Source: Mobula hypostoma
Taxonomy: Eukaryota
Direction: 5' to 3'
DNA: 64,000 nt
Assembly (NCBI RefSeq): GCF_963921235.1
Contig: NC_086097.1
Coordinates: 14,074,001-14,138,000, forward strand
This document shows, piece by piece, positions 1 through 64,000 of the stretch. The number at the start of each line of letters is the position of its first letter. The first letter of the stretch is position 1. Under the pieces are notes generated by a model that was not told the DNA's origin, ran no database searches, and saw only the letters and a program-made list of their open reading frames with translations. The translations under genes were made by a program, and so were the position numbers.

Positions 1-39
1 TCTTCAGAATTGTCTTGAAGGTCCTCTTGACGCTGTTGT

Positions 40-441
40 TGTGCGATACATTTTGTGAGTTTGACCTTGGTTTTCTAAGCAAATAGATTCTAGGAAACCT
101 AATATCTAACAACAGTGGTTTGCTATTGCCTTCCATTGGGCGAACTGAAGAAATCGCCATTTCCCTTCCCAAATGTTCATCCGCCTGTACTATAGCCGTT
201 GTCATATGAGGTCGTAGCTAATCAGCCTTCCCCATCATAAGTTCAGTTACTGAACCTGCCGGATCTGCCGTTGGCCTTCACTCGTATCTTGAGCAGGAAC
301 CCTTGCAGGTGCTACTGTTCTGGATCAGAGCAGTCAGGGAGTAATGAATGACTAAGGGGTAACTCCATTTTCCCCAGAGCTCTGAAAGTCCCCAATCAGA
401 GCCTCATCACCGGTTGCAGTTTAGAGTTATACCTAGGACGC
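40..441. mobile_element. Degraded retroelement remnant, possibly RTE-related
   Basis: The motifs GTGGTTTGCTATTGCCTTC and CCTCATCACCGGTTGCAGTTTAGAGTTATACCTAGGAC resemble RTE-associated repeat ends; no ORF. Confidence 0.3.
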
Positions 442-444
442 TGA

Positions 445-596
445 GCTTGTTAAGTTTTTGATTAATCAGGGTGTTAACGGTTATGGGGATAAGGCTAGAG
501 AACTGGGTTGAGAAGGATAATAAATCAGCCATGATGGAATGACAGAGAGAGTCAATGGGCTGAATGGCCTAATTCTGTTCTTATGTCTTATGGTCT
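445..596 (+). mobile_element. CR1 LINE 3' end fragment
   Basis: AATCAGCCATGATGGAATG...GGGCTGAATGGCCTAATTCTG...TCTTATGGTCTT 3' UTR and tail, shared with many copies in the window. Confidence 0.75.
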
Positions 597-1074
597 TCAT
601 AATGGAAGGGATACAAGGGAAAAGCTACTTGAATGCCAATATTACTGTTAAATTAATAAAATTAAAAAGAAAGCACAATCAGAAGCAAGGATTACAGTGA
701 TTTGATCCTGCTGGAGACAATGACCCTGGGTAACTACACAGAATCACCAGCTAGCTGAAGTGAGACCAGGGGCAGTTCCTGATCAGGGGAGGATGGATAC
801 ACTTCTTACCTGGCCTCTCACATTTAGTCAGCTATGACTGATATATCATTAAAGATGGATGAAAAAGTGTCAGGAGCTATGAAAAGGTTATCAGGGCTAC
901 CCTTCATCCTACTCCTCCTGAGGCCTACTCACAACTCTTGGTCTGCTCTCCTTTGCAGAAAGGCCACAGTGGCAAGTCCTTGAAGTGACTGGGAGTCGCA
1001 AAGCTTCAGAAGTTAAGTGAAACCATTGGGGGAAGAGCAAGGAATGTAAAAAGGCTAGAGGGGCTTTCAGTCAA

Positions 1075-1305
1075 CAGTAAAGGAAAGGGAGGATGGAAGG
1101 CAATGAAGGAAAGAGTCAGAAATAAAATTGAATAGAGGACAAGAAAGAGGCAGCAAGAAAATAAATGAGAGAAAAACAGAGATAGAAAGGCAGAAATAGA
1201 GAGGTAAAATGAGGGAAAGAGAGAGAATGAAATAGAAAGAGAGAAACGACACAATGTGAGAGAGAAAGAAGAGAGGGGGAAAGGAAGAAAGAAAAAAGAA
1301 AAAAG
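1075..1305. repeat. Purine-rich (GA/GAAA) low-complexity tract
   Basis: Almost pure A/G; explains the spurious F/L/S-rich minus-strand ORFs. Confidence 0.85.
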
Positions 1306-3144
1306 TTTGACATAGAAATGTATTGGAGAAGCTCAAGACTTTTGAAAGTACACTTTAGTAAGGGCTAAGAAAGAAAAGGACTAATTAAGAGTCAGAGATG
1401 CTAAATTAACGAATAGGCTTCATTCTGGTCAGTGTAGCTGACTTACAGCAGTGAGGCCACTCTCCACCAGATTTCAGTATTTTTTTTCATACTACCACAA
1501 CATCCTTTTCACAGCTCAAAGGAACTTCATGTACAACCACAGCTGGCGTTTATATAACAGCTTTAATAACATCCCACTCACTCGACAGAGCAGTTAAGAC
1601 AATGCTTCGAAATTGGGAAGACATCAGAGGTGAAGTCCAAGGATGTGCTTGAAGAATGGAGGCTTCAAGGAGGCAGATGTGGAACAAGGAGGAGAGAGTT
1701 CAAGTCGCAAGATTACAGTGGATAATTCATTTACATGCAAGCTATCTTCCCAGAAACAAAGAAATAACAACACATTTTTCTTTTCCAATAATGAAAATGA
1801 TGTAAAGGTTGGAAGGTTTTTGCACCAGAACAGTGTGAATTCTATGCTATTAATGTGCACAGGAGAGAGCTGTTAATCAGCATGTTATCAGTACACCACA
1901 AGTATGTGGCCAATCTATTTACAATTTTTGAAGAGAAGGCAGGTCTCTGCTCATTTTCAAAGACAGTTTTCTCCAGTTCCTGTGAAGTGTGTGCGTCTGC
2001 GTAGTAAAATGAAAAATACAGAGTGTTTATCTATTGTGGTAGGCAGAACATGAGGACAGGTGGATGAATAGCAAGACAGGTAGCTGAAATGGTGGATATT
2101 GGAAGAATACTTTTAGATTTTTGAGACTAAAATTTCAGAAATGACATGTATAATTATCAGGAAAAATCTTAATTGAAATTTGCTGTAATTACCCAAACAA
2201 GTGTTGAGATATGCTATTGAAGTGGACTACTCCCTGGACAGGTTAACAGCTGCTATAACTTGTCTTGCAGTATTCTTCACCTGCCAAAAAGCCTCCAAGC
2301 TAAACTGAAGTGGGCGGCATCAGACATGGACATTAAATTTTCAGCACTTACCAGTCTTTGCAAAGCACAGACAATTATGATTAAAATGTGACTCGGTGCC
2401 AAATGAAAGACACAGCTGGAAAGACAGATTTAGTATCCATCTTATCACCTGAGAATCTTCCTTCGGAGCTCGCATAAATTGTTATTAAAATCATCTGGAA
2501 AAAGGGTGTTGTATCAATGCCTTAAAACTTAACACATATCTGAGAATTTTGCAGATGTTCCTACACTTAGGTTGTCACTCTGGTGTGCATTCCTTGTCTA
2601 CCGAGGGGGTTTTTGGAGCCGTAATGTAGATTAGAAGTCAGATAAATCTTAAAGTCAGTTGACAACCATTCAGTTTTGCAGTGCTACCTGTGACACCAAC
2701 CAATGACAAGCCTTTGAACCAGAGCCAACTTGTGTAATCATTATTAATTTTAATAAGAGGTCAGCTCAAAAATGAGGCGTCAGATCGAAATGTACCCAAA
2801 TCTTGGGTGTGTTCCATTGGGTTGGGCTACAATTGGACTTTATCCAGGACACCCTACAGCTTCTCTAATTAAATTAGGTAAGGTTTTCGGGAACAGGCAG
2901 TAGGTTACAATCGGTCATTCTGGCACACAGTACGATGGCCCAGAAGTTGTTCCTACCAGGCTTTGGTTTTACCAGGCCTGTGTATTGGTGGTAGGCGTCA
3001 ATTCCTCCCCAGATGCGCCAGGTTACTAAAATTCATGGTTCAGTGGCACCACAAATATAGGCACTACAACCCAGATTCAATAAAGACTTCTGATGCTGAC
3101 TCTGTGAAACCTGCAAGTTCTCTCAGTGATCAGATTCAATGCAT

Positions 3145-3780
3145 TAACAAAGTAAATTTTTTATCAGTATATGTCACTTTGAGATTCATTTTCTTCTTGC
3201 CATTTACAGGAATATAAAGTAACATAATAGAATTTATGATGAACTCTACATCAACAAAGTTTAGAATGGGGGTTAAGATCAGCCATGATAAAGTGATGGA
3301 GCAGACTCGATGGGCCAAAAGGATTAATTCTGCTCCTATCTCTTATGGTCTTAACAAAGACTGACAAAGACCCAATGTGCAAAAGAAGGCAAATTGTGCC
3401 AATAAAAAATAAATAAAATAACGCTGAGAATGTGAGCTGCACAATCCTTCAAAATGAGTCATTATGTTGTGGAATCAATTCAGAGGTGAGGTGAGTGAAG
3501 TTGTCCACGCCATTTCAGGAGCCTGATAATTGTAGGATAATATCAACTCCCGAGCCTGATGGTGTGGGACCTAAGGCTCCTGTACCATCTGTCCGATGGG
3601 CTGTATCCACCACTTGCTGTAGGTATTTCCATTCCTGGGCATTGGTGCTTCCAAACAAGCCATGATGCAGCCAGTTAGGATAATCTCTACGGTGCATCAA
3701 TAGAAGTTTGTCAAAGTTTTAGCCAAGGTCTTCATTCAGACTTGCCAAATCTACTTAAACATGCATGAAACTAGAGATGC
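3145..3780 (-). mobile_element. Rex1/Babar-type LINE 3' fragment with a nested CR1 3' end (~3262-3352)
   Basis: AAAGTAAATTT...GAGATTCATTTTCTT 3' end recurs at ~11620, 57333 and 58650; the minus-strand translation resembles the Rex1 C-terminus. Confidence 0.6.
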
Positions 3781-3781
3781 T

Positions 3782-4022
3782 GCACGTGTGTTTCCTGCTG
3801 GTGCTCTGGTTTCCTCCACAAACCAAAGACAAAAGGTTGATAAGTTATTTGATCACCTTAAATTGCCCTCAGTGTGTAGACCAGGGCAAAATCTACAGAG
3901 CTGTTGATTGGAATGTGAGATATAAAAGCAGGCCTGCATAGAGATGATGTATCAAGGTGGCTGATGGATCAACATGGGTGTAGAGGACCAAGGAGCCTGT
4001 TTCCATTTTGTATCTCTCTCTC
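3782..4022 (+). mobile_element. Degenerate V-SINE
   Basis: V-domain-like GGTGCTCTGGTTTCCTCCACAAACCAAAGAC followed by AAATTGCCC...GTGT. Confidence 0.55.
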
Positions 4023-4024
4023 TC

Positions 4025-5158
4025 TGTTTATTGACTATAGCTCAGCATTTAACACCATCATTCTCACAGTCCCGATCAAATTGCAACAGAAACTTGGCTC
4101 TGTACCTCCCTCTGCAACTGGATCTCTCCTTCTTAACTGAAAGGCCACAATCTGTACGGATTGGAAACGACACCTCCACCTCGCTGATAATTAACACTGG
4201 TGCTCCACAGGGATGTGGGCTTAGCCCACTGCTCTATTCTCTTTCCACCCATGGCTGTGTGGCTTGGCATAGCTCAAACAGCATCTATAAATTTGCTGAT
4301 TATATAACCACTGTTGGCAGAATTTCAGATGGTGATGAAGAGGTGTACAGGAGCAAGATATACCAGTTAGTTGAGTGGTGTCACAGCCACAACCTTCTAC
4401 TCAACGTCAGCAAGACTAAAGAACCGATTATGGCTTCAGAAAGGGTAGGACGAGGGAACACAAGCCAATCCTCATGGAGGGATCAGAAGTGGAGAGAGTG
4501 AACAATTTCAAGTTCCTGGTTGTCAGTATCTCTGAGGACCTAACCGGGATGCAATATATTAATGCAGCCATAAAGAAGGCAAGACAGTGGCTATATTTCA
4601 TTAGGAATTAGAGGAGATTTGGTTTGTCATCTAAAACACTCAAAAACTTCTACAAATGTACTGCGGAGAGCATTCTGACTGGCTGCACCACCATCTGGTA
4701 TGGGGGGGGGACGGTCACTGCGCAAGATTAAAATAAATTGCAGAGAGTTGTAAAATTAGTTAGCTCCATCATGGGTACCAGCCTCCATAGTATCCAAGGA
4801 GCAGTGTCTCACGAAAGCGGCGTCCCTCATTTTGGATCTCCACCACCCTCTTCACTCTGTACTGTCGGGAAGCCTTAGGCACACACTCAGCGATTCAGGA
4901 ACAGCTTCTTCCCCTCTGCCATCCAATTTCTAAATGGACATTAAACCCACAAACACTACCTCACCACTTTTTTTTATTTCTGTTATTTTTGTGCTACCTA
5001 TTTTAACTTAACTATTCAATAGACATATATATATACTTAATGTAACTCTGTTTTTTCTCTATATTTATTTATCATGAATTTCGTTGTACTGCTGCCATGA
5101 AGTTAATAAATTTCACGGCATATGCCAGTGATATTAAATCTGAACTGATTCTGATTCA
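4025..5158 (+). mobile_element. 5'-truncated Rex1/Babar (L2-related) LINE, RT pseudogene
   Basis: ORF 3974-4501 carries RT motifs GAPQGCGLSPLLYSL, KFADY and LLLNVSKTKE; the C-terminus is disrupted; CTGATT-type tail at ~5140-5158. Confidence 0.85.
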
Positions 5159-5866
5159 GTTTCTGTGGCTCTATCAGCGCACAGATCTTGTCTGAATGAA
5201 GGCAAACATCTCACACCCAGAGCTCAGTTGCACAAAACTACATTACTAGCACCCAGCCTGAGTTGGGCCTTCAGAGGGTGTGGTAGGGGCGGCGGGGGAG
5301 AACACAATACGAAAGTCTAACTGAGAATTTCCTAACTGATTCAGACTCATGGAAATGCAAAGAGAATGAAATTATGAAGAGAAGGATAACCACAAAAAGG
5401 ATGACAGCTCATAACAAGGGAGCGACTGGAAGGAGCTTACTCAAAGTATTACGGTTGAGAGCTGATCTGAGGATTAAGATGCAAGTTGTAAGGATACAGC
5501 GCTAAGCAGTGGTCAGCAAAAGTCTCTGTGTTCAGACGTTGTGCCTAACACTGTACCCATCTTCTACTGTTTGCTTCTGTCAGCTTTTGGAAGCTGAATA
5601 TGCATCTATGCAAAATGTACATAAATGCTGCAGTAATTTGTGTTCAGCCAAGTACGTGTTATGTGCATGGTTAGCACACAGAACAGAAGGTTAAATGTGT
5701 GTGTAATGTACCTGTGTATGTGTTCAGCACATACATCAGAGATGATATTGCATAACATAACAACATAACTTTACATAACATACTGTACATGTTTAACTCA
5801 GGCGACTGATGACAAGTGTGAATAATGCATGTATTGAGTAGATGAAATAGTAGATACATATGCATA

Positions 5867-5972
5867 AACATAAGACATTCTGCAGATACTGGAAATCAAA
5901 GATAACACTCTATATTCCTTTCCATAGGTGCTACCTGACCTGGTGAATTCCTTCAGCATTTTGTGTGGATAA
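5867..5972. mobile_element. Penelope-derived mini fold-back insert
   Basis: TCTGCAGATACTGGAAATC (minus tail) joined to a plus-strand ATAGGTGCTACCTGACC...CAGCATTTTGTGTG; flanked by ATATGCATA repeats at 5858-5866 and 5973-5981. Confidence 0.6.
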
Positions 5973-7019
5973 ATATGCATACTGTACATGTTTAGCAGAT
6001 GCAACAAAGGGTAAATGTGTTCAATAAGCAACATTAAAACAGAGAGTTTGTTTGTTCGTTATGTGCTGTGGTGTATGACGATGGCAATTATGGCCATGAT
6101 TGTTGTTGGAAAAAGAAGAAAGAAGATGTGGATAATGTATATGGATAAATTTTAACCCCATTTTTTCCTTGGGAAGGGCACAGCACAAGCTCATTGCAAT
6201 TTCAGAGAAGAGGCAAATATTATGAGAAAATAATAGTTGGTAGAAGTTCTCCAACAAACACCATCAAGATAAAAGAAGTGTTACTAATGGAAAAAATGGA
6301 AGAATTGGCACACAGGGTTTTTGAGCACAGGATTTTTTGCAGGAATTGGAATACTTGTTATCACAGAAATTGTGACTTATTCAAAAGGGAGACAGAAATG
6401 CAGTCGAAGGAGACAGAGGAACAAAGGTGGACCATGCATCTCCTCAAACCTATTCAAACCCTCAATAAGATGATAGGCAAGCTGCAACTTAATTGCACTG
6501 ACCTTTAAAAGATCAGTCAAAGCATATTCAACCAATCTCAGCTTTGAGATTATCAATTGACTCAAGAAACACTGAAGAGGAGAGAACAGCAGATTTCACC
6601 AGGTGGAGATGTGCTTCCTGACATCATTACATACCAATCTGCCCTGATTTTAGAATTGTCCTTCCTTCTTCTGGATCATCTAACTTGGTTATAAAATAAA
6701 GGCAGGGCAAGTTCAAAAACCGCAGCAGGTCAGGTGGCATCAAGAGATAGGAAAGGAGAGAAAAGAGAAAGAAAGAAAAAAGGAGAGAGAGAAAGAGAGA
6801 GAGACAGATAAAGACAGAGAGGGGAAGTCAATGAATCTCAGTTCTGGATAAAGTTAAATTATGAAGTACTTTAAAGAAAGGGAGGGGATGGAAAGAATGA
6901 AAGGGAAGGTCTGTGATAGGCTGAGAACAGGAAAGACTAAATGACACAAGTAGTGGCGGTGATGATAGTTCAGAAATTCATGAGGACCATAGAGAAGTGA
7001 AGAGCAAAAGTCTTTCTTT

Positions 7020-7222
7020 TTACAGGGTAGGGAAGTCCAAAACTCAATTACAGAGGTGTATAATGAGAGTGGAAATATTTAAAAGGGACCTGAGGGATAA
7101 TTTATTTTCACACAGAGGGTGCTGATTGTATGGAACAAGCTTGAGAGAAAATGATAGAAATGAATATTTTTATGATGCTTAAAAAGCTTTCGGACAGTTA
7201 CAAGGATATGAAAGGCTTAGAG
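7020..7222 (+). mobile_element. CR1 3' fragment, split by the hAT insertion (resumes ~10082-10200)
   Basis: TTTTCACACAGAGGGTG...TATGGAAC; the two flanks rejoin as ...AAAGGCTTAGAG|AAATGTGGCTCAAATGCAGGCAAATTGGACTA. Confidence 0.75.
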
Positions 7223-10081
7223 CAGTGGTTCCCAAACTTTATTAGATTACCACCCCCTTGGCTCCCAGACCACATTCCCTTTCCAGGTATTACATAAAAA
7301 CTATAAAGGATATTGATTTACAATGCTTAGTGAAAGAAAATAAGCACTGCGAATTCAAAGCAGTGACAAATAATTACAAATATTATTCAAATCTACTCAA
7401 AAATATAAGTAAAAATATTTCTTTAATTACAGTAAAAACAATTTTAATCAATGATTTTAGAGCATGCATTAGTGGTTCAACAATTCACCACCTCATTATT
7501 TTTCATTTTTCAATGAGAGGGATGGGCTTGGTGCAGCGAAATCAGCTTCTCAATATCAGGCTGAATGTCAATCAGAAGGCATCTCAAATCCCCACGTTCA
7601 GTAATTTGTAGTCTGTTTCATTGTTTTAAATAAAGTTAAGCAACTGCACTGAAATTGCACTCCACTAAATATGATGTTGGAAAGTCAATAAAAATCATAT
7701 TGACCTTTTTCCACACTGCAGTATAGTGTTCAGAGATTTCTTCGTGCAAGCAAAAGACTTCGTATGTCTTTTTGAACCTTGGCTTCAGCTCAAAGTCATC
7801 TTGTAGCAAGATCCTTCCTTCATCCTTCCTGTTAATTCTTTATAACAAGTGCTCAGGAATGGATTTATTACGCAATCTGGAACTTGGATGAAAGTTCGGA
7901 GGGCGGAGCTAAGTTAAGGTAGCACTAAACGGCGACTCTTTTGCTTGCATCTTCGGAAACAGCTTTATTTCTATCTTTGGTAGCTCTTTTTTTTTCTTTT
8001 CAGTGTTTTTTTGAAGACCCTGACCTGGAGTTACACTCTGACTTCAGTTCTTTGTGGGAATGGGACCCTCTCTCAGGGCCTTACGACCAGCTGCTTTTTG
8101 ATATGCCAAGGACACGGCCTGGAAAACTAGTGCATCATCAGGGTGCCAGATTTTCGTGGCTCTGGAGACGGGCTGATTCAAGGTTGTTGCACCCGCCTGA
8201 GACATCGTGGGAACACAGAACATCGGGATCTATGTGTCCAGAGCCGATTCTCTGGGTGCTGAGCTCGGAAAAAGTGACACAACAGGCTCTTAGCATCATA
8301 AATCAGCGAGTTGTTTGTAATGTCTCCCCTCTCATTGTGAAAAGTGGACACCTCTTTTTCCCTTATTAGGGAGAGAGAGAGCCTGTGGTATGTCAAATTA
8401 CCGTGTGAACAAGTAATCATTTCTATACTGCACGTCTGTGTCTTTATTGATGCTTTGCTGCACGCTTGAGTGCTGGGTGGAAGGCGCTGATGCTTTTTTG
8501 CTGGTGGGGGGGGATTGTTGCCTTGCTGCTGCTTGTGCGTGGGAGGGGGAGCTGGGTGGGGGGCTTTGGGGTTCTAACGTTTAACTGTCATTCATTCTTT
8601 GGGGCACTCCTGTTTTTGTGGATGTTTGCGAAGAAAAAGAATTTCAGGATGTACGTTGTATTCATTTCTCTGACATTAAATGTGCCTACTGAACCTATTG
8701 AGGTCTCTGAGCTTTTTGCGACAAGATGAATTACGCAGTGAATAGTAAAGGGAAGGGAATAGTACTTTATTTTCAAGAAAGTGAAAAGCCTACGATGGTG
8801 TCCAGTCAACAATGTTGCACCATCTGTTGCCCAAGTAAGAATGTTGATGAACGGAATGTCCTTCTTTTTGAAAATTTGCTCCGCAACCTGAAATATTGCC
8901 TCCTCCTTTATATCTGTTTCTAGTACCCTTGGAAATAACAACTCATGCTTTTACCTTTTATGAAGCAAACATAACAAAGAAGCAAATATTAGTTTCCTGG
9001 CAAAGTTGACTCATCCAATTGCAAAACAAGTTCTGTTGTTCTAAGTATGTTGCACAATGGTTCTTCCACCTTCTCAGACATTTTTTTCTATTCGTCTTTG
9101 AACAGAGTTGCTGCTGAGCAGAGTCACTGCTTGGTCTTGAGACTTATGCCAAACCATAATCAAAATCTCCATTACTGCTGGCAGAATCAACTTTTTTCCA
9201 ATTGTATGGAGCTTTCCAGATTTAGTAATCAGTCATGAAATGTTGTATTAAGCATGCAAACCATCACTGTTTTGTTGTGAAATGCTGGCACATGTGCTTT
9301 GAAGTGTTTTCTGTTTCTGTAAGTTTTTAGGAAGTGACTAAAGTGAATAAGCCAAGTTCTCGTTTGCTTTATCAGCTTGTATTCTCTTCGAATGTTCAAG
9401 GAGCCTGGATGGTTTCATTGCCTCATTTGAAATAAAATTCACACAAAAGACACATTGACTGCTGTTGTTTGCTTGGTGCTAGTATAAATCCATATTTCCA
9501 ATATTCCACACTTTCAATCATCTGTTGTTTAAGTCCAACCTCAAGTGCTGCCACCAATAAAGGGGAAAATTATGATGTCATCATAACTCAGGCAAAGCCT
9601 AACTCTCTGCCTGAAGGTAGATAAAGTGGGACAGCGATACCTCAGTTGGGCAGTAGGCTAGAGAAATACGGTCAAGGCCATTTGAAAGAGCCTAATCTGA
9701 GGTTTACCCCATTGAATGCCATACTTTAATTCATAGGATATGCGTCACTGCATGCTTAAAGTATGGGAATTGTATCAGCTGTACTACAGCAGTGAATGCC
9801 AAGTACAGAAGTGTCTCATTGCTCTTCAACGCTTCATGCAAAGTCTAAGAGAACGGTGGGTTAGCAAGATATGAAGTGATTACATAATCATTGTAATCAA
9901 TTATATGACACTAAGGATCAAATGCTTATAATAAGTAATTCATTTCTTAAATTAAGCCTGCAATCCCTTATCTGCCCCTATTTCCATCAAGTGCCCGCCC
10001 ACCATCTCCTTTATCTTTACTGCTGCATTAGAAACTCCGCCAGGGGTGGGGGGGCGCTATCACCCACTTTGAGAACCACAG
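7223..10081 (-). mobile_element. hAT (Buster/Charlie-type) DNA transposon, internally deleted, transposase pseudogene
   Basis: TIRs CAGTGGTTCCCAAA / TTTGAGAACCACAG; 8-bp TSD GCTTAGAG (7215-7222) / GTTTAGAG (10082-10089) with central TA; minus strand gives BED-finger-like KYGF..CLLC..SNEAMKPSRLL, ATDGA and HCVIH, and the dimerisation motif FPTSYLVECNFS. Confidence 0.9.
7897..8701 (+). mobile_element. Non-autonomous retroelement (~0.8 kb) nested in the hAT transposase
   Basis: Second copy in reverse at 10867-11580; ends in GACATTAAATG plus a CCTA(C/T)TGA repeat tail. Confidence 0.7.
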
Positions 10082-10685
10082 GTTTAGAGAAATGTGGCTC
10101 AAATGCAGGCAAATTGGACTACCTCAGCTAGGCAACTTTGTCAGCATGGACAACTTGTGCCAAAGGTTCAATCCCATGCAGTACCACTTTATGACTCAAT
10201 ATTCCTCCCTATCAGATACAGTAATCTTCACAAAATTCTCAGCCCCCTTAGTCTTCTATTTTAATGAGAGTACAAACGTAATCTACACAATCTATTTTAA
10301 GAATTTAGCACCCATACTGAGAATGAAGAGAAGTGTGGCAAAGGTATTTGATTTAATTTACTTTCAAGACCAAGGCATCATTACTGAAGTAAGCAATTAT
10401 TCAGAAAGTAGATCTGAACTGTCTTCTTAAACCACTGCAGTCCTTTTATTGAAGATACTCACTGAGTGCTCTTGGGCAAAAGCTTCAATAATCTAGGCCT
10501 AGAAATGATATGGGACAGGCAATATATTCCGAGTTAGAGCCCCAAGAAGAGAGATAAAAAGGATGTGCAGCACAGAAATAAACTGAACATCAGGCATCCA
10601 TTTTAGTCTCCCCACATTCCTATCCACTACCCCTGCAATTCTGCCACTAACTACACAATTTACAGCGACCATTTAATCTCTACCT

Positions 10686-10866
10686 CCAAGAAGACCACAA
10701 CCTTGTTACAGAGTTTGGAGTTTTGTGTGTCTTAATGGCCCAGAGAGCTATGTTGACTGGAGTCAGAGCCTTGTGCTTTGGCTCTCAGTAGGGTCACCCA
10801 TATCAAACAGGGTAGAGGCCAGGCTAAGAGTACATCCAGCGGCCCTCCACGTTCGGATGTTCAGCT
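10686..10866 (+). mobile_element. RTE-derived non-autonomous element, 5' part
   Basis: CAAGAAGACCACAACCTTG...AGAGCTATGTTG...AGGGTCACCCAT, homologous to the copies at 31225, 32190 and 62134. Confidence 0.65.
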
Positions 10867-11580
10867 CATTTAATGTCAGAGAAATGTATACAATATACAT
10901 CCTGAAATGCTTTTTCTTTTCAACCACCTACGAAAACAGAGGAATGTCCCCAAAGGATGAATGACAGTTAAATGGTAGAACCCCAAAGTCCCCCGCTCCA
11001 GCTCCCCACCTCCCCCACGTAAGCAGCAACAAGCAGTAATCCTCCCTCACCCCACCGGCAAAAAAAAAGCATCAGCACCCACCGCCGAGCACTCAAGCGT
11101 GTGCAAAGCAACAGCAAAGAGAGAGACTTGCAGTACTCCAAAGACTACTTCTTCACCCGGTATTCAACATACCACATGCTCTCTCTCTCCCTGATAAGGA
11201 AGAAAGAAATGTCTCCGTTTCACAGCGAGTGGGGAGACATAACAAACAACTCACTGGTTTACAATATTAAAAGTCTGTCTGATCTCGGATCTCTGGGCAC
11301 ACAGGCTTAGATCTTCCATCTCCCATGACACACCGATCTGCCCGAACACCAAACTTCGATCCGCCCGTCTCCAGAGCCAGGAGATCTCAGAGGCGAGCCC
11401 TTGGCGTGCCGAATAACAGCCAGTCGTGAAACCCTGAGAGCGGGTCTCATTCCCGCAAAGAACCTTAGTCAGCGTGTAACTCCAGGTCAGGGTTTTCAAA
11501 AGAACCTTAAAGGGAAAAATAGAGATATTAAAGATGGAAATAGCGGTATTTCCAAAGAGCCAAGCAAAGGAGTCCTCCTA
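10867..11580 (-). mobile_element. Second copy of the non-autonomous element at 7897-8701
   Basis: CATTTAATGTCAGAGAAATG and GTGTAACTCCAGGTCAGGG match the first copy in reverse complement. Confidence 0.75.
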
Positions 11581-11619
11581 AGCTCCTCCTCCTTTACTTT
11601 GTATAGAAGTCACCAATAG

Positions 11620-12370
11620 AAGTTCAAAGTAAATCTATTATTGAAGTACATATATGTCACCATTCAAGATTTATTTTCTTGCAGATGTTCACTGTTGAAT
11701 GTGGTGTCACAATAGTAGAGTGGATAGTGGCTATTACAGCTTGAGAATTTGGAGTTCAGTTCCAGCGTCCTCTGTAAGGAAGTTTGGATGTTCTTCCCAT
11801 GTACGTGTGGATTTCTCCCAAGTGCTCCAGTTTCATCCCACAGTCCACAGACGTACCAATTAGTAGGTTAGTTGGTCATCGTAGATTGTCCTGTGTGTTG
11901 GCTAAGGTTAAATCATTGGGTTGCTGGGCAGCATGCTTGTTGGGCTAGAAGGGCCGTTTTCACACTGTATCTCTAAATAAATAAATAAAACAAAGAAATA
12001 CAACAGAATCAATGAGAAACTACACACAGACAAAGATTATGACAATGTGCAAAGAAGACAAACTGCAAATTACAAATAAATAAACAGATAATTTTATAAG
12101 TAAATATATATAGATGTATATAGATAGACAAGCAGACAAACTAAGAGCATGAGTTGTGGAGTCCTTGAAAATGAATCCATAGGTTATTGAATCAGCTCAG
12201 GGTTGAGCTGAGTGAAGTTATCCCCTCTGGTTCAAGAACCTGATGCTTGAAGGATAATAACCGTTCCTGAACCTGGTGGTGTGGATCCTAAGGCTCCTCT
12301 ACCTCCTTTCTGAAGGCAGCAGTGAGAAGAGAGCATGGCCTGAATTGTGGGGCTCCTTGGAGATGAATGT
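11620..12370 (-). mobile_element. Rex1-type 3' fragment containing a V-SINE
   Basis: AAGTTCAAAGTAAAT tail; CCGTTCCTGAACCTGGTGGTGTGG...AAGGCTCCT. Confidence 0.65.
11702..11990 (+). mobile_element. V-SINE (tRNA-derived; HE1-like superfamily)
   Basis: B-box-like GGAGTTCAGTTCC, V-domain GTGCTCCAGTTTCATCCCACAGTCC, (TAAA)n tail. Confidence 0.75.
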
Positions 12371-13569
12371 GGCAGCACCCTTGTGCTCAATGGAGAGGAG
12401 AGGAGGGCTTACGGAGGGCTGTGACGGACTGGGCTGCGACGGACTGGGCTGCATCCATTACATGGCTGTCTGGTCCGCCTCCGCGACGTAAATTCTTGAA
12501 ACAGCAGTTGGGAACAATTTGAATAAGAATTACCCGATAGGATAAAAGTTGATTCTTTACTTCCAAAAGCCTTGCACACACAGTGAAGGAAATAGGAGAA
12601 ATCTATTGGGATAAAGATGAAGCACTAATCTAGAATCTGAAGAAGCAGCATCTGTAATGTCCATTAAATAATCCTCAAATCTACTATTTCAAGGCTTTAG
12701 GCATGTGACACAGATGACATTTTGACCTTTGACCCGAGCATCCGACAGCATCGATCCACAGAGCTCAGAAATGCCCATGAAAGGAAAGCAATCTCTAGGT
12801 TAGCTGTACACTGGTTCTTTTTATATTGGATCAGTGTGCTTGCAGTGAAGCTGATGTTCTTTCTATATGCTTCAACTTTTGCCATTCAAGTTGGTGAAAG
12901 GGATTAAAACTTGGGATTGTTTGAATTATCTGTCACAGTAGACTGACAGTAAATACTTCTGCTATGCGTGCAATAAATTTTCATCAGCCTAATTGAAATG
13001 GATTTCCTTTACCAAAGCTAACTCATTGATTCTTAGTTTTGATAGACTCAGAACTCACACTTAAAGTGTCCACAATCAATTCAAACACAATATCAAGGGA
13101 CTTAACTGATTGAGAAGTTATTTGATAAATATTCTATCTTATTTTTCTCCTTTTTCACAGAGGTTTATTCAGGAAATCCTCAGCAATCAATGCATCTACT
13201 AAAAGAAGAGCAGTATTCATGTTAAAATTACTGTTAGTTTTAATCAAAAAATTTTGGACTGAAAATTCAGAATTTCCATCTGAAATGTCAGAGATTTCTC
13301 ATATCTGATCTCGTCAGATTAAGATGTTATAATCTTTGTGTGTCTTGCTGTGCTGGCGTGGAATTGTCAGTAAATATATTTCACCCTGTGCATGTTTGCT
13401 TGCAGAAGCTACCTTTTAATCTTGCCTCGAGCTGTGCATCCCATCAAGTAGAATAAAGATTAAGAATAATGAACATGAGAAAATCTGCAGATGCTGGAGA
13501 TCCAAAGCAACACACACAAAATTCTGGAGGAACTCAGCAGATCAGGCAGCATCTATGGTGAGGAATGAG

Positions 13570-13607
13570 CAGTCGACGTTTCAGGCCGAAACCCTTCTTC
13601 AGCACTG
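13570..13607 (-). ncRNA. Minimal type I hammerhead ribozyme motif
   Basis: Reverse complement reads CAGUG-CUGAAGA-AGGGUUUCGGCCU-GAA-ACGU-C-GACUG; the stem I closing pair is mismatched. Confidence 0.7.
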
Positions 13608-13936
13608 GAAAGGAAGTTGTATGGATGCCAGAATAAAAAGGTGGCATGGGGGATAACTAGAAGGTGATAGGTGAAGCCAAGTGGGTAGGAGAGATAAAGA
13701 GGTGGAAAGGAAGGAATCTGATAGGAGAACAAAGTGGACCATAGGATTCTATCACCTCCCCCTGGCTTCCCCCCCATCTTTCTTTTCTTTCTCCTATGGT
13801 CCACTCTCCTCTCCTCTCAGATTCCTTCTTCTCCAGCCCTTTACCTTTCCTACCCACCTGGCTTCACCCGTCACCTTCTAGCTACCCTCCTTTCCCTCCC
13901 CCACCTTTTTATTCTGGCAACTTCCCCCTTCCTTTC

Positions 13937-13973
13937 CAGTTCTGAGGAAGGGTCTCGGCTGAAACGTCGACTG
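13937..13973 (+). ncRNA. Minimal type I hammerhead ribozyme motif
   Basis: CAGUU-CUGAGGA-AGGGUCUCGGCU-GAA-ACGU-C-GACUG; stem II is shortened. Confidence 0.7.
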
Positions 13974-14721
13974 TTTATTCATTTTCATAGATGCTGCCTG
14001 ACCTGCTGAGATCCTCCAGCGTTTTGAGTCTGTTGCTTAAAAAGAGTAAGCCAGGATTGGGTTCAGCAGAAATTTTTCCCTGAATCTGAAATATGTACCT
14101 GAGATTTTAAGGAAATAAAACATTTTGGATCCTGCCTGTTAGCACCTGTAATTATTTTATATTGATGTACAGTAATAGAGGCATCTGAGATTCTCTTAAA
14201 TAGGGAAATGAATATGAAGAAAGTGGAGGGATATGGACCACATGCAGACAGAAGGAATGAAGTGTCACTAGCCTAATTAGTTTGGTAGAACATCATAGGC
14301 TGAAGAGCTTGTTCCCGAGTTGTGTTGTTTTATGTTCTATATTCTATTTCATTATTACCAATACTTATAGTCCTAATATGGGAAGAAAATCTATCCCAAA
14401 GCATCAAAAGGACAGATTCTGTGCCCTGGCATTAATACCACAGTGAAGATCATACAATAATTACAAATGGAAATTCAGTTTCAAGTTCATTATCATCTGA
14501 CTGTATCTGTATAAAACCAAGCAAAAGTGTTCCTCCAGACTATGGTGTACCCACATGCCATAAAACCATAAAATATAGGAGTAGAATTAGGCTATCTGTC
14601 CCATCAAGTCTGCTCTACCATGGCTAATCCATTTTCCCTCCCGACCACAATCTCCTGCTTTCTCCCCATATCCCTTCATGACCTAACTAATCTCGAACCT
14701 ATCAACTTCTGCCTTAAATAT

Positions 14722-15299
14722 AGTCATAGTCATAGTCATAGTCATAGTCATACTTTATTGATCCCGGGGGAAACTGGTTTTCATTACAGTTGCACCATAA
14801 ATAATTAAATAGTAATAAAACCATAAATAGTTAAATAGTAATATGTAAATTATGCCAGGAAATAAGTCCAGGACCAGCCTATTGGCTCAGGGTGTCTGAC
14901 CCTCCAAGGGAGGAGTTGTAAAGTTTGATGGCCACAGGCAGGAATGACTTCCTATGACGCTCTGTGCTGCATCTTGGTGGAATGAGTCTCTGGCTGAATG
15001 TACTCCTGTGCCCAACCAACCAGTACATTATGTAGTGGATGGGAGACATTATCCAAGATGGCATGCAACTTGGACAGCATCCTCTTTTCAGACACCACCG
15101 TCAGAGAGTCCGGTTCCATCCCCACAACATCACTGGCCTTACGAATGAGTTTGTTGATTCTGTTGGTGTCTGTTACTCTCAGCCTGCTGCCCCAGCACAC
15201 AACAGCAAACATGATAGCACTGGCCACCACAGACTGGTAGAACATCCTCAGCATCGTCCGGCAGATGTTAAAGGACCTCAGTCTCCTCAGGAAATAGAG
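14722..15299 (-). mobile_element. Rex1/Babar LINE 3' fragment with (GACTAT)n tail, nested in a minus-strand CR1 3' end (~14565-15455)
   Basis: LYFLRRLRSFNICRTMLRMFYQSVVASAIMFAVVCWG ... SFLPVAIKLYN; (CATAGT)n run at ~14722-14752. Confidence 0.85.
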
Positions 15300-16043
15300 T
15301 AAATAAATCATATACCCTATGATTTGGCCTCCACACTTGTCTGTGGCAACGAATTCCACAGATCCACAGCTCTCTGGCTAAGGAAATTCCTCCACATCTC
15401 CATTCTAAAAGGATGCATCTCTATTCTGTGGCTGTGATCTCTGGTCTTAGACTATAATTCAAAATGCATGTGAATTGTTCAACATAAGTAAACAGTGAGC
15501 AGCCCGCTGTCCTAGTGACAAGACCTTGGCAGTGGCAAGGTATTCATCAGTCTCACAGCCTAAGGAAAGAAGCTGTTACCCAGCCCGGCAGTCCTATCCT
15601 GATGTTCCTGTACCTTCTTTCCGACAGTAGTGGGTCCAAGAGATGTCACAACCACAGCTACTGTGGGGTCTATGTGCCCTGCAGGCAGTCTGCAGAATGG
15701 GTTCAACAATCGCACTCACGATCCAGCCAATTAGTGTTTCATTGTGTGGTAGTTAATTCTCTTCCTCTCAGTGCAGTCTTGTCAAACAAGATCAAAGGTA
15801 AAGCAATCTCAACACTCCCTGCTTACCATTGTCCTGGTTCCAGGGAAGAAGGCTACCATTTAGACTGACAACGCTAAGGAGCAGTATTTATTTAGTAATA
15901 AGCTATGATGGTCGAGCCGTTTTATCAGCATTAGCTTCCATTTGACAGTTCTTGTTAGCAAGCCTTGTTGGCCGAGCTTTTTATTGGTTTTATTCCCTTA
16001 CTTTCTGTACAGTTCCCACTAAAGTCAGTGAACTGTTGATTCA

Positions 16044-16187
16044 AGCAACACACATAAAAGTTGCTGGTGAACGCAGCAGGCCAGGCAGCATCTCTAGGAA
16101 GAGGTACAGTCGACGTTTCAGGCCGAGACCCTTCGTCAGGACTAACTGAAGGAAGAGTGAGTAAGGGATTTGAAAGTTTTTGTTGTT
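16044..16187 (-). mobile_element. Short Penelope pLTR insert with a 15-bp TSD
   Basis: Identical TGAACTGTTGATTCA at 16029-16043 and 16188-16202. Confidence 0.85.
16108..16143 (-). ncRNA. Intact minimal hammerhead ribozyme motif
   Basis: Reverse complement reads AGUC-CUGACGA-AGG(GUCUCGG)CCU-GAA-ACGU-C-GACU: perfect stem I, full core, GUC triplet, palindromic ACGU stem III. Confidence 0.8.
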
Positions 16188-16669
16188 TGAACTGTTGATT
16201 CACTTCAGTGTCTGTCTCTGCACTCTGGCCATAGCTGCACACCCTGTTGAGAGATTGTGGGATGGGTGGTAGGGACCCTCAACAATTCTTCAGGCCCTTC
16301 ATATACAATGCTCCCAGTAAATGTCACAAATGGGGGGGGGAGAGACCCCAGTGATCCTCTCAGCGGACTATACTGTCTTCTGTAGAATCTTTGTAATCCA
16401 AAATCTTGCAGCTTCTGTACCACATACCGATGCAGACAGGACACGCTCAGTGGTGCTCCTGTAGAAAATGGTGTTTTCTACATCATGATCGAAATTATGC
16501 CATGTTGCTTCCCAGAATTTCAAACTGGGAGTTCCCAGTGTTCTACAGTTAATACCTTCATCAGTATGTTGAACACTAGAAACGAAGTTTAAACTGTGGC
16601 TCAGGAGTTGGATTCATGCTTTGATGCTCTTGGCACGTGGAATCAAACATCTAGCCTGACAATCTAGTG

Positions 16670-17905
16670 AAAGAGTGCAGTGTGAGCTGAAGAAAAGTGT
16701 GAAGTGATTCTTTCTGGAAGGTCAAATCTGAAGGCAGAATCAAAGGTTAGTGGTAGGATTCTTAGCAGTGTGGGGGAATAGAGGGATCTTGGAATCTGCA
16801 TCCAGAGATCCCTCAAGGTTGACAAGCAATTTGAAAGAGTTGTTAGGATATGTTCATTCGTCAAGATATTGAATTCAAGAGTCACAAATAATGATGCAGC
16901 TCTATAAAACAACACTCACAACACGCTGGAGGAACTCAGCAGGTCGGGCAGCATCCGTGGAAACCATCAGTCAGCGTTTCGGGCAGGAACCCTTCGTCAG
17001 GACTGAAGAAGGAAGAGGCAGAGGCCCTGTAAAGAAGGTGGGGGGAGGGTGGGAAGGAGAAGACTGGTAGGTTCCAGGTGAAAAACCAGAAAGGGCAAAG
17101 ATCAAGGGGTGGGGGAGGGGAAGCAGGTAGGGGATAGGCAGGAAAGGTGAAGAAGGAGTAGGGGAAAGCACAATGGGCAGTAGAAGGAGGTGGAACCATG
17201 AGGGAGGTGATAGGCAGCTGGAGGAGGGGGCAGAGTGAAACTAGGATGGGGGAAGGGAGGGGGAGGGAATTACCAGAAGTTGGAGAATTCAGTGTTCATG
17301 CCCCCTGCCTCTTCAGTCCTGACGAAGAGTCTCGGCCTGAAATGTTGACTGTTTGTTTCCACGGATGCTGCCCGACCTGCTGAGTTCCTCCAGCATGTTG
17401 TGCGTGTTGTTTTGACCCCAGCATCTGCAGAGTATTTTGGGTTTATGATTAGCTCTGTCAAACACCGATTAGACCACACTTGGAGAATTGTGTTCAGTTC
17501 CAGTCACCTCATTATAGGAAGGATGTGGAAGCCTTAGAAAGGGTGCAGAGGAGAATTACCAAGATGCTGCCTGGATTAGAGAGCATGTTTTATGAGCATA
17601 GGTTGAGCAAGCTAGAGATTTTTTCTCTTTGGAAAAAGAAGGATGAGAGGCGACTTGATAGAAGTGCATAAGATGGTAAGAGGAATACATAACATGGACA
17701 GCCAGTGACATTTTCTCAGAAGTGAAATGGCTAATACAAGAGGGCTTAATTTTAAGGTGGTTGGAGGGAAGTATAGTGGGGGGGGGATGTCGGAGATAGT
17801 TTCCTCATGCAGAGAGTGGTGGATGTGTGGAACACACTGCCTTGGCTGGTGTTCGAGGAACATTTAATAGACTCTTAGATGGTCAGCTGGATGACAGAAA
17901 AATTC
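16670..17905 (+). mobile_element. CR1 ORF2 3' fragment interrupted by a Penelope insert
   Basis: CVQFQSPHYRKDVEALERVQRRITKMLPGL (ORF 17480-17671), collinear with 24450-25140. Confidence 0.85.
16912..17450. mobile_element. Penelope-derived inverted-pLTR insert with two hammerhead-like motifs (16968-17005 minus, 17314-17351 plus)
   Basis: Inverted arms; degenerate 14-bp TSD AGCTCTATAAAACA (16898-16911) / AGCTCTGTCAAACA (17451-17464). Confidence 0.85.
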
Positions 17906-20900
17906 AGGGCCTATACTATGTAACGTTCTCTGTTCTTATGTAAATGCAGAGGTGCTGATGCAATAGAAAAGCAAGCACCAGACTGGAGAGAGTAACAAAA
18001 CAGCGCGTTGTTCTCTGTTTCTGACCTACATGTATCTGCATTTTGGGTAAATGCAATTAGAAGCAAATAGTCAATGAACGACACAACGTTGGACTGAACT
18101 GAACTAAATTGAACACTCCTAGACTGTTTTACGGCTTCTGCGATTTGATGTTTATTATTTTCTTTGAATGGGTTCCATGGTATTTCTTTGCTTTGTGGCT
18201 GTCTGCGGGAAGATGAATCTCAGGTTTGTATACTGTATACGTACTTCGATAATAAATGTACTTTGAATCTTGAATCTTTGAATCTCCTCAACTATATACC
18301 TTGCTGCAGATCTTAGTTTCTTGACACTGTGACATGAATGGAAATAAAACCACTTAAAAATCAAAAATTAACTTCCCAACTAGTATTGCCCATCTTATAA
18401 TATCACATAGTCAAAATGTACAGAAAATTATTCCTTCAGCTAAAACTTGCCCTCCATTCAGTTGACCACTCTACATTTACAAGCCCAGACACCTAGCTTC
18501 TTTGTCCAAGTCTAGTGCTGTCCCCCTGCTGGAAACTGCTCAGAGCAACCAGCAGTGGGAATGTTCCATCACCCCAGAAGCCAAACAGCATCACTCCATT
18601 GTCACATTCATTGTCTGACCTACTGGTATCCCCAGCACTTTCTGCTTTTCTTTCAGATTTCCAGCATCTATAGCATTTTGCTTTTCAACTACCTGAGGTG
18701 TGGCAAGCTAACAACGGAAAGTGAAGCTTTGCAACAGCTCAGACACAGTACCAAGCTGAGAGAAATTCCATGATAAATACCTAAAAGGTAAGAAAGATAA
18801 TGAAAATCCTTATTGCAGGCTAAACCCCAGTAAAAAGAAGTACTCTTTTGTATACTGACAGGCAGCTATTCAATATACACCATATTGTTTGCCATTGTAA
18901 GAAAGTAGGGTTTGCTTAATGCCGACACAGTGCAATCTGTTAAGAAACTTTATTACCTAAGCAGGGTAGATAATGACATCCTGGATGAAAAGCAATCACT
19001 CGACAACATTAAAAGCAAAAAGAATGCGCTATATACTAAGAATATTGTCAAAAACAGATTAGTTTAAAGATCCTTATTGTCATACGATTTTTTTCATTTC
19101 CAGACAGCGCTGATCTCAGGTTTAGAGGCTCTGTGCCTGGTCGCAGCGAACAAGTGCTCAAGGGACTCCTGAGATAAAGTGACTTAAATAACCTCTTTAG
19201 GATTCTATTTAATGAAATACAGGATGGGTCACCAATGGGTTATTGGTTATCAGATTAACTGTGACCTCTTGGACAACTGAGCAGTGGAATGTGGAGTGGC
19301 TGCGACCTTGTTCAAATTACAGATTCGCATCCCACTTTCTACAGGATGATTAAGACTCTACTGAAGTGCAATTAATGCAACATCGTCAGAAAGGTGATAA
19401 TTGGAATTGTATTTGTAGCAGAATGAGACTTCACTTTTGAAGCCTTTGGAAAACTTTTACTTTGGACATTTATCTTGAAAGCCACTTATTCAACTACATA
19501 TTATCTTGCAGGATGAGCAATGCTTATTTTGTTTTAAATTGGGAATCTGCTAGCCAATGTGTAGAAGCTGGCGATTAGGACAATCTCCAAACTATTAATT
19601 TAGCAGATGTTTCTTCACTTTTAGTTGCATCTCTTAAATTTTACAGCTTGTCTAAATAGTGAAATTAATAATTGTTAAATAATTTAAAGCCAGCTCTGCC
19701 GATAATGCTTTCTTTGGAATAAAGGAGTCTAAGAGGAGGCTTAACTGTGGTGTATAAAATTATGAGAGGCCTAGAAAGGATAACAAGAAAAGACCCATTT
19801 CACTTTGCTTTACTTATCAAATGCACTTAGAGGAGGCTCGGTGTTTGCATAAGATGTTAGCTCTCTGATTCCTATCACCTGATAGCATTAATTGGTTTAT
19901 TATACTACGGGTGCTATATAAGCGCATGTTGTTGTCGTCATTGTTTGCTTGTAGTTTTTTACTGGCTGGATTATATTTGTTTATTTCCCTATAAATGCCT
20001 GCAAAAAAATGAATCTCAATATAGTATATGGTGCAATTTATGTACATTAATAATAAATTTCCTTTCAACATTCAACTTTGAACTTTGTTATCATCTTGAA
20101 TTGAGTCTTCCAGCTGAAACTGCTTAGGAACAGGATTGCTGAAGCAAGCAAATTTTATAAATGGGTAATATAATATAACAAGGGTCATATCTACTGTGTC
20201 CTGAAAGATAACCCAATGAACTTTAAAGGTTGTTGAATATGTTTTACAGGATTATAATACAATTGCAAAGTACTTGTAGTGCCGTCAGCTAAGGGATGAA
20301 GATTAACCACATCACCACGTTCCGAACCAGCTATTACCCCTCAAACATCAGGCTCTTGAACCAGGGGGGATAACTTCACTCAGCTCAACCTTCAATTGTT
20401 TCCACAACCATGGACTCACTTTCAAGGACTCAACAACTCACATTCTCAATATTAAAAACAATAGAAAATCTACAGATGCTGGAAATCCAAGCAATACACA
20501 CAAAATGCTGGAGGAACTCAGCAGGTCAGCCAGCATCTATGGAAAAGAGTATAGTTGACGTTTTGGGCCAAGACACTTCATCAGGACTGGAAAAAAGAAG
20601 ATGGGGGAGGGGAGGAAGAAACACAAGGTGATAGGTGAGACCGGGGAGTGCGGAGGTGCAGGGTGAAGAGCTGGGAGATTTATTGGTGAAGGAGATACAG
20701 GTTTGGAGAAGGGAGAATCTGAAGTAGAGGACAGAAGGCAATGGAAGAAAGGGGGAGGAGCACCAGAGAGAGGTGATGGGCAGGTAAAGAGATAAGGTGA
20801 GAGAGGGAAAAGGGAATGGGTGACGGTGAAGTTGGGGAGGGGGGTTGTGTGGGAGGGGTAATTACCGGAAGTTTGAGAAATTGATGTTCATGTCATCAGG

Positions 20901-22182
20901 TTGGAGGCTACCCAGACAGAATATAAGGTGTTGCTCCTCCAACCTGAGTGTTGCCTCATCACAACAGTAGAGGAGGCCATGGACTGACATGTTGAAATGG
21001 GAATGAGAAGTGGAATTGAAATGGGTAGCTCACTTTTTCTGGCGGATGGAGCGTAGGTGCTCAGTGAAGCAATCTGCCAAACTACATCGGGTCTCATCGA
21101 TCTACAGGAGGCCACACCGAGAGCACTGGACATAGCACATGACCCCAACAGACTCACTTATGAAGTGTCGCCTCACCTGGAAGGACTGTTTGGGGCCCTG
21201 AACAGTAGTGAGGTGTAGCACTTGTTCCGCTTGCAAAGTTAAGTACCAGGAGGAAGATCAGTGGGGAGGGATGAATAGACAAGGGAATCACGTAGGGAGC
21301 GATCCCTGCGGGAAGCAGTAGGTGGATGGGAGGAAAAGATGTGCTTGGTGGTGGGATCCCGTTGGAGATGACAGAAGTTACAAAGAATTATGTGCTGGAT
21401 GTGGAGGCTGGTGGGGTTGTAGGTGAGGATAAGTGGAACCCTATCCCTCATGACATGGTGAGAGGCTGGGGGTGAGGGCAGACACGCGTGAAATGGAAGA
21501 GATGCAGTTGGGGGCAGTATTGATGATGGAGGAAGGAAAGCCCCTTTCTTTGAAGGACAAGGACATCTCCTTTGTTCTGGAATGAAAAGCCTCATCCTGA
21601 GAGTAGATGCAGCAGAGACGGAGAAATTGGGTGACGGGGATGGTGTTTTTCCATGTAATAGGGAAAGAAGATGTATAGTCCAGCAAGCTGTGAGAAGCAG
21701 TGGGTTTATAATAGATCAGCTGTCTCCGGAGATAGAAACAGAGAGATAAAGAAAAGGGAGGGAGGTATCAGAAATGGCCCAAGTAAATTTGAGGGCAGGG
21801 TGGAAGTTGGAGGCAAAGTTGATGAAGTCGACGAGCTCCCCATGGGTGCTAGAAGCAACACCAATTCATTTGACGATGTTGTGTAGGAAAAGTTGTGGAA
21901 TTACACCAGTGTAGGCTTGGAATATAGACTGTTCCACACAGCTGACTAAAAGGCAGGCATAGCTGGAACCCACGTGAGTACCCGTGGCTACACCTTTTGT
22001 TTCAAGGAAGTGTGAGAAGAAATTATTGGAGAAATTATTGAGAGTGAGGACAAGTTCTGCCACATGGAGGAGAATGGTCGTAGAGGGGAACTGGTGGGGT
22101 CTGGTATTCAGAAAGAAATGGAGAGTTCTGAGGCCTTCCTAGTGGGGCAGGGGGTGGACATGTACAGGGTTTGGACATCCAT

Positions 22183-25100
22183 CCTGAACTCGAGGGGGAG
22201 CAATATTCTTGCAGGTAGGTTTGCTAGCATGGTTCGGGAGGGTTTAAACTAATTTGCAAGCAGGATGGGACCCGGAGCAATAGAGCAGTGGAAGAAGTGC
22301 ATGGAGTAAAGCCAGATCTAACATATAAAGAGGCTTTGAGGAAAGAGAAGCAGAATACAGGGTGTAAAGGTAGGAAGGTAGAAGGGCTAAAGTGTGTATA
22401 CTTCAATGCAAGAAGCATCAGGAACAAAGGTGATGAACTGAAAGCTTGGATACATACATGGAATTATGATATAGTGGCCATTACAGAGACTTGGCTAGCA
22501 TGAGGGCAGGAATGGATTCTCAATATTCCTGGATTTCAGTGCTTTAAAAGGGATAGAGGGGGAGAAGGGGAGGAGGGGTAGCATTACTGGTCAGGGATAC
22601 TATTACAGCTACAGAAAGAGTGGGTAATGTAGCAGGATCCTCTTTTGAGTCAGTATGGGTGGAAGTCAGGAACAGGAAGGGAGCAGTTACTCCACTGGGG
22701 GTATTCTATAGGCCCCCTGGTAGCAGAAGAGATACAGAGGAGCAGATTGGGAGGCAGATTTTGGAAAGGTGCAAAAATAACAGAGTTGTTATCATGGGTG
22801 ACTTCAACTTCCCTAATATTGATAGGCACCTGATTAGTTCCAATGGTTTAGACGGGGCAGTATTTGTTAAGTGTGTCCAGGACAAATTCCTGTCGCAGTA
22901 TGTTGACAGGCCGACTAGGGGGAATGCCATACTAGATCTAGTATTAGGTAACGAACCGGGTCAGGTCACAGATCTCTCGGTGGGTGAACATCTGGGGGAC
23001 AGTGACCACCGCTCCCTGACCTTTAGCATTGTCACGGAAAAGGATAGAATCAGAGAGGACAGGAATATTTTTAAATGGGGAAGGGCAAATTATGAGGCTA
23101 TAAGGCTAGAACTTGTGGGTGTGAATTGGGATGATGTTTTTGCAAGGAAATGTACTATGGACATGTGGTCGATGTTTAGAGATCTCTTGCAGGATGTTAA
23201 GGATAAATTTGTCCTGGTGAGGAAGATAAAGAATGGCAGGGTGAAGGAACCATGGGTGACAAGTGAGGTGGAAAATCTAGTCAGGTGGAAGAAGGCAGCA
23301 TACATGAGGCTTAGGGAGCAAGGATCAGATGGATCTATTGAAGAATATAGGGTAGCAAGAAAGGAGCTTAAGAAGGGGCTGAGGAGAGCAAGAAGGAGGC
23401 ATGAGAAGGCCTTGGCGAGTAGGGTAAAGGAAAACCCCAAGGCATTCTTCAATTATGTGAAGAACAAAAGGATGACAGGAGTGAAGGTAGGACTGATTAG
23501 TGATAAAGGAGGGAAGATGTGCCTGGAGGCTGTGGAAGTGAGTGAGGTCCTCAATGAATACTTCTCTTCGGTATTCACCAATGAGAGGGAACTTGATGAC
23601 ATTGAGGACAATATGAGTGAGGTTGATGTTCTGGAGCATGTTGATATTAAGGGAGAGGAGGTGTTGGAATTGTTAAAATATATTAGGACGGAAAAGTCCC
23701 CGGGGCCTGATGGAATATTCCCTAGGCTGCTCCATGAGGTGAGGGAAGAGATTGCTGAGCCTTTGGCTAGGATCTTCATGTCCTCGTTGTCCACGGGAAT
23801 GGTACCGGAGGATTGGAGGGAGGCGAATGTTGTCCCCTTGTTCAAAAAAGGTAGTAGGGATAGTCTGGGTAATTATAGACCAGTGAGCCTTACGTCTGTG
23901 GTGGGAAAGCTGTTGGAAAAGATTCTTAGAGATAGGATCTATGGGCATTTAGAGAATCATGGTCTGATCAGGGACAGTCAGCATGGCTTTGTGAAGAGCA
24001 GATTGTGTCTAACAAGCCTGATAGAGTTCTTTGAGGAGGTGACATGCATATAGATGAGGGTAGTGCAGTGGATGTGATCTATATGGATTTTAGTAAGCCA
24101 TTTGACAAGGTTCCACACGGTAGGCTTATTCAGAAAGTCAGAAGGCATGGGATCCAGGGAAGTTTGGCCAGGTGGATTCAGAATTGGGTTGCCTGCAGAA
24201 CGCAGAGGGTCATGGTGGAGGGAGTACATTCAGATTGGAGGGTTGTGACTAGTGGTGTCCCACAAGGATTGGTTCTGGGACCTCTACTTTTCGTGATTTT
24301 TATCAACGACCAGCATGTGGATGTAGAAGGGTGGGTTGGCAAGTTTGCAGACGACACAAAGGTTGGTGGTGTTGTGAATTGTGTAGGGGATTGTCGAAGA
24401 TTGCAGAAAGACATTGGTAGGATGCAGAAGTGGGCTGAAAAGTGGCAAATGGAGCTTAACCCTGAGAAGTGTGAGGTGGTACACTTTGAAAGGACAAATT
24501 CCAAGGCAGAGTACAAACTAAACGGCAGGATACTCAGTAGTGTGGAGGAGCAGAGGGAGCTGGGGGTACATGTCCACAGATCCCTGTAAGTTGCCTCACA
24601 GGTAGATAGGGTAGTTAAGAAAACTTATAGGGTGTTAGCTTTAATAAGTCGAGGGATAAAGTTTAAGCGTCGTGAGGTAATGATGCAGCTCTATAAAACT
24701 CTGGTTAGGCCAGACTTGGAGTACTGTATCCAGTTCTGGTCACCTCATGATAGGAAGGATGTGGAAGCACTGGAAAGGGTTCAAAGGAGACTTACCAGGA
24801 TGCTGCCTGGTTTAGAGAGTATGCATTATGATCAGAGATTAAGGGAGCGAGGGCTTTACTCTTTGGAGAGAAGGAGGATGACAGGAGACATGATAGAGGT
24901 ATACAAGATATTAAGAGGAATAGATAGAATGGATAGCCAGCGCCTCTTCCCCAGGGCACCACTGCTCAATACAAGAGGACATGGCTTTAAGGTAAGGGGT
25001 AGGAAGTTCAAGGGTTAGAGGAAGGTTTTTTACTCAGAGAGTGGTTGATGCATGGAATGCACTGCCTGAGTCAGTGGTGGAGGCAGATACACTAGTGAAA

Positions 25101-25243
25101 TTTAAGAGACTACTAGACAGGTATATGGAGGAATTTAAGGTGGGGAGTTATATGGGAGGCAGGGTTTCAGGGTCAGCACAACATTGTGGGCCGAAGGGCC
25201 TGTACTGTGCTGTACTATTCTATGTTCTATGTTCTATGTTCTA
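22183..25243 (+). mobile_element. CR1-clade LINE, 5'-truncated at the end of ORF1
   Basis: ORF1 end LNSRGSNILAGRFA..EGLN* (stop at 22252), full ORF2 region, (TTCTATG)n tail at 25218-25243. Confidence 0.95.
22388..25150 (+). pseudogene. CR1 ORF2 (APE endonuclease plus reverse transcriptase), disrupted
   Basis: LKCVYFNARS, AITETWL, GDFNFP, LDLVL, SDH, KSPGPDG, NYRPVSLTS, QHGF, YMDFSKPFDKV, GVPQGLVLGPLLF and KFADD; stops at 22501 and 24587, frameshifts at ~22560, ~24045 and ~25015. Confidence 0.92.
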
Positions 25244-25845
25244 AAATAAGGGAACTTGAAATCATGGAAAAGGTCAAGAGTGTGTGAAGCGTCATGGAAG
25301 GGAATGAACGAAATGGGGGTATAAAACTGAGCTGAGGTATGCAGATACGAATTCAGTGGAACAAAAACAAGCAGAGACAATGGATCTACCTGCTCAAGCA
25401 GGTTTATGGATCTTGTGGGTGAGGGAACTATGAGGTTGGTGGCAGTGAATGGGAGATCCCCAGAGCTAATAAGATCAGTGATGGTGTTGGAGACAATAGT
25501 TCGGTGCTCCTAACTGGGGTCTTGTTCAAGGGGTAAATAAAAGGAGGTGTCTGAGAGTTGGTGCTGGGCCTCACCATGGTAGAGTTCAGTCTGCCAGACT
25601 ACTCCAGCACCCCCCTTATCTGCAGATTTAATGGTGAAGTTAGAAGTAATTGAAGCTCAGCCGATCATCAAAGAAGACTTCCTGAGTGTGCTAATGTTAC
25701 ATCTAACCAAACTGTAGATAAGACGTTACATTTATTTTTGTGCTGACGCTGACACACTCATATTCAGATGGATGACAAAGGAGAGTGGAGAGCAGAGCGT
25801 GTGGAAGGAGTGAGGTTGGAACTGGAGAGAAGTGTGGTGAAGTCG

Positions 25846-26356
25846 TGAATCGCATTGAATTTAATTTGGCTTTTTTGATGCTGATCAACAGTAAAAGACT
25901 CTTTCATGTTAAAGTAGAAACAGATCTCTACAAAGCAATCTAAATTAATTACAAATATAAAACCCAAAACAATTGATTGAATAAGTATTCACCCCCTCCA
26001 AGTCAGTATTTAGTAGATGTACCTTTGGCAGCAATTACAGCCTTGAGCCTGTGTGGATAGGTCTCTATCAGCTTTGCACATCTGGATACTGCAATTTTTC
26101 CCCATTCTTCTTTACAAAACTGCTCAAGCTTAGTCAGATTGGATGGGATCATGAGTGAACAGCCCTTTTCAAGTCCAGACACAACTTCTCAATTGGATTG
26201 AGCTCTGGACTCTGACTTGGCCAGTCCAGGACATTAACTTTGTTGTTTTTAAGCCATTCCCGTGAAATTAAATCCACTGCGATTCAATATTGTAAAACAA
26301 TAAAACATGAACATTTCCGGGGGGGGGGAGGGAGTGAATACATTTTATAGGCACTG
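25846..26356. mobile_element. Tc1/mariner IR/DR-type remnant, internally deleted, left TIR truncated
   Basis: Right end GTGAATACATTTTATAGGCACTG followed by TA; inner DR AAGTATTCACCCCC at ~25983; GAATCGCATTGAATTTAAT at the left mirrors ATTAAATCCACTGCGATTC at the right. Confidence 0.7.
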
Positions 26357-26769
26357 TATATGTCTTTGATGTTAAATTTACTTTGAACTTTGAACGTTTA
26401 CTAGGAGACCAGAGAAGGACCTATGCTTTGAATTAAACAGTGCCTTTACATCCAACTGCAAAGATAGGGTAAAGTTTGGCTGAAGTTTTCATCCGAAGAG
26501 TAGTGCTTCTGTCAGATTGACATTCCCTCAAACCCATACAGAACAGGCAGTCTAAATAACCCAACGATTTCAGATTCAGTCAAAAATTCAGGAGCTAGAC
26601 TAAACTCAATAAACATCCTGTAACAGAATAGATGTGTAAATGTATATTAATCATACTATGTGTAAGGTGATTAGTAAATACCAACCATTGAAATGAAGGA
26701 ATGCCCTGCTTATTTTAAATGTTTACAGCAAAAATTTTTCTGATTCAAAATTATTTCTGGCCAAATTGG

Positions 26770-27250
26770 TATTAGAGATGGCCTGGAGGTTCATGAGGTT
26801 GATCCCAAGGTTAACATATGAGGAACATTTCATGGTTCTGGGCCTGTACTTGCTGGAGCTTACAAAAATGAGAGTGAATCTCATTGAAACCTATTGAATA
26901 TTGAAAGGCCTAGGTAGGGTGGATGTGGACAGGATGTTTTCTATAGTGAGGGAGTCTAGGACCAGAGGGCACAGCCTCAGAATGGAAGGACTTCACTTTA
27001 CAACAGAGATGAGGAGGCATTTCTTTATTATTTCTTTATGTCTCATAGTGAATCATTGTCATAGACAGCTGTAGAATCCAAGTCATTTGGGCATATTTAA
27101 AATGGAGGTTGATGGCTGCGTGATGAGGTGTCAAAGGTTACAGGGAGAAAGCAGGAGAATGGGATTCAGAGGGCTAATAAACCAGCTACAGATGAATGAC
27201 AGAGCAGAATCATCTAATTCTGCTCCTATGTCTAACAGTTTTATGGTCTA
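26770..27250 (+). mobile_element. CR1 3' fragment
   Basis: GAGTCTAGGACCAGAGGGCACAGCCTCAGAAT...CTAATTCTGCTCCTATGTC. Confidence 0.8.
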
Positions 27251-27505
27251 AATGGTTCAATTTGGAATTAACTGCCCAAATATTATTTGTAGAAGGTCAC
27301 ATGCAAAAGTGTTAATTTTTATCTTTAATTTCTGAAAAAATCTGATAAATATATCTTGTTGAATATTACTTACCAGCATCAATTTCACTCAGTGAGATTC
27401 AATGAAGTTTCTATCAGAATTCCAACTATGCACATGCCCCAGACAACTCAGAAACAGATCACTTCAATTCTCTCCAGTTTCAGTTAATTCAGTGACTGAA
27501 TTTGT

Positions 27506-27728
27506 TTCTAGGACCAGATTCTCGGCTTCTAGGACCAGGTTCTCTGTTTCTAGGACCAGATTCTTTGCCTCTAGGACCAGATTCTCGGCTTCTAGGACCA
27601 GGTTCTCTGTTTCTAGGACCAGATTCTTTGCCTCTAGGACCAGATTCTCGGCTTCTAGGACCAGGTTCTCTGTTTCTAGGACCAGATTCTTTGCCTCTAG
27701 GACCAGATTCTCTGCTTCTAAGACCAGA
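27506..27728. repeat. 21-bp minisatellite with a 63-bp higher-order unit
   Basis: About 10.5 units of YTCTAGGACCAGRTTCTYKGY, arranged (A-B-C)x3 plus one and a partial unit. Confidence 0.95.
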
Positions 27729-27857
27729 GAGCACAATTTCAGAATAGAATGCATTGCCACAGTCGGCTGTGGAGGCCAGTCATTGAGTATATTGAAAGTG
27801 GGCATTAATAGGTTTTTGATTGGTAAGGACATAAAAAGTTATGGGAAAAGAGAGGAG

Positions 27858-27949
27858 CAACACACATCAAAGTGCTGCCTGGCCTGCTGCGTTCACCAGC
27901 AACTTTGATGTGTGTTGCTTGAATTTCCAGCATCTGCAGAATTCCTCGT
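27858..27949 (+). mobile_element. 92-bp Penelope 3'-end insert with fold-back and a 14-bp TSD, inside a CR1 3' end
   Basis: GGAAAAGAGAGGAG at 27844-27857 and 27950-27963; GCAACACACATCAAAGT is the inverse of ACTTTGATGTGTGTTGC. Confidence 0.85.
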
Positions 27950-28784
27950 GGAAAAGAGAGGAGAATGGGATTGAGAGGGATAATAAATCAGCCATGATTA
28001 AATGTCAGGACAGGTTTGATGGCCTGAAAGGCCTAATTCTATTCTTGCGTTTTATAGTCCCACGGTCTAAAGGGCTTAAGTTCTTTTCATATTCGTTCAA
28101 CAAAGTTGTTGCGCTGCCTATTGACAGATACAAAGTAGACCTCACTAATTGACCTGTAGGAGCTCCTGAGCTTAAAAAAAAGTCATTTTTAGCAGTGTGC
28201 AAACCAAAGGTCACAAAATGATTGGTCTCTCATGACAGTTCTCAGTCAGCTTTTGAGAGTAGAGAACTAGTTTAGTGCCTTCCAAATGGTTTCGTTTCTC
28301 CTCTGCCTCCACAGGAAGCTGCTCAGAATCTTAGAAGATGCAAAAGCTTAAAAAATGCCCCACTAGACTGAAGGATAGTTTCTATTCCACAGCTGTAAGA
28401 CTATTGAACAGACCTCTTGTATCAGGAAAAAGAAACCTTACACTCACAACCTACCTCATCCTGAACGTTTCACCTTATTGTCAGCCTGCACTCTACTTTC
28501 TCGGTACCTGCAGTGCTATACTCTGCATTCTGTTCTGCTTTTCTCTCATGTTGCCGCAGTGTACTTATGTTTTAAAGTGATTGGAATAGATGGCGCACAA
28601 AATGAGGTTATTCACATTATCTCAGTCTGATTGACAACAATAACTCAATTATCAGTCACCCTAACGTTGGTACTGAGTCAATCTTGCCGTAACTCTTCAT
28701 AGGTAGTTGCACGGCAGAGATCATTACCTGTGTTGTGTGAGGAAGCTCCAATGGCTTTGCAGGAGCAGCAAGTCACCAGATCAC

Positions 28785-29432
28785 CATGAGACACAGGAGC
28801 AAAATTAGGCCATTCAGCCCATTGAGTCTGCTCCACTATTCGATCGTGGCTGATTTATTATCCTTCTTAACACCTTTCTCCTGCCTTCTACCTTTGATGG
28901 CCTTACTAAACAAAAAAAAGAAAATTAACTTCTGCTTTAAAGATACACAATGACATGGCCTCGTGACATGAATTCCACACTCTGCCTAAAGAAATTCCTC
29001 CTTTTCTCTGTTCTAAAGGGATGTTCTTACATTCTGAATTTGTGCCCTCTGGTCCTAGAATCCCTTTCTATTGGAAACATCTTCTCCGCATCCACTCACT
29101 CTAGGCCTTGCAATTTCAATAGGCTTCAATGAGACTCCCTCACCTCATTCTTCTAAACTCGGAGAAGTACAGGCCCAGAGCCATCAAATCCTTTTATTCC
29201 TTGCATTATTCTTCTGAATCTCCTTTGGACCCTACCCATCACTAGCAGATCCTTTCTTAGATCAAGGGCTCAAAACTGCTCACAATACTCCAAATACAGT
29301 CTGATTAATGCCTTATAAACCTTCAGCATTACATTCTTAGTTTTATATTCTAGTCTTCTCGAAATGAATGCTAACAATGCATCTGTGTCCTTTACTGTCA
29401 GCTCAACCTGCAAGTTCACCTTCAGAATATCC
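28785..29432 (-). mobile_element. CR1 3' fragment
   Basis: ORF 29270-29470 reads LLAFISRRLEYK..LYLEYCEQF; CR1 3' UTR at the left end. Confidence 0.8.
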
Positions 29433-31224
29433 CAACAACTACTGAAGATGCCTGAAATCTTCAATGGCATAACGCATTACATAGAAGTTCTCATAGGTCT
29501 ACACTGTGGAGAAACCAAACCTTGTTTCTTGCTGCACACTGTCGCCTGTACCAGAGTTTGTATTGAAAACACACAGTTTTGGAAGATTTGTCGGGTGATG
29601 TTGGAACTAGGATTTTCCCATTAAAAGGACAAGTGTTCAACACAATTGAAACATTATGTTGGAAGCCAATATGGAGGCATCCTGGCCTTGATAACATTAT
29701 CAGAGTCTACTGAGCAGTCTGCAGTAGCAACACCACTGACAGATGGTCGCAAACAAAAATAACCACGATGATAAATGACATTTCAGCTCACCCATGATGA
29801 CAGTTGGGGAACGTTTTTGCTTTTAATGAGATCTCCAAGGACTCACGATTACAATGCCTTTGTCATCCATCTGAATATAAGTGTGTCAGTGTCTATGATC
29901 AGCACAAAAATAAACGTAACGTCTTATCTACAATTTGGTTAGATGTAACATCAGCACACTCAGGGAGTCTTGCTTGATGATCAGCTGAGCTTCAGTAATA
30001 ATCAATGGGATGTTCCAATAGGTATCATTGATTGACAATCTGCAGTCAATCCACCATGACATTATCTACCTAACCAATGGAAACAAACTTAAATATGAAG
30101 TGCTATTGTATTAAAAAATGGTCGTTTTATCTATGTTATTATATTAGGCATCTGGAGGCTTGCGCTAGTGATCCGGAGACATGATCTCAACAGGAAAGCA
30201 CATCGTGGCAGCTGGGGAATTTAAATTCAGTTAATTAATTAAAATAAACCTGGAATCAAAGTTAGTATCTACTGGATTGCTGCAAAGAAACATCTGGTTC
30301 ACTGAGATCCTTTAGGAAAGCAAATTTGCTCTTGTTACTTGGTCTGGCCTATGGCTGACTCTTACATGTCCCATGCAAGTCATACCAGGAGAGCTGGGCA
30401 TGGGTCTTGCCAGAGATGGTTACAGCTCGTGAATGATTTTTTTTATTTAAAAAGGTGAATCCTAGAAGTCTGCACTGGGAAAAATATCCTCCATTTAACA
30501 TGCTATAAAATGTATATGTCCAATAAATCATTTCTAGTGACAATTTGAGGTGATGGTGATGAGTTGCCAAGCTACTTAATTGAGAATGCCAGGGGCATCA
30601 TTCAAGTCCAGGTAGAGGGGCTTCAAGTGTTTGATCTACGTTGCTCCCTATGGTACGGCTGTGCTGGCACTGAGAGCTAGAGGGTGAGAGAACAAAGGGA
30701 ATTTTATGTGTCGGAATAGAAATTCCTGCCTTTGAAATGAAGCAGCCGGAATGGGCAATAAAACAGGAAAATGGATTTCCGTCAGCATTTGAAGTCAAGC
30801 TTTCAGTGTCAAGTACATCTCTGTCTTTCACCTTTTATGGAAGAGGCCTTTGGAGCAGGTTAAGTCCTGCGTTTCACATCAGAAGCTGTAAACATGCCAG
30901 GGGGAGAAAAATGATTTATTAGGATCACTTTTATTTATAGTGTATCTTTTTGATTTTGATATGTTCACTCATTTGTGATCAACAACATGACTTCAGCTGA
31001 ACAAAGAGTGTTAATTCAGTCTTCAGGTTCAAGTGGAGCAGTAAATTAAAATGAGCAAGTCTCTCAAACGAGCCGAGCATCAGAACCCTATTTTAAGTCG
31101 CAAATAATTTTAAATCTATCAACAAGTGGAGATTCTGCAATGTACAGGTCTACTAGAAGCATCTGTAAGGTTAAGAAATGATCCCTTTGTCACATTGGAT
31201 TTATATTAACTGTGGGTCCTTAAT

Positions 31225-31525
31225 CTCCAGGAGGATCATAATCTTGCCATAGGGTTTAGAGGCTTGCATGCCTTAATGACCCAGTGAGCTATGTTGACTG
31301 GCCTTGTCCTTTGACTCTCGGTAGGGTCACCCATTCCAAACAGGCCAAGAGGCCAGACTAAGAGTGGTCCACTGGTTCTTCAGATTCTGGGGTTCAGCTC
31401 AGGGCTAACAACCCTGACTGGTAAAAGAGAATTATTACAGAAACAGCAATGAAGAATTCTTCTATACAGACAGAGATGGAGGACCTTCATTGTTGCCCTA
31501 TAAGTAAGTGAGCAAGTAAGTAAGT
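31225..31525 (+). mobile_element. Bipartite RTE-derived non-autonomous element
   Basis: RTE-like 5' UTR (CTTGCCATAGGGTTTAGAGGCTTGC...GGGTCACCCAT) joined to GATGGAGGACCTTCATTGTTGCCCTA (WRTFIVAL) and a (TAAG)n tail. Confidence 0.7.
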
Positions 31526-32189
31526 GTGTCCTTAACTTTACCTTTGCTAAAATAAGGACAATCCACTTCGTGGGTGCTCAGTATAGCGGGGATAGGTAAG
31601 TTCCACTTGTGTAGAGCCGTTCTCAGACTCAGGACTTTGCAATCTGCTCGATGGCCAATTAATTCATACAATGGTTGCCACCTATGTGGTGAAGGTCTTC
31701 CCACAGTGCTGTAGGGTAAGAAGCTCCAAGATGTCGAGTCAGCGATGATGGCAGTGGCAGGATATTCGTACCTGTAAATGTACATGGCAAATAAAGTTGA
31801 TCCTTGATCCTTTAGCCAGATCATAGAAACATATGAGCAGAAGGAGGCCATCTGGTTGATCCAGCTGTGGACTCATCTCCACCCACCTGCCTTTCCCCCA
31901 TGGCCATTAATTCCCCTACTATGCAAAAATCTATCCAACCTTGTCTTAGATATACTTACTGAGGGAGCCTCCACAGCTTCATTGGGCAGAGAATTCCACA
32001 GATTCACCACTCTCTGGGAAAAGCAGTTCCTCTTCATCTCCATCCTAAATCTACTCCTCCGAATCTTGAGACTATCTCCAAAGATTCTGGTCCCAAGAAG
32101 GCAGACAATCTATCAAATTCATTGCCAAAGACAGCTGTGGAGGCCATGTTATAGGATATATTTAAAATGGAGGTTGATAGATTTTTGAC

Positions 32190-32355
32190 TTCAAGAGGAC
32201 CACATCCTTGGCATGGGTTGGAGGCTTATGTTCCTTAATGACCCAGAGAGTTATGCTGGCTGGAGTCAGAGCCAACCAAACAGGTCAAAGGGGGAAGGCC
32301 AGACTAAGAGTGGTCCACCAGTATTCCAGGTTTGGGGGTTCAGCTCAGGGTTAAA
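32190..32355 (+). mobile_element. Bipartite RTE-derived element split by the Gypsy insertion (resumes 37814-~38043)
   Basis: The flanks rejoin like the intact copy at 31391: GGTTCAGCTCAGGGCTAACAACCCTGACTGGTAAAA. Confidence 0.75.
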
Positions 32356-33005
32356 TGTCACGGTCCCGACCATTAATTCCCCATTTTCTCCTAATTCCCT
32401 TTGATTGTGCCACAGTTCTGACCATTAATTCCCCATTTTCCCCTAATTTCCTTTGATGGCAGCACACTTGGTTTTCATCAAGACCTGCAGCATAAGAACC
32501 CCGGCTTTGCACCCACTAGTTGCCAGATTGTTGGTTTTGCCAGTGTGGTAATTAACGTTTCCTGGCCGCTTAGGATTGTGTGTTCTAAGTTTTGCTTCAG
32601 TACCGAGATTTACCTGTGAAACTCAATCTCTCCATGTCAAGATAAATATTCTAAATTTTACTTCAGTACCAAGGTATACCTGTGTAACTCCGCTCTCCGG
32701 GTCATTAAGGAACACAAGCCTCCAACCCATGCCAAGGGTGTGGTCCTGTTGCAGTCAAAAATCTATCAACCTCCATTTTAAATATACCCTATAGCATGGC
32801 CTCCACAGATGTCTGTGGCAATGAATTTGATAGAGTTTTGTCTGCCACTTTCCTTTCTAAGCTCCACGTCAAGATAAGTTCTACCTGCCTCCTGCTTTCC
32901 TGCACTCCCTCCTGTTTGCCGTTCAACGCTCACACCCACATCTGCATCCTAACTCAATCTCCGTTCCTGTGTCCTGTGTTTCAGTTCGCCTCGTTCGTTG
33001 CAACA
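32356..33005 (+). repeat. 5' LTR (650 bp, including a 142-bp foreign insert and an internal duplication)
   Basis: TGTCACGGTCCCGAC...GTTGCAACA; TATA-like CATAAGAA at 32491. Confidence 0.9.
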
Positions 33006-33006
33006 G

Positions 33007-33017
33007 AACGATCTGGC
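33007..33017 (+). other. Self-priming primer-binding site
   Basis: AACGATCTGGC is the reverse complement of LTR sequence GCCAGATCGTT (37530-37540; GCCAGATTGTT at 32522-32532). Confidence 0.8.
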
Positions 33018-33021
33018 CCCC

Positions 33022-34038
33022 ATGGACTCAGTGGACATGAATACCCTTCAACAAGTCCTCGCCAGCCAGGGTTCCCTACTGGGACAGCACAACCAACTCC
33101 TCTGGGAGTTCATGGAGAACCTCCGTTCCCTGTCCGCTCACGTCACGCAGATTGGTAACCAAGTGGACCGTGTATCCACTCATTTTACCCCATCCACTCC
33201 TGGAACTCTGTCTAACTGGCCCAGACAGCCTGTAGTGGCAACCCGCTATGCGTCAGCAACACCCCCGCCAAGAGAGCCACACGTACCTGAACCGGAGCAC
33301 TACGCTGGGAATTTGGGGAAATGCCGGGCCTTCCTTCTTCAGGTCTCCTTGGTGTTCGAACAGCAGTCATCCACGTACTCCACAGATAAGTCAAAGATTG
33401 CTTATATCATGGGGTTCTTGTGGTTGAATCATGGGTCTGTGCATTAGCATGGGCCATAGCTGTTTGGGATAACCAACCGGATATCTGCTGTTCTTTCGCC
33501 TCCTTTATCGTGGAAATGAGTACGATCTTTGACCACCCCGTCTGTGGTAAAGACACCGCCAAGCATCTACTCGCTCTCCGCTGGGGCTCACGCAGTGTTG
33601 CCGAATATTCCGTGGAGTTCCAGGCGTTAGCGGCTGACTCGGGGTGGAATGATGAGGCACTCGCACTCCAAGGAGTATTCCGGAATGGTCTCAGCAACGT
33701 GGTGAAATACGAGTTGGCGGCGAAAGACGACACCGACAGCCTGGATTCCCTGATCTCCCTAGCCACCAGGTTGGACAATCGCCTCCTGGAACGCGGTAGA
33801 GAGAGAACTGGTCGTCCACCACATTTGACCACTCCACGGCACTCATTAGCGCCTCCCACCAGAACAAGCCTCTCTCCTCCTCCTGCTCCTAGAGTAGCTC
33901 CCAGCCCGGCCGTTTCCACCGCCCCAGGAGAGGAATGACTCCGGAGACTGAGAGCGGCTGAGTGTCTATATTGCGGCCAGTCCGGCCGCTACCTTGCTAC
34001 CTGTCCCCTTCGGCCAAAAGGGGGGGGCTCACCAGTAG
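33022..34038 (+). pseudogene. gag: Gypsy gag (Sushi/PEG10-like capsid plus CCHC knuckle)
   Basis: [70 protein letters not shown] (H to R); frameshifts and a stop. Confidence 0.9.
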
Positions 34039-37000
34039 AAAGGGGGACCCTGGTGAGCCAGACAACATTCCCTTGCATCCCCCAAACCCAGAAGCAGCTT
34101 CAAGCCACTCTGTGTTACAACCAATAGTCCCTGCCTCTGTTAGCACTAGTGGACTCCAGTGCTGAGGGAAACTTTTTGGATGAAAAGTTAGCCTTCTGAG
34201 CCAGAATTCCTCGTGAGCCATTGAATACCCCCCGCAAGCCCGGGCACTGGGATGGTAGACTACTGGCCCAAGCCACACACTGCACAGAACCTCTGCCTCT
34301 CCTTCTCTCCAGAAACCATCTGGAACAGATCCGATTCAATTTAATTTCCTCTCCTCAAGCCCTTGTAGTTCTTGGTTACCCCAGTTAAACCGTCATAACC
34401 CCCACATTGACTGGTCCACCGGGAAGATAGTCAGCTGGAGTTCATTCTGCCATTCCACTTGTCTACAATCAGCCCTTCCCCCAGTGGAAGTCACCGCGAC
34501 CTCATCTGCCTGTGAAATCACCGACTTATTCAAGGTGCCGGCAGAGTATCACGATCTGGGAGAAATGTTCTAGCAAGCAACAGGCTCTTTCCCTGCCTCC
34601 CCATCACCCTTACAATTGCGCAATTGATCTTCTCCCCGGAGCCTCTCTACCCACCAGTCGGCTGTATAACTTGTCCCAGCCAGAAAGAGAAGCAATGGAG
34701 GTTTACCTAAATGACTCCCTCGCGGCTGGCATTATCCAACCCTCATCTTCTCTTGTAGGCGCAGGTTTCTCCTTTGTGGGGAAGAAAGATGGCTCACTGC
34801 ACCTCTGCATTGACTGCCGTGGCCTGAACAACATCACCATAAAGAATAAGCATACCCTGCCCCTTATCAACTCTGCTTTCGAGCTCCTTCATGGAGCCAC
34901 AATTTTGTCTAAGTTGGACCTGTGGAACGCCTATCACCCGGTCAGGATAAGGGAGGAGAATGAATGGAAAACGGCTTTTAGCGCCCCCCCCCTTTGGTCA
35001 TTTCAAATACCTGGTCATGCCATTCGGTCTCACCAAAGCCCCCACCATCTTCCAAGCCCTGGTAAACGACGTCCTTAGGGACCTTATTAACCGTTTCATT
35101 TTTGTTTATTTGGACGACATGCTAATCTTCTCCTGTAGTCTTCAGGAACACACCCACCATGTCCGTCAGGTTCGTCAGAGGCTTTTGGAGAACTTGCTAT
35201 TCGTTAAGGCAGAGAAGTGCAAGTTCCATGCCCGTTCTGTCATTTTCCTGGGATACATCATTGAGAGCGGGCAAGTGAGAGCAGATCCCGAAAAGATCCG
35301 GGCGGTGGCAGAGTGGCCAAAACCCTCGACGCTCAAACAACTCCAGCGATTTCTGGGGTTCGCAAACTTGTACTGTCCTTTCATCAGGGATTACAGCCGG
35401 GTGGCAGCACCCCTTACTCGACTCACCTTTCCTGCGACTCCCTTCCACTGGACCCCTGAGACAGACTCAGTCTTCTCGGAGCTGACGAGGCGTTTCACTT
35501 CCGCTCCCATCCTGGTCCAACCTGACCCCTCTTGCCAATTCATTGTGGAAGTCAACGCCTCCGACTTTGGGGTGGGAGCAGTTCTCTCCCAACGCTCCAT
35601 CCTAGACCAAAAGGTCCATCCTTTTGCCTTCTTCTCTCGCCGTCTATCCCTTGCCGAACAGAACTACGACGTTGGGAACCCGGAGTTGCTGGCTGTCAAA
35701 CTCACCTTGGAGGATTGGAGGCATTGGTTGGAGGGAGATGAACATCCATTCGTCGTCTGGAAGGACCATAAGAACCTGGCATACATCCAAACCGCTAAAC
35801 GCCTTAATTCCCACCAAGCCTGTTGGGCATTATTTTTTGGCCGTTTCAAATTCACCCTCACCTATCATCCTGGTTCCAAGAACAAGAGGCCAGATGCGCT
35901 CTCTCATTAATATGTCTCCAAGAAGGGCCTTCCCAACATCCTGTGTTGTGGCTGCCCTCACCTGGGAGATCGAATCCATAGTCAAAGAGGCCCAACAGAC
36001 TCAACCTGACCCAGGCAATGGACCCCCCCAGTCGCCTCTTCGTGCCTGACTCTGTTCGGTCTCAGGTTCTTCAGTGGGGGCATACTTCTCGTTTTGCCTG
36101 CCATCCCGGAATCAATTGAACTCTGTCCCTTCTGAAGAGACATTTCTGGTGGCCCACCATGGATGCTGACACTCATTCCTTCGTCTCTGCCTGTACTGTG
36201 TGTGCCCGCGGAAAAGCCTCCCATCGGCCACCTGCTGGGCGGCTTCGTCCCCTACCTGTCCCTGGCCGCCCTTGGTCCCACATTGCTCTGGATTTCGTCA
36301 CTGGACTACCCCCTTCACATGGGAACACAGCTATACTCACCGTGGTGGACCGTTTTTCCAAAGCCGTGCACTGCATAGCCCTTCCCAAACTCCCTACAGC
36401 CCATGAAATGCCGATCTCCTTGTTTATCACGTCTTCCCCCTCCATGGAATTCCCTCTGACATTATTTCTGACTGGGGCCCCCAATTCATCTCTCAAGTCT
36501 GGAGATCCTTCTGTCAAGCCCTTGGAGCCTCAGTAAGTCCATCTTCCAGTTTCCATCCACAGACTAATAGTCAAACGGAACGAGCAAACCAGGATTTGGA
36601 AGCAGCACTGTGGTGCATATCCGCCAACAACCCGTCATCCTGGAGCACCCATCTCATTTGGGTGGAGTACACCCACAATTCCCTGGTCCACACCGCCACC
36701 GGAATGTCTCCCTTCGAATGCTCCCTTGGTTATCAACCCCTCTGTTTCCTGACCATGAAGACAACATTGCTGTGCCTTCAGTTCAGGCCCATCTCCGCCA
36801 GTGCCGCAAGATCTGGAAGGATGCACATGTGGCCCTGCTCCACTCAGCTGAATGCAACTGGAGGATCACCAATCGCCATCGAATTCCTGCCCCAAGCTAT
36901 CAGCCTGGTTAGAAGGTTTGGCTCTCTTCAAAGGACGTCCCCCTCAAGAATGAACCCAAGAAACTTGCCCCTCGTTATCTCGGACCATTCGAAATTGAGA

Positions 37001-37360
37001 GCATCATCAACCCCTCGGTGGTCAAATTCAAACTGCCCAGATCCACGCACATTCATCCCACGTTCCACGTCTCGCAATTGAAACCTGTGACTGTCAGCCC
37101 TTTCTGCCCTCCTGCTGAACCTCCTCCACCCGCCCGGATCATTGACAACTACCCAGTTTACACCGTCCAGTGAATACTGGATGTGTGCCACCCAGGCAGG
37201 GGTCTCCAGTACCTGGTTGATTGGGAGGGATGCAGTCCTGAGGTGCGCACCTGGATTCCCTGCTCCTTCAACTTGGACCCCTCACGCATCCGAGATTTCC
37301 ATCAAGACAATCCAGACAAGCCTGGTGGTTTGCCTGGAGGCTCCCATTGGGGGGAGGGGG
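34039..37360 (+). pseudogene. pol: Gypsy pol (protease, RT, RNase H, integrase, chromodomain)
   Basis: [32 protein letters not shown] (35107-35118), [50 protein letters not shown] and LQYLVDWEG; many lesions. Confidence 0.93.
37349..37360 (+). other. Polypurine tract
   Basis: GGGGGGAGGGGG, separated by 3 nt (TAC) from the 3' LTR TG. Confidence 0.85.
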
Positions 37361-37363
37361 TAC

Positions 37364-37813
37364 TGTCACGATCCCGACTGTTAATTCCCCATTTTCTCCT
37401 AATTGCCTTTGTTTGTGGCATGGTTTCGACTGTTAATTCCCCATTTTCTCCTAAGTGCCTTTGATGGTGACACACCTGGTTTTTATCAAGACCTGCAGCA
37501 TAAGAACCCCAGCTTTCCGCCCACTAGTTGCCAGATCGTTGGTTTTGCAAGTGTGGTAATTAACGTTTCCCGGCCACTCAGGATTGTGTGTTCTAAGTTC
37601 TACTCCAGTTCTGAGGTTTACCTGTGTAACTCAGTCTCTCTGTGCTCAGAGAAGTTTTGTCTGCTGCTTTCCTTTCTATGCTCCATGTCAAGATAAGTTC
37701 TGCTTTCCTGCACTCCCTCCTGTTTGCCATTCAACGCTCACGCCCATGTCTGCATCCTAACTCAATCTCCGTTCCTGTGTCCTGCATTTGGGTTTGCCTC
37801 TTTCGTTGCGACA
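37364..37813 (+). repeat. 3' LTR (450 bp)
   Basis: TGTCACGATCCCGAC...GTTGCGACA; about 8 mismatches against the 5' LTR in the first 60 nt. Confidence 0.9.
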
Positions 37814-38799
37814 CCAACAACTTCTAACTGGTAAAACAAAACTTTTATGGACACAGCAATGAAGAATCTTTCTACGTCTGAGTGCAATGGTATTCCTGAG
37901 TCTCCACCTGGGACTTGAATGACTAACTGTAGTTAAAACCGAAAGAAAGCTACTCTCATGATGATGAGAGCACTGAACATGGCCAAAGATGGAGGATCTT
38001 CGTTATTGCTTGAAGCACCAGTGACATAACGGACAGTAAGTGACAGGTTCTTGATCAGTCAGGGTGTAAATGTTATGGGGATAAGACTGCGGAATGGAGT
38101 TGAGAGAGGTAATAAGTCAGCCAAGATGGAATGATGGAGCAAATAGCCTCCTTTGCCTTATGGTCTTATTGTCTTATCCTTGATCCTGGAAAGGATCTAT
38201 CAGGGTCCGAAATTCCTTGCTGCTGGAGCCATTGTCCTTCCAAGTGGTGAAGGACATGAGCTTCGGACTAGTCAACTTTTAGGGAAGTCTGGGTGAGTAT
38301 GATGAATGATACATGGCAGTCACATTCCATCAGTCAGGCAGATTCATATTAATTAACCTTTTTAAAAACCTTAATATCTCTTAACAAAAGATCTTTGGCC
38401 TCCCAAGTCCTCATCAGCCATCAAATATCCATTGCCACCAATCCTACACCAAACTCATTTTATCATCCCTACATTCTACTCAACACTTCCCAGACTCTCA
38501 GTCCTCTACACATGAGTGGTGTTTTACAGTAGCCATTTATCCTACTGACACCATGTCTTTGGGATGTGGGAGGTAAAAGGAGCACCCAGGGGAAACCCTT
38601 GTGTCATAAGGAGAAGGTGCAAAATACTCAGACAGCTCTGGAGATCAGCTATATAAAATGTTGGTTAGGCTGCATTTTAGTATTGCGTGCAGTTGTGGTC
38701 ACCCCATTGTAAGAAGAATGTGGAAGAGGTACAAAAGAGATTCAGAATTAGGATTGGGATTAATATGACCGGCAGATGTTGTGAAATTTGTTGTGAAAA

Positions 38800-39990
38800 C
38801 TCAACCTGTGAATTAACCTTCTGGGAGTCTTGCACAAGGACTCCTAAGTCCCTTTGCATCTCCAATGTTCGAACCTTTTCCCCATTTAGACAATAGACCA
38901 CACTATTGTTCCTTTTGTTCCAAAATGCATTGTCGTGTATTTCCCAATACTGTATCCCATCTGTCACTTTTTTGCCCATTCTTCCAATTTGTCTAAGTCC
39001 TGCTGCAATCATATTGCTTCATCAGTACTATCTATCCCTCCACCTCCTATCTTTGCATCATCCACAAATTTCGCCATAAAGCTATTATTTCCATTATCTA
39101 AGTCATTGACGAACAATGTGAAAAGCAGTAGTCTTCATACTGTCCAGCAACCAACCAGAATAGGTTCCTTTTATTCCCACTCGCTGCGTCCTGCCTGTTC
39201 CTCTATCCATGCCAGTATCCTCCTCCAATCCATCTGGTCAAGCTCCTCTCTCAGGCCTCTGTAATTCCCTATATCCCATTGCAATGCAGATACATGTGAA
39301 TCATGCCTCTCCCTCTTAAATTGCAGTTTGAATTCAATCAAATTATGATTACTGCCTCCTAAGGGTTTCTTCACGTTAAGCTCCCTAATAAGATCTGGGT
39401 TATTACACAACTCTCAATCTAAGATAGCTTTACCCTGAGTGAGCTCAAGCACAAGCTGCTCTAAAAAGCCATCTAGTAGACATTCAACAAATTCCCTCTC
39501 TTGCGATCCGACTCCAACCTGATAATCCCAATCCCTTTGCATATTGAATTCCCCCATTACAACTGTGTCATTACCCTTATTACATGCCTTTTCCAGCTCC
39601 CTTTACAATCTCAACCCCAATCTTGGCTACTATTTGGAGGCCTAGATATGATTCCCATATTTTTTTTTACCTTTGCAATTTCTTAACTCCACCCACAGAG
39701 ATTCAACATTCTCTGACCCCATCTCACCTCTTTTGGAAGATGTAGTTCCATCTCTTACCAACACAGCCACATCACCACCTATGCCTTCCTGTCTGTCCTT
39801 TCGATACAAAGTACATCCTTTGACGTTAAGCTCCCAGCTTTAGTCTTCTTTCAGCCACAACTCAGTGATACCCACAATGTCATACCGACCAATCTGTAAA
39901 TGCACCACGAGTTCATTCACCTTGTCCCGAATGCTGCACGCATTGAAATACAGCACCTTCAGTCCTGCCTTCTTCACTCTTTTCAAGTTT
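38800..39990 (-). mobile_element. CR1 ORF2 remnant with a large internal deletion (endonuclease joined to the post-RT region)
   Basis: Minus strand reads LKVLYFNACSIRDKVNEL..YDIVGITELWL, PDLIRELNVKKPLGGSNHNLIEF, then QRDLGVLVQDSQKVN. Confidence 0.8.
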
Positions 39991-40784
39991 GCCTCTGTCG
40001 TAAAATTTCACTCTTTGCTCTGTCTGCACTGGCTTGTCCTTCTTTACATTCATGCCCTTTGCCCTCTACGATGTATTGCAGAACCACCCTCCTGACCGTT
40101 CGATCTCTCTGTAGATCTCATCTGCCCTGTCTGTCAGAGCTGACTTCACATGCCAGGACAGGCATATCCATATCGCAGTGAGGTATGAGACCTGCCGGCT
40201 ACCCTCAGCTGGCTTAGCCCGCCTGTCGAAGCAGTATACCGGGGTGTGGCCACTGTCAAATGCAAGCAGCTACTTGGAGCTGCATATGAGAGCTGAGTGT
40301 CCAATGGGGACAAAGATGAGTGAGCTGCCCCAGAATGGACATGACAAGCTGCTTCACCAGAGGTGCTACCCCTCCCTGAACGCCCCATATACCTCTCTTT
40401 ACTAGTATAGCTCCATTTCAGGGCAAATCAGTTACCTGAACCTAAATTCCGCAGCTGATATGCACAGAATTTAAACCAAAGGGGGCAGGCTGGGTATTAG
40501 TTTCAATTAAAATTCACAGAATACTTGCATGACCACAACTATGAAACACATCCAGTCTGGTTTGGTATGTTGGCTAATGAGAGGTGATTGTGCATTTAAA
40601 TGATCAGATAGAATGATTGTGAAATCACCCCAGAAGTCTCTTTGAGCATATCTGCAAGGAGCTCTGTCACATGAAAGCAGCAGCATCCGTCATCAAAGAC
40701 CCCCACAATCTCTTCTCACTGCTGCCATCAGGAAGGAGAAACAGGAGACTGAGAACCCACATGACCGGGTTCAGGAACTGTTAC

Positions 40785-41057
40785 CTATTTGTGGAGATAC
40801 AACGCAGAATGGGCCCTTCGGGTACTGTGAAGCCATGCTGCCCAGAAATCACCCAATTTAATCCTAGCCTAATCACAAGACAATTTATAATGCCCAGCTG
40901 TTTAGCCTTTGGACAGTGGGAGGAAATCAAGTGCCCAGAGGAAACCTTTGCGGTCACGGGGAGAAGGTACAAACTCCTTACAAGCAGTGGCGGGAATTGA
41001 ACCCGGGTCGCTGGTAATGTAAAGTGTTGTGCTAACCACTACGCTACTGTACCACCC
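40785..41057 (-). mobile_element. V-SINE-like tRNA-headed SINE nested in a Rex1 3' fragment (~40660-41645)
   Basis: Reverse complement gives A-box TAGCGTAGTGGTTAGC and B-box GGGTTCAATTCCC. Confidence 0.75.
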
Positions 41058-42389
41058 AGATATTACCCCTCAGCCATCAGGATCTTGAAACAAAGGGGAT
41101 ATCTTCACTCAACTTCACTTGCCCCATCACTGAAATGTTCCCACAACCGATGGACTCAGTTTCAGGCACTCTTAATCTCATGCTCTTGACATTTATTGCT
41201 AATTTATTTTCTCCATCTTTTTGTTTTTTTTTGCTTTTCACACAGAGAGTGCTGGGTGTATGGAATGCACAGCTGGTGACAGTGGTAGAGGCGAATATAA
41301 CAGGGTCTTTTAAGAGACTCTTAGTCAGATACATGGAGCTTAGGAAATTAGAGGGCTATGCAGTAGGGAAATTCTAGGCAGTTTCTGCAGTAGGGTTCAT
41401 GGTTGGAACAACATTGTGGGTCGAAGGGCCTGTAACATGCTGTAGATTTCTATGTTGTATGATTCCACGTATTTGCATGTTTGTTGATTTTGCACACTGG
41501 TTGTTTGTCTTGTTAGGAACGGATTTTCATCGACTCTGCTCTGTTTTTTGATCTTACTGTGAATGCCCACCAGAAAATTAATCTCGGGGTTGTATAGAGT
41601 GAAATATATGACTTTTGATAATAAATTTATTTTAAACTTTGGCTTTTGAAATGCATTAACCATTCCCCAGCAATAGGTTATATTTGGATCTCCCAGGTAA
41701 TGTTCATTCTGCACACTGCAATAAAATGTTCAACAAAATATTCTAATGGATCTGAATATTCATCACAGTTTCCAAAATATATATACTTAGTTCACTGTGC
41801 ATTTCAATCTTGCTTTCACACTCCCTTCCCACTCAATATACCTTCATATGGACAGACAAATGTCAGAATACACTTAAACTAGATATCAGATCTGACATAT
41901 CCCTTTAACTCATTAATTATTAAATAGTCATTTGGCATCTTTTTCTCAGTGTAGCCCCTTCGTTCCAGTGATGCGCCAGATGGTATCATTATTGCAGTTG
42001 TGTAGGGGTTAAGGTGAGTTGTTGCAAGTGGCATCTTGGTGACAGTGAGTAAGTGGTAAGTTTGCAAAGATTTTCATAACTTGCTCTTTCCACATTGGAA
42101 GGCTTACAGACAAAGCATTGTTTTTTTTTGTTGCAAGCAAGGCTTTATATAATGTTTGCAGAAGAAATTCCCCCTTTGTAGCCAGATATAATAATCACCA
42201 TCCAATGATCAATTGCCTTTCCTAACTGAAACAATTAGCCAGCCTTCTTTACAATACACAAATGGAGGAGCCAAAGGTAAATACGTGGAAGATACATGAT
42301 TAGCACGAGGACAATGTGGACTTAAAATAGCCCATTTTAATAGAGCAGGAATGAGGAGGAAATGGATTTAACATGATTTAATTCAGGGA

Positions 42390-43645
42390 GTATATTTTTC
42401 CCAGGGTAGAAATGTCTAATCTAATCAGGGGTATGCATCGTAGGTGAGAGGGGGTAGGTTCAAAGAAGATGTGAGGAGTAAGATTTTTACTCAGAAAGTG
42501 GAGGATGCCTGGAATGCACTGCTTGGTATGGAGGTAGATGTAATTACACAAGAGGTTTTTAAAAGATATTTAGATAGGAACATGAATGTGAGAAAGATGG
42601 AGGGATATGGACATTGTGTAGGTGATATGGACATTGTGTAGGTAGAAGGGATTCGTTTTTGGTTCACTATTTTAGCTGACTCGGGGCAACATTGTGGGGT
42701 GAAGGGCCTGTTCCTGTGCTGTACTGTTCTATGTTCTACGTAGCTAAAGTGGGCTTTCAGCTTTCAGCCTCCAGCTGCTAGACTTGAGGACTGAGTTATA
42801 GTGAAAGGTTTATTCTGTACAGTGTTAGAGAATGAGGGGAGATTTGATAGAGGTATACAAAATTATGAGGGGAGTAAATGCAAGCAGGTTCTTTCTTCCA
42901 CTAAGGTTGGGTGAGTAGAATGAGAGACCATGGATTAAGGGTGAAAGGTGAAATGTGTAAGGCAAACATGAGGGGGAATTTCTTCACTCAGAAGGTGGTG
43001 AGAGTGTGGAATGAGTTGCCAGCAGAAGTGGTGGATGGTGTTCAATTTCAATATTTAAGAGAAATTAGGATAGGTACATGGATGGGAGAGGTGTGGAAAT
43101 CTATGGTTTGGATGGGAAGGGGTAGAATGATAGAGTAGCATAGACTAGATGGGCCAAAGGGCCTGTTTCTGAGTTGTAGTGTTCTATGACTCTATAAAGG
43201 AAGTTTGAATTGGTTAGGACTTTATTCCTTGGAATGTAGAAGATAGAGAGGAGATTTGATAGAGGTATACAAAATTATGAGGGGTATAGAAAGGGAAAAT
43301 GCAAGTAGGCTCTTTCCACTGAGGTTGGCTGGGGTTACAACTACAGGTCATAGGTTATAGGTGAAAGATCAAGAGTTTAAGGGGAGTATGAGGGGAAGTT
43401 TCATCACTCAGAGGGTCATGAGAGTGTGGAATGAGTTGCCAGGACAAGTGGTGCATGTGAGCTCAATTTCCACATTTAAGAGAAGTTTGGATAGGTACAT
43501 GGATGGTAGGGGTACGGAGGGCTATGGTCCTGGTGCAGCTCTATGGGAGTAGGCAGATTAAATGGTTCAGCATGGACTAGATGAGCTGAAGACCTGATGG
43601 ACCAGATGACCTGCTTCCTTGCTGTATTTTTCTATGACTCTAAGA
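42390..43645 (+). mobile_element. Cluster of three tandem CR1 3' fragments
   Basis: Repeated FTQ(K/R)V...WN(A/E)L coding ends with TTCTATG tails at ~42730, 43185 and 43635. Confidence 0.8.
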
Positions 43646-44237
43646 CTTGGTGGATTTAAATAACACTGGCAATCTCCTGACTGGCACTCTCTTGCCAGTG
43701 TGGTTCTCACACCATCTTTGCCTGCGGGCACTCATCACTGCAAGCCAGCACTCTTCAGAAGTTCAATAATTTTCAGCCTCCAAGACCACCTGGTTGCATT
43801 TTAAAGCTGGCCTGACTCAGCACCAGGATTCAAACTTCAACATAGAACATGGAACATTCCAGCACATTACAGACTCTTTGGTCCATGGTTGTGCCAACCT
43901 TCAACCTATTCTAAGGTCAATTTAATACTTGCCTCCCACATACCTCTCCATGTTTCTTTCATTCATGTGCCTGTCAAAGAATCTCTTCAATGTCCTAAAT
44001 GTATCTGCCCCTATCACACACCCATCCATTCAGCACCAACTCCTGAAATCCTGAAGGAGACTTTCATTGATATTAGGGTTTATTGCCAAAATTGAACAAC
44101 TGATATCAGCTTGGTTCACTCTTTCTTCTTAAGAATACAGGCTGTCCCTGTTAAGAACAAATGGGATATCCCTACATATGAACATGATCCTGCAATATGT
44201 CCAATGTATAATCACACATTCTTTCCTACAAAAATCT

Positions 44238-44650
44238 CCTGTACTTAACAAAGTGGCCATTGAGTGTATGTTTGTGGCTTTCTGCTGCTGTGGTCTTTCT
44301 GCTTCAAGGTTTGACGTGTTGTGCATTCAGAGTTGATCTTTTGCACAGCACTGCTGTAATGCATGGTTATTTGAGTTACTGTCACCATCCTGTCAGCATG
44401 AACTAGTCTGGCTATACCTCCCTGAACCTCTTGCCCACCTAGTGACTGCTCACAGATATATTTCTTTTGTTTTTCACACCATCCTCTGTAAACTCTAGAC
44501 TGTTATGCATGAAAATCCCAAGAGATCCGCAGTTTCTGAGGTTCTCAAACCACCCCGTGTGGCACCAACAATCATTCCACAGGTCAAAATCACTTAGATC
44601 ACATTTCTTCCCCATTCTGATGTCTGATCCGAAAGAAAACTGACCCTCCC
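44238..44650 (-). mobile_element. Tc1-family non-autonomous remnant with the transposase N-terminus
   Basis: Minus strand reads MGKKCDLSDFD..GMIVGATRGGLRTSETADLLGFS (HTH region); TIR-like AAAGTGGCCATTGAGTGTA at 44250-44268. Confidence 0.75.
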
Positions 44651-46714
44651 AATAGAAACAGATCTGACCGTGTTTGTGATGTGATAGACTTCACTGCTTG
44701 GCCCCACCCCACCTGTGGGAAAATTTGTGCAAGTGCTGACTTCATATATTAGCTCCTAGAATTTGTAAAGCTGCTAATATAAATTCACTGAAAACATTTA
44801 ACAAAACGTTAGGTGTAATCTAACAAGTGAGAAAGAACGTTCTTTTACATGTTAACAGATTTTCAAAACTTCTCGACTGTAAATGAGCAAGTATTTTGGT
44901 CAGTTTTAAACTCCAGTGAAAATAGTTAATCATCCAGGTCTGTGTACATCAGCTTGACCTTCGGAGACAATGACAGTGAGTCAGGGATGACTATGTGAAG
45001 GTGATAGATTAATCCATTTCTATTCCTCTTGTTCAGCATTTCAATTGGGTGTGTCTCCATTGGCTGAGATCCTAAAGAGCACTCTTCAAAACAACTTGTT
45101 CCTTAGTCACTCCCATTTTTGACTGCTTGCACCAATTAATTCAAATAACAATCTTTTGATTGGCACTAGCTAGAACATAAGTGTTTTCTACCATACATGA
45201 CAGAAAAAAACACAAGAGCATTAGTGCCTCTTGCCAATGATGATGATGTTGTAAATTCTGATGTTTCAAGATGAGATGTATTCTATGTGGAGTAGACTTG
45301 ATGGGCTGAATGGCCTAATTCTGCTCCTATGTCGTATGATCTTATATAAGCAGGCAAGGCTTTTGGCACCAGATGGCCTTTGTAGACTTCAGCTCACAAA
45401 TTGTTTACAGTGCGGTGATTAATGCATGGCCACAAGATCAGATAGTCCAGCCGCCATTTTGGCCAGGGTATAAGCAAGTGTATAGGTAACATCAGCTAGG
45501 GGACTGCAGGTTGTCACTTCTTGGTGTGAACTACCACACTGAGCTCAATGGCCCATAACAACCTGCAACTTCCCCTCACCCTGCCGCCAGCACTCCTTCA
45601 ATGGCGACCAGCAGGGTGGTGGTTTATTGCTGCAGAACATAGAACACAGAGGTCAGCACAGCAACAGGTCCCTCAGCTCACGATGTTGTTTCAAATTAAT
45701 TCAACTGTTATTTAAATGCATAACTAAGCTAGTCCCTTCTGCCTAAATAATGTTTATATCCCCCATTCTCTGCACATTCATACACCTATCTAAGAGCCTC
45801 TTAAATTCCTGTTCGTATTTGCCTCCTCTATGATCACTTTCTTTGTTAAAAAATGTCCTGTTCTAAGTTTCCGTTTAATTCTCATTCAATCAGACATGAT
45901 TACCCATGAATACAGCCAAATGAGATAGAGTTACTCTGGGGCCAAGGTGCAGACACAGTACCAACAGTCACACACAGCACAAGGCACATATAGCACATAT
46001 AAGATAGCAAGCACATGTAAGATATCAGTAAAATAGTCACACACAAAAATGTAGTCCAAGATCCTGAGTGCGTAAATGTTGCAGAAATCTGCAGTCGAAC
46101 ATAATGCAGCTTGTTTTCTGCCCCTTCAAACACTGGGGGAGCAGCACCAACTCCAGCTTGGGCGCCGTTCCACACGGCTTCTGGTGGCGTGCGCTGACTC
46201 CAGTGCCTCTCTCCTTGGCGACTCTAAGCAGACGACCCCGCAGCTTGAGGCCGAGAACTCGTTACGACCAAGGCCACGCAGCTCCCCCGCCGCCCGCCAA
46301 AAATTCAGTGAAGCGAACTTGCAGCATTCCACGTTAACAACTTCCAAATGGGTCTTGCAATTGTAAGAAAAGTGACTAAGACGAACTCTTGCTGTTAGAC
46401 TGCCCACCACCTTCACGCACTGACTCGTCTAACGTCTCTCCGACATAGGCAGCGTTACAATCTGAACCAACAAGCAACTCGCTGAGGAGCTAAGCCTGCA
46501 GTGCTTTAAGTTCTTAATGTTCAGCAGGGTCTTGACATCATAAAAAAATACGATTTAAAAGGACAATAACAACTTTGCTTGACCTCATTGCCGTCGAACA
46601 CACCACTATCTTACCAAAACTTGCCCTGTACATCTCCTTTGAAATTATCGCCTTCACCTTAAATGCATGCCCTCTAGTATGAGAAATTTTGAGCCAGGGA
46701 AAAAAATATACTGC

Positions 46715-47277
46715 CTCACTTGGAGTATTGTGAGCAGTTCTGGGCTCCTTATCTTAGAAAGGATGTGCTGAAACTTGAGAGTGTTCAAAGGAGGTTCACG
46801 AAAATTTTTCCAGGAGTAAATCGTTTGCAAATGATGAGCATTTGATGGCTCTGGGCCTGATTTCACTGGAATTTGGAAGAATGAGGGGAGTTCCAATTGA
46901 AACATATCGAATGATGAAAGGTCTTGATAGAGCACATGCTGAGAGAATATTTCCTATGGTGGGCATGTCCAAGACCAGAGACACAGCCTCAGAATAGAGG
47001 GGCTATTTGGAACGGAGATGAGGAGGAATTTTTTTTTTAGTCAGAGAGTGGTGAATCTGTGGAATTCATTGCCACAGGCCTCTATGGAGGCCAAGCTACT
47101 GGCCATATTTAAGGCAAAGGTTGATAGATTCTTGATTAGTCAAGGCATGAAGGGATATGGACGGAAGGCAGGAGATTGGGGCTGAGAGGGAAAATGGATC
47201 AGCCATGATGAAATGGCAGAGCAGACTTAATGGGCCAGATGACTTAATTCTGCTTCTATATCTTATTATCTTATGGT
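46715..47277 (+). mobile_element. CR1 3' fragment
   Basis: CACTTGGAGTATTGTGAGCAGTTCTGGGCTCCTTATC...TCTTATGGT. Confidence 0.8.
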
Positions 47278-48524
47278 TTTCTACTCTATCTATGTCTCTC
47301 ATATCTTTCAAATTTCTCAGGTCTCCCTTAGACTCTGCTGCTCCAAATAAAAACAGCCCATGTTTGACCAGCCTCTCCTACAGTATATGTCTCTGCCTCT
47401 AATCCTCTTCTGCACCCTCTGCAAATTCTCCACATCCTTCCTATAATGGGGCAACCAAAGCAGAATGCAATGCTCTAGATGCGGCCTAAGCAATAATCCT
47501 GCCAGCTGCTACCAAAATTAGGTGTAGGGAATACTAAATTATTGGTTAAGTTACACTAGACAAGGACTGCATTTTTTCTGGAATAATTTTAAGATTTTTT
47601 GAATTTGGATTATTTGAAATGAAGAAAGTTGAGAGAACCCTGACCGAGGTACATAAATCTATGAAAGATCAGTCATATGAAAACATTTCCCTCTGAAGAG
47701 ACTACGACCAGAGGCTTAGTTAAAGTAAGAGGGAGGAGATGTGGAAAAGATACGAAGAAGAATGTTTTCTCCAAGGAGGTGGTTGAAATCTGGAATGCAC
47801 TGGATGGGGAAGTGGTTTGAAGAAGTATTCTGATAGGTAGGAAGTGTTTCATGAAAAGGTTATGGGCTGAGTTCTCGGAATCAGACACAGACTGGTGTTT
47901 GATAGTCAGACAGGACTCAATCAGCTTCATGATTATTATCACTGACAGACTGTATGCTGTAAAATTTGTTTTGTAGCAGCAGTACAGTACAATGCATAAA
48001 AAACGCAATAAATTACAAGAAGACGTATATCAAAAATTAACTTAAATGAGTAGTGCAAAAAGGTAATGAGTTATGGGTTGGTTCATCGTCCATGCAGAAA
48101 TCTGATGACGGAGGGGAAGAAGCTGCTCCTAAACATTGAATGTGTGCCTTTAGGCTCCTCTACCTCCTCTCTGATGCTATTAATAAGAAGAAACCATGTC
48201 CTAGGATGGGAGGTGTTCAATGACGGATGCCGCCTTTTTGAGGCATCTCCTTTTGAAGCTGTTCTTGATGCTGGCAGGCTAGTGCCGTGATGGAGATTTT
48301 TCCAATCCTGTCCAGCGGCCTCTCCATACCATATGGTGGCTCTATGGCCATATGGCCTGTTTATGACTGTGATTCAAAGTAGGTCTCAACCATGGCAGTA
48401 CAGCCTCATCATCACACCACCAGCTTAAAGCAGAGCAGGGAGAGGAGGAGGGAGAATAGACAATCTCCGTTCCAGATCTCTAGGAAGTGGCTCTAACAGC
48501 TATACCAAGAAAACACGAAGCCTT

Positions 48525-48685
48525 TGCTGAACGTCCATCTGAAAGGTAGCTGCTCCAGTAGTGCAGTTTTCTCAGCTTTGCATGTCTTTGTGAGCCCTGT
48601 TTCTTGGTCTCAAGTTGCTAGGGTAGATCTTAAACCCAAAGCAATAAGATTCAGAAAATGATGTGCTAGCAACTAAGACAGGACC
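48525..48685 (-). mobile_element. Ancient Deu-domain SINE-like remnant
   Basis: CATCTGAAAGGTAGCTGCTCCAGTAGTGCAG resembles the recalled Deu/SacSINE1 core in reverse; a similar patch lies at ~26490. Confidence 0.4.
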
Positions 48686-51600
48686 ACGTTTCTGGTTAGC
48701 TGGAGGCTGAAGGCCAAAGAATGAAGACTGTTTTAGAGTTAGAAGACTTTGTATTGGCATGGGCAGGAGGGAGGAACATGGGCTTGCTCTGCTGCTGTTG
48801 TTTAGTTGCTTGTTGCGTTCTCTTTTGTGTGTTCTTGGTTGTTCAGCCGAGCATTGTAGGCATGTTATGTTAGCAAGAGAATGTGTGGTGACACTTGTGG
48901 GCTTCTCCCTGCACATGCTCAGGTGTGTTGGTTGTCAACGCAAATGATGCATTTCACAGTATGTTTCAATGTACTGCACATGTGATAAATAAACTTGAAT
49001 CTTGAATTTTATATCTGATGGAAGTGCTTAATATCTATTCCAAAAGATAACGCTTCCCCACTACTGTGTGGGAGCATCAGTGCATCAGTCTGAATATTTC
49101 TTCATAAAGCCTTCAATATAAAAATCTGGAAAGGTCCACTCTGTGGGTCTCCCCTGGGGGTGGGGGGGAGGTGTAAATTGGCTGGTTCAAAATTCCACAG
49201 CTCTCACAAAAGCAAAAACAACTTTTCTTGAAATGAATGAAAAAATACAAAATTAGAATATTGTTTACAAAATTATATGTATTGATAAAGTTTATGCAAG
49301 CAAGCTCTTTTCCACTGAGGTTGGGTGAAACTAGAACTAAAGGTCACAGCTTAAAGGTGTAAGATGAAATGTTTATGAGGAACCTCTAAGCAAACTGTAC
49401 TCTCTTCCACCAAATGCACTCTGCAAAACTGGCATTCACTTTTCATTGGCTATTTCACTTGACCCAAAATGTTGCTCAATTTGTTCCATATACAGCATCC
49501 AGTTATCCCTTGTGGAATCAAATGCATCTATCTCTCTGATGTAGCCAACCATCTCTGCTTTTATTTCATTTATGTTTATTATCACTATTTATGGACCCAT
49601 GAATACTTTCATTTTTTGCCTTTTTTTAACTTGAATGTCATTTTCCACTTGCGAAGAAGAAACGGGTTGCAAGTATTTTTTAACTCAACCATTTCTCGCC
49701 GCACTTTTTAAAAACTACAATGTCTGGCTGCTCTTCAACAGCTAAGTAGTCATCTCAGATTCATTTATAACTTACTCATCACCACTGTTAGGGTTTGTAA
49801 TTCCAAAATATAAAAACTAATTGAAAGGAAACTCAGAACCGGGAGTAATGTCAAAAACAAGAGAAAACCTGCAGATGCTGGAAATCGAAGCTACACACAT
49901 AGAATACTGGGGGAGTTCAGCAGACCAGGTAGCATCTATGGAAAAGAGTAAAGTCGATGTTTCTGGCTGAGACCCTTCATCAAGACCTGAATTGGTGGAC
50001 ACAGGTTTGATTTCAACATTTTAGAGAGGCTTGGCTAAGTACATGGCTATGGTTCAGATACAGGTCAATACTATTAGGCAGAATAGTTCAGCACAGAGTA
50101 GATGGGCTGTAGGGTGTGTTTTTGTGTTCTGGTGCTCTGTGATTCGATAAATTAAAATAAAGTTGGAGGGCTTTTTTCTAAAGTATGAGACTTCTAGAGA
50201 ATATATAAAGGACTCTTCAAATAAAGTAGCTGGATTAGCAGATATTATTTTGCATAGTTCCTTGTTACAAGAAGCCGGGAGCTGAAGCTACTGATCCAAC
50301 TGATGTTTCAAATGAAGTATCTTTGTGGTACATACTAAATCTATTAAAGATAGTTGGAAAACCAAAAAAAAACATCATTTGAGCAGAAAAAAATCTTGTT
50401 CACTTCAAATACTTTGTAGCATCCATTACATCTATACTAAAATGGTATGACAATGTCATCTACTGTTAAATACAAGCATTTTCCAAAATTAAAGGCCTTC
50501 CAGCAACGTATTTGTAAATATAATCTCATTTAATCCGACAAACTCGGCAAGATTTGAATGCAGCACTACACCCACACGCAATATATCACTTAAAAGTTTT
50601 CTTCCAAAGCTTCTTTTGATTACAGACTCTTTTGCTTTTGCTGTGACTATTATTGATGTTATTTATCACAGTAAAATACTGTGTAGTTTTCATGTTAAAT
50701 GATAAAAAAAAACTATCCAGAACACTGTAGTCTTTTACAACTGACACGTTAAACTCATTTTTAACATTCTTTGTTGCAATTGAGGGGAAAAAATCTTTAC
50801 TTAGATTTGACTTTCAATTGATACAAGTTCCTTGTTAATACAGGAACTGAGGGGCTGAGAAGGGAAAATTAGATTCATCTTACCACCATTCACGCTTATT
50901 AAAATGGCTTTGTTGTCAGGCTTTTCAAACTTGCAAGAAAGAAAATAATATATGGTAATGGAGCAACAAATTCAAACACTTCAATTAGTGCCAAATATTC
51001 ATATCTGTCATTTTATTTCAAACTTTTCCTTGTTCAGATTTTAAAAACCAAATATTATTTGCTGGGTAGAAAACAAAGATGAGGCGATGCACTGACGCAG
51101 TGCATTCTCTTCTCACAGCTACCATCAAGAAGGAGGTGAAGGAGCCTCAATTTCCACACCACCAGCTTCAGGAACAGATATTACCCTTCAATGAGCAGGC
51201 TCTTGAACCATAGAGAATCACTTCACTCGCCCCAACGCTAAACTGTTTCTACAACTTATGGATTCTTTGTTTCGTTCTCCATATATATAATTTATTTATT
51301 TATTATTATTATTTGGGGGGTTTTTTTGTATTCGCACAGTTTTTTTTTTGTCTTTTGCATATTAGTTGTTTGACTGCTTTTGTTCTGTGTGGATTTTCAT
51401 TAATTCCATTGTGTTTCTTTGTATTTATTCAGTATGCCTGCGAGCAAATGAATCTTAGGGTTGTATATGGTGACAAATATGTACTTTGATGACAAATTTG
51501 CTTTTAGCTTTGAGCTTTGAACAATGCACTGCTGAGGTAATGACAAGAACAAGGTAGACAGCATCTCAGAAGGATATGTCAGTCAGAGGACTGATGTGGA

Positions 51601-54600
51601 CAAGATGTCTGAAATTGTCCATAAATCCAGAACCTTGCAGGGAATGAATGAGAATATCTTTTCTCCTCTCACCAGATGGATGTGTACAGGAATTTTGTTC
51701 TGGTTGTGCAATATAGATTTTCTGTTTTGCATTCACCTAACATTGTAATGTTCTGAGACATTTGCTGCTATTCAGTACGTGTTAGTGTCAATGAACCTTC
51801 TATAAGACAGAATATAATATACATTAATACATTCGCTGATATAAAAACTCTGGAATTCAAACAAAATATCTGTTCAATGCCAGCAGTTCATTGCAAACCC
51901 ACTTACCCTCTATTTTCCATCGTATTTTCAAGATTGTTTGATGTCATGTTCAGTACGCAAGAGCAACAGAGAATGAAATAAATGTTATTCCAGTTCGATG
52001 CAGTATTAAAAAACACAATAAGATAAAGAACACAATAATAAAAAGACAATAAATACAAAAGAGAGCTTATACAGATAGATTGATTTTATTGCCGTAAAGT
52101 GATGCTTAGGCACAGAAATGTCTATACACATGATGACTCTGACAGGAAATGATAAAGGAGTGAAGGTTAGGGCCATGGTGGGTGGGTCAGTGGGTGGAAG
52201 TGTTAATCAGTCTTATTGCTTGGGGAAAGTAACTGGTTTTGAGTCTGGTGGTCCTGACCACCAAATGGATGCATATCCTCTGTACCACTATGTGACTAAA
52301 ATTAACAAAATTACATTTATTTTTCTTCCCAAAAATAGCTGTTCAGTGTTCATTAATTGGAATGTCGGAGCAATAGTTGTCAGTTTTCTGTCAATGAAGC
52401 GACTGTAATCTTTCCAAGTGTAGGTACATTAAGAACATCAAAATGCAATTCCAGAAATTATTTTAATCTGTTATTTTATAATACCGTAAGGAGAAAAGTT
52501 AGCCAATTTAAATGCTGTTATTTTTGTTTCTGTGCATAGTATCATTGGATTAATTCTTTGTACCACCTACAGTTATCTTGGAATGATGTTTCTTTGGTAT
52601 TAAATTTGGGGAAAATTACAAATGGAGCAAACAAACAAGAAGAGTTTCTTCTTTTCTTCTTTAGGTAACCAAACAGCCAACTTCTTAGATTCAAGGTTCA
52701 AGATTCAAAATTGTTTAATGTCATTTCCAGGAGAATAAAATATTTGTTACTCCAGGTCTAATGCAGCACAAAAATAAGATAAAGAACAAAACAATAAATA
52801 AAACACAAAAAATATAAATATATAAGATAGCTTCTATACATTCTATAAACTGATGCTAGGCTATACATAAGGTGACTGACAGGAAGCAAAAAAGTGGTGA
52901 TGGAGTTTGGTGGAGGTGTTGATCAGTCTTACTGCTTGGGGAAAGCTATTGCCTTTGGTCTTGACATCCTTGCTACGTAGCCTCCCACTCCCCCGCCCCC
53001 CCACCCCCCGATGCAAGCGGGATTAACAATCCATAAGCAGGATGTATGGGATCTTTCATGCTTTTAATTGGCCCTTTTCTGACATCTTTCTGTATTTATG
53101 TCCTTGATAATGGTCCACCACTAGCAGTTTCCATACCAGGCAGTGATGCAGCTTGTTAGGATCTGTAGAATGAGGTGAGTATAGATGTGCGAAGTCCAGC
53201 TCTCTTTAGCCTCCTCAGAAAGTCAAGGTGTTAGTGACTTCCTTGACTGTGTTCTGTGCTGCCAATGTAAAGGTGGATGTGCGCAGTGTGTCCTCCTGAA
53301 GTCGATAACCATTTCAGTAGTGATGAGGTTCAATATTCTCTGGCAATTCCAATTCATAATAATACCACTAATTTAAAAAAAAAGTAAATTAGTTAGATAA
53401 TGATGGAAACAAGTGCAAAGGTGAATAACATCATTGGGAAGAGATTTAAGGAAAGAGTTGCATAAAGCAGGGGAACATGGCAAGTGACTCCATTTATGAA
53501 ATGATCAAAATGGATAGCAAGGACAAATCACATGTCAAAAAGTAGATGACTCTTTCCTTCCTGATAGACATAGACAAGCACTATAGAGTCATAGAACAGT
53601 ACAGCACAGATACAGGCCCTTTGGCCTATTTAGTCCATGTGGAACTATTATTTCTGCCTAGTCCCATCCTTCTGTACTCGCACCATTACCCTTGAGACCC
53701 CTCCCATCCTTTTACCTATCCAAATCTCTCCTAAATGTTGAAACTGAACCCTCATCCACCACTTCCGCTGGAAGCTCATTCTATACTCTCACCAGCCTCT
53801 GAGTGAAGAAGTCCCCACTCACATTCAACTTAAACATGTTCACCTTCCACCCTTAACCTATGATCTCTAATTCTAGTCTCATCCAACCTAAAAAGAAAAA
53901 GTCTCTGCTTGCAATTACCCTATCAATACTCCTTATAATTTTGTATTCTATTTTTAACACAAGTCAGATATGGATTGCAGAGTAGAGATACACAGAAATT
54001 TATCTCTATCATTATACTACACTTGCTGGACCTAAGAGCCAATTAGACGAATGATAAGGCTGACTGAAGAATCTAACACTTTTGTTAAAGCAACACAAAG
54101 TGCTGGAGGAACACAGCAGGTCAGGCAGCATCTATGGAAAAGAATAAACAGTCGATACTTTGGGCCTTTATTTTTATGAAGGGTTTTGAAGCACTTATGA
54201 AGGATTTTGACAGATTTTCTTGTGTTTGTGACACTTTCATTGAAGTCCACTGGAACACAATAGGTTAATCCCTCTGCTGAAATAATATCTTGCAAACACA
54301 TTGAGGATATGTTGTCTCATACCTAAATCTCTAGGTTGTATTTCTAAATGAAATAACACATTACATGAGGTTTTCAGGAAGAAGAAATTAGAGTGAGAAT
54401 GTTTAATGTTAATTCAAAATGTTTCCGTAGCACTGCATCATATAATTCAGAACACCTTGAGGAGAATTTTATTTATAAAGTGAATTATTTCCTTCAGTTT
54501 GTTTAAATTTAATCGGCATTGCATTCCTTTAAAGGGATTATAAATATGAATGGAGTATGCAAATTTATCTTGTGACAATCGCTGATAATTGTTTCTAGAT

Positions 54601-55667
54601 AAAATTTGAATGACTGAAGAGCGGAATTTATCCTTTGCCGCCTGTTATGATCAAAGCCTTCCCAGAGGACAAGGGAACAAGTTAGATGAAGAGTAATGCT
54701 CCTCTCCGTTAGTCTCAAGAAAAATCCAGCCAACATTGGCTCAGAGGGGAGTTTTAACTTTGCCAGCTAGAACAGTCATGAGTGAAATGAATTTTGGCAG
54801 GCTTCATTCCGTTCCCAGTGGGACTGCAGCTACAGTGTGAAACCGCCCATTTGTCACGAACCAGCACTAGGCTGGCACCCTTGCTGAGACAGTCCACAAG
54901 GAAGTACTGGCATGAGAAACAAAAGTGTTCTTCTGGAACAGCCAGAATGTTCATCTAAGGTTTGGACAGAATGGAGGGCATCTTTACTCTACATTTAATC
55001 CATGCTGTCTTGACTGGGAGGTCTTCATGGCAATGCTACCTTTCAAGTTGTAGAGCATATTTCATTTTCTAGCATTACATTCCTTCAAGTCAAGTCAAGT
55101 TTATTGTCTTTTATCTATATATATGTATATAATGTATATAGAAACGAGATAACGTTTCTCTGAACTGGGGTGTAAAGCTCAGTAGTACACATAACACATA
55201 TAAGACACGATAACTTAGGAAGGTAAAGCTAAAATCTACAGACAACTCACACATAAACACAAACTAAAGTGCATTAATATTAAATATTGTGAAGTATGGA
55301 TCAGATTAACCAGTGACACTTCGAATACAATGCAGCAGGGTGTTCAGAAGCCTAATAGCCTGAGGGAAGAACTGTTTCTCATCCTGACAACTCTTGTCTT
55401 CATGCATCGTAGTCTCCAGCCTGATGGTAGAAAGTCAGAAAGGATGCTGAACGGATGGCTGGGATCCTTATTTATACTAAGGGCGCTGCGTAAGAAGCAC
55501 TCCTGATAAATGTCCCAATGACCACAAAAGTAATACATAAGGCATTGATAAATAAATCATTGAGGAAATATGAAGGTTAATTTGAATTACAATTTATTTG
55601 TAATTGATAGTTCTAAAGATGGAAAACAACTTTATGTGTTGAGACTGACTTGCTATCATTCTAATTC

Positions 55668-55870
55668 AATGCACACAAAATGCTGGAGAAACTTAACAAG
55701 TCAGCCGGCTTCTAAACAGTTGCTGTTTCAGGCCGAGGTCCTTCATTAGGATAGGGCCACTGCCCAAAACATCAACTGTTCATTCCCCTCCATAGATGCT
55801 GCCTGGCGTTCTGAGTTCTTCCAGCATTTTGTGTGTTTTTCTCAAGACTTCCAGCAGAATCTCTTATGTT
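55668..55870. mobile_element. Degenerate Penelope fold-back insert
   Basis: CACACAAAATGCTGGAG...TTTCAGGCCGAGGTCCTTCATTAGG abuts the inverted arm CCCAAAACATCAACTG...CCAGCATTTTGTGTG. Confidence 0.7.
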
Positions 55871-56748
55871 TACAATGCTAGTTCTATGATGGGTAGTGGG
55901 TGGGGGGGGGGTGGGCAGGGGAAAGGACAATTTGAACGTATTAAATTCTTCCATAGTTGGGACATGAACCTCCTGATGGAATGGGGAAGTCATTGTTTTA
56001 TGAGGTGGTCAATTGTGCCGGGCTTCTGTGTGCCCCTAGCATAAGCACTTGGGGTTTTCAATACCATGCTAAATGTATGCTCTTCATTCTAAACAGTCAC
56101 ACACCACAAACTACCAATGTTGCATTCCTTCAAGGATGTCTTGATGACACACTCTAATCTTCTCCTCTGTTCACCTTGTTATTTCTTCCTGCAGCAGGAT
56201 TCAGAGGATTGAGCTTGCTTGGTCAGTCAGGTATCAGGTATGTTCATCCATAATAGCCAACTGGATATATTGAGATTACTGGCCACAAAAAAAAGTTCTC
56301 GCTGTCCTTCTAAATGCCACAAAAATTTATTATCCTACAGTTCTCATGAGAAGATATTGTTTAATATAAAGTAATCAATGGAAAACAATCTACTCAATAA
56401 ATATGCTGCCAGCATTCATGGTCCATGCGCTAGCTCATGGATTCTTTTGCTGAAAGAGCTAAAGACCCCGAAAGCCAAACTTCTGCAGGTACAGAAAATC
56501 TGAAATAAAAACAGCAACCATTAGAGATACCTGTCAGAAATGACATCAGTCATTTATGTGTTTCCCTCGCACAGGTGCTGCCTGATCTGCCGAGGATCTC
56601 TAGTGTTCTGTGTTTTTATTTATGTGGTCAAGTGGGTAAGATGATTGCCAAGATGCTGCCTGGATTATACAGCACATGCTATATAAGGAGAGATTGGACA
56701 AACTAGATTTGTCTTCTTTGGAACGGTAGAAGCTGAGGTGAGGCTTGA

Positions 56749-56795
56749 TAGTCATAGTCATAGTCATACTTTATTGATCCCGGGGGAAATTGGTT
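56749..56795 (-). mobile_element. Tail-only Rex1 insert within a CR1 fragment (~56640-57120)
   Basis: TAGTCATAGTCATAGTCATACTTTATTGATCCCGGGGGAAATTGGTT is nearly identical to 14733-14779. Confidence 0.75.
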
Positions 56796-59574
56796 AAAGT
56801 CTATATGACTGTGAGAAGCGTAGATAGAGAGTTAGTGCCTTTTTCTCAGTGTTAAAATACCTCAAAATAGAGAGCGTGCATTTAAGGTGAGAAGGGATAA
56901 GTTCAGAGAAGATGTGCAGGGCAAGTTTTTTTGGACATGTGGAGCGGCTGGTGCCTGGAATGCCTGGAGGCAAATATGATTCAGGGGTTTAAGAAACACT
57001 TAAGTAGGCAGATGAATGTTCAGAGGACAGAGGGATATAGGTGTTTTGTGAGGAGGAGAGGTTACTTAAGGTAGGCACTGAATTTGATAAAACAGTGTGG
57101 GTTGAATGGGTTGCTCTATATGGAGCTGCACCAGGATAAATCAATGAGTATTTACCAGACGGGACAAATGATTTCAGTGTAACCAGTCCTGGAAAGTGTT
57201 CCCTGTGATTAGACTATTCTGCAGTATGGGATATTAATAAACTTTCATTCATTAGCACTGAGTCAGCACACAAGAACCTAATGTTTCCCTCCCAGTGTAT
57301 GAAGAAGACAACAACCAGGGTAGTAGAAACAAAGTTCAAAGTAAATTTACTATCAAAGTGCGTATATATCATCATATGCAGCCCTAATATTAATTTTCTT
57401 GCCGGCATTTACAGTAGAATAAAGAAATAAGTACAATAGAATAAATGAAAATCTCCACAGAAAGGGACAAGAGCAATCAATGTGCAAAAGACAAACTATG
57501 CAAATAGAATAAAAAAATACAAACAGATAAATAAATAGATGGATGAATGAATAAATAAAGAAATAACTGGATGGATAAATAAATAGAACATGGATTGCAG
57601 AGTGTTTGAAAGTAAGCCCATAGGTTGTGTTCAGCTATCAATTCAGTGTTGTGAAGACTGAAATTCATCCCAGAGGGTAGGCCTCTGTGTCTCTCTCTTT
57701 CAATGATGTTAAAGGATTTTACCAAGTTCCTGCACTTATGGATTTGGACTATGAACTATGGACTTTTTCAGTCTTATGGTTTTTATCTTCTGGGCTTTCT
57801 CCCTTTCTTTCTTGTTTTAGTGGGATTTGGGGTCATTGTTCTTGGTGCATGTTTGTAATTTTTTGTGCAGGGAGGGGGGATTTTGGGGAATGCTGTTCTT
57901 TCACTTTTTGCGGTGGAGGGTGGTTTGGTGATCAATGGTGTTGCGTTTTTGTCAGTTTTTTGTGCAGGGAGACGGGGATTTCAGGGCCAATGTTCTTGTT
58001 GCATTCTGTACCGGGATGAGGGGTTTGGGGGGACAGGGTCGATGATTGTATTACCATTCTTTTTCTGTGGGGGGGTGTTGCTGTTTCTCTCTGAACTGAC
58101 TTCCATGGCTTTTCTTTGTTCCGTGGCCATGGAGAAGAATCTCGGAGTTGTATACTGCATACATTCTTTGATAATAAATGAACCTTTAAATCCTTGAATC
58201 TTCTTGAAACCTTTGAAGTTATTCACGGTATTTCAGGAGCCTGATGGTTGAAGGGTAATAACTGTTCCTAAACCTGAATCAGAGGGCTTATTTATAGTAG
58301 GCAAAAGGCAGGAGTGCCTGTGCTTCTAAAGGAATTGCTCTTGGAAATTTTCATAAGTCCAAATGAAGGGTCCTGACCCGAAAAATCAGCTGTCCATTTT
58401 CCTCAATGGGTGCGGCCTGACCCGTTGATTTCTTCCAGCATCTGCATTTTCTTACGTCTCTGCTTCCTCAGATCATTAGCTTTCTGGAGATTGATTATCT
58501 GCAGCCAGTGATTAGGTAGCTTGGATGCAGGTCATAGTCTGGCAAACCTTGCATAGTCTGTGAACCAAGCTGGTTTAACACGGCATGTGGCCTTTTCCAA
58601 TTTACCATCTTCCCTTCAGTAACTTTCCATCTATGTTAACATGCTTCTCAAAGTTCAAAGTCAATTTATTATCAAAATGGGGATATGTCACCATTCACTG
58701 CATTGAGATTCATTTTCTTGCAGGCATTCATAGTAGAACAAAGATATACAACAGAATCAATGAAAATGTGCAAATGAAAACAAACTTTCAAATGCACAAA
58801 CACATAATAAATAAATAAATAAATATTGAGTACATGATTTGTGAAGAGTTCTTCAAAGTGAGTCCATAAGTTGCTGAACCAGTTCATTGTCGAGGTGAGT
58901 GGTTCCGGAGCCTGACGATTGAAGAGTAATAACTGTTCCTTCAACAGTTGGACCTAAGGCTCCTGTAGTTCCTTCCCAATAGCAGCAGCAAGAAGAGAGC
59001 ATGGCCAGTATGGTGGGCGTCCTTGATGATGCTTTCTTGTGGCACAATCCTTGTAGATCCAAAATGGCACTGGCGATACATGGTGACGTTTCACGTGCAG
59101 CTCACAAAACCACTAGATTTTTTTGTTGCTTCTTTCTGATTGGCAGATACAGGGCGTGTATCAGTAAATATGATGTATCAAAATCAAAACACTTACAAGG
59201 TGAAACAGGAGGAAGCCTACAGATGCTGGAAATCTGACACAACACACACAAAATACTGGAGGAACTCAGCATTTATGGAAAAGAGTAAATAGTCGACGTT
59301 TTGGGCTGAGGTACATCTGCGGCACTGAGCCTACCTATTTTAAAATGAGGATTTTATTCGTTTAGCCATCAAGTGTTATCAGTTCATCTGCAATAATTGA
59401 ATGATTAAGAATAACTTTCACAAATAAGCTGAAAAACATTACTTTTATAAAAAGTACCACATTTTCATTTTACTTTCTCTACAGAATAAAATTATTCAAT
59501 GAGAAATAATTTGTATTTGTATGTCACTCTTCACATCAGGACTTCCTAAAGTGCATCTGAACTAGAGAAGCAAG

Positions 59575-60170
59575 TATCTTCTCCGCATTGGTGACACCCA
59601 TCATAAAGTGGGGGATTGCTTTGTTGAGCACCTCGGCTCTATCAGCCAAAAATCGATGGCCACACATTTTAATTCCAGTTTCCATTCCCATTCTGACCTT
59701 GATTCAGGGCCTCCTCTTGTGCCAAGATGAGACCACCCTCAAGGTGGAGGAGCAACACCTTATATTCCACCTGGGTACCCTCCAACCTAATGGCATGAAT
59801 ATCAATTTCTTTTTCTAGTTTTAAAAAAAATCCCTCTCCCTCCCCTCTCACTCTGGCCTCTTACCTCCCCCTGGGTCCCCTCCTCCTTCCCTTTCTCTTA
59901 TGGTCCACTCTCCTCTCCTATCATATTCCTTCCTCTCCAGCCCTTTACCTTTCCTACCCACCTGATTTCACCTATCACCTTCTAGTTATCCTCCTTCAAC
60001 TCCCCCACCACCTCTTTATTCTGGCATCTTCCCCCTTCCTTTACTGTTCTGTAGAAGGTTGTTGGCCTAAAATATCGACTATTTATTTCCATAGATGCTG
60101 CCTGACCTGCTAAGTTCCTCCAGCATTCTGTGGGTGGTGCTTTGGATATCCAGCAATCTGCAGACTTTCA
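59575..60170 (+). mobile_element. Penelope 3' fragment (GIY-YIG C-terminus plus pLTR)
   Basis: IGDTHH..CFVEHL and TLKVEEQHLIFHLGTLQPNGMNI; degenerate hammerhead at ~60045-60080. Confidence 0.8.
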
Positions 60171-61024
60171 AGAAGTAAATATGGTCATTTTTGCAGTAGG
60201 TAACGATTTGGGAAGTTTTATGATCTTGGTAAGCTTGCCCCTATGAGCTTCGCATTTGCTATTTACTGCATCAGACAGAACATCAAAGGGCAAAATTTCA
60301 AGAGATAATTGAACAAGACATTTTATAAAATTTATTTTTGGAATAAAGTTGCTACTGCCAAGGCCACATTTTTTGCCAATCCTCAATTGACTTGTGAGAT
60401 GCTGAGCCAAGTTCTTGATCCATTACAGTCCTTCTGATGAGCTGCTACTGGTGAGGACCCGAGCATTTAGACCCAGTGACAATGAAGGAACAGGCACATT
60501 AATGCACAGTTTTTAATGGAATCAATGGGCTAAGTTAATAATGGCTGAATATTAGCAGCAAAGAGCGAAGAAGGTTTATTATTTAACAGTGGTACAGTTG
60601 TTGAATTTTGATCAATTTAAAATAATTGAGCCTAATAAGATAAACATCGGGATTATCATTGGATATATTTCATCTTATTTAAAATCTCACCAAACTAGCT
60701 TATACCTTCAGGAATCTTAAGTTTAGTTCTTGCAGGAAATACAAATTAAGTAAAATTAGTCCTATCCTATATTTCACCATTTAGTCCAACATGAATCAAG
60801 GAAAAATAATGAAAAAATACTACTTCATTATAACTTTTTAATTTTCCATGGGAGGCCATTGGTTTAAAAGATTGTGGCCAGATCCTGAGAAGAGGATTTA
60901 TTCACTTAACTGGCAGGAAGGAACGGTGTGCTGGGTGAGTAAGGGAAATTTGGTAGAGGAAGAAATTCGAAATTAATTGGAAATGAAGATAATGGAGCAA
61001 TGCATTTCCAAGTCTGTGCCTCTA

Positions 61025-61465
61025 CCACCCATTCACCTATCCAAACTTCTCTTAAACATTGAAATCGAGCTTGCATGCATCACTTGCACTGGCAGCTCGT
61101 TCCACACTCTCACTACCCTCTGAGTGAAGAAGTTTCCCCTCATGCTCCCCTTAAATTTTCACCTTTCACCATTAACTCCTGACCTCTGGTTGTCAGCTCA
61201 CCCAACCTCAATGGAAAAAACTTGCTTGCATTTATCCTATCCATACCCCTCATAGTTGTGTATATACCTGTCAAATCTCCTCTTAATCTTCGACGTTCCA
61301 AGAAATAACGTCCTAACCTATTCAATCTTTCCATATAACTCAGGTCATTCAGACCCTACAACATCCTTATAAATTTTCTCTGTACTCTTTCAACCCTATT
61401 TGTGTCGTAGATGACCAAAACTGCACACCATACTCCAAATTAGCCTCACCAATGTTTTATACAAT
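61025..61465 (-). mobile_element. CR1 3' fragment
   Basis: ERLNRLGRYFLERRRLRGDL (ORF 61140-61334). Confidence 0.8.
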
Positions 61466-61569
61466 GGCTGCAGCTGATATGTTGGGGGCTTTGTAAATAC
61501 AAGGACAAGCTGTCAGAGGAGGCTGCCAAAACTGTAATGTTTAAGGGGCATTTGGACAGGTCAGTGCAA

Positions 61570-61820
61570 CACAGTTCAGTTCTGACACTGTTCTGCAAGG
61601 AGCCTTTATACATCATCCCCATGGAATGCGTGGGCTTTGCCCAGGTACTCTAGTTTCTTCCCACAGTCCAAAGATGTACCAGGCAGGCTAGCTGGTCATT
61701 GTAAATTGTCCTGTGATTAGGTTAGGGCTAATCAAGTTTGTCAGAGGTTGCTGAGGTGGCGTGCCTTGAAGGGCCAGATGGGCCTACTCCACACTCTATC
61801 TCAAAATTTAAAAATAAAGA
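61570..61820 (+). mobile_element. V-SINE
   Basis: GCGTGGGCTTTGCCCAGGTACTCTAGTTTCTTCCCACAGTCCAAAGATGTACC. Confidence 0.7.
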
Positions 61821-61861
61821 AACAAAATGATTTTCTTACATGACTCCAAAACATTCTTAAC

Positions 61862-62480
61862 CACCATAGTAGCATAGGGGTTAACGCAGCACTATTACAT
61901 CTTGGGGTGTTACCGAGTTCAGAGTTCAACTCCAGCGCTATCTGTAAGTAGTTTGCACATTCTCTCCATGACCGAGTGGGTTACCTCCGGGTGCTCTAGT
62001 TTCCTGCCGCATTCTAAAGACGTACTGGGGAGGTTCATTGGTTATAGTAAATTGCTCTGTGATTAGGCAAGGGTTAAATAGTTGGGTTGCTGGGTGTTAC
62101 GGCTCACTGGGCTAGACGGGCCTGTTCTGTACTTTCTGCCTGTTGTGACGCAGGCGTTTAGGGCAGCAATGAAGGTCCTCCACCTCTTGATCACTCTGAT
62201 GTAAAAGGATTCTTCATTGCTGTATCCATAACAATTTTGTTTTACCAATCGGCCCTGAGCTGAACCCCTGAACATGGAGGTCTGGTAGACCACTCTTAGT
62301 CTGTTCTCTACCCTTTGGGCAGTTTGGCCTGGGTGACCCTACCAAAAGCCAAAGCATAAAGCCCTGACTGGAACCAACATAACTCTCCAGGTCACTGAGT
62401 CACACAAGCCTCCAAACCACGGCAAGCCTGTGGTTCTCTTAGAGGCATGTTCTGTACTGTACCTCCAAATAAATTAAACA
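61862..62480 (+). mobile_element. V-SINE interrupted by an RTE-derived insert
   Basis: GAGTTCAACTCC, GTGGGTTACCTCCGGGTGCTCTAGTTTCC; the tail resumes after 62448. Confidence 0.75.
62134..62447 (-). mobile_element. Bipartite RTE-derived non-autonomous element with an 11-bp TSD
   Basis: TGTTCTGTACT at 62123-62133 and 62448-62458; the minus ORF contains RWRTFIAAL. Confidence 0.8.
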
Positions 62481-63930
62481 TTAAAGCTCAGCTGAACTAC
62501 CTGCTGGGCGGGAAGTGAGGGGCTGGAGTGGTTGGGGTGAGGTGGAGACGGGGTTTGGAGATTGTGGAAACATTGTTTGGCACACTTTGGATTGGTTCTT
62601 CAGTTTTCCTTCCTTTGATTAAGGGAAGGGGTTAAAAAAAAGGTAATCAACAGTTCCTGCTGTCCCAACTCACTGCACAGCCGCTTTGACATGCGACATT
62701 ACATAAAATAGCTCATGACTCACTCCTTGCCATCTATCGCCAGCATAGTGCCACTCAGAAATTCTGCTGCAATTCAGCCAAATTGTACGCTTTAAAATAT
62801 GTGAGTCTCTTTTCACACGAAATGGATTGACTTCCCTCGCCACACCACAGATTTCCTATCATCACACCGTGTCAATAATCTCCAAATCGAAGCGAGATCC
62901 TCCGATTCCCCTGATTGCGTTAATCTTCCTAATGACAAATTAGCATTCTTCACATTCTGTTCTTATATTTCAAAATTAACACTGCAGTTCCAAGGGAGAA
63001 GGAATCAGCCGTTCTCCCTAATGCCTCCATGGACTGCTTGACGCATAACAGATTTCCAACATCCCTTTTAAAACATTTCAGCTCGCGAGGCACAAGAAAT
63101 AATTTATAATCTGGCTATCAGATGCAGCTATTTTCTCACTTTATGTTGGGCTGGTGGGAAATGAAGGGTTCGGGGGGTGGGGGGAGTAGTAAGTTTTGAG
63201 TCAGGGATTTAATAGCAAATGGAAGCAAATTTTGATGTCAGAGGCAACTCTATCAAGCCGCCGATTTGTATCTTTTCAAAGATCAGGTTTAAATTTGCAC
63301 CGCTCTTGAAATAAATTGCTCTAAATGTCCAAAATGAGCTCTGTGCATCCAATTCAAATTACGCTTTCTAAAATTCATCCACCTGAGCTGGAGATTGTTC
63401 TAAAGATGTTTACTTGAAGAGAGAGAGAGAAAAAAGATAAACTGAGAAAACTTCTCTATCAAACAGACGATGAGCCTTTGGTGAAATTTCCATTTATTTC
63501 AGAAAATCTCCAACCTAAGAAGCCCATGATATTTTGGATTTTGTCCTCGGGGATTCTATTAAATCCTGGGAAGTAGAGCGCAAAATCTTATTGGAGTTTG
63601 CAATCTGTCCCACAGGATCTTTCTGGATTTTTTTTTTTTTTTTTGCCCATCAACTTCTATGATTCTAACAAGATTTTTGAATCAGATCTCCTCTGGGATA
63701 TTTTGGGATGGAATATACTAATAAAGAAAGTCTTGGTGCTGTGTAGCTGATTACTCCCTCCTGGAAATAGTGTCAGGATGTTGCACCATGCTTCTCGAGT
63801 GCTTTAGAAGGGAAGGGATAAAAACACCATACTCCTCTGTATTGCAGAAGAGACGCCTTAACTATTTGTGTCCTGCTTCCAAAAGGTGTTTTCTGATAAT
63901 ATCTCATGGCAATTGTTTTAACCTGTAGAA

Positions 63931-63986
63931 CGGTTAGTTCCGCTGGTCAGATGCCAAGGTCATGGGATCGATCCTTATACTGTCCA
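63931..63986 (+). pseudogene. tRNA-Ile(AAT)-like pseudogene or SINE head lacking the anticodon arm
   Basis: CGGTTAGTTCCGCTGGTCAGA / TGCCAAGGTCATGGGATCGATCCTTATACTGTCCA aligns with the recalled vertebrate tRNA-Ile-AAT apart from a ~15-nt internal deletion. Confidence 0.5.
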
Positions 63987-64000
63987 AGCGTTTGCTCTGG

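What the first reader, a model, noticed from the sequence alone, without database searches (positions are those of the whole stretch)
16044..16187. Young 144-bp insert carrying an intact minimal hammerhead ribozyme
Seen: the minus strand reads AGUC-CUGACGA-AGG(GUCUCGG)CCU-GAA-ACGU-C-GACU, giving a paired stem I, the full catalytic core, a GUC cleavage triplet and a palindromic 4-nt stem III. The insert has a perfect 15-bp TSD. Known: Penelope-like elements carry minimal type I hammerheads thought to cleave as dimers. Inference: a recently mobile, non-coding, ribozyme-bearing Penelope derivative (retrozyme-like) exists in this genome. The insert at 27858 shares its diagnostic GCTGGTGAACGCAGCAGG variant.
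Basis: partly seen in the sequence, partly recalled or inferred. Interest (0 to 1): 0.7.

Follow-up and report, generated by a model that had tools for sequence, protein, structure and literature searches.

The report
Truncated Penelope end with hammerhead motif
The 144-base insert is the cut-off end of a very abundant protein-coding Penelope-like jumping gene, carrying the small hammerhead ribozyme motif already known from such elements and likely inert at this lone site, so it is ordinary and not a separate non-coding element.

Summary
In detail: a 144-bp insert (16044-16187) between perfect 15-bp duplications, with a complete minimal type I hammerhead motif on the minus strand. The reading as a non-coding, retrozyme-like element does not. 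About 133 bp are 97% identical to the terminal repeat of a 3.7-kb Penelope-like element (reverse transcriptase plus GIY-YIG, Neptune-type motifs) with a 1039-codon open frame. Two 45-base words of the insert occur 21,009 and 31,975 times. Of 90 copies sampled without regard to their 5' end, 86 run on upstream of the insert's boundary and 75 reach about the end of the coding frame; none is a short tandem array. The insert is shared with a second species label, so it is young but not just inserted. The 27858 insert is the same subfamily but has no hammerhead. No 5' ends pile up at the predicted cut (0 of 15 solo ends); they cluster modestly just in front of the motif. Cleavage is untested. The scan has reported this arrangement before in this genome and in at least 14 genomes.

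The parts
16029..16043 (.). Left copy of the 15-bp target-site duplication; its last 5 bases also match the start of the element's tail (microhomology at the element's 3' junction)
16044..16176 (-). 3' terminal repeat (pLTR) of the Penelope-like element, positions 3511-3643 of the natural copy L049, ending at the tail-less 3' end class
   Evidence: 134/138 identical to the 3' repeat of L049 over 16039-16176; 3' end classes
16108..16143 (-). Minimal type I hammerhead motif: stem I, CUGACGA, one extra A, 4-bp stem II with 4-nt loop, GAA, loopless palindromic ACGU, predicted cut between 16112 and 16111
16177..16187 (-). 8-11 extra bases at the 5' junction that are not element sequence (up to three A's may belong to the element)
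   Evidence: compare L001 with other copies; alignment stops at 16176
16188..16202 (.). Right copy of the 15-bp target-site duplication
27858..27949 (+). Second, independent insertion of the same subfamily: 16-bp inverted arm plus element positions 3597-3673 including the tail; no hammerhead; 14-bp duplication at 27844-27857 and 27950-27963

Best explanation
The insert is a 5'-truncated copy of a very abundant protein-coding Penelope-like retrotransposon, keeping only the end repeat that holds its hammerhead motif, and it was likely made by target-primed reverse transcription that stopped after about 135 bases. Steps: (shown) the genome holds copies with repeat - RT/GIY-YIG frame - repeat; copies end at one of two 3' positions about 35 bases apart, have scattered 5' ends and sit in 13-15-bp duplications. 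(Inferred from PMC11167929) the element's protein cut both target strands about 15 bp apart and started reverse transcription inside the element RNA at the upstream of the two start sites, here with a 5-base match to the target; synthesis stopped about 33 bases past the hammerhead, 8-11 extra bases were added and the gap was repaired. (Inferred) the hammerhead is a passenger: it lacks a stem III loop, would need a second copy or protein help to cut, and this lone copy has no same-strand partner, so it is probably a dead end.
For: 97% identity to both terminal repeats of L049, whose 1039-codon open frame hits RVT_1 (E 5.8e-5) and GIY-YIG (E 1.5e-3) (both below Pfam's curated cut-offs) and has 984 relatives at E <= 1e-20, the best named ones from a shark at 69-73%. 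123 of 123 scored genome matches to an RT-to-EN segment are 88-100% identical, from 168,911 first-look candidates. In 27 of 28 long-frame loci examined plus L046, the insert's sequence lies about 260 bp after the frame's stop or next to element sequence (all 31 loci listed hold it). 86 of 90 copies continue upstream of position 3494 and 75 of 90 reach about the stop codon. 13-15-bp duplications in 61 of 75 scored ends (48 insertions, search limited to 11-20 bp). One-armed tail-less copies like this one are common: 8 of 18 other one-armed insertions. The 43-nt motif is predicted to fold as a rod that pairs its own core (probability 0.40 against 0.0006 for the open-core fold), and in the 144-nt insert stems I and II have predicted probability 0.0.
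Against: The insert's 5' end (3509-3511) nearly coincides with the 5' start of the intact copy L049 (3506), and 4 of 90 copies end in 3494-3514 against 1.0 expected from the stretch upstream (Poisson P 0.018), which could mark a defined RNA end or a recombined solo repeat. 14 of the 30 loci also end here, but that list is ranked by match to the insert's own 5' end. Folding energies ignore tertiary contacts and proteins. No cleavage or transcription data for this locus exist.
Confidence: 0.86

Rival explanations
1. The insert is a solo terminal repeat with a defined 5' end: either a run-off cDNA of a transcript that starts near position 3506, primed at the first repeat, or the remnant of a full-length copy after recombination between its two repeats.
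For: L049 starts at 3506; 4 of 90 unbiased copies end at 3500-3508 (P 0.018 against the upstream rate); the family does show clustered 5' ends elsewhere (3540-3556).
Against: The four ends are spread over 9 bases and the end rate there (0.002 per base per copy) is no higher than in the next stretch downstream (0.004-0.005). Other copies with a front repeat start elsewhere: 3310 (L111), about 3483 (L133) and upstream of 3250 (L280). The stronger cluster lies 33 bases downstream and does not include this insert. Recombination between about 135-170-bp repeats should be rare (general knowledge).
Confidence: 0.1
2. The insert is a monomer of an independent non-autonomous, ribozyme-processed element (non-LTR retrozyme) that replicates on its own account using the Penelope protein.
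For: Intact motif and duplication; retrozymes are proposed to arise from Penelope end repeats and were found in the one cartilaginous fish sampled (bioRxiv 2026.07.22.740005). 2 of 70 junction-enriched loci are short head-to-tail partial repeats (L188, L235).
Against: No tandem at this locus; none among 90 copies; no same-strand pair closer than 1 kb among the 100 places listed in each (by eye); the insert does not begin or end at the cut site; its three differences from the family majority are all shared variants; hammerhead is minimal, not canonical.
Confidence: 0.04

Closest known systems
Minimal hammerheads (min-HHR) in pLTRs of metazoan Penelope-like elements (Cervera and De la Pena 2014, PMC4209133; parts 1-2 of 4 read: abstract, results, discussion, part of methods)
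   Same: Type I topology, short stem I, an unpaired base between core position 9 and stem II, G at 10.1, palindromic positions 15.2-16.2 with no stem III loop, and most motifs dispersed singly in truncated copies.
   Different: Stem II is only 4 bp (7-8 bp in the schistosome examples); the closing pair is G-U here and G-C in about half of the relatives; no cartilaginous fish is named in the text read (supplements not seen).
Endonuclease-positive Penelope-like elements, Neptune type (Craig et al. 2021, bioRxiv 10.1101/2021.04.23.441226; 12 of 37 passages read)
   Same: RT then C-terminal GIY-YIG with two cysteines between the motifs, CX4CxxC linker, strong 5' truncation, inverted 5' arms, partial tandems, 30-40-bp tail on one end only.
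   Different: No difference found; clade assigned by motifs, not by a tree.
Poseidon of Anolis (PAc) (Frangieh et al. 2024, PMC11167929; parts 1-2 of 4 read: main text)
   Same: Two internal 3' end positions that bound the tail; hammerhead just before them; AT-rich targets; no sign of ends at the hammerhead cut.
   Different: Here the first in-frame Met lies after the tail, whereas in PAc the frame starts inside the hammerhead; tail-less ends here show a small match to the target (mean 1.9 bases) while PAc initiation was described as non-homologous.
Non-LTR retrozymes (Cervera and de la Pena 2020, PMC7229834, 12 of 32 passages read; Li et al. 2026, bioRxiv 10.64898/2026.07.22.740005, parts 1-3 of 5 read)
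   Same: Non-coding, type I hammerhead, related to Penelope end repeats.
   Different: Retrozymes are tandem arrays, mostly with canonical hammerheads, expressed as circles; this is a single truncated copy with a minimal motif and no array.

Membership tests
EN+ Penelope-like element (Neptune type) | Single frame with RT and C-terminal GIY-YIG endonuclease | tested here: met
   L049 open frame of 1039 codons: RVT_1 at 534-696, GIY-YIG at 942-1016 (below curated cut-offs, supported by 984 homologues). Met by the parent family, not by the insert itself.
EN+ Penelope-like element (Neptune type) | Two cysteines between GIY and YIG motifs, and CX2-5CxxC linker between RT and EN | tested here: met
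   Read directly in the translation; definition from passages
EN+ Penelope-like element (Neptune type) | Direct terminal repeats (pLTR) around the frame, containing a hammerhead | tested here: met
   172-bp repeats 99.4% identical in L049, each with the motif
EN+ Penelope-like element (Neptune type) | 5' truncation, inverted arms, 30-40-bp tail on one end | tested here: met
   27 of 27 two-armed insertions have one tailed and one tail-less end
EN+ Penelope-like element (Neptune type) | RT phylogeny places it in Neptune | not tested
   No labelled reference set was at hand; no tree built
Minimal type I hammerhead | CUGANGA, GAAA, UH with stems I and II and palindromic 15-16 positions | tested here: met
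   (17 real hits, 0 in 5 shuffles)
Minimal type I hammerhead | Covariation of stems | tested here: inconclusive
   86.5% of cells pair but 284 of 500 shuffles do as well, and 1 pair has a two-sided change; only pair-keeping one-sided variants (C-G/U-G, G-C/G-U). The 52 copies are too close in consensus.
Minimal type I hammerhead | Self-cleavage, as dimer or with protein | not testable with these tools
   Indirect sign absent: 0 of 15 solo and 2 of 40 inverted 5' junctions at the cut
Non-LTR retrozyme | Head-to-tail tandem units each with a hammerhead | tested here: not met
   None at the locus or among 90 copies; not searched genome-wide
Non-LTR retrozyme | Discrete unit with its own boundaries, distinct from coding elements | tested here: not met
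   86 of 90 copies run past the boundary; no private changes in 127 bases
Non-LTR retrozyme | Abundant monomeric linear and circular RNA | not testable with these tools
   Only assembled contigs of runs guessed to be RNA were offered

The most novel reading that the evidence does not exclude
The junctions of this family record the Penelope insertion mechanism in vivo: each cut strand primes at a different one of two fixed RNA sites (27 of 27 two-armed copies), the tail-less site is helped by a short match to the target, and copying tends to run off just in front of the hammerhead rather than at its cut. In the boldest reading this insert is a solo-repeat cDNA that ran off a second, upstream RNA start shared with intact elements.
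Probability: 0.15. Interest if true: 0.45.

Novelty: new member of a known kind. Interest (0 to 1): 0.12.

Why it matters
The single insert matters little: it is one of roughly 100,000 or more fragments of a known kind of element with a known kind of motif. The family is useful as material: it is young, has long open frames and a nearly invariant minimal hammerhead, so it is a convenient system to test whether Penelope hammerheads cut in vivo and how the two reverse-transcription start sites are used, both still open (PMC4209133, PMC11167929).

Tried and rejected
Rfam scan at E <= 1: no hammerhead family matched (8 weak unrelated hits); not taken as evidence against a minimal motif. DNA search with the 68 bases downstream of the cut returned nothing because common words are skipped. 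PDB sequence search with the L049 frame: 0 hits. Metagenome search: 255 pattern matches, none confirmed. The extension table is invalid for minus-strand loci (not re-oriented) and was not used. Idea that the insert's 5' boundary is fixed, prompted by L049 and by 14 of 30 loci: tested on 90 copies chosen without regard to the upstream sequence, only weak enrichment. Idea that 5' ends map to the hammerhead cut: rejected, 0 of 15 solo, 2 of 40 inverted, 0 of 15 same-strand junctions (70 of 2,511 matches examined); 1 of 36 and 0 of 27 in the other samples. Covariation not above shuffles. Empty site: none seen; the one contig of organism C starts 4 bases before the right duplication and cannot tell filled from empty. 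RNA: three runs only guessed to be RNA cover the whole element with a 3'-rising gradient like that of the genomic copies, and the one run on record as RNA laid 5 contigs; nothing concluded about expression, ends or circles. Literature searches for a description of this family in sharks or rays listed none by title or abstract; supplements of PMC4209133 were not opened and those of the 2026 preprint are closed, and either may list it; Repbase and Dfam are not searchable here.

Full report
Observation. The window shows a 144-bp insert at 16044-16187 between two identical 15-mers (16029-16043, 16188-16202). On the minus strand it holds all conserved bases of a type I hammerhead with a loopless palindromic stem III. 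A relaxed descriptor found 17 such motifs in 664 kb (the window plus 60 stretches of 10 kb taken at fixed positions) and none in five shuffles. Rfam models do not detect it. Covariation does not exceed the shuffles.

What it belongs to. A genome search gave 40 near-full matches at 95-100% identity as a lower bound; many continue upstream into a shared pyrimidine-rich stretch and then into frames for a reverse transcriptase and a GIY-YIG endonuclease. A protein segment from one of them had 168,911 first-look candidates, and the 123 scored were 88-100% identical, with open frames up to 1092 codons. All 31 long-frame or extended loci examined hold the insert's sequence. L049 is complete: a 172-bp repeat, a 1039-codon open frame (first Met at codon 28), a 3' untranslated stretch and a second repeat 99.4% identical to the first; the insert matches these at 134/138 and 133/138. 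The frame hits RVT_1 and GIY-YIG below their curated cut-offs and has 984 homologues, the closest named ones from a shark, so the host is probably a cartilaginous fish. The CX4CxxC linker and the two cysteines inside the GIY-YIG motif point to the Neptune type (definition from passages); no tree was built. Below, positions are those of L049 counted from its 5' end: stop codon about 3247, insert 3511-3643, hammerhead 3544-3579, predicted cut after 3575.

Abundance. Two exact 45-base words of the insert occur 21,009 and 31,975 times, with 0 for the reversed controls. Hits of 88% identity or more cover 23,176 of 664,000 sampled bases, 3.5%, and 26 arms reaching the 3' end in 600 kb (28 with the window's two) extrapolate to the order of 100,000-150,000 arms.

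Is it a discrete unit? Of the first 90 genomic places of the first word, 86 extend upstream of position 3494 and 75 reach about the stop codon or the edge of the stretch examined; 4 end in 3494-3514 against 1.0 expected from the rate further upstream (P 0.018). Some of the 90 are two arms of one insertion. The rate in that interval (0.002 per base per copy) is not above the rate just downstream (0.004-0.005), and other front repeats start at other places (L111, L133, L280), so the match with the start of L049 is most likely coincidence, though not excluded. No short head-to-tail array was found downstream of any of the 90; two run on into the start of the frame. Two of 70 junction-enriched loci are short partial tandems. 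I did not search the whole genome for arrays.

How it was made. Copies end at two 3' positions, about 3641 and about 3677, and 27 of 27 two-armed insertions with a duplication have one of each, the known one-sided tail. Work on the Anolis element shows reverse transcription starting inside the RNA at two sites that bound this tail, with both target strands cut, and hammerhead cleavage needing protein and being dispensable for insertion in vitro (PMC11167929). Duplications are 13-15 bp in 61 of 75 scored ends. The insert is a one-armed, tail-less copy, as are 8 of 18 other one-armed insertions. Its duplication matches the start of the tail over 5 bases; tail-less ends match the target by a mean of 1.9 bases (31 of 36 at least one) against 1.05 for tailed ends (21 of 39; Mann-Whitney P 0.003; ends not independent, no shuffled null). 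The mechanism is inferred; only the junctions are shown.

Does the ribozyme matter here? Published minimal motifs did not cut as monomers and cut weakly as dimers (PMC4209133). The 43-nt motif is predicted to fold as a rod in which the core pairs with the stem III and cut-site bases, and in the whole insert the hammerhead stems are not predicted. If cleaved RNA were the template, 5' ends should fall after 3575. In 70 of 2,511 copies selected for a junction between 3557 and 3605, 0 of 15 solo, 2 of 40 inverted and 0 of 15 same-strand junctions lie there. Ends do cluster just in front of the motif, 3540-3556: 8 of 36 arms and 2 of 27 arms in two unbiased samples, and 30 of 42 partner arms in the selected sample, where selection and microhomology may inflate the count. 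I looked for this cluster after reading earlier notes of the scan. The insert's own 5' end lies about 33 bases upstream of the cluster.

Age. Over 127 bases the insert differs from the family majority at 3 positions, all shared variants, so it is close to an active lineage. But contigs from a second species label bridge its right junction (16153-16318, 35 bases inside; left junction only 21 bases inside) with flanks about 1-2% different, so the insertion predates that split. No empty site was seen.

The 27858 insert is an independent 92-bp copy of the same subfamily with a 16-bp inverted arm, a tail and a 14-bp duplication, and no hammerhead. About ten older relatives at 72-82% identity lie in the window.

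Comparison and verdict. It works like, and belongs to, the truncated copies of endonuclease-bearing Penelope-like elements with minimal hammerheads. It fails the two retrozyme features that could be tested (tandem units, discrete boundaries; definitions). Searches listed no paper on this family in sharks or rays, but supplements and repeat databases were not seen. The scan's own notes list 24 similar findings in at least 14 genomes and several in this genome, one 23 kb away; they are unchecked and are not used as support. New member of a known kind, interest 0.12.

Noticed in passing
L066, L071, L087 and 24 further loci: All 27 two-armed insertions with a duplication have one tailed and one tail-less end, and tail-less ends match the target slightly more than tailed ends (mean 1.9 against 1.05 bases).
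   Followed up: partly
element positions 3540-3556 (window 16131-16147 equivalent): 5' ends of arms cluster at the front edge of the hammerhead, not at its predicted cut; about threefold above neighbouring stretches in unbiased samples.
   Followed up: partly
L049:2264-5940 minus; also G000:C1 about 7979276-7982830: A complete element with two repeats and an uninterrupted 1039-codon frame; a second same-strand pair of repeats 3510 bp apart suggests another full-length copy.
   Followed up: partly
window 16104-16146 minus: With C at core position 7 the young subfamily's motif can pair its core with the stem III and cut-site bases, giving an inactive rod; older relatives vary at this base.
   Followed up: partly
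window 13472-14041: Two older element ends in opposite orientation with a purine/pyrimidine hairpin between them (weak miRNA-model hits at 13684-13853), probably an old two-armed insertion.
   Followed up: no
window 20456-22188 minus and 25249-25848 minus, with 22557-24589 plus: An older Penelope copy (72% identical to L049) apparently interrupted by a CR1-like LINE with a 498-codon open stretch; the LINE label is from recalled motifs.
   Followed up: no
window 32953-37081 plus: Broken frames resembling gag, RT/RNase H and integrase of a Ty3/gypsy-type LTR retrotransposon (label from recalled motifs).
   Followed up: no
window 27503-27720: Tandem array of a 21-bp unit with a 63-bp higher-order period.
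   Followed up: no
window 5779-5992: Another pair of exact 15-bp or longer direct repeats 199 bp apart, possibly a duplication around a second short insert.
   Followed up: no
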